A stretch of DNA of 64,000 nt. Source: Candidatus Binatia bacterium (GTDB lineage: Bacteria; Desulfobacterota; Binatia; Bin18). Shown here piece by piece: positions 1 to 64,000 of this stretch (position 1 is the first letter of the stretch; the number at the start of each line of letters is the position of its first letter). The position numbers and the translations under genes were made by a program. Location of the stretch: NCBI GenBank assembly GCA_963664395.2, contig OY761159.2:2400001-2464000 (forward strand). The letters are read 5' to 3'. The notes beneath the pieces are model-generated. The model was not told the origin of the DNA. It ran no database searches and was given only the letters and a program-made list of their open reading frames with translations.

Positions 1-751
1 ACGAAAGAAAGCGTCCCGGTAGGCAAACGCCTTCGAGCATGACCTGCAATTCGGGCATATGCGAGTCGGCCAGTGTTTCGCCCGAGATCGTGCGCCAGGG
101 CTTGAACCATTCCCGCCCGGCGGTCAGCGTACCAATACGAGCTTCGACCCCGTCCGAGACCAGCAGCGCCGCGTTCATGCTGAACAGCGTCGGCAGTTCG
201 GCCTTATAGGTTTGGAGCTGTTGCCAGGCGGTCCAGATGGTCGCGTCTTCGTCTGCCGGGTTCTTGAGTTCGATGACCCCGAGCGGCAGGCCGTTGACGA
301 ACAGCACCACATCGGGCCGGCGCTCGTGCTTATTCTCAACAACCGTCAACTGATTGACCGCCAGCCAGTCGTTATTGATGGGAGTGTCGAAATCAATCAC
401 TCGCGCCTGCGCGCCACGTACCGTCCCGTTGTCCGTGCGATACTCTACGGTCACGCCGTCTACGAGCATGCGGTGAAAGGCACGGTTGCGGGCCTCAGGT
501 GTTGGCCCGTCCGGGTGGGTCAGCTTACGAAAAGTGTCGTCCAGGGCTTCGGTCGGCAGGTTGGGGTTGAGTAGAGCGAGGGTATCGCGCAGCCGCCGTT
601 CCAGCACCACCGCTCCGTAGTCGCTGCGCTCTGCACTCGGCGTATCGGGCGCGATGTCGGGGCCGTGGGCGATGCTCCAGCCAAGGCTTTCGAGCCAGGC
701 CAGGGCGGCCTCTTCGACAGTGGATTCGGTGAAGATTGTCACTGTAGTCAA
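1..751 (-). CDS. hsdR: Type I restriction endonuclease subunit R, N-terminal part (runs off the window edge)
   Basis: Manual translation: (M)[24 protein letters not shown]...[22 protein letters not shown], the typical HsdR N-terminal nuclease region. TTG at 751 overlaps the upstream stop; GTG at 742 is an alternative start. Missing from the ORF track because the stop lies outside the window. Confidence 0.93.
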
Positions 752-1251
752 ATAAGGAAGTCGCGTTTTACCCAAAACAGTGAGATAAGGAGAATGATAT
801 GGAGGACAACAAAGGCTATCGGAATCCACTTTTCTATGCGAGTTACGGCACTATAGGATGGCCCACGACCCTCTCCGGCCAACTGCCACTCATAGGCATA
901 CAGCGCAACTGGTAAATGTTCTTCGAGTTGGTGGATTATTTGGAATTTGACAGTATTCAGGTCTCTATGGGACTGAATGATCTGGTACCAAAGCCAAGAG
1001 ACCAGGATGCCGAGTATCGGAACCAGCGTCGCCCAATAGCTCTGTACGGAACCTTCAGATTGAATGCCGTATAGGGTAACGAGCGCGATGTTGAGTGTGA
1101 GAAGATATCGACTCGAAGCCACCCGTCGTGCGCTGACATTCTCGGCTGACTGTACATACATCTTATATTGCTCAAGGAGGTCCGTGCCGAAGGAATCACC
1201 ATACGTCTCTTTCGTGTAATGAATCAGACACCCATTCGACTGCTGGGACAT
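748..1251 (-). CDS. Small 3-TM membrane protein, putative pore-forming defence effector (RipA/octameric membrane protein-like)
   Basis: [19 protein letters not shown] helix followed by three hydrophobic segments; tightly coupled to the TIR gene and hsdR. Family label is from recalled similarity only. Confidence 0.7.
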
Positions 1252-1255
1252 CAGG

Positions 1256-1645
1256 CTATCTCTCTCCGTTAATCAGTCGTCTCAGGTCTTCCCATTTCCA
1301 TCTGTACATATTGTCCGAACTACGTGCCGACCTTGGCTTTTTGCAAGTCTTGCGCCTCCGGCCTTTCAGCAGGAAGTACGGCTTTTTTTCCTCATGTAAG
1401 ATAGTGACCTCTGCTGTCACTCCAGCCGCATCATGAGTATGTTCTCCGCAGATGACGATAGTAAGGTCGGTTCTGCGTATAATATCCCGGACTTTCTTCT
1501 TCCACTTTTCGGTTATCGGCTCCCTCAAAGACCAATCCGTGATGCTGAATGGCGAGTCCTGGTCCTTTGCTTGCCCAACCAAAGACCCCCGGAGGTTATT
1601 ATCGTGGTCAAAGTCGAAACTGATGAAGACACTTTTCGTAGCCAT
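1256..1645 (-). CDS. TIR domain protein (ThsB/DUF1863-like)
   Basis: VFISFDFDHD beta-A motif, DWSLREP, TIVICGEHT, and GVTAEV containing the putative catalytic Glu. Confidence 0.85.
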   Translation of the reverse strand: MATKSVFISFDFDHDNNLRGSLVGQAKDQDSPFSITDWSLREPITEKWKKKVRDIIRRTDLTIVICGEHTHDAAGVTAEVTILHEEKKPYFLLKGRRRKTCKKPRSARSSDNMYRWKWEDLRRLINGER

Positions 1646-1654
1646 GACTCAACC

Positions 1655-3112
1655 TCATTTCCTTAGAGATGCCCGATTCGACAATTTCATCACAAGATTA
1701 GAAGCATAGTCTTTCGTACTCTCTCTTTTAACTGTGATCCTCACGGGAACGATCTTTTTGGCTGGACTCGATAGGTTTTCGGCGTGAATTTCGCATTCAA
1801 TCGCACCCTGAATTTCATCTTGGTCACTAGCGGCGAAGATTTCGAACTTAAAGCACTTTTCAGCAATTCCATGACGCCATTGTTCACATTCCAGCCTAAA
1901 CGATTCCACCGGTATCAGAGGTTGATCGGGTTTATAGTAGAAAGCATCAGGGTCACGTGAGTGAAATCGCGTCATATCTGGATTGAGTGATGGCGGGAGA
2001 CGGAACAACGAATCAGGGACGTCGCGATAAGCCAAATCGGTAATCCGTCGGCTCTTCGGTGGTTCCGGTGGTCCCGGAAGGGGCCTGTCGAGTATTCTCC
2101 GCCTTTTTGAGTGTTCGTTGTCTTCTGGTTGCGGAGGACAGATTTTGAAATTTCCCTTTGATGTAATAACTACCAGGGCGTTCTTCCCTGGCCGACTTCC
2201 TTTATTTGTTACGACAAAGCGGAAAACCGGCGCCCCTGCTTCGCGTAGTAATGCCCGATGCAGATTGGATAGTACCTTTTTGCACTTTTTTATCCACGCC
2301 GGATATTCCTCTTCTCTGTATTTATCGATATCTCCCTCTGACGGAGGACTATACAATCCACTCATTTCGCGTATGTCTCCAAACGTAGAGACTCTACCGG
2401 TCCGTCCGTAAGAACCGAACGTCACGATGGGGAATTTGTCTTTTAACTGGTCCATAAACGTGGATATTTCACGTTCGTTCAGAGGTCCAAAGGGACATGG
2501 GACCTCAAGAACGTCGATTTCGCTTTCGTTGTCGTCCAAACACTTAATCTGGAACTCAGGCTCAGTTTTCCTCAAGCGAGTAACTTCTTCTTTTAGGCGT
2601 CGATTTTCTCTTTCTTTCTCATTACTTTCGGGCGGTAGCAACCAAGCGTCTTGGATCTTAACAAATGGTAAATCAAGACTTCTCGCCGTCATCATTGGGC
2701 CAGTATCATGAGTGAGTAGCCGGACATCCGCCTCAGGATGCTGCTGCTTGTATTGATGCAGAAAGCCGACAATCTCATCGTCGGCTTTGGTGTAATCAAG
2801 ACGACCTTTCACCTCTGGACTGGGGACACTGGATGACTCTAGCATCAGCTTGACTTGTGGACCCTTTTCCCGAATGACGCTGCAATCCTTTTCAATGATG
2901 CTTCGAAATAGGGAGGAGGTCTTGCGAGCGCGTTGGGCAACTCGGCCGTTCCCGCGATGTTTTTGCTGGTCTATCTCCCGTTGAACCGTGCGGCAAACAA
3001 TCAAATGGACCTCTTCAAAATCTGCCCACTCTGACCAGTCGAGTTCTTCCAGAGGGCGGCATTGAATGAACAAGTTCGTATCAGGAAAGAAGGAGAGGAT
3101 ACGTGTTGTCAT
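1655..3112 (-). CDS. PIN domain protein with coiled coil and unknown C-terminal domain
   Basis: DTNLFIQ, TVQREID, ADDEI and LLTHD acidic PIN motifs. ATG at 3112 has a GAGG RBS; the ORF-track extension to 3223 overlaps hsdS. Confidence 0.8.
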   Translation of the reverse strand: MTTRILSFFPDTNLFIQCRPLEELDWSEWADFEEVHLIVCRTVQREIDQQKHRGNGRVAQRARKTSSLFRSIIEKDCSVIREKGPQVKLMLESSSVPSPEVKGRLDYTKADDEIVGFLHQYKQQHPEADVRLLTHDTGPMMTARSLDLPFVKIQDAWLLPPESNEKERENRRLKEEVTRLRKTEPEFQIKCLDDNESEIDVLEVPCPFGPLNEREISTFMDQLKDKFPIVTFGSYGRTGRVSTFGDIREMSGLYSPPSEGDIDKYREEEYPAWIKKCKKVLSNLHRALLREAGAPVFRFVVTNKGSRPGKNALVVITSKGNFKICPPQPEDNEHSKRRRILDRPLPGPPEPPKSRRITDLAYRDVPDSLFRLPPSLNPDMTRFHSRDPDAFYYKPDQPLIPVESFRLECEQWRHGIAEKCFKFEIFAASDQDEIQGAIECEIHAENLSSPAKKIVPVRITVKRESTKDYASNLVMKLSNRASLRK

Positions 3113-3137
3113 TCTTACTTCCTCTTTGAGAATCGTT

Positions 3138-4532
3138 TCACACCCCCACCCGTGACTCGCCAGAAATGAGCTTGGGCAACAGCGTGTCTCGCAAGGTAGC
3201 AAGAGTTCGGGATTTCTCTGCATTCCGAGAAGCGAGCAAAAAGAAGGGCTGAACTATCTTGCCAAACACTTTCGAGACCTTACCTCTGCCGGGAAGTGGT
3301 AGCCGGTAATTTGAGAGGGCGCTTACAGGGACTCGCTGGCGGCCGCTCGAACCCGTCATACTTTGAATGGCAAACTCGCGGAAGCCAGCGCTCCGTGCGA
3401 GACAATAGGCAAATTCATCAGGAAGCGGAGGTTTAGACCGCATGACAATATACTCGGTCGAGCCCCACCCGACCGTATCTTTCTCCAAGAAATCGACATG
3501 CGCCGTCTTCCCGTTTTCCAGGCACGGCGTAATACGGGCGACAAGGGTATCTCCGTTGGCAAAACGCGTTCCCGAACCAAAAGGCCGATCTACCACCGTG
3601 TTCGGTGTATGACCTTTCGTTGGCATGTTTGCCATATCGAGATACGGGGCTACTTCTCCTTTTCGGAGAGGCCGCGTCGGATTGATATCAATTGCTTCAG
3701 GAAGTGGCTTTACCTCCCACCCCGCCGGTATCTCACCCAACTCCGAATCGACAAAGTGGTCGGGGAATAACGCCGCAATGCTTGGGTCCATCCGGTCAAG
3801 ATATGCACGGGCGCGTTCCACGGTCCAATCAAGGGGGGCGAGATTGGCGGCGTGACGCTTGAGGGCGGCTTTGGCATGAACGGGGTCGAAGTATATGAAC
3901 CAACTCTTGAAGAGCGCCCGCGTCATCTCTTCGAGTGTTTCGTTCATGCGGCGGTTGAGTTCGATCTTGTCGTCCAGGGTTCCAAGGATGTGGGCGATGG
4001 TGTGTTGTTCGGGGAGGGGTGGAATAGACAGGCTGAAATTTGGGATGTCCACGCACTTCAAACTGTCGAATATGGCTCCAACATTGATATACATTCTGAC
4101 TTGATCCCACCATTGAGGACCACGAACAAGCCATCGGAGAAATGGCTTTAACACCTTTGTTCCGTCAGACCGGAGTAAGACCAAGTTTTGTCCCAGCGCA
4201 AATTCAAAATCCTCTGGGACATTTCCGGTTTCGCCAGGATTGCATCGTCGAGACAGCACGATATCGTAGGGTCTGGGGTTCGCCTTCCGTGTCCATTCCT
4301 CGAAGTGTTCACGAGTTATGCGGCGAGCACCGTTAAGATCAATCCGACCATCCTTAACCTGTGGGATTGCAACGTAGGGAAAGCCACTTTCTGAAGCTGG
4401 TGGAGTGCGGTGCTCGCAGTCAATCAGCGAAATTCCGGCCTCACGGAGCGAAAGAACCGGCCACCCACCTTCGGACCCCACTTTTTTCACTCCTTTCCGA
4501 ACCACTGCGTTTGTCATGCGGCCCTGCGTCAA
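3138..4532 (-). CDS. hsdS: Type I RM specificity subunit
   Basis: Two TRDs, conserved PPLPEQ..IAHILGTLDDKIELNRRMNETLE and LRDTLLPKLISGE, plus SELGEIPAGW. Exact start uncertain. Confidence 0.93.
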   Translation of the reverse strand: MTQGRMTNAVVRKGVKKVGSEGGWPVLSLREAGISLIDCEHRTPPASESGFPYVAIPQVKDGRIDLNGARRITREHFEEWTRKANPRPYDIVLSRRCNPGETGNVPEDFEFALGQNLVLLRSDGTKVLKPFLRWLVRGPQWWDQVRMYINVGAIFDSLKCVDIPNFSLSIPPLPEQHTIAHILGTLDDKIELNRRMNETLEEMTRALFKSWFIYFDPVHAKAALKRHAANLAPLDWTVERARAYLDRMDPSIAALFPDHFVDSELGEIPAGWEVKPLPEAIDINPTRPLRKGEVAPYLDMANMPTKGHTPNTVVDRPFGSGTRFANGDTLVARITPCLENGKTAHVDFLEKDTVGWGSTEYIVMRSKPPLPDEFAYCLARSAGFREFAIQSMTGSSGRQRVPVSALSNYRLPLPGRGKVSKVFGKIVQPFFLLASRNAEKSRTLATLRDTLLPKLISGESRVGV

Positions 4533-4727
4533 TTCGACGCCCGATGAAACACCAAAGCGTCCACGATGTCGCCGGTACTCGGCGCTTCCTTGCGGCGTAA
4601 ATCCGGTTTCTCATGCTGTCCTTCCCAGTCCTCGGTTCCAACATCCAGTTGGATTTTGGTGACTGAGATACGATCTGGCGCTATGTCGTCGAAGCCGCCT
4701 TCGTAGCCGTTCACGACCACGCGCAGG

Positions 4728-6461
<1,734 letters not shown>

Positions 6462-6571
6462 GTGCTGTTTCTCCCGTTCTCGTCACACCGACGCGGCTTG
6501 ACCCTGATCCGCCTTGACTGAGCCGGTGCGTATGGGCTGTGTTTGAATATGCAGGCAGGGACACGGCGGTG

Positions 6572-7360
6572 CTATTTCCCCTCAAAGCGGGGGCGGCGTT
6601 TTTCCATGAACGCTTTTACCCCTTCTTGGTAGTCCTGGCTCCCGAAGCAACGGGTTGACCAAGTCTTGACGGCATCCATGTCGCGCAGGGTGGCCGCTTT
6701 GGCACTCTCTCGGACGAAAAACTTGTGGGCCGCCACACTCAAGGGAGCGTTATCAGCCATCTTGAGCGCGTATTCACGGGTATAGGATTCAAGCTCGGCC
6801 TTGGGCAGGACGCGATTGACCAGACCCATATGGGCCGCCTCTTCGGCGTTATAGACCCGGGCGGTCATAAGAATCTCGGCCGCGTTGGAGACTCCGACGA
6901 TATGGACGAGCCGTTCGACCCCCCGCTCAAGTGGATAGGCAATACCCAGACGGGCGGCCGGAATCCCAAAGCGGGCATCATCGGCACACAGCCGCAGGTC
7001 GCACATGACGGCCACCGAACAGCCCCCGCCCATGCAGAAGCCATGAATCATGGTGATGACCGGCTTTTCCAAGCCGGCGAGCGATTTTAGCGCTCCGTCT
7101 ACCGCCTGGTTATAGCCCCGCGTTGTCTCAGCCCCGGAGCGGACCTTGCCAAACTGCGAAATATCGGCACCTGAGACAAAGGCTTCCTCGCCCGCGCCGC
7201 GCAGGAGGAGGACGCGGAGATCATCATCGGCGGCGACCTCGGCGACGAGTTGTGGCAGGGTGTGCCACATGTCAAGGTCAACCGCATTGCGACGCTCGGG
7301 TTTGTTGAAGACAATCCAGGCTAAAGGGGGCTCTTTGTGAAGAAGGAGTGTGTCTGACAT
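6572..7360 (-). CDS. Enoyl-CoA hydratase/isomerase family protein
   Basis: AFVSGADI, GFCMGGG, FGIPAARLG, and C-terminal EGVKAFMEKRRP. ATG at 7360 has a GGAG RBS. Confidence 0.93.
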   Translation of the reverse strand: MSDTLLLHKEPPLAWIVFNKPERRNAVDLDMWHTLPQLVAEVAADDDLRVLLLRGAGEEAFVSGADISQFGKVRSGAETTRGYNQAVDGALKSLAGLEKPVITMIHGFCMGGGCSVAVMCDLRLCADDARFGIPAARLGIAYPLERGVERLVHIVGVSNAAEILMTARVYNAEEAAHMGLVNRVLPKAELESYTREYALKMADNAPLSVAAHKFFVRESAKAATLRDMDAVKTWSTRCFGSQDYQEGVKAFMEKRRPRFEGK

Positions 7361-7639
7361 CGCGAGCTCCTGTGTTTTTTCTTTTGCGCGGTTGCGTCCG
7401 CCAACCATAGCGCTCTGGCTGGGGTGTTGTCCATTGCTGTGTCTCTTCGCTCGCCCTCACCCGGAATGTTCCGGCTGCCTGGTATTCCTTCTCTATCCAG
7501 TGTATCATCACGATAAAAGAAGTTGACTTTTAATGCGCCCTTTCTCTAGCAGAAATATTCTTTCACAAACTTCATACGACCCCCTGCCGTAGTGACACAC
7601 GTTGCGTAATTTTAGCGGCAGGAAAGACAGGGGGAAAAC

Positions 7640-8713
7640 ATGGCAGATGGCTGGCAAAATAAAGGAGGCGCTTCGCCTAGCGAGGAACTCCTCCAAGGTC
7701 TTGAAGACCTGAAACGGACCATACAACGTTTTACCAAAGGGGCTGGTGTCTGGCTAATCGTCGCCGCCCTTGCGCTGTTGTGGCTTGGCTCCGGTTTCTA
7801 TGTGGTCGGTCCGAGCGAACAGGGTATCGTGCTGCGTTTTGGCGCAGTGGTGAATGAAATGGGCCCTGGCTTGCGCTTCCATATGCCGTGGCCGATTGAA
7901 AAACATGTTGTGGTGGATATTGCGCGGGTGCGCAGCTCCCAAGTCGGCTACCGTCCGTCGGCAGCAGCACCGGGACGGAGCGGTGGGAGCGGTACCCGTA
8001 CAATTCCACAAGAAGCCTTGATGTTGACCGGAGACGAAAACATCGTTGAGGTCAACCTGGTGGTGCAGTATCGCATTCAGGACCCGGTCAAATATCTTTT
8101 TGGTGCCTATGAGCCGGAGGGAATGCTGCACTCATCGGCAGAGGTCGCTCTGCGCAGTGCGGTTGGCGGGAATACGATTGACTACACGATGACCGACGGC
8201 CGGCTTGAGGTGCAGGAGCAGGCCAAGAGCGCGCTCCAGGGACTTCTGGACGTGTATCAAACCGGCCTGTTCGTCACCGAGGCCCGCCTGCTTGCCGTCG
8301 ATCCTCCCAATGAAGTGCGGGATGCCTTTAACGATGTCGTCCGGGCCCTGGAAGACCGAGACCGCCTGCGCCAGGAGGCTGAAGGCTATCAGGAAGACGT
8401 CGTGCCCAAGGCGCGGGGTGAGGCGGCCCAGATGATACAGCAAGCAGAAGGGTACAAGGCGCAGCGGGTCATCCGCGCCCAAGGTGACGCCGAGCGTTTT
8501 CTGCGCATCCTGGCCGAATATGAGAAATCCAAGGCGGTGACACGCGACCGGCTCTACTTGGAAAGTGTCGAGCGGATCATGCCCACTATGGAAAAATTCA
8601 TTATGGATGCACAGAACAGCGGGGGTGTTGTGCCCCTGTTGCCGCTGAAGGATCTTGGCTCAGGCGCGGCCGCGGCCGCGGCCGGTGCCGTGGTGAGTCA
8701 GGAGGCGAGATAA
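7640..8713 (+). CDS. hflK: FtsH protease modulator HflK
   Basis: N-terminal TM helix, SPFH domain with LMLTGDENIVEV, VTRDRLYLE; followed by hflC. Confidence 0.93.
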   Translation: MADGWQNKGGASPSEELLQGLEDLKRTIQRFTKGAGVWLIVAALALLWLGSGFYVVGPSEQGIVLRFGAVVNEMGPGLRFHMPWPIEKHVVVDIARVRSSQVGYRPSAAAPGRSGGSGTRTIPQEALMLTGDENIVEVNLVVQYRIQDPVKYLFGAYEPEGMLHSSAEVALRSAVGGNTIDYTMTDGRLEVQEQAKSALQGLLDVYQTGLFVTEARLLAVDPPNEVRDAFNDVVRALEDRDRLRQEAEGYQEDVVPKARGEAAQMIQQAEGYKAQRVIRAQGDAERFLRILAEYEKSKAVTRDRLYLESVERIMPTMEKFIMDAQNSGGVVPLLPLKDLGSGAAAAAAGAVVSQEAR

Positions 8714-9580
8714 ATGGTACTGCGATTAGTTGTCGGGCTGGGTTTAGTCCTTGTCTTTGTGGCTGCCCAAGCTGCTTTCACTATTGGTGAGTGGGAGCAG
8801 GGGATGGTGGTGCAGTTCGGGAATCCCAAGCGTATCATTCAGGAGCCCGGTTTATACTTTAAGTTGCCGATGGCCCAAAATCTGGTCCGCTTTGAAAAAC
8901 GTGTCCTCACGACAGATGCCCGCGAGTCCGAATACATCACGCTCGATAAAAAGCGTGTCCTGGTGGACCATGTTTCCCGCTGGCGTATCGAAGACCCCCT
9001 CCAGTTCTACCGGAGTGTACGCGACCGCCGCCGGGCCATGGCCCGGCTGGATGACATTATTTCCGCCCGTCTCCGGCAGGAAATTGCCACGCACAATTTT
9101 CTGGACCTGATCCGCGAGAAACGCGAAGACATTATGGCTATTGTCACCAGGGATACGCGCGAGACCGCGAAGTCTTTTGGGATTGAAGTCACCGATGTCA
9201 GGATCAAGCGGCTCGATCTGCCTGAAGCAGTGCAGGCCAGCGTGTTTGCGCGTATGCGAGCGGAGCGGGAACGGATTGCCAAGCGCTACCGGGCCGAAGG
9301 GGAAGAGCAGGCGCAGCATCTCCGGGCGGTCGCTGACCGGGAGCGTGAAGTGATCCTCGCCACGGCGTATGAGTCGAGCGAAAAGCTGAAAGGCGCGGGC
9401 GATGCCGAGGCAACGAGTACGTATGGGCAGGCGTTTGGGCAGGATGCAGAGTTCTATGCCTTTACGCGTCGGCTCCAGGCGTATGAGAAAATTCTGAGCA
9501 ACGACACGACTTTGATCTTGAATACCGACTCGGAACTCCTGAGCTATTTGCAGGGGCCGGGGCAGGGCCTGAGCGAATAG
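8714..9580 (+). CDS. hflC: FtsH protease modulator HflC
   Basis: SPFH domain, RMRAERERIAKRYRAEG, FYAFTRRLQAY. Confidence 0.93.
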   Translation: MVLRLVVGLGLVLVFVAAQAAFTIGEWEQGMVVQFGNPKRIIQEPGLYFKLPMAQNLVRFEKRVLTTDARESEYITLDKKRVLVDHVSRWRIEDPLQFYRSVRDRRRAMARLDDIISARLRQEIATHNFLDLIREKREDIMAIVTRDTRETAKSFGIEVTDVRIKRLDLPEAVQASVFARMRAERERIAKRYRAEGEEQAQHLRAVADREREVILATAYESSEKLKGAGDAEATSTYGQAFGQDAEFYAFTRRLQAYEKILSNDTTLILNTDSELLSYLQGPGQGLSE

Positions 9581-9594
9581 GCGAGTCGGGGGAC

Positions 9595-9861
9595 ATGCCC
9601 GGACTTTTTCGGCTGCTGCTTTTTCTCGGGATTGGATACCTGATTGTTTCAGGCATCCGACGGCTCTTTCTGCCGGCTGCCGCGTCGAGCCAGAAGCAAG
9701 CCGCACACACTACGGACCTGGACAGCGTGCCCTTAGTCCAAGATCCTCAGTGTGGTCGTTTTGTTCCGCAGAACGAAGCGATTGTGGTGTCACGGCGCGG
9801 TCGGTCCCAAACGCTCTATTTCTGTAGTGAAGAGTGCCGCGCCGCCTACAAGGCTGCATAA
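9595..9861 (+). CDS. Small membrane protein with YHS/TRASH-like domain
   Basis: N-terminal hydrophobic helix; QDPQCG...YFCSEEC. Confidence 0.75.
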   Translation: MPGLFRLLLFLGIGYLIVSGIRRLFLPAAASSQKQAAHTTDLDSVPLVQDPQCGRFVPQNEAIVVSRRGRSQTLYFCSEECRAAYKAA

Positions 9862-9872
9862 GGTCCCGACCC

Positions 9873-10787
9873 TTACCGGAATGCCGGAATGATCTCTTCC
9901 CCGATCAGGCGTGTATTTTCGTCAATATAGTCCGTTGGGCAGGCCGAGGGCAGGATGACCGTTTTCGCTCCCGCGTCAATATACTCCTGAAGGCGCTTGC
10001 GACATTCTTCGGGCGTTCCGGCGAGCGCGTATTTGCCGATCAGCTTGGAAAAATCCTGGGCATATTGTTTGCCCAACCGGCTTGCCGCCATCTCCCGACC
10101 TTTCTCGCCGTCCGCATGGGTGGCCGTAAAGATAAACACACCGGGATTAAACGATTCGACATCCCGCCCGTACTCTGTGCGCAGACTTTTGATCTTCTCA
10201 ATACTGTCGTGCAATTGTTCGGGCGTATACATATACGGCAGCCAACCGTCAGCATATTTTGCCGTGCGTTTCATGGCCGGTTCCTTCCGGCCCGCAACCC
10301 AGATGGGCGGACGCGGTTTCTGAACGGGCGCCGGCTCAATACTGACTTCATTCAGCGTGGTGTACTTCCCCTCAAAGGACACGGTTTTCTCGGTCCATAA
10401 GCGACGGATCACTTCGAGGGCTTCGTTGGTACGTGAGCCGCGCTGATTCACGGGCACGCCACACGCCTCGAACTCTTTTGGGAACTCTCCGCCAATGCCC
10501 ACGCCAAAGTTGTAGCGTCCATTTGAGGCCACATCGAGCGCGGCCCCCATTTTTGCCACAAGTGCGGCTGGATATAACGGCAGGAGGACGATGGAGCTGA
10601 GCAGTTTAATCTTCTGTGTTGCGCCGGCCGCAACCGAGAGTGAAATGAATGTGTTGCCGACCGGACCGTGAAACATGACGTGTTCGCCGCAACCGAGGAA
10701 GTCAAAACCTAAGTGCTCTGCACGCTGGGCAAACTCTCCAATATGGTCCATTGTTGGCAAAGCCGTCCCAAATTCAACATCTCCCAT
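9873..10787 (-). CDS. LLM-class flavin-dependent oxidoreductase
   Basis: GEHVMF, LDVASNGR..FGVGIG, PPIWVAG, YADGW. Confidence 0.92.
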   Translation of the reverse strand: MGDVEFGTALPTMDHIGEFAQRAEHLGFDFLGCGEHVMFHGPVGNTFISLSVAAGATQKIKLLSSIVLLPLYPAALVAKMGAALDVASNGRYNFGVGIGGEFPKEFEACGVPVNQRGSRTNEALEVIRRLWTEKTVSFEGKYTTLNEVSIEPAPVQKPRPPIWVAGRKEPAMKRTAKYADGWLPYMYTPEQLHDSIEKIKSLRTEYGRDVESFNPGVFIFTATHADGEKGREMAASRLGKQYAQDFSKLIGKYALAGTPEECRKRLQEYIDAGAKTVILPSACPTDYIDENTRLIGEEIIPAFR

Positions 10788-10872
10788 ACGTCCTCCTACC
10801 GAAGTGATGTTCCCTCATATCTGTGAACGCGGAAAAGAATCAAGCCGTCCCTGGGCCGTCTCTATTCGTGCG

Positions 10873-11211
10873 CTACTCCTCCGACTTTTTGTCCATCCTC
10901 TGCCACACGCCTTTATTGCGTAGGTGTTTGACATCCTGGGCGGTCTGTTGCACCCGGATACCCATTGCGCCCAGGAGTTCAGTGCTCATATCCGCGGTAA
11001 TCTGATCTTTGACGCTGCCGTTGCCGTGTGGGTCGGCGTTCATAAAGGCTTCTATTTGTTCGCGCGGCAGACCGGTTTCGATACATAAGTCAAGGAATTG
11101 CAGCAAGCTGAGTTGCCCGCGCTGCCGGGTGTATATCTCGTGTAAGCGTTGGCAGCCTTCACATATGCGTTTGAACCACCCCGCGCCCTTCCGGCAGTAT
11201 GAGCATTTCAT
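10873..11211 (-). CDS. Hypothetical protein with N-terminal CxxC...CxxC zinc ribbon
   Basis: MKCSYC...ICEGC; start set to the ATG at 11211. Confidence 0.7.
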   Translation of the reverse strand: MKCSYCRKGAGWFKRICEGCQRLHEIYTRQRGQLSLLQFLDLCIETGLPREQIEAFMNADPHGNGSVKDQITADMSTELLGAMGIRVQQTAQDVKHLRNKGVWQRMDKKSEE

Positions 11212-11306
11212 TACCACCAGCCTAACGGTTCGCCCGGAGGGGAACAACGGCAGGGCCATACGACCCGTGTTTGCCCCCCACACCAATCCACGCTACACCC
11301 CCCAGT

Positions 11307-12023
11307 ATGTCTGCCACCGCGCTGGTGATCTTTGCCAAATGGCCGCTGCCCGGACAGGTCAAGACGCGCCTGTGTCCGCCGCTCCGGCCTGACCAAGCCG
11401 CAGAACTGGCGCGCTGCTTTCTCCTGGATACGGTTGAACGGGTTTCCCGACTCGAAGAGGGGCGGGTCTGGGTTGCCTTTACCCCGGCTGATAGCGAGCC
11501 TCGCTTTCGGGCGCTGCTGCCTGCCTCCGTCCGTTACCTGCCGCAACGGGGTAATGATCTTGGTGAGCGTGAGCTGAATATCTTTGTGGATCTGTTCGGG
11601 AAAGAAGTGAAGAGGGTGGCGATTATGGGGAGTGATATTCCCTCCGTGCCGCTCGCCTATCTCCGCTTGGCCTTCGACCTGTTGAAGACCCCGGGCTGTG
11701 ATGCCGTCTTCGGCCCGAGTAGTGACGGCGGCTACTACTGTATCGGCGCACAGGCCGGCCATGCCGCGCTGCCAGCCCTGTTTGAGGATATTGAGTGGAG
11801 TACGGCAAAGGTCATGCAACAGACGTTGGGACAGGCCCGCTTGCATAACATGAATGTAGGCCTGATCCCATGCTGGTACGATGTGGATACAGTAGAGGAT
11901 GTACGGAAACTGGCGGAGCAGTTGAGGGAAACGCGGCATGGAGACGCTGCCCCACGAACCCGGAATTTTTTAGAACGAATCGCTCCTACTCTTTATCGGT
12001 GTGGTGTTCCAAAGCCCGGATAA
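11307..12023 (+). CDS. DUF2064/TIGR04282-type glycosyltransferase-like protein (CofC-like fold)
   Basis: FAKxPxPGQVKTRL, QRGNDLGER, MGSDIP, GPSSDGGYY, WYDVDT. Confidence 0.88.
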   Translation: MSATALVIFAKWPLPGQVKTRLCPPLRPDQAAELARCFLLDTVERVSRLEEGRVWVAFTPADSEPRFRALLPASVRYLPQRGNDLGERELNIFVDLFGKEVKRVAIMGSDIPSVPLAYLRLAFDLLKTPGCDAVFGPSSDGGYYCIGAQAGHAALPALFEDIEWSTAKVMQQTLGQARLHNMNVGLIPCWYDVDTVEDVRKLAEQLRETRHGDAAPRTRNFLERIAPTLYRCGVPKPG

Positions 12024-12627
12024 TGAAATCTGCGGTTCCCGTCTCACCCCACACGCTTGAGTCGAGTTGGAGATTATACCCGTCTGAGTCGCGCCATTCG
12101 GCCTGGTAGAACTTGTGGACATAATCCGTCCGCAGTTTATCCATCCCGGTGATGCGGCGTTTGGCCTCGTCTGTGGTGAGTCCCTCCACTTTCATAACGC
12201 GCTCAATGCGGGCGTCGAGCGAGGCAAAAACAAAAACATGGAGGGTCTTGGGCCTGTTGGCCAGAATGCAGTTTCCGCCGCGTCCGACAATAATGGTGCT
12301 GCCCTCCTGCGAGACCTCTTCGATTAGCGTGCGGGTCAGGCGCGCGAGTTGGCTGTCTTTGAGACGCAACGGCGGGGGGATGTTATACGCAATTTCAAAG
12401 CCGCCCACGCCAAATGATTCGACGACACGTTCGATAAACGATCCCACTCGTTCATCTTTGGTTTCAATGTAATCCTTAGAGACATGTTGCCGGGACGCAA
12501 TCGTTTGGACAATTTCTTTATCCCAGACTTTCCAGTTGAGGCGTTGTCCAAGGTCGCGGGCAATCAGGCTCCCCCCACTGCCATACTGATGGGACAAGGT
12601 GAGAAGGGTAATGGGCGTACTCATCAT
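11986..12627 (-). CDS. Cytidylate kinase-like family protein
   Basis: SHQYGSGG, IIVGRGG, HVFVFASLDARIER. Confidence 0.85.
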   Translation of the reverse strand: MMSTPITLLTLSHQYGSGGSLIARDLGQRLNWKVWDKEIVQTIASRQHVSKDYIETKDERVGSFIERVVESFGVGGFEIAYNIPPPLRLKDSQLARLTRTLIEEVSQEGSTIIVGRGGNCILANRPKTLHVFVFASLDARIERVMKVEGLTTDEAKRRITGMDKLRTDYVHKFYQAEWRDSDGYNLQLDSSVWGETGTADFIIRALEHHTDKE

Positions 12628-12747
12628 TCGTTCCTTCCTCGGAGTCTTCTCGCAATTCTGATGAAAGGCGGACTCTCAGCGCGGCTATTCTAGGAGGAGG
12701 TGCGTAGGGCTGTCAATTCTTGTTGGTCTTATTGAGGAGCTTTATGA

Positions 12748-12787
12748 TCTTGGTCTGTCTTGGTCTGTCTTGGTCTGTCTTGGTCTG
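12748..12787. repeat. Tandem repeat (TCTTGGTCTG)x4
   Basis: Four perfect 10-bp units in the intergenic region upstream of the OmpA-family gene. Confidence 0.92.
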
Positions 12788-12888
12788 ACCCTACCAGACT
12801 AGCGTTTGAGAACGGAGGCGCTTAATGAGTAAACGCGCCCTCCAACAGGCATGTAGATGTTGGCACGTTTACTCATTATAGTACTGAC

Positions 12889-13929
12889 GTGCTTATCGCG
12901 CTTGCTACTGTTCTGTGCGGGTTTGTGTGGGGGACGATTCACGGCCAGATCTGGCTGCAACTGAACGTCCGGTGGATGGCGCTGGCCGCCCGGTCCCTTC
13001 AAGGTGTTCGCAAAAGGCCGAATCGTCGCGTGGAAGCCGTCCTGCCTACGTCCTTTACCGCCTCGCATAAATTTCTGGCGGCCCTCTTCGGAACCGTAGT
13101 GACGGGTGGAATTCTCGCTGTCCTTGCATCCAACTGGTCTTTCCTGGCGCTGTACCCGATTGGACTGTTTGCCGGTTTCTCCCCCGCCCTTATTCAAACG
13201 TATTGGCGTGCGTCTGCTCTGGTTGGGGTAGTGATGCTTATTGGAGTGACGGGTGGGCTGCTCTATGAGAATGAAGGCCCTGGCGGTCCTGTCAGTTCAG
13301 GCGATAGTGGCGATAGTGGCGATAGTGGCGATAGTGGCGATAGTGGCGATATGAGCAGTGCTGGTAAGCATGGCGGTTCTGTCGATTCAGGCGATAGTGG
13401 CAGTCCTGTCGGTTCTGGCGAGCAAGTCCGCGTGTCAGAGATGGCGGGCGGGCAGGAGTTGCCCAATCAAGACGCAGGGACACAACCGGCCCCGCCTTCG
13501 TTACCCCCACCGACTTTTGTAGAAAAGGGAGAAGACGCTCCGGAAGAGGTTCCAGAAGACGCTCCGGAAGAAATTGCCCACATTAGCCTGCCGGGTATTC
13601 CTTTTTCTTTTAACGACCAAACGATTCAGCCCGAACACCTGACGGAGCTGAATGAGGCGGTTCGTATTCTCAACGACAACCCGAATATATCTGTCCTGAT
13701 TGAGGGCTACTCTGATGCGGTTGGCTCCGAGTCGTTTAACCTGGAACTCTCGCGCGACCGGGCGGAAATTGTACGAGAGTATCTGGTGGAGTACGGGATT
13801 GCAGCCGAGCGCCTCCGAGTAGTTGGGCGAGGAGAAATTGACCCCCTCGCCCCGAATGCCAAAGATGATGGCTCGGACAATCCGGAAGGCAGAGCCATGA
13901 ACCGCCGCGTCGAACTCTCGGTTGAATAG
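12889..13929 (+). CDS. Membrane protein with C-terminal OmpA-like peptidoglycan-binding domain
   Basis: N-terminal TM segments, low-complexity linker, IEGYSD..G...NLELSRDRA...NRRVE. Start uncertain. Confidence 0.85.
   Translation: MLIALATVLCGFVWGTIHGQIWLQLNVRWMALAARSLQGVRKRPNRRVEAVLPTSFTASHKFLAALFGTVVTGGILAVLASNWSFLALYPIGLFAGFSPALIQTYWRASALVGVVMLIGVTGGLLYENEGPGGPVSSGDSGDSGDSGDSGDSGDMSSAGKHGGSVDSGDSGSPVGSGEQVRVSEMAGGQELPNQDAGTQPAPPSLPPPTFVEKGEDAPEEVPEDAPEEIAHISLPGIPFSFNDQTIQPEHLTELNEAVRILNDNPNISVLIEGYSDAVGSESFNLELSRDRAEIVREYLVEYGIAAERLRVVGRGEIDPLAPNAKDDGSDNPEGRAMNRRVELSVE
13300..13350. repeat. In-frame 9-bp tandem repeat (GGCGATAGT)x5.7 encoding (GDS)n
   Basis: Read directly from the sequence. 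Confidence 0.92.
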
Positions 13930-13973
13930 GCGTGCTGATTACACCGTCCGGTGAAAAAAGGACAGCATTATTT

Positions 13974-14840
13974 CTATGCTCCGCCGGGCAGGGAGATGGG
14001 AATCGTCTCTGCCAACGCTGGAGTTTTCCCTTCTTCGTCTGAAAAACGTCCCGCGGCGATAGTGTCATCGTGAGAAAACGAAACCCATAAATTTTTCTGT
14101 CTGGCCTCAGCGTAGAGCCGTTTTTTAGCGGCGATGGTGACTAACGGGTCAGTGTCATACGCCGCATTCCAGGCGAGACGCAGGTGAGCTGTCGTAGGAA
14201 CAATATCGGCGAAGTGAATCAAGCCGGTTCCACCCGTTTCAACAATGACACATTGGTGCGGGCTGGTATGGCCGCCTGAGACGGTTGTGCGCACCTGAGC
14301 AGTCAGTCTCGTATCACCGTCGATGAGTACAATGTGCTCAAGCGGCTCAAGGCATTCCGGGGCGTGGCGGTAGGCCGCGGCAATACGTTCGTCCGGGGGA
14401 TGGGTGGCCAACTCCCACTCCGCCCGTTGCATAACAACACGGGCGTTGGGAAAAACCGGGGTGATCGTCCCGTTGTCCGCTTTATCAATGACGCCGCCCA
14501 CATGATCAAAATGCAGATGGCTCAGCACGACGTGCGTCACGTCTTCCGGGGCGTAGCCGAGGGCGCGCAACTGGCCAGTCAGGCCGTCTCCGCGCCGGGG
14601 CGTAAAAAATTGTTGCTCACGCGTACTCAGACGATTCCCGATGCCGGTATCAACGAGTATGAGTTCACTCCGAGTCACAATCAGCGGGCAGGTCAGACTC
14701 ATGGTAATGCGTCCGCGTTCGTTGGGCTGCTTCTCCCGTTGCCAGATTTCACGCGGGACAATGCCGAACTGCGCGCCGCCGTCGTCCCACCACAGCCCGT
14801 CGTTCAAAAAGTGAATGGTGATACCACCGGCTTTCAGCAT
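13974..14840 (-). CDS. MBL-fold metallo-hydrolase
   Basis: SHLHFDHVGG (HxHxDH), DGGAQFG, GHT; start set to the ATG at 14840. Confidence 0.9.
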   Translation of the reverse strand: MLKAGGITIHFLNDGLWWDDGGAQFGIVPREIWQREKQPNERGRITMSLTCPLIVTRSELILVDTGIGNRLSTREQQFFTPRRGDGLTGQLRALGYAPEDVTHVVLSHLHFDHVGGVIDKADNGTITPVFPNARVVMQRAEWELATHPPDERIAAAYRHAPECLEPLEHIVLIDGDTRLTAQVRTTVSGGHTSPHQCVIVETGGTGLIHFADIVPTTAHLRLAWNAAYDTDPLVTIAAKKRLYAEARQKNLWVSFSHDDTIAAGRFSDEEGKTPALAETIPISLPGGA

Positions 14841-14990
14841 GGGGCCGACTATAGCCGAGCCAAAAAGGGAAGACAAATGCACGCCCTGGTTTGAGATGAC
14901 AGTGATGGCGCTCTCCGCTTCAGCGCTTCCATTTGCACGGCTTTTGAGGCAGAAGGGTAGAGAGACCTGCTCACAAAGAAGGATGGTCGT

Positions 14991-15305
14991 ATGCCGGGCG
15001 TACATGACCGTGGGGGCTGGCCCGATGCCGGGCCTATCAACAAGGCCGAACATGAACTGTCGTTCTGGGAGAAACGGACCGATGCCTTACTGGTGCTGCT
15101 GAGTAGTGCGGCCAGGCGCGTTGTCCGTGTCGATGAATTGCGTCGGGCAATCGAAAGCCTTCCGTCTGAGGCATATGAAACAATGAGTTATTATGAACGC
15201 TGGATAATCGCGATTGAAACGCTCCTGATTGAAAAGAGCGTCCTGACCAAAGCTGAAATTGACCAAAAGGCTGAGGAGATTGTGGAGCAGCGGAAGGAGG
15301 AATAG
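14991..15305 (+). CDS. Nitrile hydratase beta N-terminal half / thiocyanate hydrolase beta-like subunit
   Basis: GVHDRGG, WEKR.DA, DELRRAIE, SYYERW. Confidence 0.88.
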   Translation: MPGVHDRGGWPDAGPINKAEHELSFWEKRTDALLVLLSSAARRVVRVDELRRAIESLPSEAYETMSYYERWIIAIETLLIEKSVLTKAEIDQKAEEIVEQRKEE

Positions 15306-16091
15306 ATGGGACGCCTCGATGGCAAAGTCGCATTCATTACCGGGGCGGGTTCAGGTATTGCCCGCTCTGCCGCCCGGATTTTTACTCAAGAGGGGGCGAA
15401 GGTAGCCATTGCCGAACTCAAGCCCGAGCTCGGACGCGAAACCGAACGCCTGGTCCGTGACGCTGGTGGAGATGCTGTTTTCATAGAAACCGATGTCACC
15501 ATCGAGGAGAGCGTGAAAAACGCTATCCACCAAACGGTGGCGCGCTACGCGACGCTCGATATTTTGTACAACTGCGCGGGCGGGTCAATTGCTGAAGATA
15601 CGACGGTGACTGAGGTTGATATGTCGGTCTGGCAGCATACCCAGTCGCTCGATTTGCTGGGCCCGTTTCTGTGCTGCCGGCACGGGATTCCTGAACTCAT
15701 CAAGGCTGGTGGTGGCGCGATTGTCAATATGTCCTCCGTCGTCGCTTTACGGGGATCGTTTCCTCTTCACGTCTACACCGCAGCCAAGGGGGGCGTCATT
15801 TCTTTTACCCAGGTGTTAGCCGGGACGTATGCCAAGGATAAGATTCGAGCCAATGCGATTTGTCCGGGCGTTATTATGACCGACCGGGTGCGGCAACGCC
15901 TGGGTGTCGATACGCCGCACCCGGCCGGCCAGTCCGGTGTCGTCAACCTGGAATCACAACTGAAGAAATATCCGTTCTCTGTGGGCGAGCCTGAAGACAT
16001 CGCCCGGGTTGCACTCTTTCTGGCCTCGGACGAAGCCCGTATGATGACCGGCGCAGTCGTGCCGGTTGATGGCGGGCTGTCGGCCTACTAG
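15306..16091 (+). CDS. SDR family oxidoreductase
   Basis: TGAGSGI, YTAAK (YxxxK), NAICPG, VDGG. Confidence 0.93.
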   Translation: MGRLDGKVAFITGAGSGIARSAARIFTQEGAKVAIAELKPELGRETERLVRDAGGDAVFIETDVTIEESVKNAIHQTVARYATLDILYNCAGGSIAEDTTVTEVDMSVWQHTQSLDLLGPFLCCRHGIPELIKAGGGAIVNMSSVVALRGSFPLHVYTAAKGGVISFTQVLAGTYAKDKIRANAICPGVIMTDRVRQRLGVDTPHPAGQSGVVNLESQLKKYPFSVGEPEDIARVALFLASDEARMMTGAVVPVDGGLSAY

Positions 16092-16100
16092 GGACGAGCG

Positions 16101-16403
16101 GTGACGACGAAGTACAAGCCCGGCGATCGCGTTCGCATCCGAGTCGCCAGCCCGTCCGGTCATTTCCGGACGCCGACTTATATTCAAGGAAAAATTGGCG
16201 TCATCGAGGCCGTCCATGGCGCGTTCCGCAATCCCGAGACGCTGGCCTATGGTGGAGACGGACTCCCGAAGCAAGCGCTCTATTTAGTCCGCTTTGATCA
16301 AACCCATATCTGGGAACACTATGAATCCGCCGCTCGGTATCAGAATGATCGGTTATTGATCGATATGTACGAACACTGGCTGGAGCCAGCTCCCGAGGAG
16401 TAA
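16101..16403 (+). CDS. Nitrile hydratase beta C-terminal (SH3-like) half / thiocyanate hydrolase alpha-like subunit
   Basis: GDRVRI...GHFRTPTYIQGKIG...LYLVRF...W...DMYEHWLE. Confidence 0.88.
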   Translation: MTTKYKPGDRVRIRVASPSGHFRTPTYIQGKIGVIEAVHGAFRNPETLAYGGDGLPKQALYLVRFDQTHIWEHYESAARYQNDRLLIDMYEHWLEPAPEE

Positions 16404-16406
16404 ACG

Positions 16407-17036
16407 ATGCACGAACACGATGTGCCTGACCCGCACCTTCCTCTTGAAGAGACTTCCGAGCTGACCTATTACGAGCAGCGGGTAGAAGCCATTCAAGCCC
16501 TGCTGATCGAAAAGGGACTGATGAGCGCGGATGATGTTCGGCGCGCGGTCGAAGATATGGATGCCCGCTCTCCGGCAGTTGGGGCGAGGGTGATTGCGCG
16601 CGCCTGGGTCGATCCGCACTTTAAGCAACACTTACTTGCCGACGCCAAGGCGGCAATTGCCACCCTCGACATTGACGTGGACACCTGGAGTACGCTTATC
16701 GCTGTAGAGAATACGCCGACTATCCACAACGTGGTGGTGTGTACCCTGTGTTCCTGCTATCCCCGTTCTCTCCTCGGGGTGCCGCCCGACTGGTATAAAA
16801 GCCTGAGCTACCGCGCCCGGGTGGTGAAAGAGCCGCGGACCGTCCTCAAGGAATTTGGTCTGGAGTTAGCGTCCGATATGGAAGTCCGCGTGTACGACAG
16901 TACGGCCGATATGCGCTACTTGGTGATACCGCAGCGGCCAGCCGGAACCGAGGGACTGAGCGAGGCTGCGCTCGCCGAGTTGGTCACGCGAGACAGTATG
17001 ATCGGCGTCACGCCGGCCCGGGAGCCGCAGAGATGA
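16407..17036 (+). CDS. Co-type nitrile hydratase alpha / thiocyanate hydrolase gamma-like catalytic subunit
   Basis: VCTLCSCY metal-binding motif; DSTADMRYLVIPQRP; VTRDSMIG. Confidence 0.93.
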   Translation: MHEHDVPDPHLPLEETSELTYYEQRVEAIQALLIEKGLMSADDVRRAVEDMDARSPAVGARVIARAWVDPHFKQHLLADAKAAIATLDIDVDTWSTLIAVENTPTIHNVVVCTLCSCYPRSLLGVPPDWYKSLSYRARVVKEPRTVLKEFGLELASDMEVRVYDSTADMRYLVIPQRPAGTEGLSEAALAELVTRDSMIGVTPAREPQR

Positions 17037-17056
17037 AAGGGAAGCCTTTACCCTGC

Positions 17057-17941
17057 TTAGTTTGATTTTTTTACTCGCTCTGCAAAAGCGCGCATTTCCT
17101 CAATGACGGCATCGGTCTCGTCGCTCAGCGGCAGCATATAGAGCACGTCAACGCCGCCGGCGCGATACTCGTCCAGCTCTTTGTCACCGGTTCTATTGGA
17201 CAGGGCCAGCGCGCTAATCTCCAATTCGTTAAAATCGCGCCCGGCGGCGTCCATAAGCCCCTTGATCTGCTCCAGCAGGCCGGGAATCCGCTCGGGCAGG
17301 ACCAGGCCACAGTGCCAGCCATTGCCGAAAGCGGCCACGCGCCGTAACGCCGGCTTGGATTCTCCCCCAACCCAGATAGGGGGATGGGGCTTTTGGAGCG
17401 GACGGGGCAGGACGTTGACGTCTTCCTGCAACTCGACGAATTTCCCGGAAAAACGGGGCGAGTCTTGCGTCCACAAGGCTTGCATCATGGCAATATATTC
17501 GCGCGTGCGCGCCCCCCGTTCTTTGAAGGGGATGTTCAGCAGGCGGAATTCGTCTTCCAACCAGCCGACCCCAATGCCCATGATAAAACGTCCGCCGGAC
17601 AGCACATCAATAGTTGCCACACGGCGTGCAACGTCAAAGGGATGCCGGTACGGCACGATTACGACGCTAATCCCGAGGCGTATCCGCTCAGTAATCGCAG
17701 CCAGAAAGGCCATGGTGTCGAACGGGTCCAGCCAGACCATTTCGGTGTAGACCGCATACGGCGTCTTGCCGCCAACATATTCGTCGTAGGGCCAGGGGGC
17801 GGTAATCTGCTTGGGAATGACAATATGATCGCCAATTAAGAGCGAATCAAAGCCAAGTTCTTCTGCGGCGGCGGCTACTTTTTTGAGCGAGTCGCGTTGG
17901 GATACGGACGCGCCGCCGCCAAGCTGAATGCCATATTTCAT
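17057..17941 (-). CDS. LLM-class (F420-type) oxidoreductase
   Basis: GDHIVIP, DPF, PYRHP, GIGVGW, PPIWVGG; start set to the ATG at 17941. Confidence 0.9.
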   Translation of the reverse strand: MKYGIQLGGGASVSQRDSLKKVAAAAEELGFDSLLIGDHIVIPKQITAPWPYDEYVGGKTPYAVYTEMVWLDPFDTMAFLAAITERIRLGISVVIVPYRHPFDVARRVATIDVLSGGRFIMGIGVGWLEDEFRLLNIPFKERGARTREYIAMMQALWTQDSPRFSGKFVELQEDVNVLPRPLQKPHPPIWVGGESKPALRRVAAFGNGWHCGLVLPERIPGLLEQIKGLMDAAGRDFNELEISALALSNRTGDKELDEYRAGGVDVLYMLPLSDETDAVIEEMRAFAERVKKSN

Positions 17942-18042
17942 TAGGCCCTCCTTTTTGTATTCAATTTTGTATTCAATCCGTTCCGTCAGTGTGATAACGG
18001 AAAGACCACGCCGGAACAAGAAGTAGAAACGAAGCAATCTCT

Positions 18043-18700
18043 GTGACGAAGATCATGCACGAACCGGATGTCACCCTGACCGATTATGCAGTAACGCTTG
18101 AGTGTGGGCTGTTTGTCTATTGGCTGCTCGTCCATGGCCAGTCGGATAACCCGCTGCGCCTCTGGTTTGCCGATCTTTTTTGCCTCAATCGGTATGGCGG
18201 CCCTCAGTGGCGGAACGGTTCACGGTTACTTCCCCGGCGAGGGAAGCGTTGGCCATAGCGTGCTCTGGGGAGCGACCTTAATTGCGATTGGAGTCACCGC
18301 GCTGTGCGGCTGGATTATTGGAGCGCAGCTCTATTTCTCGGAAAGCGTAGCTGTGTGGATCAGGCACGGCGCTGTTGTGCTCTTCGTCCTCTACTGCGGG
18401 GTTGTTCTGTTCGTCTCGCACAATTTTCTCATGGCGATTGTTTACTACCTGCCCGCAACGGTTTTTCTTTTCATTGTCTATGGTCTGGTGTATCAGCAGG
18501 GGCGCGAGCCGGCGGTCCTGATCGGTCTGCTCGGACTCGTCCTGACCTTCGTTGCCGCAGGAATACAGCAAGCGCAGTGGGGCCTCCACTCCATATATCT
18601 GCCGGTGTCCCTGAGCCATAACGCCCTCTACCATGTGGTCCAGGCGGTGGCGTTATTCTTCATGTATTGGAGTGCGCGCTGGTTGGTTCTCACGCGTTGA
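18043..18700 (+). pseudogene. Multi-TM membrane protein (DUF6962-like), frameshifted near 18170
   Basis: The N-terminus (HEPDVTLTDY) and the rest (GGTVHG...HNALYH) lie in different frames that join at ...LWFA/IFFASIG. Could be a sequencing error. Confidence 0.65.
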
Positions 18701-18744
18701 TCTTCCCCCATCATTCAAACGCCGGAAATGCTACAAAGGCAGGT

Positions 18745-19873
18745 ATGGAACTCACCCGCCTTTTCACCGAAAAGCCTGACTGGGCCACAGCGTGGCTGGT
18801 CCAGGTTTTTGGCATTGTTTTCCTGACCCTCGGGCTGCATTTTATTTTGCGGCGGTTCCTCAACCGCTTACAGCACAAAGCCCTGGACTCGCGGGCCTAT
18901 TGGGACGATGCGTTCGTCAAGGCCCTGCAAAGACCGCTGGCTTTTCTGGTGCTTTTTATCGGTCTGAGTCTGGTCCTTGATATTGTCCGGCATCATTTCG
19001 AACTTGCACTTTTTACTGCGCTTGGTCCCTTTCGTATGCTGGGGGTAGTACTCCTCTTTGCCTGGTTTTTGATGTGCCTCATCAGAGAAGGGGAAGAGGC
19101 GATTATCGTAAAATATGAAGACAAAGGCGAAGCATACGACCGCGCCACTATGGATGCAATTACCAAGTTGCTGCAGATGTTTGTCATAATCACAGCGACG
19201 TTGGTCGTCCTGCAAACGCTGGGGGTGAGTGTATCCGGAGTGCTGGCGCTTGGCGGTATTGGTGGTCTGGCCATCGGCTTTGCCGCCAAGGATTTATTGG
19301 CCAATTTTTTCGGCGGCTCTGATGCTCTATCTTGACCGTCCGTTTGCGGTGGGGGACTGGATTCGCTCCCCGGACCGCGAGATCGAGGGAGACGTTGAGC
19401 AGATCGGCTGGCGACTGACGCGCATTCGCACCTTTGATAAGCGACCGCTCTACATCCCGAACGCGATCTTTACCACGATCGCCGTGGAGAATCCCTCGCG
19501 CATGTCGAACCGTCGCATCTACGAGACGATCGGCCTCCGCTATGACGATGCCAGCAAGATGGAGCCCATCGTCCGGGCGGTTGAGCAGATGTTGCGTGCC
19601 CATCCCGAGATCGATACCTCGCGGATTCTGATGGTCAATTTCAACGCCTTTGCGCCGTCGTCCTTGGACTTCTTTGTCTACACGTTTACCAAGACGACGG
19701 ATTGGGCCCACTACCACGAGGTCAAGCAGGACGTGCTGCTGAAAATCCTGGAGATTATCGAGTCTCACGGCGCACAATCCGCCTTCCCCACCTCCACGAT
19801 TCATGTCCCTGAAGGACTATCGGTTCAGCCCGCCGGGAATGCGGAAGAGCTGCTGCCGCCTGGACGGTGTTAG
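18745..19873 (+). pseudogene. mscS: MscS mechanosensitive channel, +1 frameshift near 19318
   Basis: GFAAKDLLANFFGG/LMLYLDRPFAVGDWI is split by one extra base (ggcggc-t-ctgatg). Could be a sequencing error. Confidence 0.85.
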
Positions 19874-19925
19874 GCCAGCGGGATAACGTTAGCTGCGTAC
19901 TCCACTAAAAGGGAGCGGCTCGACC

Positions 19926-21911
19926 ATGACTCTTGTTCTCAACAAACCCAAACTCGATAACCTTGCCAGCGATATTTGGAAATCCGCAGAACGGCTGCGT
20001 GGGAAGTTTAAGGCGTATGAGTATCAGAACGTCATCTTGCCAATTATTGTGATCCGTCGCCTGGAATGCGTATTGATCGCCTGGCGCGAGGCCAAGCGGG
20101 CGGAGGTACAGGTCAAACGGTCCAAGCTGACGGAGAAGAAACTCGGCGCTCTGGTCAAAAAACTTGAGTTGAACCCCAAGCAGTCTCCGTTTTCAAACAA
20201 GACGGCATGGACGTTGCGCACGGTCTACGAGGAAGATCACATCCTGCTCGAAGAGAACTTCCGGGCCTACATCAACGGCTTCTCTCAGAATGTTGACGCT
20301 ATCATCGAGCACTTCAATTACCGGGCGACCATTGGACAGATGGTCAAGAACAACCGGCTGGCGCCGATCCTGAGCCAGTACAAGGAACTGGAACTTGGCC
20401 CGGATAAGCTCTCGCCGTTGGAGATGGGCTACATCTACGAGGAGTTGCTGCGGCGGTTTTCAGAACAAAGCGGCGAGGAAGCGGGAGAACATTTCACCCC
20501 GCGTGAAGTAATCCGGCTGATGGTAGAACTGCTCGCCATCCCCATCCCCGACCGGCACGTCTCGATCTATGACCCGGCCTGTGGAACGGGTGGCATGTTA
20601 TCCGTGGCCAAAGAACATTTGCTTGACCGTGCAACCACGCCGGAAGAACGGGCCAATGTCGAAAAATACCTTACTGTCAACGGTCAGGAAATCTCACCGA
20701 CGAATTACGCTATCTGCCAGGCTGACTTGCTGATTAAGAACGACCAGCAGGTCACGGTCCATCTCGGCAACTCGCTTATTCCGCACGATCCCCACAGCAA
20801 AGAGCTGGGTGATCAATTCCCGGAACGCACATTTCGTTTTGACTTCATGCTGTCCAATCCGCCGTTTGGCGTGACCTGGGGCGGCAAGGACGGTTACGAA
20901 AAGGAAGCCAAGAAACTCCAGAAGACTCGCTATCAAGCGGGTATGCCGCGCGTGAACGACGGTGCCTTGCTCTTTCTGCAAACCATGCTGGCCAAGATGA
21001 AACCTGTTGGTCAGGGCGGCAGCCGCATCGCCATTATCTTTAACGGCTCACCGCTATCAAACGGCGATTGCGGTTCGGGGGAGAGTGAAATCCGCCGCTC
21101 GATTCTGGAGCATGACTGGCTCGACGCGATTGTCATGTTGCCGGACCAGCTTTTCTACAACACCGGCATTTTTACCTACATCTGGCTGCTGCGGAACGAC
21201 AAGCCGACTTCACACAAGGGGCGGGTGATGCTGATTGATGCCCGCAAGCAGTTTGAGAAAGAGCCCAAATCCTTTGGCAACAAACGCAACCGTATGACGG
21301 ACGCGCACCGAGCCTGGATCAACGAGCTGTACCGGAACGGCCGGCAAGCGGGCGACACGGACGAACACGTGAAAATTTTCCGGCGCGAGGACTTTGCCTA
21401 TCACAAGGTCAATGTTGTCTTCTGGCAATATGACGAGCATGATCGTCCGGCCACGATTACCGAGCCGTATGAGAAGACCTTCTCAGCCGCGAATCTCAAG
21501 AAAGAGCAAGAATTTTACGATAGCGAGCTGACCTTCCGTCTCCGTGTCAGACTTGGGGATGGGGGCGAAACCATCCGTACCCTCACGTTGACGCCAAAAG
21601 ACAACGCCACCAAAAAGTTCAAAGCGTTAATGGCGGACAAGCCGGAAGTTGTCTCAGTCGAATGGACGCACCGGCATTATGTAAAGGACGATGAGTACAT
21701 CCCCTACGGCGAAGACATTGAGGCGTTTCTGAAACGCGAAATCGCCAGGCCCATCATTCGCTGGAAAGACCGCCCACAACTCGGCTACGAGATTCTGCCC
21801 AACAAGTATTTCTACCGCTACCAGCCCCCGACGCCCGCGAAGAACCTGCTGGCAGAGTTTTGGAGGCTGGAAAAAGAAGCGGAGAAAATGTTGGAGGGGC
21901 TGGCGAAGTGA
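19926..21911 (+). CDS. hsdM: Type I RM methyltransferase subunit (second system)
   Basis: GEHFTPREV, YDPACGTGGM, SNPPFG, LFYNTGI. Confidence 0.95.
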   Translation: MTLVLNKPKLDNLASDIWKSAERLRGKFKAYEYQNVILPIIVIRRLECVLIAWREAKRAEVQVKRSKLTEKKLGALVKKLELNPKQSPFSNKTAWTLRTVYEEDHILLEENFRAYINGFSQNVDAIIEHFNYRATIGQMVKNNRLAPILSQYKELELGPDKLSPLEMGYIYEELLRRFSEQSGEEAGEHFTPREVIRLMVELLAIPIPDRHVSIYDPACGTGGMLSVAKEHLLDRATTPEERANVEKYLTVNGQEISPTNYAICQADLLIKNDQQVTVHLGNSLIPHDPHSKELGDQFPERTFRFDFMLSNPPFGVTWGGKDGYEKEAKKLQKTRYQAGMPRVNDGALLFLQTMLAKMKPVGQGGSRIAIIFNGSPLSNGDCGSGESEIRRSILEHDWLDAIVMLPDQLFYNTGIFTYIWLLRNDKPTSHKGRVMLIDARKQFEKEPKSFGNKRNRMTDAHRAWINELYRNGRQAGDTDEHVKIFRREDFAYHKVNVVFWQYDEHDRPATITEPYEKTFSAANLKKEQEFYDSELTFRLRVRLGDGGETIRTLTLTPKDNATKKFKALMADKPEVVSVEWTHRHYVKDDEYIPYGEDIEAFLKREIARPIIRWKDRPQLGYEILPNKYFYRYQPPTPAKNLLAEFWRLEKEAEKMLEGLAK

Positions 21912-23272
21912 GCGTTGTTACGCCTAATGAACCGTGGCTGAACGGTTACGCCAACAGGATGGGAGTTGTCTCGTATTCGCAATGTAGCGGCGGAACTGTC
22001 ACCAGATTATTCGACTAGCGGGAAACCAAAGTTCGATGACCTATTGTACCGTCGTGCCGATGGAACTTATCTCCGAATCCGGAAAGATTGACACCACGAT
22101 GTCAGTGCCATTCGTGGACGTGATGGATGGATTGAATACTTTTTGAAGCAGGTTCGACCGTACTTTTCGCTAAGATTACGCCCTGTATGGAAAATGGAAA
22201 AGGTGCATTTGCTTAAGAACCTTCCAACTCGTTACGCAATTTGGCAGTACTCGAATTCCACGTCTTGCCTACTCGCACGCTGTTGATGCTCTCTACTACT
22301 ACACATTCAATACTTTCCGAGCTTACGCTGCGAAATATGTTTGGTGCAGCAGGGCAGTTGCGTGTCATCGAGATTTCTGAAGCTCACACGCCTCTTTCTT
22401 CCTTCCACTGCCGGAACAAGAACGAATTGCCGCGTATCTGGACGCAAGCTGCGCGGCGATTGACGCGGCGGTGGATATAAAACGTCGCCAGATTGAAACG
22501 CTGGACCGCCTCCTTCTTTCCAGCAGTCCAGCAGGCCACAACGCAAGGATTGGAGCCGTGCGAGGAAACGAAGCTATCGGGTATAGATTGGCTTCCTCGA
22601 ATTCCCGCCCATTGGAGCGCGCAACAGATTAAGCGGCGTTGTGAGATACTTCGTGGGAAATTTACCCATCGCCCTAGAAACGACCCGGCGTTTTACGGCG
22701 GTGACTATCCCTTTGTTCAGACCGGAGATATCTCCGCAGCAGAAAAATATATCCGCAGTTACTCCCAAACGCTAAATGAGCTTGGCCTCGGCGTCAGCAA
22801 GATGTTCTCAAAGGGGACACTTGTGATGTCTATTGCTGCCAACGTTGGTGACGTAGCGATCCTCGACTTTGAAGCATGTTTCCCTGACAGTATGGTGGGA
22901 CTCGTGCCAAATCACCATACGCATTTGGATTTTCTCTATTACCTGATGCGCGCCATGAGGGGTATAATGTATCGCTCTGCCGTGCTTACGACGCAGCTCA
23001 ACCTGAACTATGTTCGGATAGGCACTAATTTCGCCCCATTTCCACCGAAGGACGAGCAAGAAAAGATTGCCGAATTCCTGGATGCAAAGTCCGCAGAGAG
23101 CCGCAAGACTAAGGCGATCCTAAACAAGCAAATCGAAACCCTCACCGCCTACCGCAAATCTCTCATTCACGAATGCGTCACCGGCCAGCGTCGGATTTCG
23201 GAGGCGGATGTGCGACGTGTAAGCCAAGATTCGGGGCTGGATCAAGACTTGCTGGTGGAGGCGGGGGTATGA
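21908..23272 (+). pseudogene. hsdS: Type I RM specificity subunit with several frameshifts in its 5' half
   Basis: GTG overlaps the hsdM stop. Fragments ...GWELSRIRNV and PLPEQERIAAYLD precede an intact second TRD ending YRKSLIHECVTG. Confidence 0.8.
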
Positions 23273-23550
23273 GTGTCAGGCCCAAACGAACGGGCAGTCA
23301 GAAACTACGGGCCAGGGCCAAGAAGGCTCAGCCGAGCGTGCCAGTCACGTCGGAACGGTTACTGACCGACCTGCGGGACCTGATTCTGGCCGCTCGCCAG
23401 GACGTAGCGCGGGCGATTGACTCGGGTCTGGTCGCGCTCTATTGGCAGATCGGCCAGCGCATCCGCCAGAATATTCTTCAGGAAGAACGGGCGGAATACG
23501 GTAAGGCGATTGTCGTATCACTGGTACGACAATTAAGCTGGACGCATTGA
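23269..23550 (+). pseudogene. Truncated YhcG/DUF1016 N-terminal fragment
   Basis: LYWQIGQRI...AEYGK...QLSWTH followed by a stop; no PD-(D/E)xK C-terminal domain. Confidence 0.72.
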
Positions 23551-23559
23551 GAAAGCTGT

Positions 23560-26487
23560 TTGATGCCACCTCAGAAAGCTCCGGAACTGACGTTTCAGCA
23601 GCATATCGCCGACTATCTGGTTCGTGAGCATAAATACGACGTACTCGAACAGACCGAGATTACCGATGCTGAACACTGTATCGTTGAGGGGCATCTCTGG
23701 AAATTCCTTCAGGCTACCCAGGCCGACACGCTCCAAAAACTCACAGACGACTATGGGACGGACGCACGGGAAGAGGCATTCCGGGCTCTGCGGAAAGAAC
23801 TTGAGCACACACCACTCTGGATGATCCTGCGGCGTGGCCTCCAGGTCCGGGGACTGGAGTTTCATCTTTACTACCCGAAGCCGAGATCGACCGAGAGCGT
23901 TGCCACGAAGAAGCACGCCGGAAACCGCATCACCTTTCGTCCTCACTTCTACTTTGGCGAGACGAATCAGGAAATTGACTTTGTCTTCTTCCTCAACGGT
24001 CTGCCCATCGTCGCCCTGGAAGTCAAACACGAGAAGAACCAGAACGTGCATAACGCCGTAGCCCAATTTGCCGCACGCGACCATACCAAGCGAATCTTTC
24101 GGTATCCCTTCCTCTATCTGGCCGCGGATACAAGCGAGGTCATGGCTGCAAGCGACCCACGCCGGGCCGAGAACTTTCGCTGGCATAATATGGGGCTGAC
24201 AAATGTTCCGCAGAACCCGAACGAATATCCGGTCGAGTTTCTCCATCGGGAAGTTTTATCGAAGGATCACTTATTGGAGATGCTCTCGTTCTTTCTCATT
24301 CGTGTGCCAAAATACGAGGCGGACGACGAGCATCCGGAACGTACAGCCTTCACGATTCTGCCGCGTTATCACCAGAGCCGCATGGTGCGTAAGGTCGCCG
24401 ACGATGTATCCGCGCACTTCGCTGCGACCGGCGACATCGGACGCAAGTATCTGATCGACCATTCTGCCGGTAGCGGCAAGACGCTGTCTATCTGCTGGCT
24501 GGCCGACCGGCTGCACAGCCTGTTCAAGCCGGGAACGAACGACAAGCTGGTGGATATCGTCTTCATTCTTACTGACCGGAAATCGCTCGATACGAATATC
24601 CGCCAGGACATCGAGAAGTTCTCACACTTGCGAGATGTCGTTGGCATTGCCACGAAGGCTAATGACCTGCCGCGCTTTCTGAAAGAACGCACATCCATCA
24701 TTGTGACAACACAACAGAAGTTCGTCTGGGTGCTGGAGGAATTGGAAAACATTCCCAATTTGCAGGCCCTCCGGGTGGCGTTTCTTATTGACGAAGCCCA
24801 CCGCTCGCAGGAAGGTCAGATGGGCGCGGCTATTCATGTACCCTTTCGTCAGTCCAACGCCCCTGACAGCGAAGACGCCGAAGACAACCAAGACGAAGAA
24901 GAGAAGATCGCCGAGATTATCCGTGCGCACGACCGAAACCAACTCTTTGTCGCCTTCACCGCCACACCTGCGCCAGCCACGGTGACGCTGTTTGGTTCGC
25001 CGTTCGATACGTATACCGAGGCTGAGGCAATCGCTGAAGGCTACATCGTTGATGTGGCGTCAAGTATCATCTCCTACAAGACGCTCTACAATTTGTACTG
25101 CCCTATCGTGCCAAAGGTGGACGAGGAAAAACTCTATCCGAAAGGCGTTGTAGCAAAGGCGCTCCAGAACGTCGCCTACCAGGACGATGGGCTCATTCAG
25201 TACAAGGCGGAGGTGCTGCTCCGTATTTTCGAGAAAGACGTCCGCCCGCTCATCAACGGGCGCGCCAAAGCAATGATTGTGGCGACCTCCCGCGTTGCCG
25301 GGCTGCGCTATTTCAGCATCATCAAGGAGAAGCTTAAGGAGCGTGGCGCCGACTATAAGGTGCTGTACGCCTTCTCGGACTTTGTGCAGCCGGAAACCAA
25401 TGAATCAATCCGGGAACATGCGCTCAACGAGCTGAAGGACGGCGAACTGATCGAGGACCGATTTGAGGGTGACGCTTATCGGCTGATGATCGTCGCGAAC
25501 AAGTTTCAAACGGGTTTTGACCAACCGCTGCTTGCCGGCATGTTTCTCGATAAGCCTGTTGTGGACCGCAATGCAGTGCAGACGGTATCGCGGCTGAACC
25601 GCTGCCACGAGGGGAAAAAGGCTGTCGTGGTGGTGGACTTCACCAACAACGCCACAGCCATACTGAAGGCGTTCGCCAAGTACCGAAAGGGAACACCGTT
25701 CGAGCCCGACGAGCCGGACTGGGAATTATGCGTTAGATTGCGTCAGGAAATCCTTGCGGTGGGCGTTTTCACGCAGAACGATGTCGCCAATCTTGTCAAT
25801 CAGTTGACAGCGGGAACGGATGCCCAAGTCCAATTCACTGTGAACGCCCTGCGGGTGCGGTTCCAGGAACAGCTTCCCTCGCTTGAGGAGCGTAAGACGT
25901 TCGTCTATCGACTGGCTCGTTTCGTTCAGAGCTTTTATTTCCTGACCCGCTTTTTCACCTATCCCGATGACGTGAAAGAGTTTGCCACCTTCGCGGAATA
26001 CGTCGGGCCACAACTCATCAAGCAAGGCCCCGTTTCCGAACTGATGAAGCAGATTCGCCAAACGGAGGTTGTGAAGGCGGCAGTCGAATACCAGGGCGAG
26101 GTGCGGAGTGGCGGCGAGGTGACGCTCAAACCTGGTACAGGAAAGAAGGGATCAGGCTTACCACCGGAAAAAGTCTCCGTACAAGACATGATTGAGGAGA
26201 TACGGGCGCAGTTCGACATCAGTGACGAGGAGGCGCTGTACATCAAGCAGGTCGTTGAGGAGAAGGCCATTGATCCCGGCATTCGCCTCACGGTCCATGC
26301 CCACCGCGAGGATAAGGTCTATCTCGAAGGCTCGTATCGTGGCCAAGTGAACAGCGAGATACAAGACAGTTATGAAGAACTCGCTCGATATGAAGAACTC
26401 GCTGACCCTCAATATATCGACACGGGTGGGATTTTCGACATCATGGCAGTGACTGTGATTCAGAGCCATTTGAGGGAAGCAGCGTAA
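23560..26487 (+). CDS. hsdR: Type I restriction endonuclease subunit R (second system)
   Basis: NGLPIVALEVK, HSAGSGKT, DEAHRSQ, FTATP, KFQTGFDQP, QTVSRLNR. Confidence 0.95.
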   Translation: MMPPQKAPELTFQQHIADYLVREHKYDVLEQTEITDAEHCIVEGHLWKFLQATQADTLQKLTDDYGTDAREEAFRALRKELEHTPLWMILRRGLQVRGLEFHLYYPKPRSTESVATKKHAGNRITFRPHFYFGETNQEIDFVFFLNGLPIVALEVKHEKNQNVHNAVAQFAARDHTKRIFRYPFLYLAADTSEVMAASDPRRAENFRWHNMGLTNVPQNPNEYPVEFLHREVLSKDHLLEMLSFFLIRVPKYEADDEHPERTAFTILPRYHQSRMVRKVADDVSAHFAATGDIGRKYLIDHSAGSGKTLSICWLADRLHSLFKPGTNDKLVDIVFILTDRKSLDTNIRQDIEKFSHLRDVVGIATKANDLPRFLKERTSIIVTTQQKFVWVLEELENIPNLQALRVAFLIDEAHRSQEGQMGAAIHVPFRQSNAPDSEDAEDNQDEEEKIAEIIRAHDRNQLFVAFTATPAPATVTLFGSPFDTYTEAEAIAEGYIVDVASSIISYKTLYNLYCPIVPKVDEEKLYPKGVVAKALQNVAYQDDGLIQYKAEVLLRIFEKDVRPLINGRAKAMIVATSRVAGLRYFSIIKEKLKERGADYKVLYAFSDFVQPETNESIREHALNELKDGELIEDRFEGDAYRLMIVANKFQTGFDQPLLAGMFLDKPVVDRNAVQTVSRLNRCHEGKKAVVVVDFTNNATAILKAFAKYRKGTPFEPDEPDWELCVRLRQEILAVGVFTQNDVANLVNQLTAGTDAQVQFTVNALRVRFQEQLPSLEERKTFVYRLARFVQSFYFLTRFFTYPDDVKEFATFAEYVGPQLIKQGPVSELMKQIRQTEVVKAAVEYQGEVRSGGEVTLKPGTGKKGSGLPPEKVSVQDMIEEIRAQFDISDEEALYIKQVVEEKAIDPGIRLTVHAHREDKVYLEGSYRGQVNSEIQDSYEELARYEELADPQYIDTGGIFDIMAVTVIQSHLREAA

Positions 26488-26491
26488 CGAC

Positions 26492-27154
26492 ATGTCCAAA
26501 GGCATCAACAACATTCCCGCCCATGACCGTCCACGCGAGAAGTTGCTACGCAAAGGGGCAGCCGCACTAAGCGACCAGGAATTGTTGGCAGTGTTACTCG
26601 GTAAGGGTACGCCTGGGATGGACGTGATGACGCTCGCCGGTAAGCTGGCTCGGGTCATTGATGAGAAAGGGCTCGGTGTACATGCCGAGGACCTGACCAG
26701 TTTTAGTGGTGTGGGTGACGCGAAAGCGACCTTGATCCTGGCGGCAATTGAATTTGCCCGGCGACGCATCAAGCCGGAAGGAGCAAAAATTGAGACACCC
26801 GCTGACCTGCTGCCCCACGTGCGTCATTACGCCGACCGCAGGCAGGAGCATTTCCTTTGCGCCAGCATCAATGGGGCAAACGAAATTCTGAACATTCGCG
26901 TCGTCTCCATCGGTCTGGTCGACCGGACGCCTGTCCATCCGCGTGAGGTATTTGCCGAGGCATTATCCGACCGTGCCTCCGCGATCATCGTTGCTCATAA
27001 TCATCCGAGTGGCGGCCTGGAGCCTTCGGCTTCCGATGTTGAAGTGACCGGACAGCTCAAGGCGGCAGGAGTCGTAATGGGCATCAGCCTTTTAGACCAC
27101 ATCATTTTTAATCAGCGCGGGTACTTCAGCTTTCTCGAAGCGGGGCAGCTATAG
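26492..27154 (+). CDS. radC: RadC family JAB-domain protein
   Basis: RPREKL, VHPREVF, HNHPSG...PS..D, LLDHII. Confidence 0.95.
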   Translation: MSKGINNIPAHDRPREKLLRKGAAALSDQELLAVLLGKGTPGMDVMTLAGKLARVIDEKGLGVHAEDLTSFSGVGDAKATLILAAIEFARRRIKPEGAKIETPADLLPHVRHYADRRQEHFLCASINGANEILNIRVVSIGLVDRTPVHPREVFAEALSDRASAIIVAHNHPSGGLEPSASDVEVTGQLKAAGVVMGISLLDHIIFNQRGYFSFLEAGQL

Positions 27155-27314
27155 ATATTCCTGGTATTCTTCAGTAGCGGGCATTGGAGCGGGGCTGAAG
27201 AGCTATGGATCAAAGGGCAGGTGCTGTCTGATTTGAGAGAGTCGGGTTTAACCGACAAGTTTGACTCGTGTTAGGAGGCAGGATATCCGTTTCATTAAGA
27301 AGAGGGGGAGAGAG

Positions 27315-27845
27315 ATGCCAAAACAAATCCGCCGAATTGTGACCGGCCACAATGCTGAAGGAAAATCGGTCATTGCTGAAGATGCCGTTGCCACGAGCAT
27401 TCTAGATCTCGAAGCAGTGCCGGGACTGCGAGCCACTGATCTATGGGAGACGACAACTGCGCCTGCTGACCTGTCCGGTGATGCCGACCCGGTTGATCGT
27501 CCTATGCATTTGGAACCTCGGCCGACCGGGACAATCTGCCGCGTCGTCGAGTTTCCGCCTGATGCGGCCTGGCAAGACCGGATTGATGCGAGCGAAGTCT
27601 TTTCCTCCATGGAGGCGGGTCATGCCGCCGATGCTACCAGCTCGAACCCGATGATGCATAAAACCGCCTCAGTAGACTACGCCATCGTCCTGTCAGGTGA
27701 GATATGGGCGGTCATGGAAGAAGGTGAAACTTGCATGCAGGCCGGGGATGTCCTCATCCAGCGGGCGACCAATCATGCCTGGAGTAATCGTTCAGCCGAG
27801 CCAGCTCTGGTGGCTTTCGTTTTGGTTGGAGCACAATCCGGGTAA
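27315..27845 (+). CDS. Cupin domain protein
   Basis: RRIVTGH, MHKTASVDY, GDVLIQRATNHAWSN. Confidence 0.88.
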   Translation: MPKQIRRIVTGHNAEGKSVIAEDAVATSILDLEAVPGLRATDLWETTTAPADLSGDADPVDRPMHLEPRPTGTICRVVEFPPDAAWQDRIDASEVFSSMEAGHAADATSSNPMMHKTASVDYAIVLSGEIWAVMEEGETCMQAGDVLIQRATNHAWSNRSAEPALVAFVLVGAQSG

Positions 27846-27968
27846 ATAGAGGCGCTGCCGCTAGAGGCTGAACAGCATTCTTCAAGGGCTTGAATTGCGA
27901 GGCAGGTGTAAACCCTTGACGCTGTCCCTCCAGGCTGTGTAGACATCAGAAGACAGCCGGGAGGGGAG

Positions 27969-29021
27969 ATGCGGTTCACATCCGAGCAGATTGACGTTGA
28001 CGATTACCACGCTGCGGTTGAGCTGTTCTTTGAGCGCGGCTGGACCGACGGTTTGGCTATTGTTCCGCCGACCGAAGAACTGGTTGCGGCCATGATCGCG
28101 GCCTCGGGACGTAAGCCGCACGAGGAATTGGGTGAGATCCCCCCGGCGCAAGGTATCGCCACGATTGAAAAGCTGGCGATTAATAGTGTCATGGCCGGCT
28201 GCCGGCCCGAGTATTTCCCGGTTATCATTGCTGCGGTCGAGGCCCTGCTGGAGCCCGAGCACAATCTGAACGGCGTCCAAACAACCACCCACTGCTGTGT
28301 CCCCTTAACCATTGTCCACGGCCCGATTGCGACCCAACTCAAGCTCAACGCCAGCGATGGGGTGTTTGGCAACGGCTTTCGGGCAAATGGGACCATTGGC
28401 CGCGCCATCCGTCTGATTCTGTGGAATCTGGGCGGGAGCATTCCGGGCGAGGTGGATAAGTCAACCCAGGCCCACCCCGGCAAGTGGAGCTTCTGCATTG
28501 CGGAAAAGGAAGAGGCAAACCCCTGGGAGCCGATGCACGTGGAGCGCGGCGTCGAAGCCGGCAAAAACGCGGTGACCGTGTTTAGCTGTGAGGCCCCCCA
28601 CTCGGTGTTATGCTACGGCACGGTCAAACAGATGCTGGCGTCACTGGTCAGCTCGCTCAGCGGCTTGGGCAGTAATAATGTCCAAGCCATGGGGGAAACG
28701 CTGGTTGTGCTGAATCCCTGGCAAGCGCGGCAGTTTCATCGGGAGGGTTGGTCCAAGCCTGAGATTCGGGTGTATCTATGGGAGCACGCGCGGGCCAGAC
28801 TGGGGGACATTCGGGCCGTGGACGCCCTGGGGATATCGGACCAGTTCTGGCCGAGCTGGGTGGAGAAGGATAATGACGACTACCGGGTGCCCATTACCGA
28901 ACGACCGCGGAATATCCATATTGTCGTCGCCGGAGGAGAGACGTATTTCGCGGCGGTCTGTCCGGGTTGGGGTGGACTCGGTGGATTTGCCGTGACGAAG
29001 GAAATTCGACAGATTCAGTGA
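27969..29021 (+). CDS. Conserved uncharacterised protein, partner of the UGSC-family protein
   Basis: GWTDGLAIVPPT, EKLAINSVMAGC.P, RANGTIGRA; AGGGGAG RBS; directly upstream of the UGSC gene. Confidence 0.8.
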   Translation: MRFTSEQIDVDDYHAAVELFFERGWTDGLAIVPPTEELVAAMIAASGRKPHEELGEIPPAQGIATIEKLAINSVMAGCRPEYFPVIIAAVEALLEPEHNLNGVQTTTHCCVPLTIVHGPIATQLKLNASDGVFGNGFRANGTIGRAIRLILWNLGGSIPGEVDKSTQAHPGKWSFCIAEKEEANPWEPMHVERGVEAGKNAVTVFSCEAPHSVLCYGTVKQMLASLVSSLSGLGSNNVQAMGETLVVLNPWQARQFHREGWSKPEIRVYLWEHARARLGDIRAVDALGISDQFWPSWVEKDNDDYRVPITERPRNIHIVVAGGETYFAAVCPGWGGLGGFAVTKEIRQIQ

Positions 29022-29029
29022 GGTGTAAC

Positions 29030-29626
29030 ATGCGTGTACTCAGCCCCGTCGGAGTCCGACGGCAATTTGCAGAAAAGAAAGTCGATAATCACGCTGAGGG
29101 CTGTGTGATTGGACTAGTGAACAATGGCTTTGGCAATGAGATCGCCGGGATGTTTTTTGAACGACTCAAGGAACTCTTAGAGGCGAAGCCGGTCGTGAGC
29201 GAGGTGTCGATCTGGCGCAAGCCGGTGTTTACCCGTCCTTCGCCCGAGCAGTTGATTGACGAGGTTGCCGCCGCAGCGCAGCAGGCTGTTGTCGGCCTGT
29301 GTGCCTGAGGGTCGTGTACGTCGGGCTGTATGCTCGACTCGGCAAAACTGTGGAAGCGGGGCGTGCGCGCCGTTGCCGTGACGTTTGATACGTTCCTGGT
29401 TGCGGCCCAAGATCAAGCCAAAGCCATGGCCATGCCGGATATTCCCATCGTGGTCATCCCGCACATCAAGGCCGGGGAAAAGCCTGAAGACTTTCGGGGT
29501 CGCGCCGAAGAAGCACTGGCCGAGATTGCCGCGCATCTGGAACTGGACGGACCGCAGTTGCAACCCGCTGCGTCCAGGGTAATAGAGAGCGGACGAGAGG
29601 AGAGAGTAGTCCATGCCGAAACTTGA
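29030..29626 (+). CDS. UGSC-family selenoprotein (in-frame UGA at 29306-29308 read as Sec)
   Basis: ORF-track pieces 28967-29308 and 29330-29626 share a frame; read-through gives VGLCA-U-GSCTSGC. A hairpin at 29311-29338 follows the UGA. Confidence 0.85.
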
Positions 29627-30005
29627 AATCGTTGATCCCTGGGGCTTTGACCAGCGCTATACGTTCTCGCCCGCGGTGCGCAAAGGCAATCTGTTGTTTA
29701 TTTCCGGTTTGACCGCGTTCAACGCCAAGGGAGAAATTGTTGGCGAAGGCGACATTGTGACCCAGACGCGCGAGATCTTTCAGAAGATCGGCAAGATTCT
29801 GGACGCCGCCGGAGCGAGCTTTGACGATATTGTGAAGACCGTGGACTACATCACCACCAAGGAAGGCTATCGCGGTACGGCCGAGGTCCGTCGCGAGTTT
29901 TTCAAAAACGGTTTCCCCGCGGCAACCGGGATAGTGGTCAAAGAGCTGCTGCGCCCGGAAGCGCTCATAGAAATTGATGCGATTGCCGTACTGGATGAGA
30001 AGTAG
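29613..30005 (+). CDS. RidA/YjgF family protein
   Basis: FSPAVR.G.LLFISG, FPAATGIVV..L..PEALIEIDAIA. Confidence 0.9.
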   Translation: MPKLEIVDPWGFDQRYTFSPAVRKGNLLFISGLTAFNAKGEIVGEGDIVTQTREIFQKIGKILDAAGASFDDIVKTVDYITTKEGYRGTAEVRREFFKNGFPAATGIVVKELLRPEALIEIDAIAVLDEK

Positions 30006-30470
30006 ATGACAACCAAATACTTTGAAGATTTCGCGCTGGGCGAGGTGTTTCGCTCGCCGGCCAAGACCCTGACCGACGCCCATTTTCTGTTCTTCGCCGG
30101 CATGACGGGCGATAACCATTCGATTCACTATGACGACGAGTACGCCAAGGCCACGCGCTTCGGCAAACGGGTCACGCACGGCTTGTTGGTCACATCTATG
30201 GGCGCGTTGGGCGCGTCCGCACTGTCGCCGCTGGTCGAAGAGTCGATGGTGGCCTTTCTGGAGCAGTCTTCCCGATTTCTCAAACCGGTCCTGATTGGCG
30301 ATACCATCCGACCGGAGCTTGAGGTCAGCGAGCTCATCCCCAAGACCGAGGTCGGCGTCCTGCGGCTCAAAACGCGTATCACCAATCAACGCGATGAAGT
30401 CGTGCTTGAGGGCACGCATGCCTATCTGATCAAGAAGCGGCCGCAGACCGAGCAAGCGTCTCGTCCGTGA
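30006..30470 (+). CDS. MaoC family dehydratase
   Basis: FAGMTGDNHSIH, FGKRVTHG, FLKPVLIGDT. Confidence 0.9.
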   Translation: MTTKYFEDFALGEVFRSPAKTLTDAHFLFFAGMTGDNHSIHYDDEYAKATRFGKRVTHGLLVTSMGALGASALSPLVEESMVAFLEQSSRFLKPVLIGDTIRPELEVSELIPKTEVGVLRLKTRITNQRDEVVLEGTHAYLIKKRPQTEQASRP

Positions 30471-30485
30471 AAAAAGGAGAGCCTC

Positions 30486-32171
30486 ATGGCCTACGATGTC
30501 GTGCTCAAAGGGGGAACCGTTATCGACGGAACCGGACGGGAGCGGTTTGCCGCAGACGTAGCGCTGAGCGGAGATCGGATTGCGGCGGTTGAGGCCAACA
30601 TTCCGTCACATCAGGCGGCCACCAGCCTCGACATTGGCGGGCTGATCGTGTGCCCCGGGTTTATCGACCATCATACCCATTACGACGCCCAGATTCTCTG
30701 GGACCCGCTGGCAACCTGTTCGTCCTGGCACGGGGTGACTTCCATTATCATGGGTAACTGCGGGGTTGGTCTGGCTCCGTGCAAGCCCGCCGACCGGGAA
30801 GCCCTGGTGGGTGATCTGGTCAATGTTGAGGGCATGTCACTGGAAGTGCTGCAACGCGGGGTTGACTGGTCCTGGCAGGGCTTTGACGAATACCTCAATG
30901 CAATCGGCCAGCGCGGGCTGGGTATGAACGTCGGCATGATGCTGCCGCTCTCGCCGTTGCGCCAGTATGTGCTCGGAGAGGAGAGCAAGGAGCGGGCGGC
31001 AACGGAGGCCGAGATTCGACAACTCAGCGGGCTCTTCCAGGCGGCTATGGACGCCGGCGCCTTTGGTTTTTCCACAACCGTCTTACCCCAGCACCTGGGG
31101 TTTCAGGGCCGACCGTTACCGTGCCGGATGGCCAGCCGCGACGAATTGACGGCCTTGTCCGGCGTGCTCAAAAAACTCGGCCGGGGGAGTATCGAGATTG
31201 CCCTGACGCGCAGTCCGGGGTCTTTGTCTGATGACGAATATGACCTGCTGACCTTTCTGCTGTTACACAGTGAACGGCCGGTGACGTGGCTGGGACTGCT
31301 GCAAAAGCCGGAGGCGTCACCCGATGCCTGGAAGGCTGCGGTCAATCGGGTGGTGCCGCTGTTTGACCGGGGCTATCTGCCGCTGGGGCAGGTGCCGTGC
31401 CATTACAAGAGTGCCCGCTTCAGTCTGAAGCGCCCGTTTATCTTTGGCAATTTCGATTGCTGGAAGCCGATCTTCGACCGACCCTTGGACGAGCAGCAGC
31501 GTATGTGTGCCGACCCTGCCTTTCGGGCCGCGTTTCGTGCAGAGCTGAAACAGCCGCGTATTTTCACCGGACAGTGGGAGCAGCTGAGCGTGTTCACGGT
31601 CAACAAGCCGGAGTTGCAACCCCTGCTGGACAAGAGCCTGGCCAGCCTGAGCCGCGAGCGAGGGAAAGACCCGCTTGAGTTGTTTTTTGAGCTGGCCCTC
31701 AACGACGATCTGGACATGCAGTTCTTGTACGAGTTCGGAGAGGTCAATGGAGACATGCTCACCCATCCGCATACCCTGGTCGGTTTGTCCGATGGCGGGG
31801 CACACGCCGATATGCGCTGTGAGGCGGGCTACTCGACCTATCTGCTCGGAACGCTGGTACGCGACAAACAGATGTTGCCGCTCGAAGAGGCTATCCGTAA
31901 GTTGACGTCCGTGCCCGCCCAGGTTTTTGGCGTCCCACTGCGCGGGACGGTCGCTGCGGGCATGATCGCCGACCTGGTGGTCTTCGATCCCGAGAGCGTC
32001 AACTGCGGCAAACAGGAGCCGGTGCACGATTTCCCCGGTGGCGGACTGCGCTACATCGAAAAATCGACCGGCATTGCGCATACGCTCCTGAACGGCCAGG
32101 TGCTGTTCTCAGACGGACAGCAGACCGGCCCACTGTCCGGCCGCGTGCTGCGCTCGAACGTGGAGGCGTGA
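30486..32171 (+). CDS. N-acyl-D-amino-acid deacylase family amidohydrolase
   Basis: PGFIDHHTHYD, HGVTS...GNCG, SDGGAH, ADLVVFDP. Confidence 0.9.
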   Translation: MAYDVVLKGGTVIDGTGRERFAADVALSGDRIAAVEANIPSHQAATSLDIGGLIVCPGFIDHHTHYDAQILWDPLATCSSWHGVTSIIMGNCGVGLAPCKPADREALVGDLVNVEGMSLEVLQRGVDWSWQGFDEYLNAIGQRGLGMNVGMMLPLSPLRQYVLGEESKERAATEAEIRQLSGLFQAAMDAGAFGFSTTVLPQHLGFQGRPLPCRMASRDELTALSGVLKKLGRGSIEIALTRSPGSLSDDEYDLLTFLLLHSERPVTWLGLLQKPEASPDAWKAAVNRVVPLFDRGYLPLGQVPCHYKSARFSLKRPFIFGNFDCWKPIFDRPLDEQQRMCADPAFRAAFRAELKQPRIFTGQWEQLSVFTVNKPELQPLLDKSLASLSRERGKDPLELFFELALNDDLDMQFLYEFGEVNGDMLTHPHTLVGLSDGGAHADMRCEAGYSTYLLGTLVRDKQMLPLEEAIRKLTSVPAQVFGVPLRGTVAAGMIADLVVFDPESVNCGKQEPVHDFPGGGLRYIEKSTGIAHTLLNGQVLFSDGQQTGPLSGRVLRSNVEA

Positions 32172-32194
32172 GATTGTTAAAAAGTGAGTGATGT

Positions 32195-41451: not shown

Positions 41452-43203
41452 ATGCCACGTGAAAGTCGTCAGGAATATCGGATAAAAACGGAAAAAAACG
41501 TTCCTGCAGTCATGCGGGATGGGACAAAGTTGTATGCGGATGTCTATCGACCCGATGCTGAGGGGCGCTTCCCCGTTATCTTATTGCGCCTCCCCTACGG
41601 CAAACAATTGGCAGAGATCTTTGGCGACCACGAGTATTTCCCTTCGCGTGGCTATGTGGTGGTCGTCCAGGATGGGCGTGGACGGTTTGAATCAGAGGGG
41701 GAATACTATCCGCTCATTGATGAAGCCCAGGACGGCTACGATACGGTCGAATGGGCCGCGGCACTGCCGTACTCGAACGGCATGGTCGGGACTCAGGGCC
41801 AGTCGTATCTCGGCGCAACCCAGTATCAACTCGCGCCGACCCGACCGCCACATCTCCAGTGTGCTTTCCCCGTATCCGCCGGTGCCGACTACCATCAAGG
41901 CTGGGTCTACCACACCGGCGGGGCCTTCTCGCTCGGTTGGCAAGTGCCGTATGCGGTCTTTCTCGCGCGTAACACTATCGATCGCAAAGGAATAAAGGAG
42001 CAACTCTGGCCACAGGTTCGACCCGACCTGCTGCGGTCAATTAATTTCGGGAATCCGCTTTCAGAAGAAGCCTACCAACGCTTGCCGCTCATGTACTGGG
42101 CCGACCTGCTCGAAGAGGTTGCGCCGTATCTGCGCGATTACCTGACCCACCCTGACGATGGTCCCTATTGGTGGCCGATCAATATCGAGCGTCAGCATCG
42201 CAACATCAACATCCCCATGTACCATGTCAGCTCGTGGTATGACATTTTTCTGCGCGATGCTTTGGTACACTTCTGCGGCTTGCAGGCGCGGGCAATGACG
42301 CCAGAGGCACGCGGTGGCCAGAAATTGCTGCTTGGACCGTGGGCACACCTTTTTCCGTACACCACACCGATTTCCGGTGGGAGCGGAGATATTGATTTTG
42401 GTCCGAATGCCGCCATTGAGCTGCACGAGACGCAGCTACGCTGGTTTGACTATTGGCTCAAAGGCATTGACTCTGGGATTTCCGAGGAGCCACCCATCCG
42501 GCTGTTTGTGATGGGGACCAATCAATGGCGGGACGAATATGAATGGCCGCTCGCACGGACGCAGCATACGCCCTACTACTTCCACAGTCAGGGCCGGGCA
42601 AATAGCCTCACCGGCGATGGCCGGCTGAGCGTTGAACCGCCTCAGGACGAACCCAGTGATCAGTATGAATATGACCCCGCGAATCCGGTGCCGACGTGTG
42701 GCGGGAACACGCTGATTATTCCGGTTGGCGTGGCAGACCAGCGCGAGGTGGAAAGCCGGCCGGACGTGTTGGTCTATACCGGAGAGGCGCTGGAAGCAGC
42801 GCTGGAAGTAACCGGACCCCTCAAGGTTGTTCTCTACGCTTCGTCTTCAGCAACCGATACCGACTTTACCGCCAAGCTGGTCGATGTCCGGCCCGACGGT
42901 TATGCCCAGAACATTGCTGATGGCATCTTGCGGGCACGCTATCGTAACTCCTTGAGCAGTCCGACCCTGATGACGCCAGAAGAGCCGTATGAGTTCAGCA
43001 TAGACTTATGGGCCACCAGCCATGTGTTTCTGCCTGGGCATCGTCTTCGCGTGGAGGTGTCGTCGAGCAACTTTCCGCGCTTTGACCGCAACCTGAACAC
43101 CGGAGGCGACCAGGCAACCGGCACGCAGTTCCAAACCGCACAGCAGACCGTTTTGCATAATAGTAAGTTTCGGTCGCATATTGTGTTGCCGGTCATTCCG
43201 TAG
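41452..43203 (+). CDS. CocE/NonD family hydrolase
   Basis: MRDGTKLYADVYRP, GQSYLG nucleophile motif, GPWAH, SSNFPRFDRN. Confidence 0.93.
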   Translation: MPRESRQEYRIKTEKNVPAVMRDGTKLYADVYRPDAEGRFPVILLRLPYGKQLAEIFGDHEYFPSRGYVVVVQDGRGRFESEGEYYPLIDEAQDGYDTVEWAAALPYSNGMVGTQGQSYLGATQYQLAPTRPPHLQCAFPVSAGADYHQGWVYHTGGAFSLGWQVPYAVFLARNTIDRKGIKEQLWPQVRPDLLRSINFGNPLSEEAYQRLPLMYWADLLEEVAPYLRDYLTHPDDGPYWWPINIERQHRNINIPMYHVSSWYDIFLRDALVHFCGLQARAMTPEARGGQKLLLGPWAHLFPYTTPISGGSGDIDFGPNAAIELHETQLRWFDYWLKGIDSGISEEPPIRLFVMGTNQWRDEYEWPLARTQHTPYYFHSQGRANSLTGDGRLSVEPPQDEPSDQYEYDPANPVPTCGGNTLIIPVGVADQREVESRPDVLVYTGEALEAALEVTGPLKVVLYASSSATDTDFTAKLVDVRPDGYAQNIADGILRARYRNSLSSPTLMTPEEPYEFSIDLWATSHVFLPGHRLRVEVSSSNFPRFDRNLNTGGDQATGTQFQTAQQTVLHNSKFRSHIVLPVIP

Positions 43204-43211
43204 AAGGGGTG

Positions 43212-43526
43212 TCACTGACGTTCTTGTGCCTCCCTGACGAGTGCGTCGTGGAGTAAGGTCTTCATATACGTTTGATATTTGGGCACGCCTTTTTGCCGAG
43301 CCAGCTTGCGAGCGAGTTCGACATCACCGACCGCGAGGCGGATACTAATCTGCCTGGTTGGCGGTCTCAGCACATAGGGTTTTTTCAATTCGCCCGGATC
43401 ATCAATATGCGAGTCAAGAAAAGTGGTGTCCATTTCTTCCAGAATACAATCTGGACAGAACCACTTGCCCTGGTCATCTTGATATCGTTCCGTGCCGCAG
43501 CGCTTACATATGTTTTGTCTCTTCAT
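43212..43526 (-). CDS. BrnA/CopG-like RHH antitoxin with N-terminal zinc ribbon
   Basis: CKRC...CPDC followed by TRQISIRL...ARQKG..YQTYM..LL. Confidence 0.72.
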   Translation of the reverse strand: MKRQNICKRCGTERYQDDQGKWFCPDCILEEMDTTFLDSHIDDPGELKKPYVLRPPTRQISIRLAVGDVELARKLARQKGVPKYQTYMKTLLHDALVREAQERQ

Positions 43527-43804
43527 TGCTCTTTCATCTCCCTATGCCAGCTCAGGATTTGTTTTCTGGTTGAAGGCCAAGCGGTAATGACATGGATGTG
43601 CTCCTCGGTAATGCGTAAGAAGACAACTGTCAGGAAACGGCCCTGGAATGTCCTGCCCACGGCCTTTAAGACTCGGCCCTTTTGCCCAATAACTACGACA
43701 GGCCCTGAAAAGACTTCGGCGAAGACGCTCTCCTTAATGGTACTATGGCGAGCTCGATAGTGCGCTTTCTTTGCCTTTTTGTCATACGCAAAAGTAATTC
43801 GCAT
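43523..43804 (-). CDS. BrnT-like toxin
   Basis: F.YD..K...H...EVF, GRT..GRFLTVVF, HVITAW; 4-bp overlap with the antitoxin; ATG at 43804. Confidence 0.72.
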   Translation of the reverse strand: MRITFAYDKKAKKAHYRARHSTIKESVFAEVFSGPVVVIGQKGRVLKAVGRTFQGRFLTVVFLRITEEHIHVITAWPSTRKQILSWHREMKEQ

Positions 43805-43908
43805 AGTGTAATGACTTGAATATACTTTTGGGTGAATAATATACAAAGTGCGACTTGTCATCAAACCCAGCTCTTGCCCGCAGCGGCTTTGACTGATTCC
43901 TTGCCCCC

Positions 43909-44604
43909 ATGTCTGACGGCCTGCCTCCCGATACTGAAAAAGCGACCTCGGTGCGGGCGATGTTTGATTTGATCGCCCCGAACTATGACACGCTGAACCG
44001 TTGGCTGTCTTTGCGTCTGGATCAATACTGGCGGCGCAAGACTCTCCGTAGTATTGACGTCTGTGCTGATGATGGTGTGCTCGACTTGGCGTGCGGAACG
44101 GGGGATTTGAGCGAACTCGCTGCGGCAACCGGTGCCCGGGTTATGGGTGTTGACTTTGCCCGCAACATGCTCGTCGGCGCAACCCGGCGTCGGATCAAAG
44201 CCGACTTTATTCAGGCCGATGCGAATGCCTTACCCCTCCCGCCGGCATCCGTTTCGGTTGTCGTGTCCGGCTTTGCCCTGCGAAATTTTGTTTCAATTCC
44301 CAACGCGCTCCAAGAAGCGGCGCGCGTCCTCAAGCCCGGCGGACGACTGGCTTTGCTTGAGGTTGATACGCCACGCAATTCTCTCCTGAAATGGGGCCAT
44401 GGCTTCTATTTTCAGCGCCTCGTGCCCATTCTCGGTGGTCTGATCTCGGACAGAAAGTCGTATCTTTATTTGCCGCGCTCCGTGGTGTACCTGCCGGAGG
44501 AAGCCGAGCTGCTGGCGATGGTTCGAGCGGCGGGATTCGAGCAGGTCGTAAAGCAGAATTTATCCGGTGGGGTGGCGCAGTTGATTACAGCAGTGAGACG
44601 ATAA
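43909..44604 (+). CDS. ubiE: UbiE/MenG family quinone C-methyltransferase
   Basis: MFDLIAPNYD.LN, LDLACGTGD, GFALRN, RVLKPGG, Y.YLPRS. Confidence 0.85.
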   Translation: MSDGLPPDTEKATSVRAMFDLIAPNYDTLNRWLSLRLDQYWRRKTLRSIDVCADDGVLDLACGTGDLSELAAATGARVMGVDFARNMLVGATRRRIKADFIQADANALPLPPASVSVVVSGFALRNFVSIPNALQEAARVLKPGGRLALLEVDTPRNSLLKWGHGFYFQRLVPILGGLISDRKSYLYLPRSVVYLPEEAELLAMVRAAGFEQVVKQNLSGGVAQLITAVRR

Positions 44605-44626
44605 AAAGTAATAGACCACCGCAACA

Positions 44627-46123
44627 TTATCGGCTCATGTAGGGAATGAGCTTCTCCAACACCTGAGGCAGCTCTGTGCACGGCACGTCTTCTAATAGCT
44701 TCTTGCCGGGCCGGGCGTCCGGGCCGGAGCGGCCACCGACAAACACATCTACCGCTTCAATAGTTTTCCCATCACGCTGCACTTTCTTGCCCAGAAAACC
44801 GATATCCGCAGTCGTATGGTTCCCGCAGCCATTCTGACAGCCCGACCAGCGCATGGTGAGTGGTGTGGTATTGCCCAGGGTCTTTTCGAGGTGGCGGGCC
44901 GTGTCGAGTGCGCGCTGTTTTGTTTCAATCAGCGAATAGTGACAGTAATCAACGCCGGTACAACTGACCAGCCCACGCATGAAGGCCGAAGGGTCATAGC
45001 GTAATTCCTGGAGCAATGGCTCCTGGGTCAGGTCTCCGATCATATGATCCGGAATATGCGGGACAATCAGATTCTGACTCGGGGTCAGACGAATCTCTCC
45101 ACTGCCATAGTGTTCCGCCAGCTTGGCGACACCGAGCAGTTGCATTGCAGACAGCCGTCCTGTCGGGACTACCAGACCGACGTAGTTGAAGCCGGTTTGC
45201 TTTTGGCGAAAGAGACCAACGTGATCGGTGCGTGCAGTACTCCGCGCATCCTTGCCCGCGGAAAGGAGCGGCTGCCCGCGGCGGTGTTCCAGTTCACGCC
45301 GAAATTTTTCAATCCCCCAGTCTTGGATGAGGAAGAATAAGCGTGACTTTTTGTGATCCTGGCGTTGGCCGTGGTCGCGAAAGAGTAGGGCAATTGTGCC
45401 ACACAGGGGAACGGCTTCTTGCGGAGGGATGAAGACATCAAGCGCTTGCGCCGGCGTATAGCCGCCCGATCCCTGCTTGCCGCCAACGAAGACGTTGAAA
45501 CCCTGGCTCTCAACCCGGCCGTTCTCCCGGCCGTTCTCCCGGCCGTTCTCTTTAACCGCCGGCACCAGGCCCACATCTTGTGAGTCCGGATAGGTACAAT
45601 TGTCTAAACACGCAGAGATGGTGACTTTGAACTTGCGCGGAAGATTCGTGTACTCCGGGTTGCGTAAGAACGCCTCGGTATAGTGTTGTGTGACCTGTGA
45701 GGCGTCAAACAGCTCGCCCGGCGTCAGGCCGGCAGCCGAGCAGCCGGTCACTCCACGGATGTTATTCAGGCCGGTCTGAAGCGAGACCAGGCCGACTTGT
45801 CCAAGCCGCTGCCACATCTCCTGCACATGCTCGATATGAAACCAGCGCAGTTGGATTTGCTGCCGGGTCGTAATGTCAACAAAGCCCTTGCCGAATTCTT
45901 CGCTCAGCGCCGCCAGGGTGCGAAACTGGGCCGCATTGCTGAGCCCGTTGCTCATCCGCAGCCGCATCATGAAATTGCCCGGCGTCTGACGCCGAAAGAA
46001 GACGCCGGCGCCTTTGAGCCCCTCTATTTCGTGTTCGGACAGGGCTTTCCAGCCGTCTTGAATAGCGTGAGAGAGGCTGCTCATGCCAGCCTCCTCTGCT
46101 GCGTGTGATGCCATGCGTTTCAC
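44627..46123 (-). CDS. nirA: Ferredoxin-nitrite reductase (siroheme)
   Basis: FMMRLR..NG, ITTRQQIQ, NLPRKF, CTG...C and GC.NGC ligands; nitrate cluster context. Confidence 0.85.
   Translation of the reverse strand: MKRMASHAAEEAGMSSLSHAIQDGWKALSEHEIEGLKGAGVFFRRQTPGNFMMRLRMSNGLSNAAQFRTLAALSEEFGKGFVDITTRQQIQLRWFHIEHVQEMWQRLGQVGLVSLQTGLNNIRGVTGCSAAGLTPGELFDASQVTQHYTEAFLRNPEYTNLPRKFKVTISACLDNCTYPDSQDVGLVPAVKENGRENGRENGRVESQGFNVFVGGKQGSGGYTPAQALDVFIPPQEAVPLCGTIALLFRDHGQRQDHKKSRLFFLIQDWGIEKFRRELEHRRGQPLLSAGKDARSTARTDHVGLFRQKQTGFNYVGLVVPTGRLSAMQLLGVAKLAEHYGSGEIRLTPSQNLIVPHIPDHMIGDLTQEPLLQELRYDPSAFMRGLVSCTGVDYCHYSLIETKQRALDTARHLEKTLGNTTPLTMRWSGCQNGCGNHTTADIGFLGKKVQRDGKTIEAVDVFVGGRSGPDARPGKKLLEDVPCTELPQVLEKLIPYMSR
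45515..45550. repeat. In-frame 12-bp tandem repeat x3 (ENGR) in nirA
   Basis: (ccggccgttctc)x3. Confidence 0.9.
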
Positions 46124-46150
46124 TGGTGTGTATGAACGGGAATCGTCCGC

Positions 46151-47512
46151 TTAGCCCGCAATTGCCGGAACCACGCCGTTTTCTGCCAACGCCTTTTTTT
46201 CGGCCAGGGCTTTTTCCAGATTGCGCTGTTCTTCTTCGTGAACTGTTTGCGGAAAGGTTACCAGGCATACGCAGACAGACGCAATGGCAACGGCGATGCC
46301 GAGAATCAAAAGGCCCTGCTGGGTACTGATATTTTCCGAGCGAAACAGGAATCCGGCCGCAACCGCCCCGGCATTCCCGCCTGCACCCACAATACCGGCA
46401 ACACCCCCGAGCGCCTTCTTATTGATAAAGGGAACTACTGCGTATGTCGCTCCGCAGGACATGTGAACAAACAGGCCGAAGAAGACCATGGAGATAACTG
46501 CCAGGGGTAGTACGGTCATTCGTGAAAAAAGGATGAGAGCGAATCCCTCCGCCAGCAGCACAGTGCCAAGAAACAGGATTCGTCCCTTGAGCCCGCTCTT
46601 GACAGCAACCATGTCTGAGAAGATTCCACCCAAGGTTCGTGCAAAAATGCTCAGGAGGCCAAACAATCCCGCCGTTAGTCCAGCTGTTTTAATGTCTAAA
46701 GCAAAGTAGTCGTGATAGTACAGCGCAGCAATATTGTGGATCGTCAACTCGACCCCAAAACAGGCCGCATAAACAACGAACAAGGCCCACACCCGGTAGT
46801 CTTTGGCAGCGAGCCAAAACGATTTCGTTGAACTGCCTTCGGCTGGAGGCAACTCGCCGCGCGCACGCAGCTCTGCGTAATTGCCATCCGGCGCATCCTG
46901 GGTACAAAAGTAATAGCCAATACCGGTCAGAAACAGGACCACACCCGGTATGACCATCGCCAACCGCCAGCCGAACGATTCACCCACGCCAAAGAACAGC
47001 ACGACACCTAAGATGAGTGGCATCACCATTTGGGTGACACCCCCACCCAAGTTCCCCCAGCCGGCGGTCGTGGCGTTGGCCGTGCCGACACAATTGGGGC
47101 CGAACATGATCGAGGTATGGTACTGCGTAATAACAAACGAAGCGCCGATCGCGCCGATCGCGAGGCGAAAGAGCAGAAAGCTCTCATAGCTGTGCGCCAG
47201 GCCAATACCCATGACCGGCAGGGAGCCGATCAGCAGCAACCAGGTATACACCAGGCGCGAGCCAAAGCGGTCGCACAGCGGGCCAATAATAATGCGGACA
47301 ACGACCGTAATGGCAACCGACGCGATAATAGTATTCCCCACCTGGGCCTTGGTCAGCATCAGATCTTCACGGACCAGCGCCATTAGCGGCGCAATACCAA
47401 ACCAGCCGAAGAAACACAGAAAGAAGGCGAACCAGGTCATGTGAAAGGTCCGCATCTGTGGGGTTGCCAGGCTGAACAGATCGATTTTCGTGGCTTTGTT
47501 TTTGACTTCCAT
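46151..47512 (-). CDS. narK: NarK/Nrt2 family nitrate/nitrite MFS transporter
   Basis: ANATTAGWGNLGGG nitrate signature, YAACFGVEL, GIVGAGGNAG. Confidence 0.92.
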   Translation of the reverse strand: MEVKNKATKIDLFSLATPQMRTFHMTWFAFFLCFFGWFGIAPLMALVREDLMLTKAQVGNTIIASVAITVVVRIIIGPLCDRFGSRLVYTWLLLIGSLPVMGIGLAHSYESFLLFRLAIGAIGASFVITQYHTSIMFGPNCVGTANATTAGWGNLGGGVTQMVMPLILGVVLFFGVGESFGWRLAMVIPGVVLFLTGIGYYFCTQDAPDGNYAELRARGELPPAEGSSTKSFWLAAKDYRVWALFVVYAACFGVELTIHNIAALYYHDYFALDIKTAGLTAGLFGLLSIFARTLGGIFSDMVAVKSGLKGRILFLGTVLLAEGFALILFSRMTVLPLAVISMVFFGLFVHMSCGATYAVVPFINKKALGGVAGIVGAGGNAGAVAAGFLFRSENISTQQGLLILGIAVAIASVCVCLVTFPQTVHEEEQRNLEKALAEKKALAENGVVPAIAG

Positions 47513-47562
47513 ATCGAGCTTGCCTCCTCCTTACCGACGCTGTGGGTGACACTTGAGGACAC

Positions 47563-47579
47563 AGCAATTCACAGGCCAG
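47563..47579 (-). promoter_or_regulatory. Sigma-54 promoter of narK-nirA
   Basis: CTGGCCTGTGAATTGCT, an exact GG-N10-GC match with TTGC, about 50 bp upstream of the start codon. Confidence 0.8.
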
Positions 47580-47683
47580 AACGTAAGGATGCCTGGGAAA
47601 ACGCGGAAAAGGCCGTATTTTTACGTCGATACACCAAAGTCTGAGCTATGAAGGCCGGGGCGTGCCGTCACTCTGGACGAAAC

Positions 47684-47730
47684 AGGCGTGTTGTTCAGCC
47701 CGCAATATGCTCACTCAGCAACACGTCCGT
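47684..47730. promoter_or_regulatory. 47-bp imperfect palindrome, putative enhancer (copy 1)
   Basis: 36/47 identical without gaps (manual count) to the reverse complement of 57074-57120. Confidence 0.7.
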
Positions 47731-47865
47731 TCTCTCCTGGGCGATGATTCTTGAACATTCCCTTGCCTCAAAACGCCGGGCTTGTGATTTGATCTGATTT
47801 GAGGAATGTAAAGGGTTGACGCTTGTCATCACATGCTGAGCGGCATGGCAAGGAGAATCGCGTTC

Positions 47866-48585
47866 ATGGGCCGGACAGAAAAAAATATATACGGAGGGCG
47901 AGATCCCCGTGAGTTGTCGGCGTATGGTATCCCAGAGGCGGCTCACTATCTGCGGATTCCAGTTGCTACCCTCCGGACGTGGGTTTGCGGTCGGCACTAT
48001 CCAACCCGGCAAGGTCCTCAGCGCTTTGAACCGATCATAGCTCTTGCCGATACGGAGCGCTTCTTGTTGTCCTTTGTGAATCTCATTGAGGCGCATGTTC
48101 TCGCCGCTATTCGTCGTCATCATCGCGTGTCGTTCCCCAAAGTCAGAAGCGCGTTACGCTATCTCAATCGGCACTTTCCCTCCCCGCATCCACTGGCTGA
48201 TCAACATTTTGAAACGAATGGATTAGATCTCTTCGTCGAACAGTTCGGAAACCTGATTGCCATCTCAGATGAGGGGCAGCTCAGTATGCGGGATATGCTG
48301 AAAGCCCACCTGCATCGGATTGAACGGGACGTATCTGGGCTGGCGATTAAGCTGTATCTATTCACCCGACGAGACACCTCTGAGACTGCGCCCCGTGTCA
48401 TCGTTGTTGACCCGCGCATCGCGTTTGGACGGCCGGTGGTAGTCGGCACCCGCATCTCAACCGAAGTCGTCTACCAACGATTCGAAGCCGGGGAGTCGAT
48501 TGTCCGACTTGCGGATGACTATGGCCGCACGCCAGCAGAAATCGAAGAAGCGATCCGCTGCGAGCACTACAGAGACGCGGCCTGA
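47866..48585 (+). CDS. HTH + DUF433 antitoxin (VapB45-like)
   Basis: YGIPEAAHYL..P..TLR.W, LSF.NL.E, VDPRIAFGRP, GES...LA.DY. Confidence 0.85.
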   Translation: MGRTEKNIYGGRDPRELSAYGIPEAAHYLRIPVATLRTWVCGRHYPTRQGPQRFEPIIALADTERFLLSFVNLIEAHVLAAIRRHHRVSFPKVRSALRYLNRHFPSPHPLADQHFETNGLDLFVEQFGNLIAISDEGQLSMRDMLKAHLHRIERDVSGLAIKLYLFTRRDTSETAPRVIVVDPRIAFGRPVVVGTRISTEVVYQRFEAGESIVRLADDYGRTPAEIEEAIRCEHYRDAA

Positions 48586-49006
48586 AGGTTCCACCTTTTT
48601 TCTCGACCAAAGCTTAGGGGACAAGGTCGTTGCGCAAGCTCTCCGTCAGCAAGGATGCAAGGTCGAACTGCTAAAAGAGCACTTTGCGACCGATGCGTTG
48701 GATGAAGAATGGCTGCCTGAGGTGGGGCGGCATGACTGGCTGGTCCTAACCAAGGATGATCGTATACGCAAACGCCCGGCTGAGCGTGAAGCGCTCATGC
48801 AGAGCGGGGCTCGCGCTTTCATTCTTCCCTCGGGTAATATGTCCGGTGAAGATATGGCTTCAGCTATTGTCAAGGCACTCCCGAAAATACGACGGTTTGT
48901 TACAAAAAATCCTCCGCCTTTCATTGCGCGCATATCCAAAGCAGGGGAAGTCTGGTTGTTGGACCCACAACGCTCTACACGTGTAAGAAGGCGAAGAGAA
49001 AACTAA
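48521..49006 (+). CDS. PIN-like toxin (VapC45-like)
   Basis: FFLDQSL, D.EWL, LTKD.RIR; overlaps the 3' end of the antitoxin. Start uncertain. Confidence 0.82.
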   Translation: MAARQQKSKKRSAASTTETRPEGSTFFLDQSLGDKVVAQALRQQGCKVELLKEHFATDALDEEWLPEVGRHDWLVLTKDDRIRKRPAEREALMQSGARAFILPSGNMSGEDMASAIVKALPKIRRFVTKNPPPFIARISKAGEVWLLDPQRSTRVRRRREN

Positions 49007-49021
49007 TGTTCTGGGAGCGTA

Positions 49022-49264
49022 TCAGGATGCCTTTCCCGCGGGTTTGGTAACACGCGCGCGATGCCAGATGTCGGCATCGCCACTGGCCTGACAGGTCGGG
49101 CAGGCTTCGTCTGGGGACCGGAGATAGCCCCGTCCATCGCACTGCCGACACAAGCCGTTCAGCAGATAGACCTTATAATAGAAATCGGTCATATCGTGGA
49201 CATTGTGAAAGAAAGATTTGATTTGCTCGACAATGTGGTCGGGGTAAAATGCCTGATCTTTCAT
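49022..49264 (-). CDS. Small protein with DnaJ-type CxxCxGxG zinc finger
   Basis: CRQCDGRG...CPTCQASG; co-oriented at the end of the nitrate reductase operon. Confidence 0.65.
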   Translation of the reverse strand: MKDQAFYPDHIVEQIKSFFHNVHDMTDFYYKVYLLNGLCRQCDGRGYLRSPDEACPTCQASGDADIWHRARVTKPAGKAS

Positions 49265-49283
49265 CGCAACATCCTTCTCTCAT

Positions 49284-49502
49284 TCAGCGTTGAATCATGC
49301 GCCACAGCCAGGTGGCCACGGCAAAGCATACCCCCGAGGCCACCGCCGCCGGAACAACAATACCGCCCGCCCCGCCGAGATGACCTTCAATCGCTTCGAC
49401 CAGCAGCCATAACTGCACGAGTAACAGCACAACGACAAAAGCGGTGACCAGTCCGAGCACCGAGCTGCGCTGCTGGCGCAGTGTGGCGGAAGGTAGATTC
49501 AT
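49284..49502 (-). CDS. Small 2-TM membrane protein (DUF6755-like)
   Basis: LLLVQLWLL...E...G...VPAAVASG; operon position. Confidence 0.72.
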   Translation of the reverse strand: MNLPSATLRQQRSSVLGLVTAFVVVLLLVQLWLLVEAIEGHLGGAGGIVVPAAVASGVCFAVATWLWRMIQR

Positions 49503-49510
49503 ACGGCAGC

Positions 49511-50005
49511 CTACACCTGCATTCCCGTCGCCCACACGGTGTCGTCCTTGACCTGAAGCACAATGCGCGGCAGCGGGCGTTTAGGCGGCCCTGCCAGCGG
49601 CCGGCCGTCTTCCAGCGCGAAATAACCTTCGTGGCAAGGGCAGTGGAGCTGCTTTTTCTCTTTTTGGTAGAGGACAGGACAGAGTAAATGCGTGCACTTC
49701 TGGCTATACGCGACAAAGCGGTCCGTGGCGACCCGAATCAATAAGCAGGGATCGGTTTTGGTGGGATAAAAAAAGAGTGTGGCCTGGCCAATCGCGACAT
49801 CCGATACCGCGGCAAGGCGCAGCGCCGTAAACTGCGCCGGTCGCCAGCGCTGCCACCATTCTCGAACGGCAACCAGTCCTGTGCCGAGAAAGAGCGCACT
49901 CGAAATAAAGGTCAGAAAAGTGGTGAAGGAACGCCGGGTCACATAGTGATCATCTTCCCAATTGATGGGGAAATCTTCACGCCAGCGGGGAATGCTATCA
50001 GGCAT
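49511..50005 (-). CDS. Membrane-anchored Rieske [2Fe-2S] protein
   Basis: TRRSF + TM helix; CTHLLC...CPCHEG; GPP.RPL. Confidence 0.9.
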   Translation of the reverse strand: MPDSIPRWREDFPINWEDDHYVTRRSFTTFLTFISSALFLGTGLVAVREWWQRWRPAQFTALRLAAVSDVAIGQATLFFYPTKTDPCLLIRVATDRFVAYSQKCTHLLCPVLYQKEKKQLHCPCHEGYFALEDGRPLAGPPKRPLPRIVLQVKDDTVWATGMQV

Positions 50006-50040
50006 TGCTCTACGCTCTCATCTCTTTGGGCTGGTTTCTC

Positions 50041-50601
50041 TCATTCACAGAAACTCGCCACATCAAACTCCATCTCATCCGCTGCCGTGTCACCCACCAT
50101 GAGATGGACTTTTGTGGTCACGACTTGCCGGCCAAAGGTGAAGCGGTTGATCGGCTTTTCCTGCCGCTTGTGTTCGATTTCTTCTTTGGTGCCAAAGAAC
50201 AACGCGCCGCTTGGGCACACCGTGGCGCACATGGGTTTGAGGTCCGCTGACGTGCGGTCGTAACACATGTCGCACTTCATCATCTGGTCTATCTCGCCCA
50301 GATAGCGTGGTACGCCAAAGGGACAGGCCAGGACGCAGTTTGAACAGCCGATACAGCGGGCCTGTAAGGCCGACTGTACAATGCCCTCTGCGGTCTGCTT
50401 AATCGCATCCGCCGGGCACACTTGCGCACAGGTCGGGTCTTCGCAGTGCATGCACACGGTCGGCGTGGTCTGCGGCGAACTCGAACGGTCAACGTAATCC
50501 AGGTGGATCATGGACACGCCCCGGTGCGACTCGCACTCAGCGCAGGCATGGACACAGGCTTGGCAGCCGATACAGCGGGAAGGGTCAATAAAGAATTCCA
50601 T
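50041..50601 (-). CDS. 4Fe-4S dicluster electron-transfer subunit
   Basis: CIGCQAC, CMHC..P.C..VCP, CIGCSNC..ACP, KCDMC...C..VCP. Confidence 0.92.
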
Positions 50602-50603
50602 AC

Positions 50604-52781
50604 TTACACACCTGCTTCCACTTTGTGCAGACGAACGGCACACACCTTGAACTCGGGGATTTTGGAGATCGGATCAAGCGCGCGGCTCGTCACCCGATTG
50701 GCGGCTTTCTCGCCTGGCCAGTGATAGGGAATAAAGATCGTGTCAGGCCGAATCGTGCGCACGACCAGAGCCGGCAGGGTGAGGGACGAACGCCGACTTT
50801 CGACACACACCATATCACCGCTCTGAATGTCATACTGTTCGGCCAGCCTGGGATGCAGCTCGATCTGTGGGCCTGGATATTGATCGACCAAGGGGCCGAT
50901 CCGCCGGGTTTGGGTGCCGCTTAAATACTGTGAAACGACCCGACCGCTGGTCATAATAATGGGATAGGCCGCATCGACGTCCTCAGCCGGTGGACGGTAC
51001 GTCACTGGATGGAACTTGGCTTTGCCGTCAGGGTGGAAAAAAATACCCTCTTCAAACAGGCGCGGCGTGCCCGGATGTTCCCGGCTCGGACACGGCCAGA
51101 AGATGCCGTTGTTCTGTTCGATTTTGGCGTAGTTCAGGCCGGCATAATCAACCGGCCCGCCAGCCGAGACCCGACACAATTCACGGAATAGATCTTCAGA
51201 CTCGGCATACGGAAAGAGCAGCTCTTTGCCGAGTCGATGGGCGATATCGACAATAATCTCCCAATCGACTTTGGCATTCCCCGGCGGTGGAACGGCTCGA
51301 CGAATGCGAATGACGCGGCCTTCACCGTTTGTGACTGTGCCCTCGTCTTCTTCCTGCAGCGAACCGGCCAGCACGACGTCGGCATGGTGGGCCGTTTCGG
51401 ACATAAAGGGGTCAATGACGGTAAAGAATTCGAGTTTTTCGAGCGCAGTGCGCGTCAGATTCGTATCCGGGAGTGAGACCAGCGGATTGAACGATAACGA
51501 CAGCAGGCCCTTGATCTGACCTGTGTTGACCGCATCCATGAGCTCGACGGCAGTCAGCCCGATATGCGGAATATCAGACTCGTTGACCTTCCATTCCCTG
51601 GCGATTTCTTCCCGGTGCTGCGGATTCTCAATATCGCGCCCACCCGGTAACTGATTGCAGCGCTGGCCGTGCTCACGTCCGCCCTGCCCGTTGCCCTGGC
51701 CGGTAATCGTTCCGTAGCCACAGCCCACTTTGCCGATCCTCCCGGTCGCCAGGACCAGGTTGATACAGCTCAGGACGTTCTCTACCCCCTTGGTGTGATG
51801 TTCGATCCCGCGGGCGTGCAGCAGCATCGAGCTCTCGGCCTCGGCCCACATTTCGGCCGCACGCATGATACCGGCTGCCGGAACACCTGCGATCTCGGCA
51901 GTCAGCTGCGGGGTATATTCGGCCACTGCTTCCTGTACGGATTCAAAGCCATTGGTGTGGGCGTTAATAAAATCGTGGTCTATCCAGTCGTGTTCAATAA
52001 GAACATGCAGGATGCCGTTCATGAGCGCACTGTCGCGCCCGGGCCGCACGGGCAGGAATAAATCCGCGGTGCGGGCAGTCGGCGTCATGCGGGGATCGAT
52101 GGCAATGAATTTGGCGCCATTATCACGCGCGCGCCACAGATAATCAGTCAGGATGGGAAAGCATTCACCGATATTGCTGCCAGTGACCAGGACGAGCTTC
52201 GTCAGCGGGATATCCGACCAGGGATTTGCGGCCCGGTCGATGCCAAATGCCATCTTGTTGGCCGCCCCAGCCGAAACCATGCATAAACGACCGTTGTAAT
52301 CGATGTTGGCCGTTTGGAGGGCGACCCGCGCGAATTTGCCCATGAGATAGGCTTTTTCATTGGTCACCGAAGCCCCGGACAAAATCGCAAAAGCATCCTT
52401 GCCATATGTGTCTTGAATGCGCTGGATGTTTTCGACCACCAGAGACAAGGCTTCATCCCAGTCTGCCTCCCGAAAGCCACTGTCTGTCCGAATGAGGGGA
52501 TGCAGCAGGCGATCCGGGTGGTTGTTCTGGAGATAGCGTTTGACCCCTTTGGGACACAGCTTGCCCTGATTCACCGGAAAGTCTTCCCAGGGCTCAAAGC
52601 CAACCACTTTGTCGTTGTGGACTTTGAGCTGAATGCCACACTGGACGCCGCAGAAACAGCAGTGTGTTTTGACGAGTCGGGCGGGCTCATGCTCCGCTAG
52701 CCAGCCACCGGGCGGTTCATAATTGAGATGCGGGCCGTATTGATGAATCAGTTCCTGTTCGGATAACGGGGGGATCGCCAT
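50604..52781 (-). CDS. Molybdopterin oxidoreductase, assimilatory nitrate reductase-like (NasA/NarB type)
   Basis: CCFCGVQC...LCPKG FeS motif, RLCM Mo-ligand Cys, [10 protein letters not shown]; no TAT signal; nir/narK context. Confidence 0.85.
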
Positions 52782-52804
52782 AATGGAAAACTCTTCTTAC
52801 GCAC

Positions 52805-53975
52805 CTACCGGCGTTCCTCTTTTCCCCTCTCGGGAGGGGTGCTGCGGAGCAGCGGGGTGGGTTCCGGGCGCATGGACAGGACCGGGGAACCCACCCCGGC
52901 CCTACGGGCCACCCCTCCCAAGAGGGGAACTATCTGCGTGTCTGCAAACGGGTCGTCTGTGTACGGCATGGTCAGGCCTTGATTCCGGGCCAGCAGACGC
53001 CGCCGACAGGGGGGACACACGTCTTGATAGTGCAACTGACCAAATTGGTAATTGAAATCCAGCTCGCCCAACACGTCTTTCAGATCATCAATCTATCTGG
53101 GAGGCGTACGGCTCGTTACACACGTAGCAGCTTGCCTGCTGGCCAGCCTGGGCCTCACGTTTATAAAATGCTACCCCGAGCTGAGCCGGACGCTGGAAGA
53201 TGTGAAAAAATTTACCAAAAGGCAGATACAGCAGCATGGCGATGACCGCGGCGGCGTGTGTAATCGCAATAAAAGTGAAGCCGTGCCCGCCCAACCAGCG
53301 CGCGCTGACCGTCAGACCCAGCCCGGTGACCGCCACCACGAACAGCAGCAGAACAGGCAGCACGTCATTGCCGAACTGCTGGAGTGAAATCGTCCCCGGC
53401 TCAGTCAGCCGGCGTTGTATGGCCAGACCCACTCCGACCAAAACCAGCACGGCAGAGATATTCAGCGCATTAAAAGACAAAAACGCAGGGATGGAGTCAA
53501 CAGAAAATTCCTGTATTTTTACCCCTAAAACAATGACCTGATAGGTATTGAGATCGTCCGCCGGCGTTTCAAAATGGAGCCAGCCGAAGACGAGCGGAAA
53601 CGTCACCGCAAAGGCGGGAGTCCCGCCCCACGACATACACACGTGCATCAGCCAGCGCACCCGACTCCGGTTGGCGATGAAGCGCTGGGTCGCAAAATTA
53701 TCAAAGAGCTGCTGGCCCAACATGACCGAGTTGCGCAGCACCCCGCCCTGCCAAAAGAGTCGCCAGCCTTGGTACCAATAGCGCTTGGTTGGTGGGCGTT
53801 GCAGCCAGACGGTGTAGCGATAGGCCACCGCGGCGGCACAAAAAATGGACGCTATGGCATACGGCAGCAGCACCCAATCGAAATGGCGCAGGTTGTCTGA
53901 GCTGAGGATAATCAGGCCGGCCACGAAAGCCCCGGTCAGGGTCGCGATGATACCTGCTGTCGGCTCAAGCGTCAG
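52805..53975 (-). pseudogene. NarI-like multi-TM protein with C-terminal CxxC...CxxC, frameshifted near 53090
   Basis: TM His residues (WLMH, ITH, PFGKFFHIF). CYVC and CPPC lie in different frames joined at ...ASQ/IDDLKDVL. Probable CTG start overlapping the nirD stop, with a GGAG RBS. Confidence 0.7.
52822..52929. repeat. Inverted pair of REP-like elements
   Basis: ttcccctctcgggaggggtg...cggggtgggttcc / ggaacccaccccg...cacccctcccaagaggggaa (arms with 1 and 0 mismatches). Confidence 0.8.
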
Positions 53976-54382
53976 TTTCGTTCTCCCGTCATCGCTGTGG
54001 GGGCTGTCAGCGTAATGACAATCCGTCCGTTTGCCTCGCGCACAGGATAGGTCTGCACAACGCTCTCCTCGCCCAGACACTGACCCGTCGCCAGGTCAAT
54101 CTTCCACATGTGCAGCGGACAGATCACCTTCCCGGAACCAAGCAGCCCATCGGCCAGTGGGCCGGCCTTGTGCGGACAGGCATTATCCGTGGCGAAAAGA
54201 CGCCCGTCCCGTTGACGGAACACGGCAATTGTTTCCCCTTCAAGCCTATACGCGCGCCCCTCACCAAGCGGGATAAAGCCGATTGGACCAAGATCAATGT
54301 CCGCCGCCGGATGCGCCAAGGGCCGGGAATCCCCGATAGGTCCGATGTGTGGCACGGGTTGCGTAACAGGGCTCTGGTTCAT
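53972..54382 (-). CDS. nirD: Nitrite reductase small (Rieske) subunit
   Basis: CPHKAGPL...CPLH; 4-bp overlap with nirB. Confidence 0.88.
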   Translation of the reverse strand: MNQSPVTQPVPHIGPIGDSRPLAHPAADIDLGPIGFIPLGEGRAYRLEGETIAVFRQRDGRLFATDNACPHKAGPLADGLLGSGKVICPLHMWKIDLATGQCLGEESVVQTYPVREANGRIVITLTAPTAMTGERN

Positions 54383-56889
54383 TGGACACCTTCCTCTCTC
54401 CGAGTCGGGGCCTCAACCGGCAGAGGAGCGGCAAACTGGCTGACGTTCTCGGGCTGGACTGCCTCTGTAGACCAGGGGTCTCGATACGCCGCAACAGCCT
54501 TATTGATCTCGGCATCCAAGCGCTCGCAGATGCCTTCCGTATCGTCGATGAGCACCGCTCGCAGATGTTCAATACCGACGCGTTCGGCAAACCCATAGGT
54601 ACGTTCCAGGTATTTGGCATTCTCCCGGTAGTACTGGATGAAGCGGCCCATATAGGTGAGGACCTGCTCATGTCCTTCGACCGTACACAGCAGATCGCCT
54701 TTGCGGACCGTCCCGCCGGCCGCCCCGCCGATGTAGATTTCCCACTTGTCGTCCCCGATGGCCACCGCGCCCAAATCCTTGACGTAGGCTTCGGAGCAGT
54801 TGCGCGGACAGCCGGCGGTTGCCAACTTCATTTTGTGGGGTGACTCGACGCCTTGATAACGTCGCTCGATTTTCTGAGCCAGGGCAATCGAGTCGCCCAA
54901 GCCATAGCGGCAGAAGTCGGTGCCCACGCAGCTTTTGCAGGTCCGAAACGCTTTGGTATAGGCATGGCCGCTCGGAATGCCGAGTTCTTTCCACACCTTG
55001 GGCAGATTGTCTTTTGTGATGCCCAACAGGTCGATGCGTTGACCACCCGTAATTTTGACCATCCGCACGTTGTACTGTTCCGCCACCTCGGCAATGCGTT
55101 TCAGTTCGGCCGGAGAGGTGACACCCCCATAAATACGGGGGACCACGCTGAAGGTGCCGTCGTGCTGAATATTGGCATGGACACGGTCATTGATATACCG
55201 GGCGTCGCGTTCGTCTTCGTATTCGTCCGACCAGAGAGATTTGAGCAAAGAGGCCAGCCCGATCTTGCTGCCGGGGTCTTCTTTACCGTCGGCCAATGCG
55301 CGAAAGACCGCGCTGACGCTTTTCAGTTGTTTGGCTTTGATTGCAGCGATGAGTTCCGGTTTCGGCAGTGGAACGCCGGGGACATAATAATGCTCACTCG
55401 GGTCCTCTACGATCTCGTCCGCATATGCCTCTAAAAGCTGGGCGACCAAGGGTTTACAACTCCCGCAGCCGGCCCCCGCTTTCGTCTTGGTCCCGACCTG
55501 CATGACGGACGTACAGCCCCCGGTTTCAATCGCGGTGCGGATACAGCCTTTGGACACGCCATTACAGTTGCAAATCTGGGCTGCGTCCGGCAAATCGGCC
55601 GCGGCCAGCAGGGGCGCACCATTCGCCGGGCCAAAAAGGAGATCGGCCCGGCGTTCCGGCAGCGCGGTGTCCAGGCTGAACATCTGCATCAGCGTGCTGG
55701 CGGTATCGGCTTCGCCGAGGAGAATCGCGCCGTGCAGTTTGTTTTCGCGAATAATCAGTTTTTTGTACACGCCGCGCGACGGCTCCCGGTAGACGACAAC
55801 CTCGTCGTCAGGCTCGGCTTTTTTGGTCTCGCCCATCGAGGCGAGTTCCACACCCATGACTTTGAGTTTGGTCGCCAGTTTGGAGCCTTCATACGCAGCA
55901 GCCGGGTTGGTTTCGGTTATGACGTCGGCTAACGTCCGGGCCTGGTCCCAGATTGGATCAACCAGCCCATAGATGACCCCGCGATGCTGGACACACTCAC
56001 CCACCGCAAACACGTCCGGATCGCTCGTGCGCATCTGGTCGTCACACACAATCCCACGCTCGACCGCTAAACCGGAGTCGGTCGCAATTTCGACAATGGG
56101 ACGAATACCAGTGCTGACGACAACCATGTCTGTTTCGAGAGTAGAGCCGTCTTTGAATCGGAGCCCGGTGACGTGCTCCTCGCCAAGAATATGGGTGGTG
56201 ATTTTTTCGAGCAGGACGCTAATGCCCATCTGCCTTAAGGTCGTTTTCAACAAGTCGCCGGATTCCGGGTCGAGCTGGGCACTCATGGGCTGCGGCATGG
56301 CTTCGAGAACAGTGACCTCGACCCCATGGGTCAGGAGGCCACGCGCTGCCTCAAGACCAAGCAAGCCCCCACCGATGACCGCGGCGCGCCGACACCGTTT
56401 GGCATAGGCAGCAATCTGCTCGCAGTCATCAATAGTTCGAAAGAGAAACGTGCCGGCTTTGCCCATACCATCCATGGGTGGCACGAACGGACGGGAGCCC
56501 GTGGCGATAATGACTGTGTCGTAGGGCTCTTCGATACATGCTGCCGCTTGAGCGCAGCCATTGAGCCCATAGGCCGGGGCGTCCGTTCGCATGGGCTGGC
56601 CGATAACGACGCGCCGCTCACGGTCGATCAGGGTCGCTTTGACGCCGGCATGGAGCTGGATATTGTTCTCTGCATACCAGGCTAACGGATTGAGAAAGGT
56701 GTCCTGCATGGGCTGCGAGCCGTTCAGCACGTTGGACAGCAGGATGCGGTTGTAGTTGCCGTAGGGCTCGGCGCCGAACATGGCAATGGCAAAGCGGTCA
56801 GGGTCGCGAGCCAGGATTTCTTCAACAACGCGCGCACCCGCCATGCCGTTGCCAATCACCACAAGTCGCTCTTTTTGCGTACCGGCCAT
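54379..56889 (-). CDS. nirB: NAD(P)H nitrite reductase large subunit
   Basis: IGNGMAG, YNRILLS, GGGLLGLE, CNC/CGSC BFD-like domain, ANIQ.DGTFSV, CKSC....C, GCPRNC. ATG at 56889 has a GAGGAGG RBS. Confidence 0.95.
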   Translation of the reverse strand: MAGTQKERLVVIGNGMAGARVVEEILARDPDRFAIAMFGAEPYGNYNRILLSNVLNGSQPMQDTFLNPLAWYAENNIQLHAGVKATLIDRERRVVIGQPMRTDAPAYGLNGCAQAAACIEEPYDTVIIATGSRPFVPPMDGMGKAGTFLFRTIDDCEQIAAYAKRCRRAAVIGGGLLGLEAARGLLTHGVEVTVLEAMPQPMSAQLDPESGDLLKTTLRQMGISVLLEKITTHILGEEHVTGLRFKDGSTLETDMVVVSTGIRPIVEIATDSGLAVERGIVCDDQMRTSDPDVFAVGECVQHRGVIYGLVDPIWDQARTLADVITETNPAAAYEGSKLATKLKVMGVELASMGETKKAEPDDEVVVYREPSRGVYKKLIIRENKLHGAILLGEADTASTLMQMFSLDTALPERRADLLFGPANGAPLLAAADLPDAAQICNCNGVSKGCIRTAIETGGCTSVMQVGTKTKAGAGCGSCKPLVAQLLEAYADEIVEDPSEHYYVPGVPLPKPELIAAIKAKQLKSVSAVFRALADGKEDPGSKIGLASLLKSLWSDEYEDERDARYINDRVHANIQHDGTFSVVPRIYGGVTSPAELKRIAEVAEQYNVRMVKITGGQRIDLLGITKDNLPKVWKELGIPSGHAYTKAFRTCKSCVGTDFCRYGLGDSIALAQKIERRYQGVESPHKMKLATAGCPRNCSEAYVKDLGAVAIGDDKWEIYIGGAAGGTVRKGDLLCTVEGHEQVLTYMGRFIQYYRENAKYLERTYGFAERVGIEHLRAVLIDDTEGICERLDAEINKAVAAYRDPWSTEAVQPENVSQFAAPLPVEAPTRREEGVQ

Positions 56890-56943
56890 GTATGCGTCCT
56901 CCTCACAGCCGCCGACGAGAGACAGCCTGATGGGATAAAGATG

Positions 56944-56960
56944 AGCAAGACCGAGGCCAA
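56944..56960 (-). promoter_or_regulatory. Sigma-54 promoter of the nirB operon
   Basis: TTGGCCTCGGTCTTGCT, an exact GG-N10-GC match. Confidence 0.8.
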
Positions 56961-57073
56961 ACCCGCAGGAATCAAACAAGAACCAATATAAAAAGGAAAA
57001 AAGACGGGCCGGGACAGGCGTTGACGGGCTCTGGGCAGGTAAGGAGGAGCAAGGTGTGAGGAAACAAAACGAT

Positions 57074-57120
57074 ACGGAAGTGTTTGTAAAGCAGCAAACT
57101 GTTGGCTGAACAACACGCCT
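57074..57120. promoter_or_regulatory. 47-bp imperfect palindrome, putative enhancer (copy 2)
   Basis: Inverted homologue of 47684-47730. Confidence 0.7.
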
Positions 57121-57229
57121 TCGGGCACTTGGGTGAGCGCCATCGCCCCCGATTCCCCTGTGCCCTGAGAACGTCAAACAGGGCGAAGGGCTGGTAGGAG
57201 GGTGGTGACCGGTTGGGAGCGCCTCCCCG

Positions 57230-60200
57230 TTACGGCTCCACATCCGTAATGACAAAATTCTGACTGGTCTGCTGCCACTCCAGGGTGACTGTCTCGCCCA
57301 GCGTCGGAAAGTCTGCGACCACACATTCCCCCTCAACCCCCCGCAGAAACTCCACCCCCAGCGTCGTCACCCGCACCGTGGCCCGGCCTAACTCTTCGCC
57401 ATCCACAAACGCCACCACGTCATGCTCCCCGTCCCCCAGCAGATTCCAGTTGAACAACAAGCCAAACCCATTGTCCGTGTCCCCACACGCCCCTAGCGTG
57501 TCCAACCGCTCCGTGCCATACGCGGCCACCTGCCGCCCGGCAGTCCCAATCGCAAGCTCAACCGTGTCGGCGTCACACACCCAGCCCGAGAGCACCCGGA
57601 CCCCACTCTGAAAGGAATTGGGACCCGGATTCTCCAGATACCCCGTCAGGGCGCTCGTCCGGCCCGTGGTGGCACCGGCCGGGCGACTCCCTCTCGCCAT
57701 CACGAAATTCTGGCTATTTTGCTGCCACACCAGCGTCACCGTCTCGCCTGGCATGGGGAAGTCTGCGGCTGCACATTCCCCCTCGGCTCCCCGTAGAAAC
57801 TCCTGCCCCACGGTCGTCACCTGTACCGTGGCCCGGTCTAACTCGATGTTGTCCACATAGGCCACGACTTCATGCTCCCCATCCCCCAACAGGTTCCAGT
57901 TGAACAGCAACCCAAACCCGTTGTCCGTATCCCCACAGGCATCCAACGTATCCAGCCGCTCCGTCCCATACGCCGCCTCCTGCGGCATCCCGTTCAACTC
58001 GAGCTCCACCACCGCCGCCGCACACACCCAGCCCGACAGCACGCCAATGCCACTCTGAAACGCCGCTGCGCCCGGATTCTCCAAGTAGCCCGTCAGTAAG
58101 CGCGCCTCCAGCGTATACGCCCCGGTCTGCCCGTTCTGCCCCTCGACCGTCACCAGCACCGGTCGGGCCGTCACCGGGGTGCGGACCCGGAAGTTCTGCT
58201 GCTCCCCGCCCCCGTCGGCCTGTGCCAACATGGCCCCGTCCTGCCACACCGTGCCCCGAGTCGCGGTCGGCCCCGTGGTCTCGACCGCCAACACCCCGGC
58301 CCGGGGCAGCGGTAACCCAAAATAATCCACATCGTCCGGTGCATGGAGTTGGCCCGGTATGGAGGCGGACCGGGCCGCGCTGAGCACGATGCGGGTGGCC
58401 TGCGCCGGCATCGTGCCGTGGTCGTCGCGGACCTCCCCGCCCCCACCTCCGCCGCCGCCACCCCCGCCGCCAAAAGGCGGTACCCGTGTCGGGGGGTTGT
58501 CGTTGTCCGTGATCGTCAGCGTCGCCGAAGTCACGCCATCGGATAGGTCCGGTGCCGTGCCGCTGACCGTGACCGTCTCGTTCGGCTCGTCGATGGCATC
58601 GTCCACCGGCGTCAGGGTAAACGTCGCCGTGCCGGTCTGATCCCACGCCGCAATCTCCAGCGTGAAGGCCTCCACCGCCGTGAAGTCCGCCGCCGTGGCC
58701 GCCGCCACGCGCACGGTCACTTCGGTGTCCTGCCGGAGCACCCCACTGTTCAACGTCCCCGTCACGGTCACCGTCCTGCCTGCAACCTCTCCCTCGCCGA
58801 CTGCCGACGGATTCACACTCAGCGTCGCGGCTGTAGATGGACTCTCGTCATCCGTGACGGTCACCGCCACGGCGGCGACCGTCACGTCCGTGGTCACTGC
58901 CCTCGACCGTCGTCACGGTGTGGGTCAGCGTGGCCGCCAGATCGTAGCCGTCCGGGTCGTGCTCCGTGCGGATCGTCACGGTCTGGGCCGTCTGCCAGGT
59001 CGTGGGCGTGAACCTCAGCGAGGTCGGCTGCACGCCGACCGCCGTCTCGCTCGACGCCACGGCTATCGTCACGGGCGAGGTCGGCTCGGAGTTCAACTTC
59101 ACCGTGTAACGGCCTGTGTTGCCCTCAATGATCGACAGCTCCCCGCCTGGAATCGGCTGCCCCCCCGCCGCCAGTGTCACCCCCCCCTCGTCGTCCTCGA
59201 TCGTCAGCATCACCGTGACCGGCCCAGCCACGCAAACGTCGTCCGCCGTCCCACTCACCGTCACCGTCTTGGTCTCCGGCCAGTCCACAGCGTTGTCCCT
59301 GGCCGTCAGCGTCACCTCTCCCGTGCTCTCCGTCTTCCCCGCGGTGATCGTCAGCGTCAGGTTCTGACTCAGGGTGACGTCGCCCGCCGGGGCTGCGACC
59401 GTCACCGTCGTCGTCATGCTTGGGGCCGGGGACAGCGTGGCTGTCACCGTACTGCTCTTCGCGCCGCTTTCGCTGATCGAGTCCGGCGTCAGGTTCAGCG
59501 TCAGCACACCTTCCTCGTCGGTCAACCCACGGCTGCGGTCCTGGGAACGGATACATGTGAGTTTCCGCTCCAGACGCTGGGCGACAATGGGATGCTGGTC
59601 ATAGACGTTGTGCTGCTCCGATGGGTCGGACGCGATATCGAACAGTTGGTAGGGCCTTTGAAAGGGACGACCTCTAGGACTTTCCCTGCCCCCGGAACCG
59701 TCCCCGGCGACGAGCTTCCAGTCACCGTCACGGATCGCGAACATCCCGCTGGAGGAATGATGGATCACCGCCGCGCGCGGACGTGTCCACGGATTGCCGT
59801 GTAGGGGCGGTAGGAGGCTGAAACTGTCCTCGGCCTCATTCTCGGACAACTCATGACCAACGATCTCCGCCACCGTTGCAAAGACATCGGTCAGAGAGAT
59901 GACCTCCTCCTGGGTGCTGTCGGGGGTAATCTCCCCAGGCCAGCGTGCGAAGAACGGCACGCGATAGCCCGCCTCCCAGATATCGGCCTTAGTCCCTCGA
60001 TACACGTGATTCGGGGTGTGATTGGCCGACCGATACCCCTGGAGCGTCGAATCATCCGCGTGATCCCTTTCTCCAGGTCCGTACTGGCGCATGAAGGACC
60101 CATTGTCGGAGGTGAAAATCAGCAGTGTGTTGTCGTCGACTTCGGCTTGGTCCAGTGCGCTCATCACGTCGCCCACGGCTGCGTCGACCTGTACGATGAA

Positions 60201-61400
60201 GTCTCCGTACGGGCCCAATTCGGTCTCGTCTTCGAACCGCTGGGCCGGCCAGACCGGCTTGTGCGGGGCCGTCAAGGGCAGGTACAGCAGAAAGGTCTGC
60301 CCGTCCGCCACCTGCTGCCGGATAAAATCCTCGGCCTTCTCGATCAGTTCGTCGAGCACACCGGGAGGATCGAAATTCGACCCCAACTCGCCGGGTCTCA
60401 TGTAACGCGGGAAGCTCAGAGCCGACTGCTGCCCCAGCGGAAATCCTGTGATCCTGCCGTTGTGGATATAGACATATGGAGGGGAGGCGTTAGTCGGGAT
60501 GATGTAGGACTCGTCGAACCCGTGCGTGTGCGGTCCGTCGGTAACCGACTCCTCGAATTCGCCGAAGACATTCTTCGCAAAACCGAGCCCCAGGTGCCAC
60601 TTTCCGATCGCTGCGGTGCGGTACCCTTCGGCCTTGAGCAAGGAGCCGAGCGTTTCGCGACCCGAGGCCAGCAAGGGGCTACTGTCACCGTTCAGGACTC
60701 CTTTCTTTAGTCGTGTCCGCCACGCATAACGGCCGGTCAACAGGCCGTAGCGCGTTGGGGTGCAAACCGCCGCCGGCGTATGCGCGTCCAGAAACGTCAT
60801 ACCTGCTTGCGCCAGAGCATCCAGGTTCGGCGTCGGGATTTGGGACTGCGGATTCAGATGAGCAACATCGCCGTACCCAAGGTCGTCGGCCAGGATGATG
60901 ACGATGTTCGGCACCCCCTCAGCGACGTTCGCCACCGTGACCTCCAGCGCGGCGGTGTCCGTATTGGTGCCATCGCTGACCTCGACGGTCACTGCGTAGA
61001 CGTTGTCCTCATCGTCGTCGGTGGAGGCCTCGTAGTCCGGGGCGGCGGTGAAGGTCAGCCCGCCCGCTGCGGTCAGGCTGAACGCGTCCGCGTCTGCCCC
61101 GCCCCCCGTCGGAATGGACCACGTCAGGGGGTCGTTCTCCGGGTCCGTGGCCGTCAGGGTCGTGACGGCGGTGCTGCCCTCGTCCACGGTGAAGGCCGTC
61201 TCACTGGTGATCTGAGGTGGGGCGGCCCACACGGGCACCGCCCGCGCGAACAGGACGAGCAGCACCACCAGCACGAAGGCGCTCCCATACCCGCCCGCCG
61301 CGTGCGGCCCGCAACCGGGACACGGCTCGCCCCCTACGACGGGCCTGGCATGCGCCTGCCCGCCATTTTTCACTTTGCTGTGTACCCTCTGTCGTTCCAT
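57230..61400 (-). CDS. Large secreted modular sulfatase (cadherin-like, sulfatase, Calx-beta-like repeats, Gly linker, PPC-like, two C-terminal modules); frameshift near 58885
   Basis: PNIVIILADDLGYGD, CTPTR (CxPxR), GKWHLG; APDYE cadherin-like motif; TIxDxD repeats; DDHG...DVDYF. The two ORFs join at ...GSDH/DVTVAAV. Start uncertain. Confidence 0.8.
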
Positions 61401-61533
61401 TTGATTGTTGAATGTTTCTCATACGAAATCCCGCCGCTCCTGTCCCCTCCAATTTGGGAGGAAAATGGCGTCACAAAACCTGGATTGCGGAGCCGGCTGG
61501 CCGGGAGAGGACACCCGGCCCCATAGGGGGCGG

Positions 61534-61683
61534 CTAGAGCGTTTCACGTTAGTCTGTAGCCGTGCCCGTACGCGCTCGTCATGCCGGACGTGATCCGGCA
61601 TCCAGAGGCCGGGAGGTCGGGGGCCTGGATTCCTGCTTTCGCAGGAATGACGGGCGGCTACACAGCATCGTGATTTGCTCTAG
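61534..61683. mobile_element. 150-bp MITE-like element with CTAG ends and an internal REP pair
   Basis: Left end CTAGAGCGTTTCACGTTAGTCTGTAGCCG vs reverse complement of right end CTAGAGCAAATCACGATGCTGTGTAGCCG. Internal cgtcatgccggacgtgatccggcatccag...ctggattcctgctttcgcaggaatgacg (61577-61652). Confidence 0.72.
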
Positions 61684-61724
61684 GGGGTGCCGCTCCGATT
61701 GACTATGGGCGCTGCATCATGAGT

Positions 61725-61741
61725 TGCCTGAAAAATAAGCA
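61725..61741. promoter_or_regulatory. Putative NtrC-type binding site
   Basis: TGCCTGAAAAATAAGCA (TGC-N11-GCA, A-rich core), about 110 bp upstream of a sigma-54 promoter. Confidence 0.55.
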
Positions 61742-61746
61742 GAGAA

Positions 61747-61781
61747 CTGGGGATTAGGGACTGGGAGTTAGGAGTTGGGGA
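61747..61781. repeat. Degenerate heptamer tandem repeat x5
   Basis: ctgggga ttaggga ctgggag ttaggag ttgggga. Confidence 0.7.
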
Positions 61782-61848
61782 TGTTGTAAAAAGGAATTTC
61801 TGAAAGAGCGGGGGTGGGTTACACCATTTCTCGTTAGTGGCGAGCGGC

Positions 61849-61865
61849 TTGGCATAGCATATGCT
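61849..61865 (+). promoter_or_regulatory. Sigma-54 promoter of the ATP-grasp/alpha-E operon
   Basis: TTGGCATAGCATATGCT, GG-N10-GC. Confidence 0.72.
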
Positions 61866-61930
61866 CTCTATCAGGCTGGGACTCCGCCCGACTAAGGGAC
61901 AGGAGCGTATACTTTTGGGAGCGCGAGCGC

Positions 61931-63385
61931 ATGGCAAGTTTTGATGATTACGACACCGGTGGATTTTACGATGAAATGTTTCTGCCTGACGGGGTCCCCC
62001 GGCCGGAAGCGGCCCTCTTGGCGCAGTTGATCGGCTCGCTGCCGGACGGCGAGATGAACCGCCGCCAACAGGCTGCCGAACGCGCCCTGCTCCATATGGG
62101 CATTACCTTTAATGTCTATGGCGATAAGGCTGCGGCCGAAAAAGTCTGGCCGTTTGACGTGCTGCCGCGCATGATGCAGGCGTCTGAGTGGGAATGGATC
62201 GAACGCGGCCTCAAGCAACGCATCCAGGCGCTCAACCTGTTTCTCGACGATGTGTATCATGATCAAAAGATCGTCAAAGACGGGATCATTCCGCGCGAGA
62301 TTATTCAGTCGGCCAGCAGCTTCCGCCCGGCCTGCGTCGGACTCAATCCGCCGAATGGGGTCTGGTGCCATATTACCGGAACCGATCTGGTCCGTGACGG
62401 AGACGGACAGGTCTACGCGCTCGAAGATAATTTGCGCTGTCCGTCCGGCGTCTCCTATGTGCTGGCCAACCGCGAGATCATGAAGCGGACCTTTCCCTCG
62501 GTCTTTGAGGCGTCCCACGTCCTGCCGGTCGATGATTATCCGAACCGTCTGCTCGACCTCCTCTTGCAACTCTGTCCCGATTATATTCAGTCGCCCAGCG
62601 TGGCGGTGCTGACCCCTGGGATATATAACTCGGCCTACTATGACCACTCCTTTCTGGCCCAGCAGATGGGGGTGGAACTGGTTGAGGGACGGGATCTGGT
62701 GGTTGTCGATGGGACGGTCCAGATGCGGACGACCAAAGGGCTGGAGCGAGTTGACGTCTTGTATCGTCGCATTGATGACGACTTTCTTGACCCCCAGGTG
62801 TTTAACCCCGATTCGATGCTCGGCGTACCGGGCCTCTTCGAGGTCTACAAAGCCGGGCGTATCGCCGTGGTCAATGCCCCCGGAACCGGGGTTGCGGATG
62901 ACAAGGTCGTCTATGCCTATGTCCCCAAAATGATCAAATACTATCTGGGCGAGGACAATATCATTCCCAACGTCCCGACCTATTTGTGCTGGGACGAGAA
63001 AGACCTCCAGTATGTCCTGGCGCATCTGGACAGCCTGGTGGTCAAGGCGGCCAATGAGTCCGGGGGGTATGGCATGCTGGTCGGTCCGCACGCCTCAGAA
63101 GAAGCGCGGGCGCAATTTGCCCGACTGATTCAGGCCGACCCGCGCAATTATATTGCCCAGCCCACGCTGGCCCTGTCTCGTGCCCCGATTCTAGCCGAGG
63201 AGCGGTTTGTCGGGCGGCATCTCGATCTGCGCCCGTTTATTTTATACGGCAAGGATATCTATGTGTTACCCGGCGGGCTGACGCGGGTTGCGCTGCGGGA
63301 AGGCTCGCTTGTCGTCAATTCTTCTCAGGGCGGCGGCAGCAAAGACACCTGGGTGGTCCCCGCTGTCGCGCCGTCTACTGAGTAG
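61931..63385 (+). CDS. Circularly permuted type 2 ATP-grasp protein
   Basis: [59 protein letters not shown]. Confidence 0.95.
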
Positions 63386-63407
63386 AGAGAAAGCGAACTG
63401 AAAGCCT

Positions 63408-64000
63408 ATGTTGAGTCGTGTTGCTGACTCGATCTACTGGATGAGTCGCTATATCGAACGAGTCGAGAATGTCGCCCGTTTTATTGATGTCAATCTGTTG
63501 ATGATCCTCGATCTCCCGGCCGGGTCGTCTGAACAGTGGGCGCCTTTGGTCAGCGCCACTGGAGATGATACCCAATTCAAGGAGCGTTACGGCACGGCCG
63601 GCCGGGAGCGGGTCATTCAGTTCCTGGCCTTTGATCGGGAGAATCCGAACTCGATTGTCTCCTGCTTACGCGCGGCGCGGGAAAGCGCGCGTTCCGTGCG
63701 TGAGATCATCTCGTCTGACATGTGGGAGCAGATCAATACCTTTTACCTGATGGTCAACGAAGCCGCGGCGGCAGAGCAGGGTATTGAGTCTCCGCACGAT
63801 TTTTTTCATCAAGTGAAACTGGCTGGTCACCTGTTTGAGGGAGTAACGGATGCGACGTTATCACACAGTGAGGGTTGGCATTTCTGCCGGGTTGGACGAC
63901 TCTTGGAACGGGCGGACAAGACCTCGCGCATTCTCGATGTGAAATACTTTATTCTCCTGCCGGCCGTTTCCGATATCGGTACGCCCTTCGACAACATTCA
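63408..64000 (+). CDS. Alpha-E domain protein (partial, runs off the window)
   Basis: Manual translation: MLSRVADSIYWMSRYIERVENVAR...ERADKTSRILDVKY. Confidence 0.92.
   Translation, partial: MLSRVADSIYWMSRYIERVENVARFIDVNLLMILDLPAGSSEQWAPLVSATGDDTQFKERYGTAGRERVIQFLAFDRENPNSIVSCLRAARESARSVREIISSDMWEQINTFYLMVNEAAAAEQGIESPHDFFHQVKLAGHLFEGVTDATLSHSEGWHFCRVGRLLERADKTSRILDVKYFILLPAVSDIGTPFDNI

Follow-up and report, generated by a model that had tools for sequence, protein, structure and literature searches.

Among described systems, the closest to the gene pair analysed here is type V Thoeris, in which a ThsB protein is encoded with ThsF (DUF2270), a ring effector with three transmembrane (TM) segments that is gated by 3'cADPR (Yirmiya et al., December 2025, bioRxiv 10.64898/2025.12.03.692087). 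According to the available text of this preprint, the type V effector is likewise devoid of a recognisable signal-binding domain, the DUF2270 protein was modelled as a ring of identical subunits with pockets between them, and its toxicity is directed at the membrane. Our locus shares the two-gene operon with type V Thoeris, a ThsB-type TIR gene followed by the gene of a small three-TM protein, but the effector belongs to family PF10028 there and to PF24838 (8xMP) here, and the signal, the ring and the defence activity of 8xMP are predictions. Type II (TIR with Macro-TM) and type VII (TIR with SLATT) Thoeris, as far as their available descriptions go, also combine a TIR signal with a membrane-spanning, oligomerising killer effector; in 8xMP, however, Pfam detected neither a Macro nor a SLATT domain at E up to 0.1.

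The position of the genes recalls another system. The anticodon nuclease PrrC is encoded by an abortive-infection gene between hsdS and hsdR of the EcoprrI type I restriction-modification (RM) operon, and it depends on its RM partner. The pair occupies the same hsdS-hsdR position, but the proteins are unrelated and the pair is common without RM genes. BcTir/BcTpr resembles the pair in joining a small stand-alone TIR protein to a single partner gene with anti-phage activity, although in the available text the partner is a TPR protein rather than a membrane protein (bioRxiv 10.1101/2023.05.26.542521). Finally, Francisella RipA is placed in the same family as 8xMP by automatic cluster names, which read "RipA family octameric membrane protein" for clusters in which 92-93% of members carry PF24838, and it is described as a small inner-membrane protein in the accessible part of PMC4322802. 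Unlike 8xMP, it is linked in the accessible part of PMC12444477 to LpxA (lipid A synthesis) and to growth inside cells rather than to a TIR partner.

Gene organization of the locus

The window, that is, the whole stretch of DNA analysed, comprises 64,000 nt of a Candidatus Binatia genome. The listing of open reading frames (ORFs) and the reading of their junctions gave the following order on the minus strand, from upstream to downstream:

4728-6461, minus strand: hsdM, type I methyltransferase (Pfam N6_Mtase, E 5e-109, and HsdM_N; PADLOC MTase_I, E 7.5e-221)
4529-4774, minus strand: 81-aa ORF between hsdM and hsdS, with no family match
3138-4532, minus strand: hsdS, type I specificity subunit (Pfam Methylase_S; PADLOC Specificity_I, E 2.9e-112)
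1655-3112, minus strand: PIN_4 protein, 485 aa, SMG6-like PIN nuclease with a coiled coil and two beta-sandwich domains (Pfam PF13638, E 1.3e-11)
1256-1645, minus strand: ThsB-type TIR protein, 129 aa, predicted sensor and NAD-processing enzyme (Pfam ThsB_TIR PF08937, E 5e-7; PADLOC ThsB1, E 1.4e-5)
748-1251, minus strand: 8xMP/RipA-family membrane protein, 167 aa, three TM helices, predicted effector (Pfam PF24838, E 7.5e-35)
1-751, minus strand: 5' part of hsdR, which extends past the start of the window (Pfam HSDR_N, E 1.9e-47; PADLOC REase_I)

The genes hsdM, hsdS and hsdR share one operon, as in type I RM systems, and the complete hsdR ORF encodes 1075 aa (locus L007). The 81-aa ORF is 68% identical over 37 aa to a sequence in locus L012, and relatives present in its place a 139-aa HepT-like gene (NTase_sub_bind/HepT-like in L009).

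The preliminary description of this DNA reported three AT-richer genes between hsdS and hsdR, and the ORF listing, the junctions and the base composition all agree with it. Across about 750-3300, G+C content is 0.43-0.52, compared with 0.60-0.65 in hsdR and hsdM; overall, it falls from about 0.62 to 0.45-0.50. The PIN stop codon is separated from the TIR ATG by 9 nt and the TIR stop codon from the ATG of the 8xMP gene by 4 nt, while the TGA of the 8xMP gene and the TTG start of hsdR overlap by 4 nt (TTGA); an alternative GTG start of hsdR lies 9 nt beyond the TTG. The gap between hsdS and the PIN gene, absent from the preliminary description, is 25 nt long and contains the ribosome-binding site AGAGGAAG. 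We found four promoter-like sites (3.5 expected from shuffles) and seven terminator-like sites (8.1 expected), such that no site above expectation separates the genes. Given this result and the spacing of the genes, co-transcription of the three genes with the RM genes appears compatible with the sequence.

A conserved pair of TIR and membrane protein genes

The TIR protein had been described as ThsB-like with a plausible catalytic glutamate, and the PF08937 and ThsB1 matches support this assignment. Residues S39, G67 and E79 are invariant among 55 sequences of 8xMP-paired TIR proteins (55/55 for Glu79). The sole PDB sequence match was a weak one to BcTir 8fz9 (E 0.003), and the alignment of Glu79 to the W-x-x-E motif of this structure, together with general knowledge of TIR enzymes, points to Glu79 as the putative catalytic residue.

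The membrane protein scored 120.1 bits against a Pfam gathering cut-off of 30 and covered positions 1-135 of the 136 positions of the PF24838 profile. The Pfam name of this family, 8xMP, stands for "octameric membrane protein", and automatic cluster names assign it to the RipA family; it is on these Pfam and cluster names that the predicted formation of a ring is based. The resemblance to oligomeric effectors proposed in the preliminary description thus corresponds to membership in a family named as ring-forming, and, as had also been stated, the locus lacks SIR2, Macro and caspase effectors. Three TM segments are visible in the hydropathy profile and in the AF2 model (mean pLDDT 81), which presents long helices at residues 21-66, 73-110 and 131-166. 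The conserved residues (E27, Y29, K30, R43, N99, K102, F103, E110, E121, W122 and Y133) are located in the predicted cytoplasmic helices and not in the outer loop.

Other searches with 8xMP returned little. It matched no PADLOC or NCBIfam model (PADLOC 2.0.0 contains no PF24838 model) and no PDB sequence, whether a single sequence or a profile was used as query. Fold searches with the model yielded generic helical bundles only (best Foldseek E 0.21; VIA Z up to 11.5, a range that the tool gives as common for helical models). Pfam detected PF24838 only, and no recognisable nucleotide- or signal-binding domain (SLOG, Macro, etc.) was found. Predicting the complex of 8xMP with TIR gave a score of 0.00 in a run with no controls, which is evidence neither way. 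Our literature searches retrieved nothing relevant on PF24838 or 8xMP, no origin of the name "octameric" and no octamer or cryo-EM structure of Francisella RipA.

The family is broad: at E up to 0.001, PF24838 comprised 2352 cluster representatives (clusters at 50% identity), and its members were found in Binatia, Thermodesulfobacteriota, Chloroflexota, Cyanobacteriota, Actinomycetota and Pseudomonadota as well as on plasmids and viral contigs. In our sample of the phylum, 8xMP was detected in 30 of 401 genomes, 18 of which were above the cut-off. Fourteen of the 19 above-cut-off places inspected in this sample showed no TIR gene, and two of these TIR-less genes are located between mnmE and rsmG. 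The TIR-less members, the mnmE-rsmG settings and the inclusion of RipA by cluster names indicate that the 8xMP fold is not intrinsically toxic.

Where TIR and 8xMP do occur together, their arrangement is strongly conserved. The TIR gene was found directly upstream of 8xMP, on the same strand, in 12/12 genome loci with an intact 8xMP gene, in 67/80 metagenome loci, on 3/4 viral contigs and in 5/6 plasmid records inspected. Among the 13 metagenome loci without TIR, five have less than 150 nt of sequence upstream; the other eight lack TIR despite 306-4392 nt upstream of 8xMP. TIR and 8xMP are a conserved two-gene module, and the co-occurrence anticipated in the preliminary description is consistent across phyla, plasmids and viral contigs and in defence neighbourhoods. 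Genes found next to the pair include Cas1 with reverse transcriptase, CAP12 TIR, GmrSD, DUF499, AIPR, RES and Abi_C, and another neighbourhood contains a TIR-caspase pair. The same genome possesses a second locus, PIN7-TIR-8xMP-TIR, which adjoins a type III CBASS system. Decayed copies of the pair were observed at two loci (L020 and L021). At locus L124, 8xMP is located 4 nt after an SMC_N/AAA ATPase gene, in place of TIR, which is the pattern of an effector swapping sensors. We detected no TIR-8xMP fusion: the N-terminal extensions of the longer 8xMP proteins P0324 and P0335 contain no TIR domain according to Pfam and hhalign. As a separate observation, additional TIR copies are present beside the pair at several loci (L017-L019, L055, L056, L061, L062, L067, L074 and L075), an organization that resembles Thoeris operons.

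Ribonuclease neighbours and linkage to type I restriction-modification

The third AT-rich gene encodes a protein of 485 aa with a PIN_4 domain at residues 10-150 (45.4 bits; cut-off 21.9). The acidic active-site residues of its PIN fold are conserved: D11, E46, D48, D111, D112 and D136 are invariant among 41 sequences. Its AF2 model (mean pLDDT 80.7) retrieved the PIN domains of SMG6 and EST1A with Foldseek (E 2-3e-4, 20-23% identity) and also Ig-like domains. The protein has 748 full-length relatives and matched no PADLOC model and no PDB sequence.

The preliminary description treated PIN, TIR and membrane protein as one three-gene cassette, and a fixed cassette of this kind was not supported. 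A complete PIN_4 gene was found 9 nt upstream of the pair at this locus and in one of 13 other genome loci (L008) and in 0/80 metagenome loci, and four loci contain PIN_4 remnants (L010, L013, L051 and L052). In relatives, the same slot is occupied by Kiwa, PDC-S65, PDC-S20, DUF2806 or a second TIR, which include complete unrelated systems. PIN_4 was detected in two of the 401 genomes of the phylum sample; in the genomes of five relatives it was found only as the L010 remnant, and our scan of viral contigs yielded none. On plasmids we obtained six PIN_4 matches with 21-29% identity, and an Acidovorax plasmid carries a PIN_4 relative near hsdR without TIR or 8xMP. A heuristic comparison within a single lineage suggests some association, with nine of the 15 closest PIN relatives sharing a contig with an 8xMP relative. 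PIN_4 is an occasional companion of the pair and is not conserved with it.

Other predicted RNases adjoin the pair elsewhere. PIN7 is located 51 nt upstream of the pair on the same strand at the second locus of the same genome, and PIN_12 lies 1 nt downstream of the pair on a Polaromonas plasmid; both were found in 0/162 of the collected loci. In addition, a protein of 222 aa whose C-terminus is RTasHEPN-like is encoded downstream of the pair in nine loci of the non-RM clade (L085, L093, L101, L104-L107, L111 and L120).

As for the RM linkage itself, one clade of 26 8xMP sequences (SH-aLRT 86) is placed between hsdS and hsdR, and hsd genes were detected in 24/26 metagenome loci (L051-L076) and in 12/14 genome loci. 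Two loci within this clade, L015 and L017, present no hsd genes within 6 kb, and the sister clade of 19 sequences has the pair without RM. Relatives also carry other cargo in their RM operons, among which are VapBC, Kiwa and HepT-like genes. Among 20 loci around the best HsdR relatives (61-100% identity), the pair was found only at our locus. The Polaromonas plasmid, with the order hsdM-hsdS-PDDEXK-LprI-hsdR-TIR-8xMP-PIN_12, is a second and independent RM linkage of the pair: its HsdR is 52% identical to that of our locus, and its 8xMP is placed at a distance from the RM clade. Our search for longer 8xMP proteins also yielded two database proteins that are 8xMP-HSDR_N fusions, which may be artefacts of frameshifts or gene calling at the 4-nt overlap.

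Proposed mechanism, alternatives and significance

We consider the pair most likely to be a Thoeris-like system for defence against phages and probably a new Thoeris variant. The best explanation of the data, to which we assign a probability of about 0.6, is that TIR-8xMP is a two-gene Thoeris-like abortive-infection module that is carried as mobile cargo in a type I RM operon. Phage infection would be sensed by the ThsB-type TIR protein, which would turn NAD+ into an ADP-ribose-derived signal. In the inner membrane, this signal would act on a ring of 8xMP (RipA-family) subunits, at its conserved cytoplasmic side, and the ring would then breach or depolarise the membrane and halt phage growth. 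The module would be lodged directly upstream of hsdR, to which it may be translationally coupled, and PIN_4 would occupy an adjacent cargo slot of variable content; most probably this protein is either a nuclease defence candidate in its own right, encoded by a single gene, or a second effector that the module can do without. The status of cargo is suggested by the drop in G+C, the variable contents of the slot and the presence of the pair at one of 20 loci of HsdR relatives.

The TIR system is less unusual than the term "non-canonical" of the preliminary description implied, since TIR proteins with three-TM ring effectors have been validated as type V Thoeris in the available text of bioRxiv 10.64898/2025.12.03.692087. 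No homology to DUF2270 was detected: 8xMP has no Pfam match to PF10028, and hhalign against six DUF2270 proteins gave a probability of 2.8% (E 0.016). The available text of the preprint does not mention PF24838, 8xMP or RipA, and its 29 putative types (Figure 1C, Table S1) may already include the pair.

Recurrent RNase neighbours and two independent RM linkages give a hint that this two-gene picture may be incomplete. It is tentatively possible that a predicted RNase (PIN_4, PIN7, PIN_12 or HEPN-like) is an interchangeable third component, acting as a second effector on the same TIR signal or as a regulator. Four unrelated RNase-type families adjoin the pair on the same strand, PIN_4 retains its acidic active-site residues, its beta-sandwich domains could sense the signal, and both RNases among putative Thoeris effectors and operons with two effectors are described in the available text of bioRxiv 10.64898/2025.12.03.692087. 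However, most loci of the pair lack an RNase gene, as the counts for PIN_4, PIN7 and PIN_12 illustrate, the PIN slot can hold complete independent systems, the Acidovorax relative of PIN_4 does without the pair, and defence islands commonly carry PIN and HEPN genes anyway. Alternatively, the RM-embedded pair might monitor the type I enzyme and fire once a phage anti-restriction protein disables it. The RM clade, the overlap of the 8xMP stop with the hsdR start, the Polaromonas linkage and the fusions to HsdR would fit such a guard, as would the position of PrrC with EcoprrI. We nevertheless regard it as unlikely: in the sister clade, at the second locus of its own genome, on plasmids and on viral contigs the pair is found with no hsd genes, L015 and L017 within the RM clade show none within 6 kb, unrelated cargo collects in the same operon, and the fusions may be artefacts. 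Guarding of the RM system, as proposed in the preliminary description, is thus compatible with the linkage but not required, since the pair often lies outside RM operons and most close HsdR relatives do without it. A combined reading, in which TIR-8xMP and an interchangeable RNase form a system of three parts that is coupled to type I restriction, appears very unlikely; TIR would sense the block of Hsd by an anti-restriction protein, and the NAD-derived signal would open the RipA-family ring and unleash the PIN nuclease.

Two further explanations concern the roles of the proteins. The TIR protein could be the effector that depletes NAD+, with the 8xMP ring as a membrane sensor or scaffold that assembles it, for instance upon membrane perturbation by phages. 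Small TIR-only proteins need assembly for activity, 8xMP has no evident ligand-binding domain, and PF24838 contains non-toxic stand-alone members. This reversal is nonetheless quite unlikely, because 8xMP behind an ATPase gene at L124 appears as an effector that changes sensors, and because ThsB-type TIR is the signal-making sensor in eleven named Thoeris types in the available text of bioRxiv 10.64898/2025.12.03.692087. We judge it extremely unlikely that the pair is not a defence system but a membrane-homeostasis module related to the function of RipA, with TIR as a regulatory partner. The RipA-like cluster names of PF24838, the mnmE-rsmG setting of some 8xMP genes and the interaction of RipA with LpxA in lipid A synthesis, described in the accessible part of PMC12444477, would agree with such a module, whereas the patchy distribution in the phylum sample, the low G+C of the genes, the defence-gene surroundings, the decayed copies and the presence of the pair on plasmids and viral contigs argue against it.

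If the TIR-8xMP pair defends as predicted, PF24838 would be a further, widespread family of Thoeris effectors. This would also provide a testable biochemical role, that of a ligand-gated membrane ring, for a family whose named member RipA stays poorly understood; under the three-part reading wired to RM, a nucleotide-gated membrane ring would be the first biochemical function of the RipA family. The recurrent and swappable RNase neighbour of the pair constitutes an additional lead. Finally, whether abortive-infection cargo in type I RM operons cooperates with restriction or just travels along could be studied on natural examples, namely the RM-embedded clade and the independent arrangement on the Polaromonas plasmid.

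Organization of the operon and identity of its proteins

Genes of the operon in the window (ORF listing; hsdR from L007, the window's own locus extended)
4728-6461, minus strand: hsdM
4529-4774, minus strand: 81-aa ORF in the hsdM-hsdS slot, overlapping both genes
3138-4532, minus strand: hsdS
1655-3112, minus strand: gene of the 485-aa PIN_4 protein
1256-1645, minus strand: gene of the 129-aa TIR protein
748-1251, minus strand: gene of the 167-aa membrane protein 8xMP
start at 751 and running beyond the window edge, minus strand: 5' part of hsdR (complete 1075-aa ORF in L007)

The junctions read 25 nt between hsdS and the PIN_4 gene, 9 nt between the PIN_4 and TIR genes and 4 nt between the TIR and 8xMP genes, and the TTG start of hsdR shares 4 nt (TTGA) with the TGA stop of 8xMP. 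The G+C content is 0.43-0.52 across the PIN_4, TIR and 8xMP genes versus 0.60-0.65 in hsdR and hsdM. The junctions and this profile bear out the preliminary description of three closely packed, AT-richer genes between hsdS and hsdR. Promoter-like and terminator-like sites in the operon region of the window did not exceed shuffle expectation. The island lies between an enoyl-CoA hydratase gene and TetR/HlyD/AcrB genes. The 81-aa ORF had no family match in Pfam, PADLOC or NCBIfam; in relatives, this slot is filled by a 139-aa HepT-like/NTase_sub_bind gene.

The cassette had been put forward as a candidate anti-phage system, and all three of its proteins received a Pfam family: PIN_4 (residues 10-150 of the 485-aa protein), ThsB_TIR (129-aa protein) and PF24838, "8xMP, octameric membrane protein family" (167-aa protein; E 7.5e-35, whole profile length). 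PADLOC 2.0.0 had no model for the PIN_4 protein or 8xMP and only weak matches for the TIR (ThsB1 and PDC-M50B); an NCBIfam search of the proteins gave no match. In the ESM Atlas, the neighbours of 8xMP are clusters that bear the automatic name "RipA family octameric membrane protein"; a literature search did not find the source paper of the "octameric membrane protein" name, and a PDB sequence search with 8xMP found no matching chain. The AF2 model of 8xMP presents three long helices (mean pLDDT 81), for which fold searches found no specific PDB counterpart.

The TIR-8xMP pair as the conserved unit

The conserved unit is the TIR-8xMP pair. Pairing was assessed among the relatives nearest to the window's 8xMP. 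The scan of species-representative genomes yielded 14 loci from Binatia, Thermodesulfobacteriota and Chloroflexota, and a TIR gene was directly upstream in all 12 loci with an intact 8xMP; L021 has a TIR and an 8xMP ending after residue 44, and in L020 all of 8xMP except its 3' end is missing. The metagenome scan gave 485 confirmed relatives; the best 80 of these (37-84% identity) were searched with our own HMMs, and 67 had a same-strand TIR ORF directly upstream. The other 13 comprise five with <150 nt of upstream sequence and eight with 306-4392 nt, including L124, where an SMC_N/AAA ATPase precedes 8xMP. An annotated TIR gene was directly upstream on 3/4 viral contigs and on five of six inspected plasmid records (Haematospirillum, Synechococcus, Polaromonas, Novosphingobium and Paenarthrobacter); the Leptolyngbya record had none annotated at this position. 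The co-occurrence of TIR and membrane protein that the preliminary description had proposed to look for is found in all four samples. TIR-TIR-8xMP operons were present in L017-L019 and seven metagenome loci. In the metagenome locus L089 (2355-3329), a 324-aa protein directly upstream of 8xMP carries ~200 additional N-terminal residues before its ThsB_TIR domain, which might be a sensor domain built into this TIR.

Of 401 genomes sampled from the window's phylum, 18 had PF24838 above its cut-off. A TIR neighbour was present at 5 of 19 such places inspected, and two genomes of one family (L025, 1402-1920, and L030) possess a TIR-less, high- or mid-scoring 8xMP gene between mnmE and rsmG. This indicates that the PF24838 family is wider than its TIR-linked subgroup. 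The genes around 8xMP in L025 appear very GC-rich, as judged from translations. The database protein P0360 (1546 aa) combines a PQQ beta-propeller, NosD/beta-helix and Ig domains with a terminal 8xMP domain (residues 1405-1541).

S39, G67 and E79 do not vary among 55 paired TIRs, and the sole PDB match, BcTir (8fz9), has the Glu of its W-x-x-E motif at the position of E79, in agreement with the plausible catalytic Glu noticed earlier. In 8xMP (n=55), (near-)invariant residues lie in the N-terminal helix (LLEQYK, S-x-RR), in the helix after TM2 (S-x-x-D-L-N-x-x-K-F-x-x-I-H-x-L-E-x-x-L-P), in an E-W motif and in the helix preceding TM3; the residues of the short outer loop are variable.

Outside RM operons, the neighbours of the pair are typical defence genes.

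Neighbours of the pair outside RM operons
L094: Cas1 + reverse transcriptase; CAP12 TIR
L129: GmrSD, DUF499, QueC/TGT
L118: AIPR
L104: RES
L105: Abi_C, T5orf172

On the Paenarthrobacter plasmid (L172, 1-3950), a TIR-caspase pair with the layout of type IV Thoeris lies 3 kb from TIR-8xMP in the same island. The window's own genome has a second locus (L006, G000:C1:1604000-1622000) with a PIN7-TIR-8xMP-TIR operon at 7376-9414; the two 8xMP copies share ~27% identity. Adjoining it (9434-14418) are an HTH gene, a HigB/HigA-like pair and a type III CBASS-like set of SMODS/CD-NTase, bacterial HORMA, AAA ATPase, a 187-aa gene without family and a WYL protein.

Variable cargo and the link to type I restriction

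The PIN_4 protein family is conserved at full length (748 matches, 45-84% identity, 97-100% of length), with D11, E46, D48, D111, D112 and D136 invariant, and in its AF2 model (mean pLDDT 80.7) a PIN domain similar to those of SMG6/EST1A is followed by a coiled coil and two beta-sandwich domains of Ig-like type. A fixed PIN-TIR-membrane cassette, as first proposed, did not hold: among 13 other genome loci, only L008 has the full-length gene beside the pair. C-terminal remnants of PIN_4 occur in L010, L013, L051 and L052.

Contents of the hsdS-TIR slot in relatives
L009: DUF2806
L011: SIR2 protein matching PDC-S65
L014: KwaA + KwaB
L021: KAP NTPase matching PDC-S20
L017-L019: second TIR

The interval between 8xMP and hsdR holds VapBC or other toxin-antitoxin genes in relatives. 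The exchangeable contents of both slots argue for a cargo hotspot in this operon and for the PIN_4 protein as a separate candidate. In L009, L011 and L012 (~6423-7290), a VapBC-type pair lies between 8xMP and hsdR, and a ~16-codon duplicate of the hsdR 5' end directly follows 8xMP, which suggests insertion at the hsdR start. Alternatively, a predicted RNase could be a facultative third component of TIR-8xMP. Although the PIN_4 gene is not conserved with the pair and its slot holds differing genes, we retain this alternative because other predicted RNases adjoin the pair at unrelated loci: the second locus has PIN7, the Polaromonas plasmid has PIN_12 following 8xMP at a distance of 1 nt, and nine loci of one clade have, downstream of the pair, a 222-aa protein whose C-terminus is RTasHEPN-like.

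In the 8xMP tree, the RM-embedded copies group as a single 26-member clade (SH-aLRT 86; L076 lies beside it with unresolved placement), whose sister comprises 19 members without hsd neighbours. HsdR identity among RM-embedded loci is 75-91% across phyla. This looks like one capture event, with later co-inheritance and spread by horizontal transfer. The Polaromonas plasmid is a second, independent linkage: its operon reads hsdM-hsdS-PDDEXK-LprI-hsdR-TIR-8xMP-PIN_12, its HsdR shares 52% identity with the window's, and its 8xMP clusters with distant lineages. In the RM-embedded lineages, the pair may be a PrrC-like guard of the restriction enzyme. However, an HsdR relative (E up to 1e-100) occurs in 60/401 sampled genomes and, among the 20 best HsdR loci, the pair is present at the window's own locus only; moreover, two members of the RM clade, L015 and L017, showed no hsd genes within 6 kb, and the pair is frequent outside RM operons. 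The data can be explained without a guard role. Two database proteins have 8xMP fused to the HsdR N-terminus, possibly an artefact arising from the 4-nt overlap. Elsewhere in the assembly, a different contig (G000:C6:4660-7815) carries a second, degraded hsdR copy (96% identity over residues 23-477; 84% with four stop codons over residues 786-1075).

Comparison with Thoeris types

A screen of TIR operons in defence islands proposed 29 Thoeris types and, according to the preprint text, validated seven new ones (bioRxiv, December 2025, 10.64898/2025.12.03.692087). As described there, type V combines ThsB with the three-TM protein ThsF (DUF2270); ThsF is triggered by 3'cADPR, and its model is a ring resembling a channel, with basic pockets between the subunits. 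The effectors of types VII and X are SLATT and an ion channel, respectively. On paper, the window's TIR-8xMP would resemble ThsB-ThsF in its predicted working, but 8xMP belongs to PF24838 and not to DUF2270 (Pfam; profile-profile comparison). PF24838, 8xMP and RipA are absent from the text of the preprint. This comparison was made against the text, so the pair could already be one of the untested candidates in the preprint's Figure 1C and Table S1, or its effector family that of type IX. The pair gains interest from its embedding in RM operons, from the exchangeable RNase beside it and from its tie to the RipA family.
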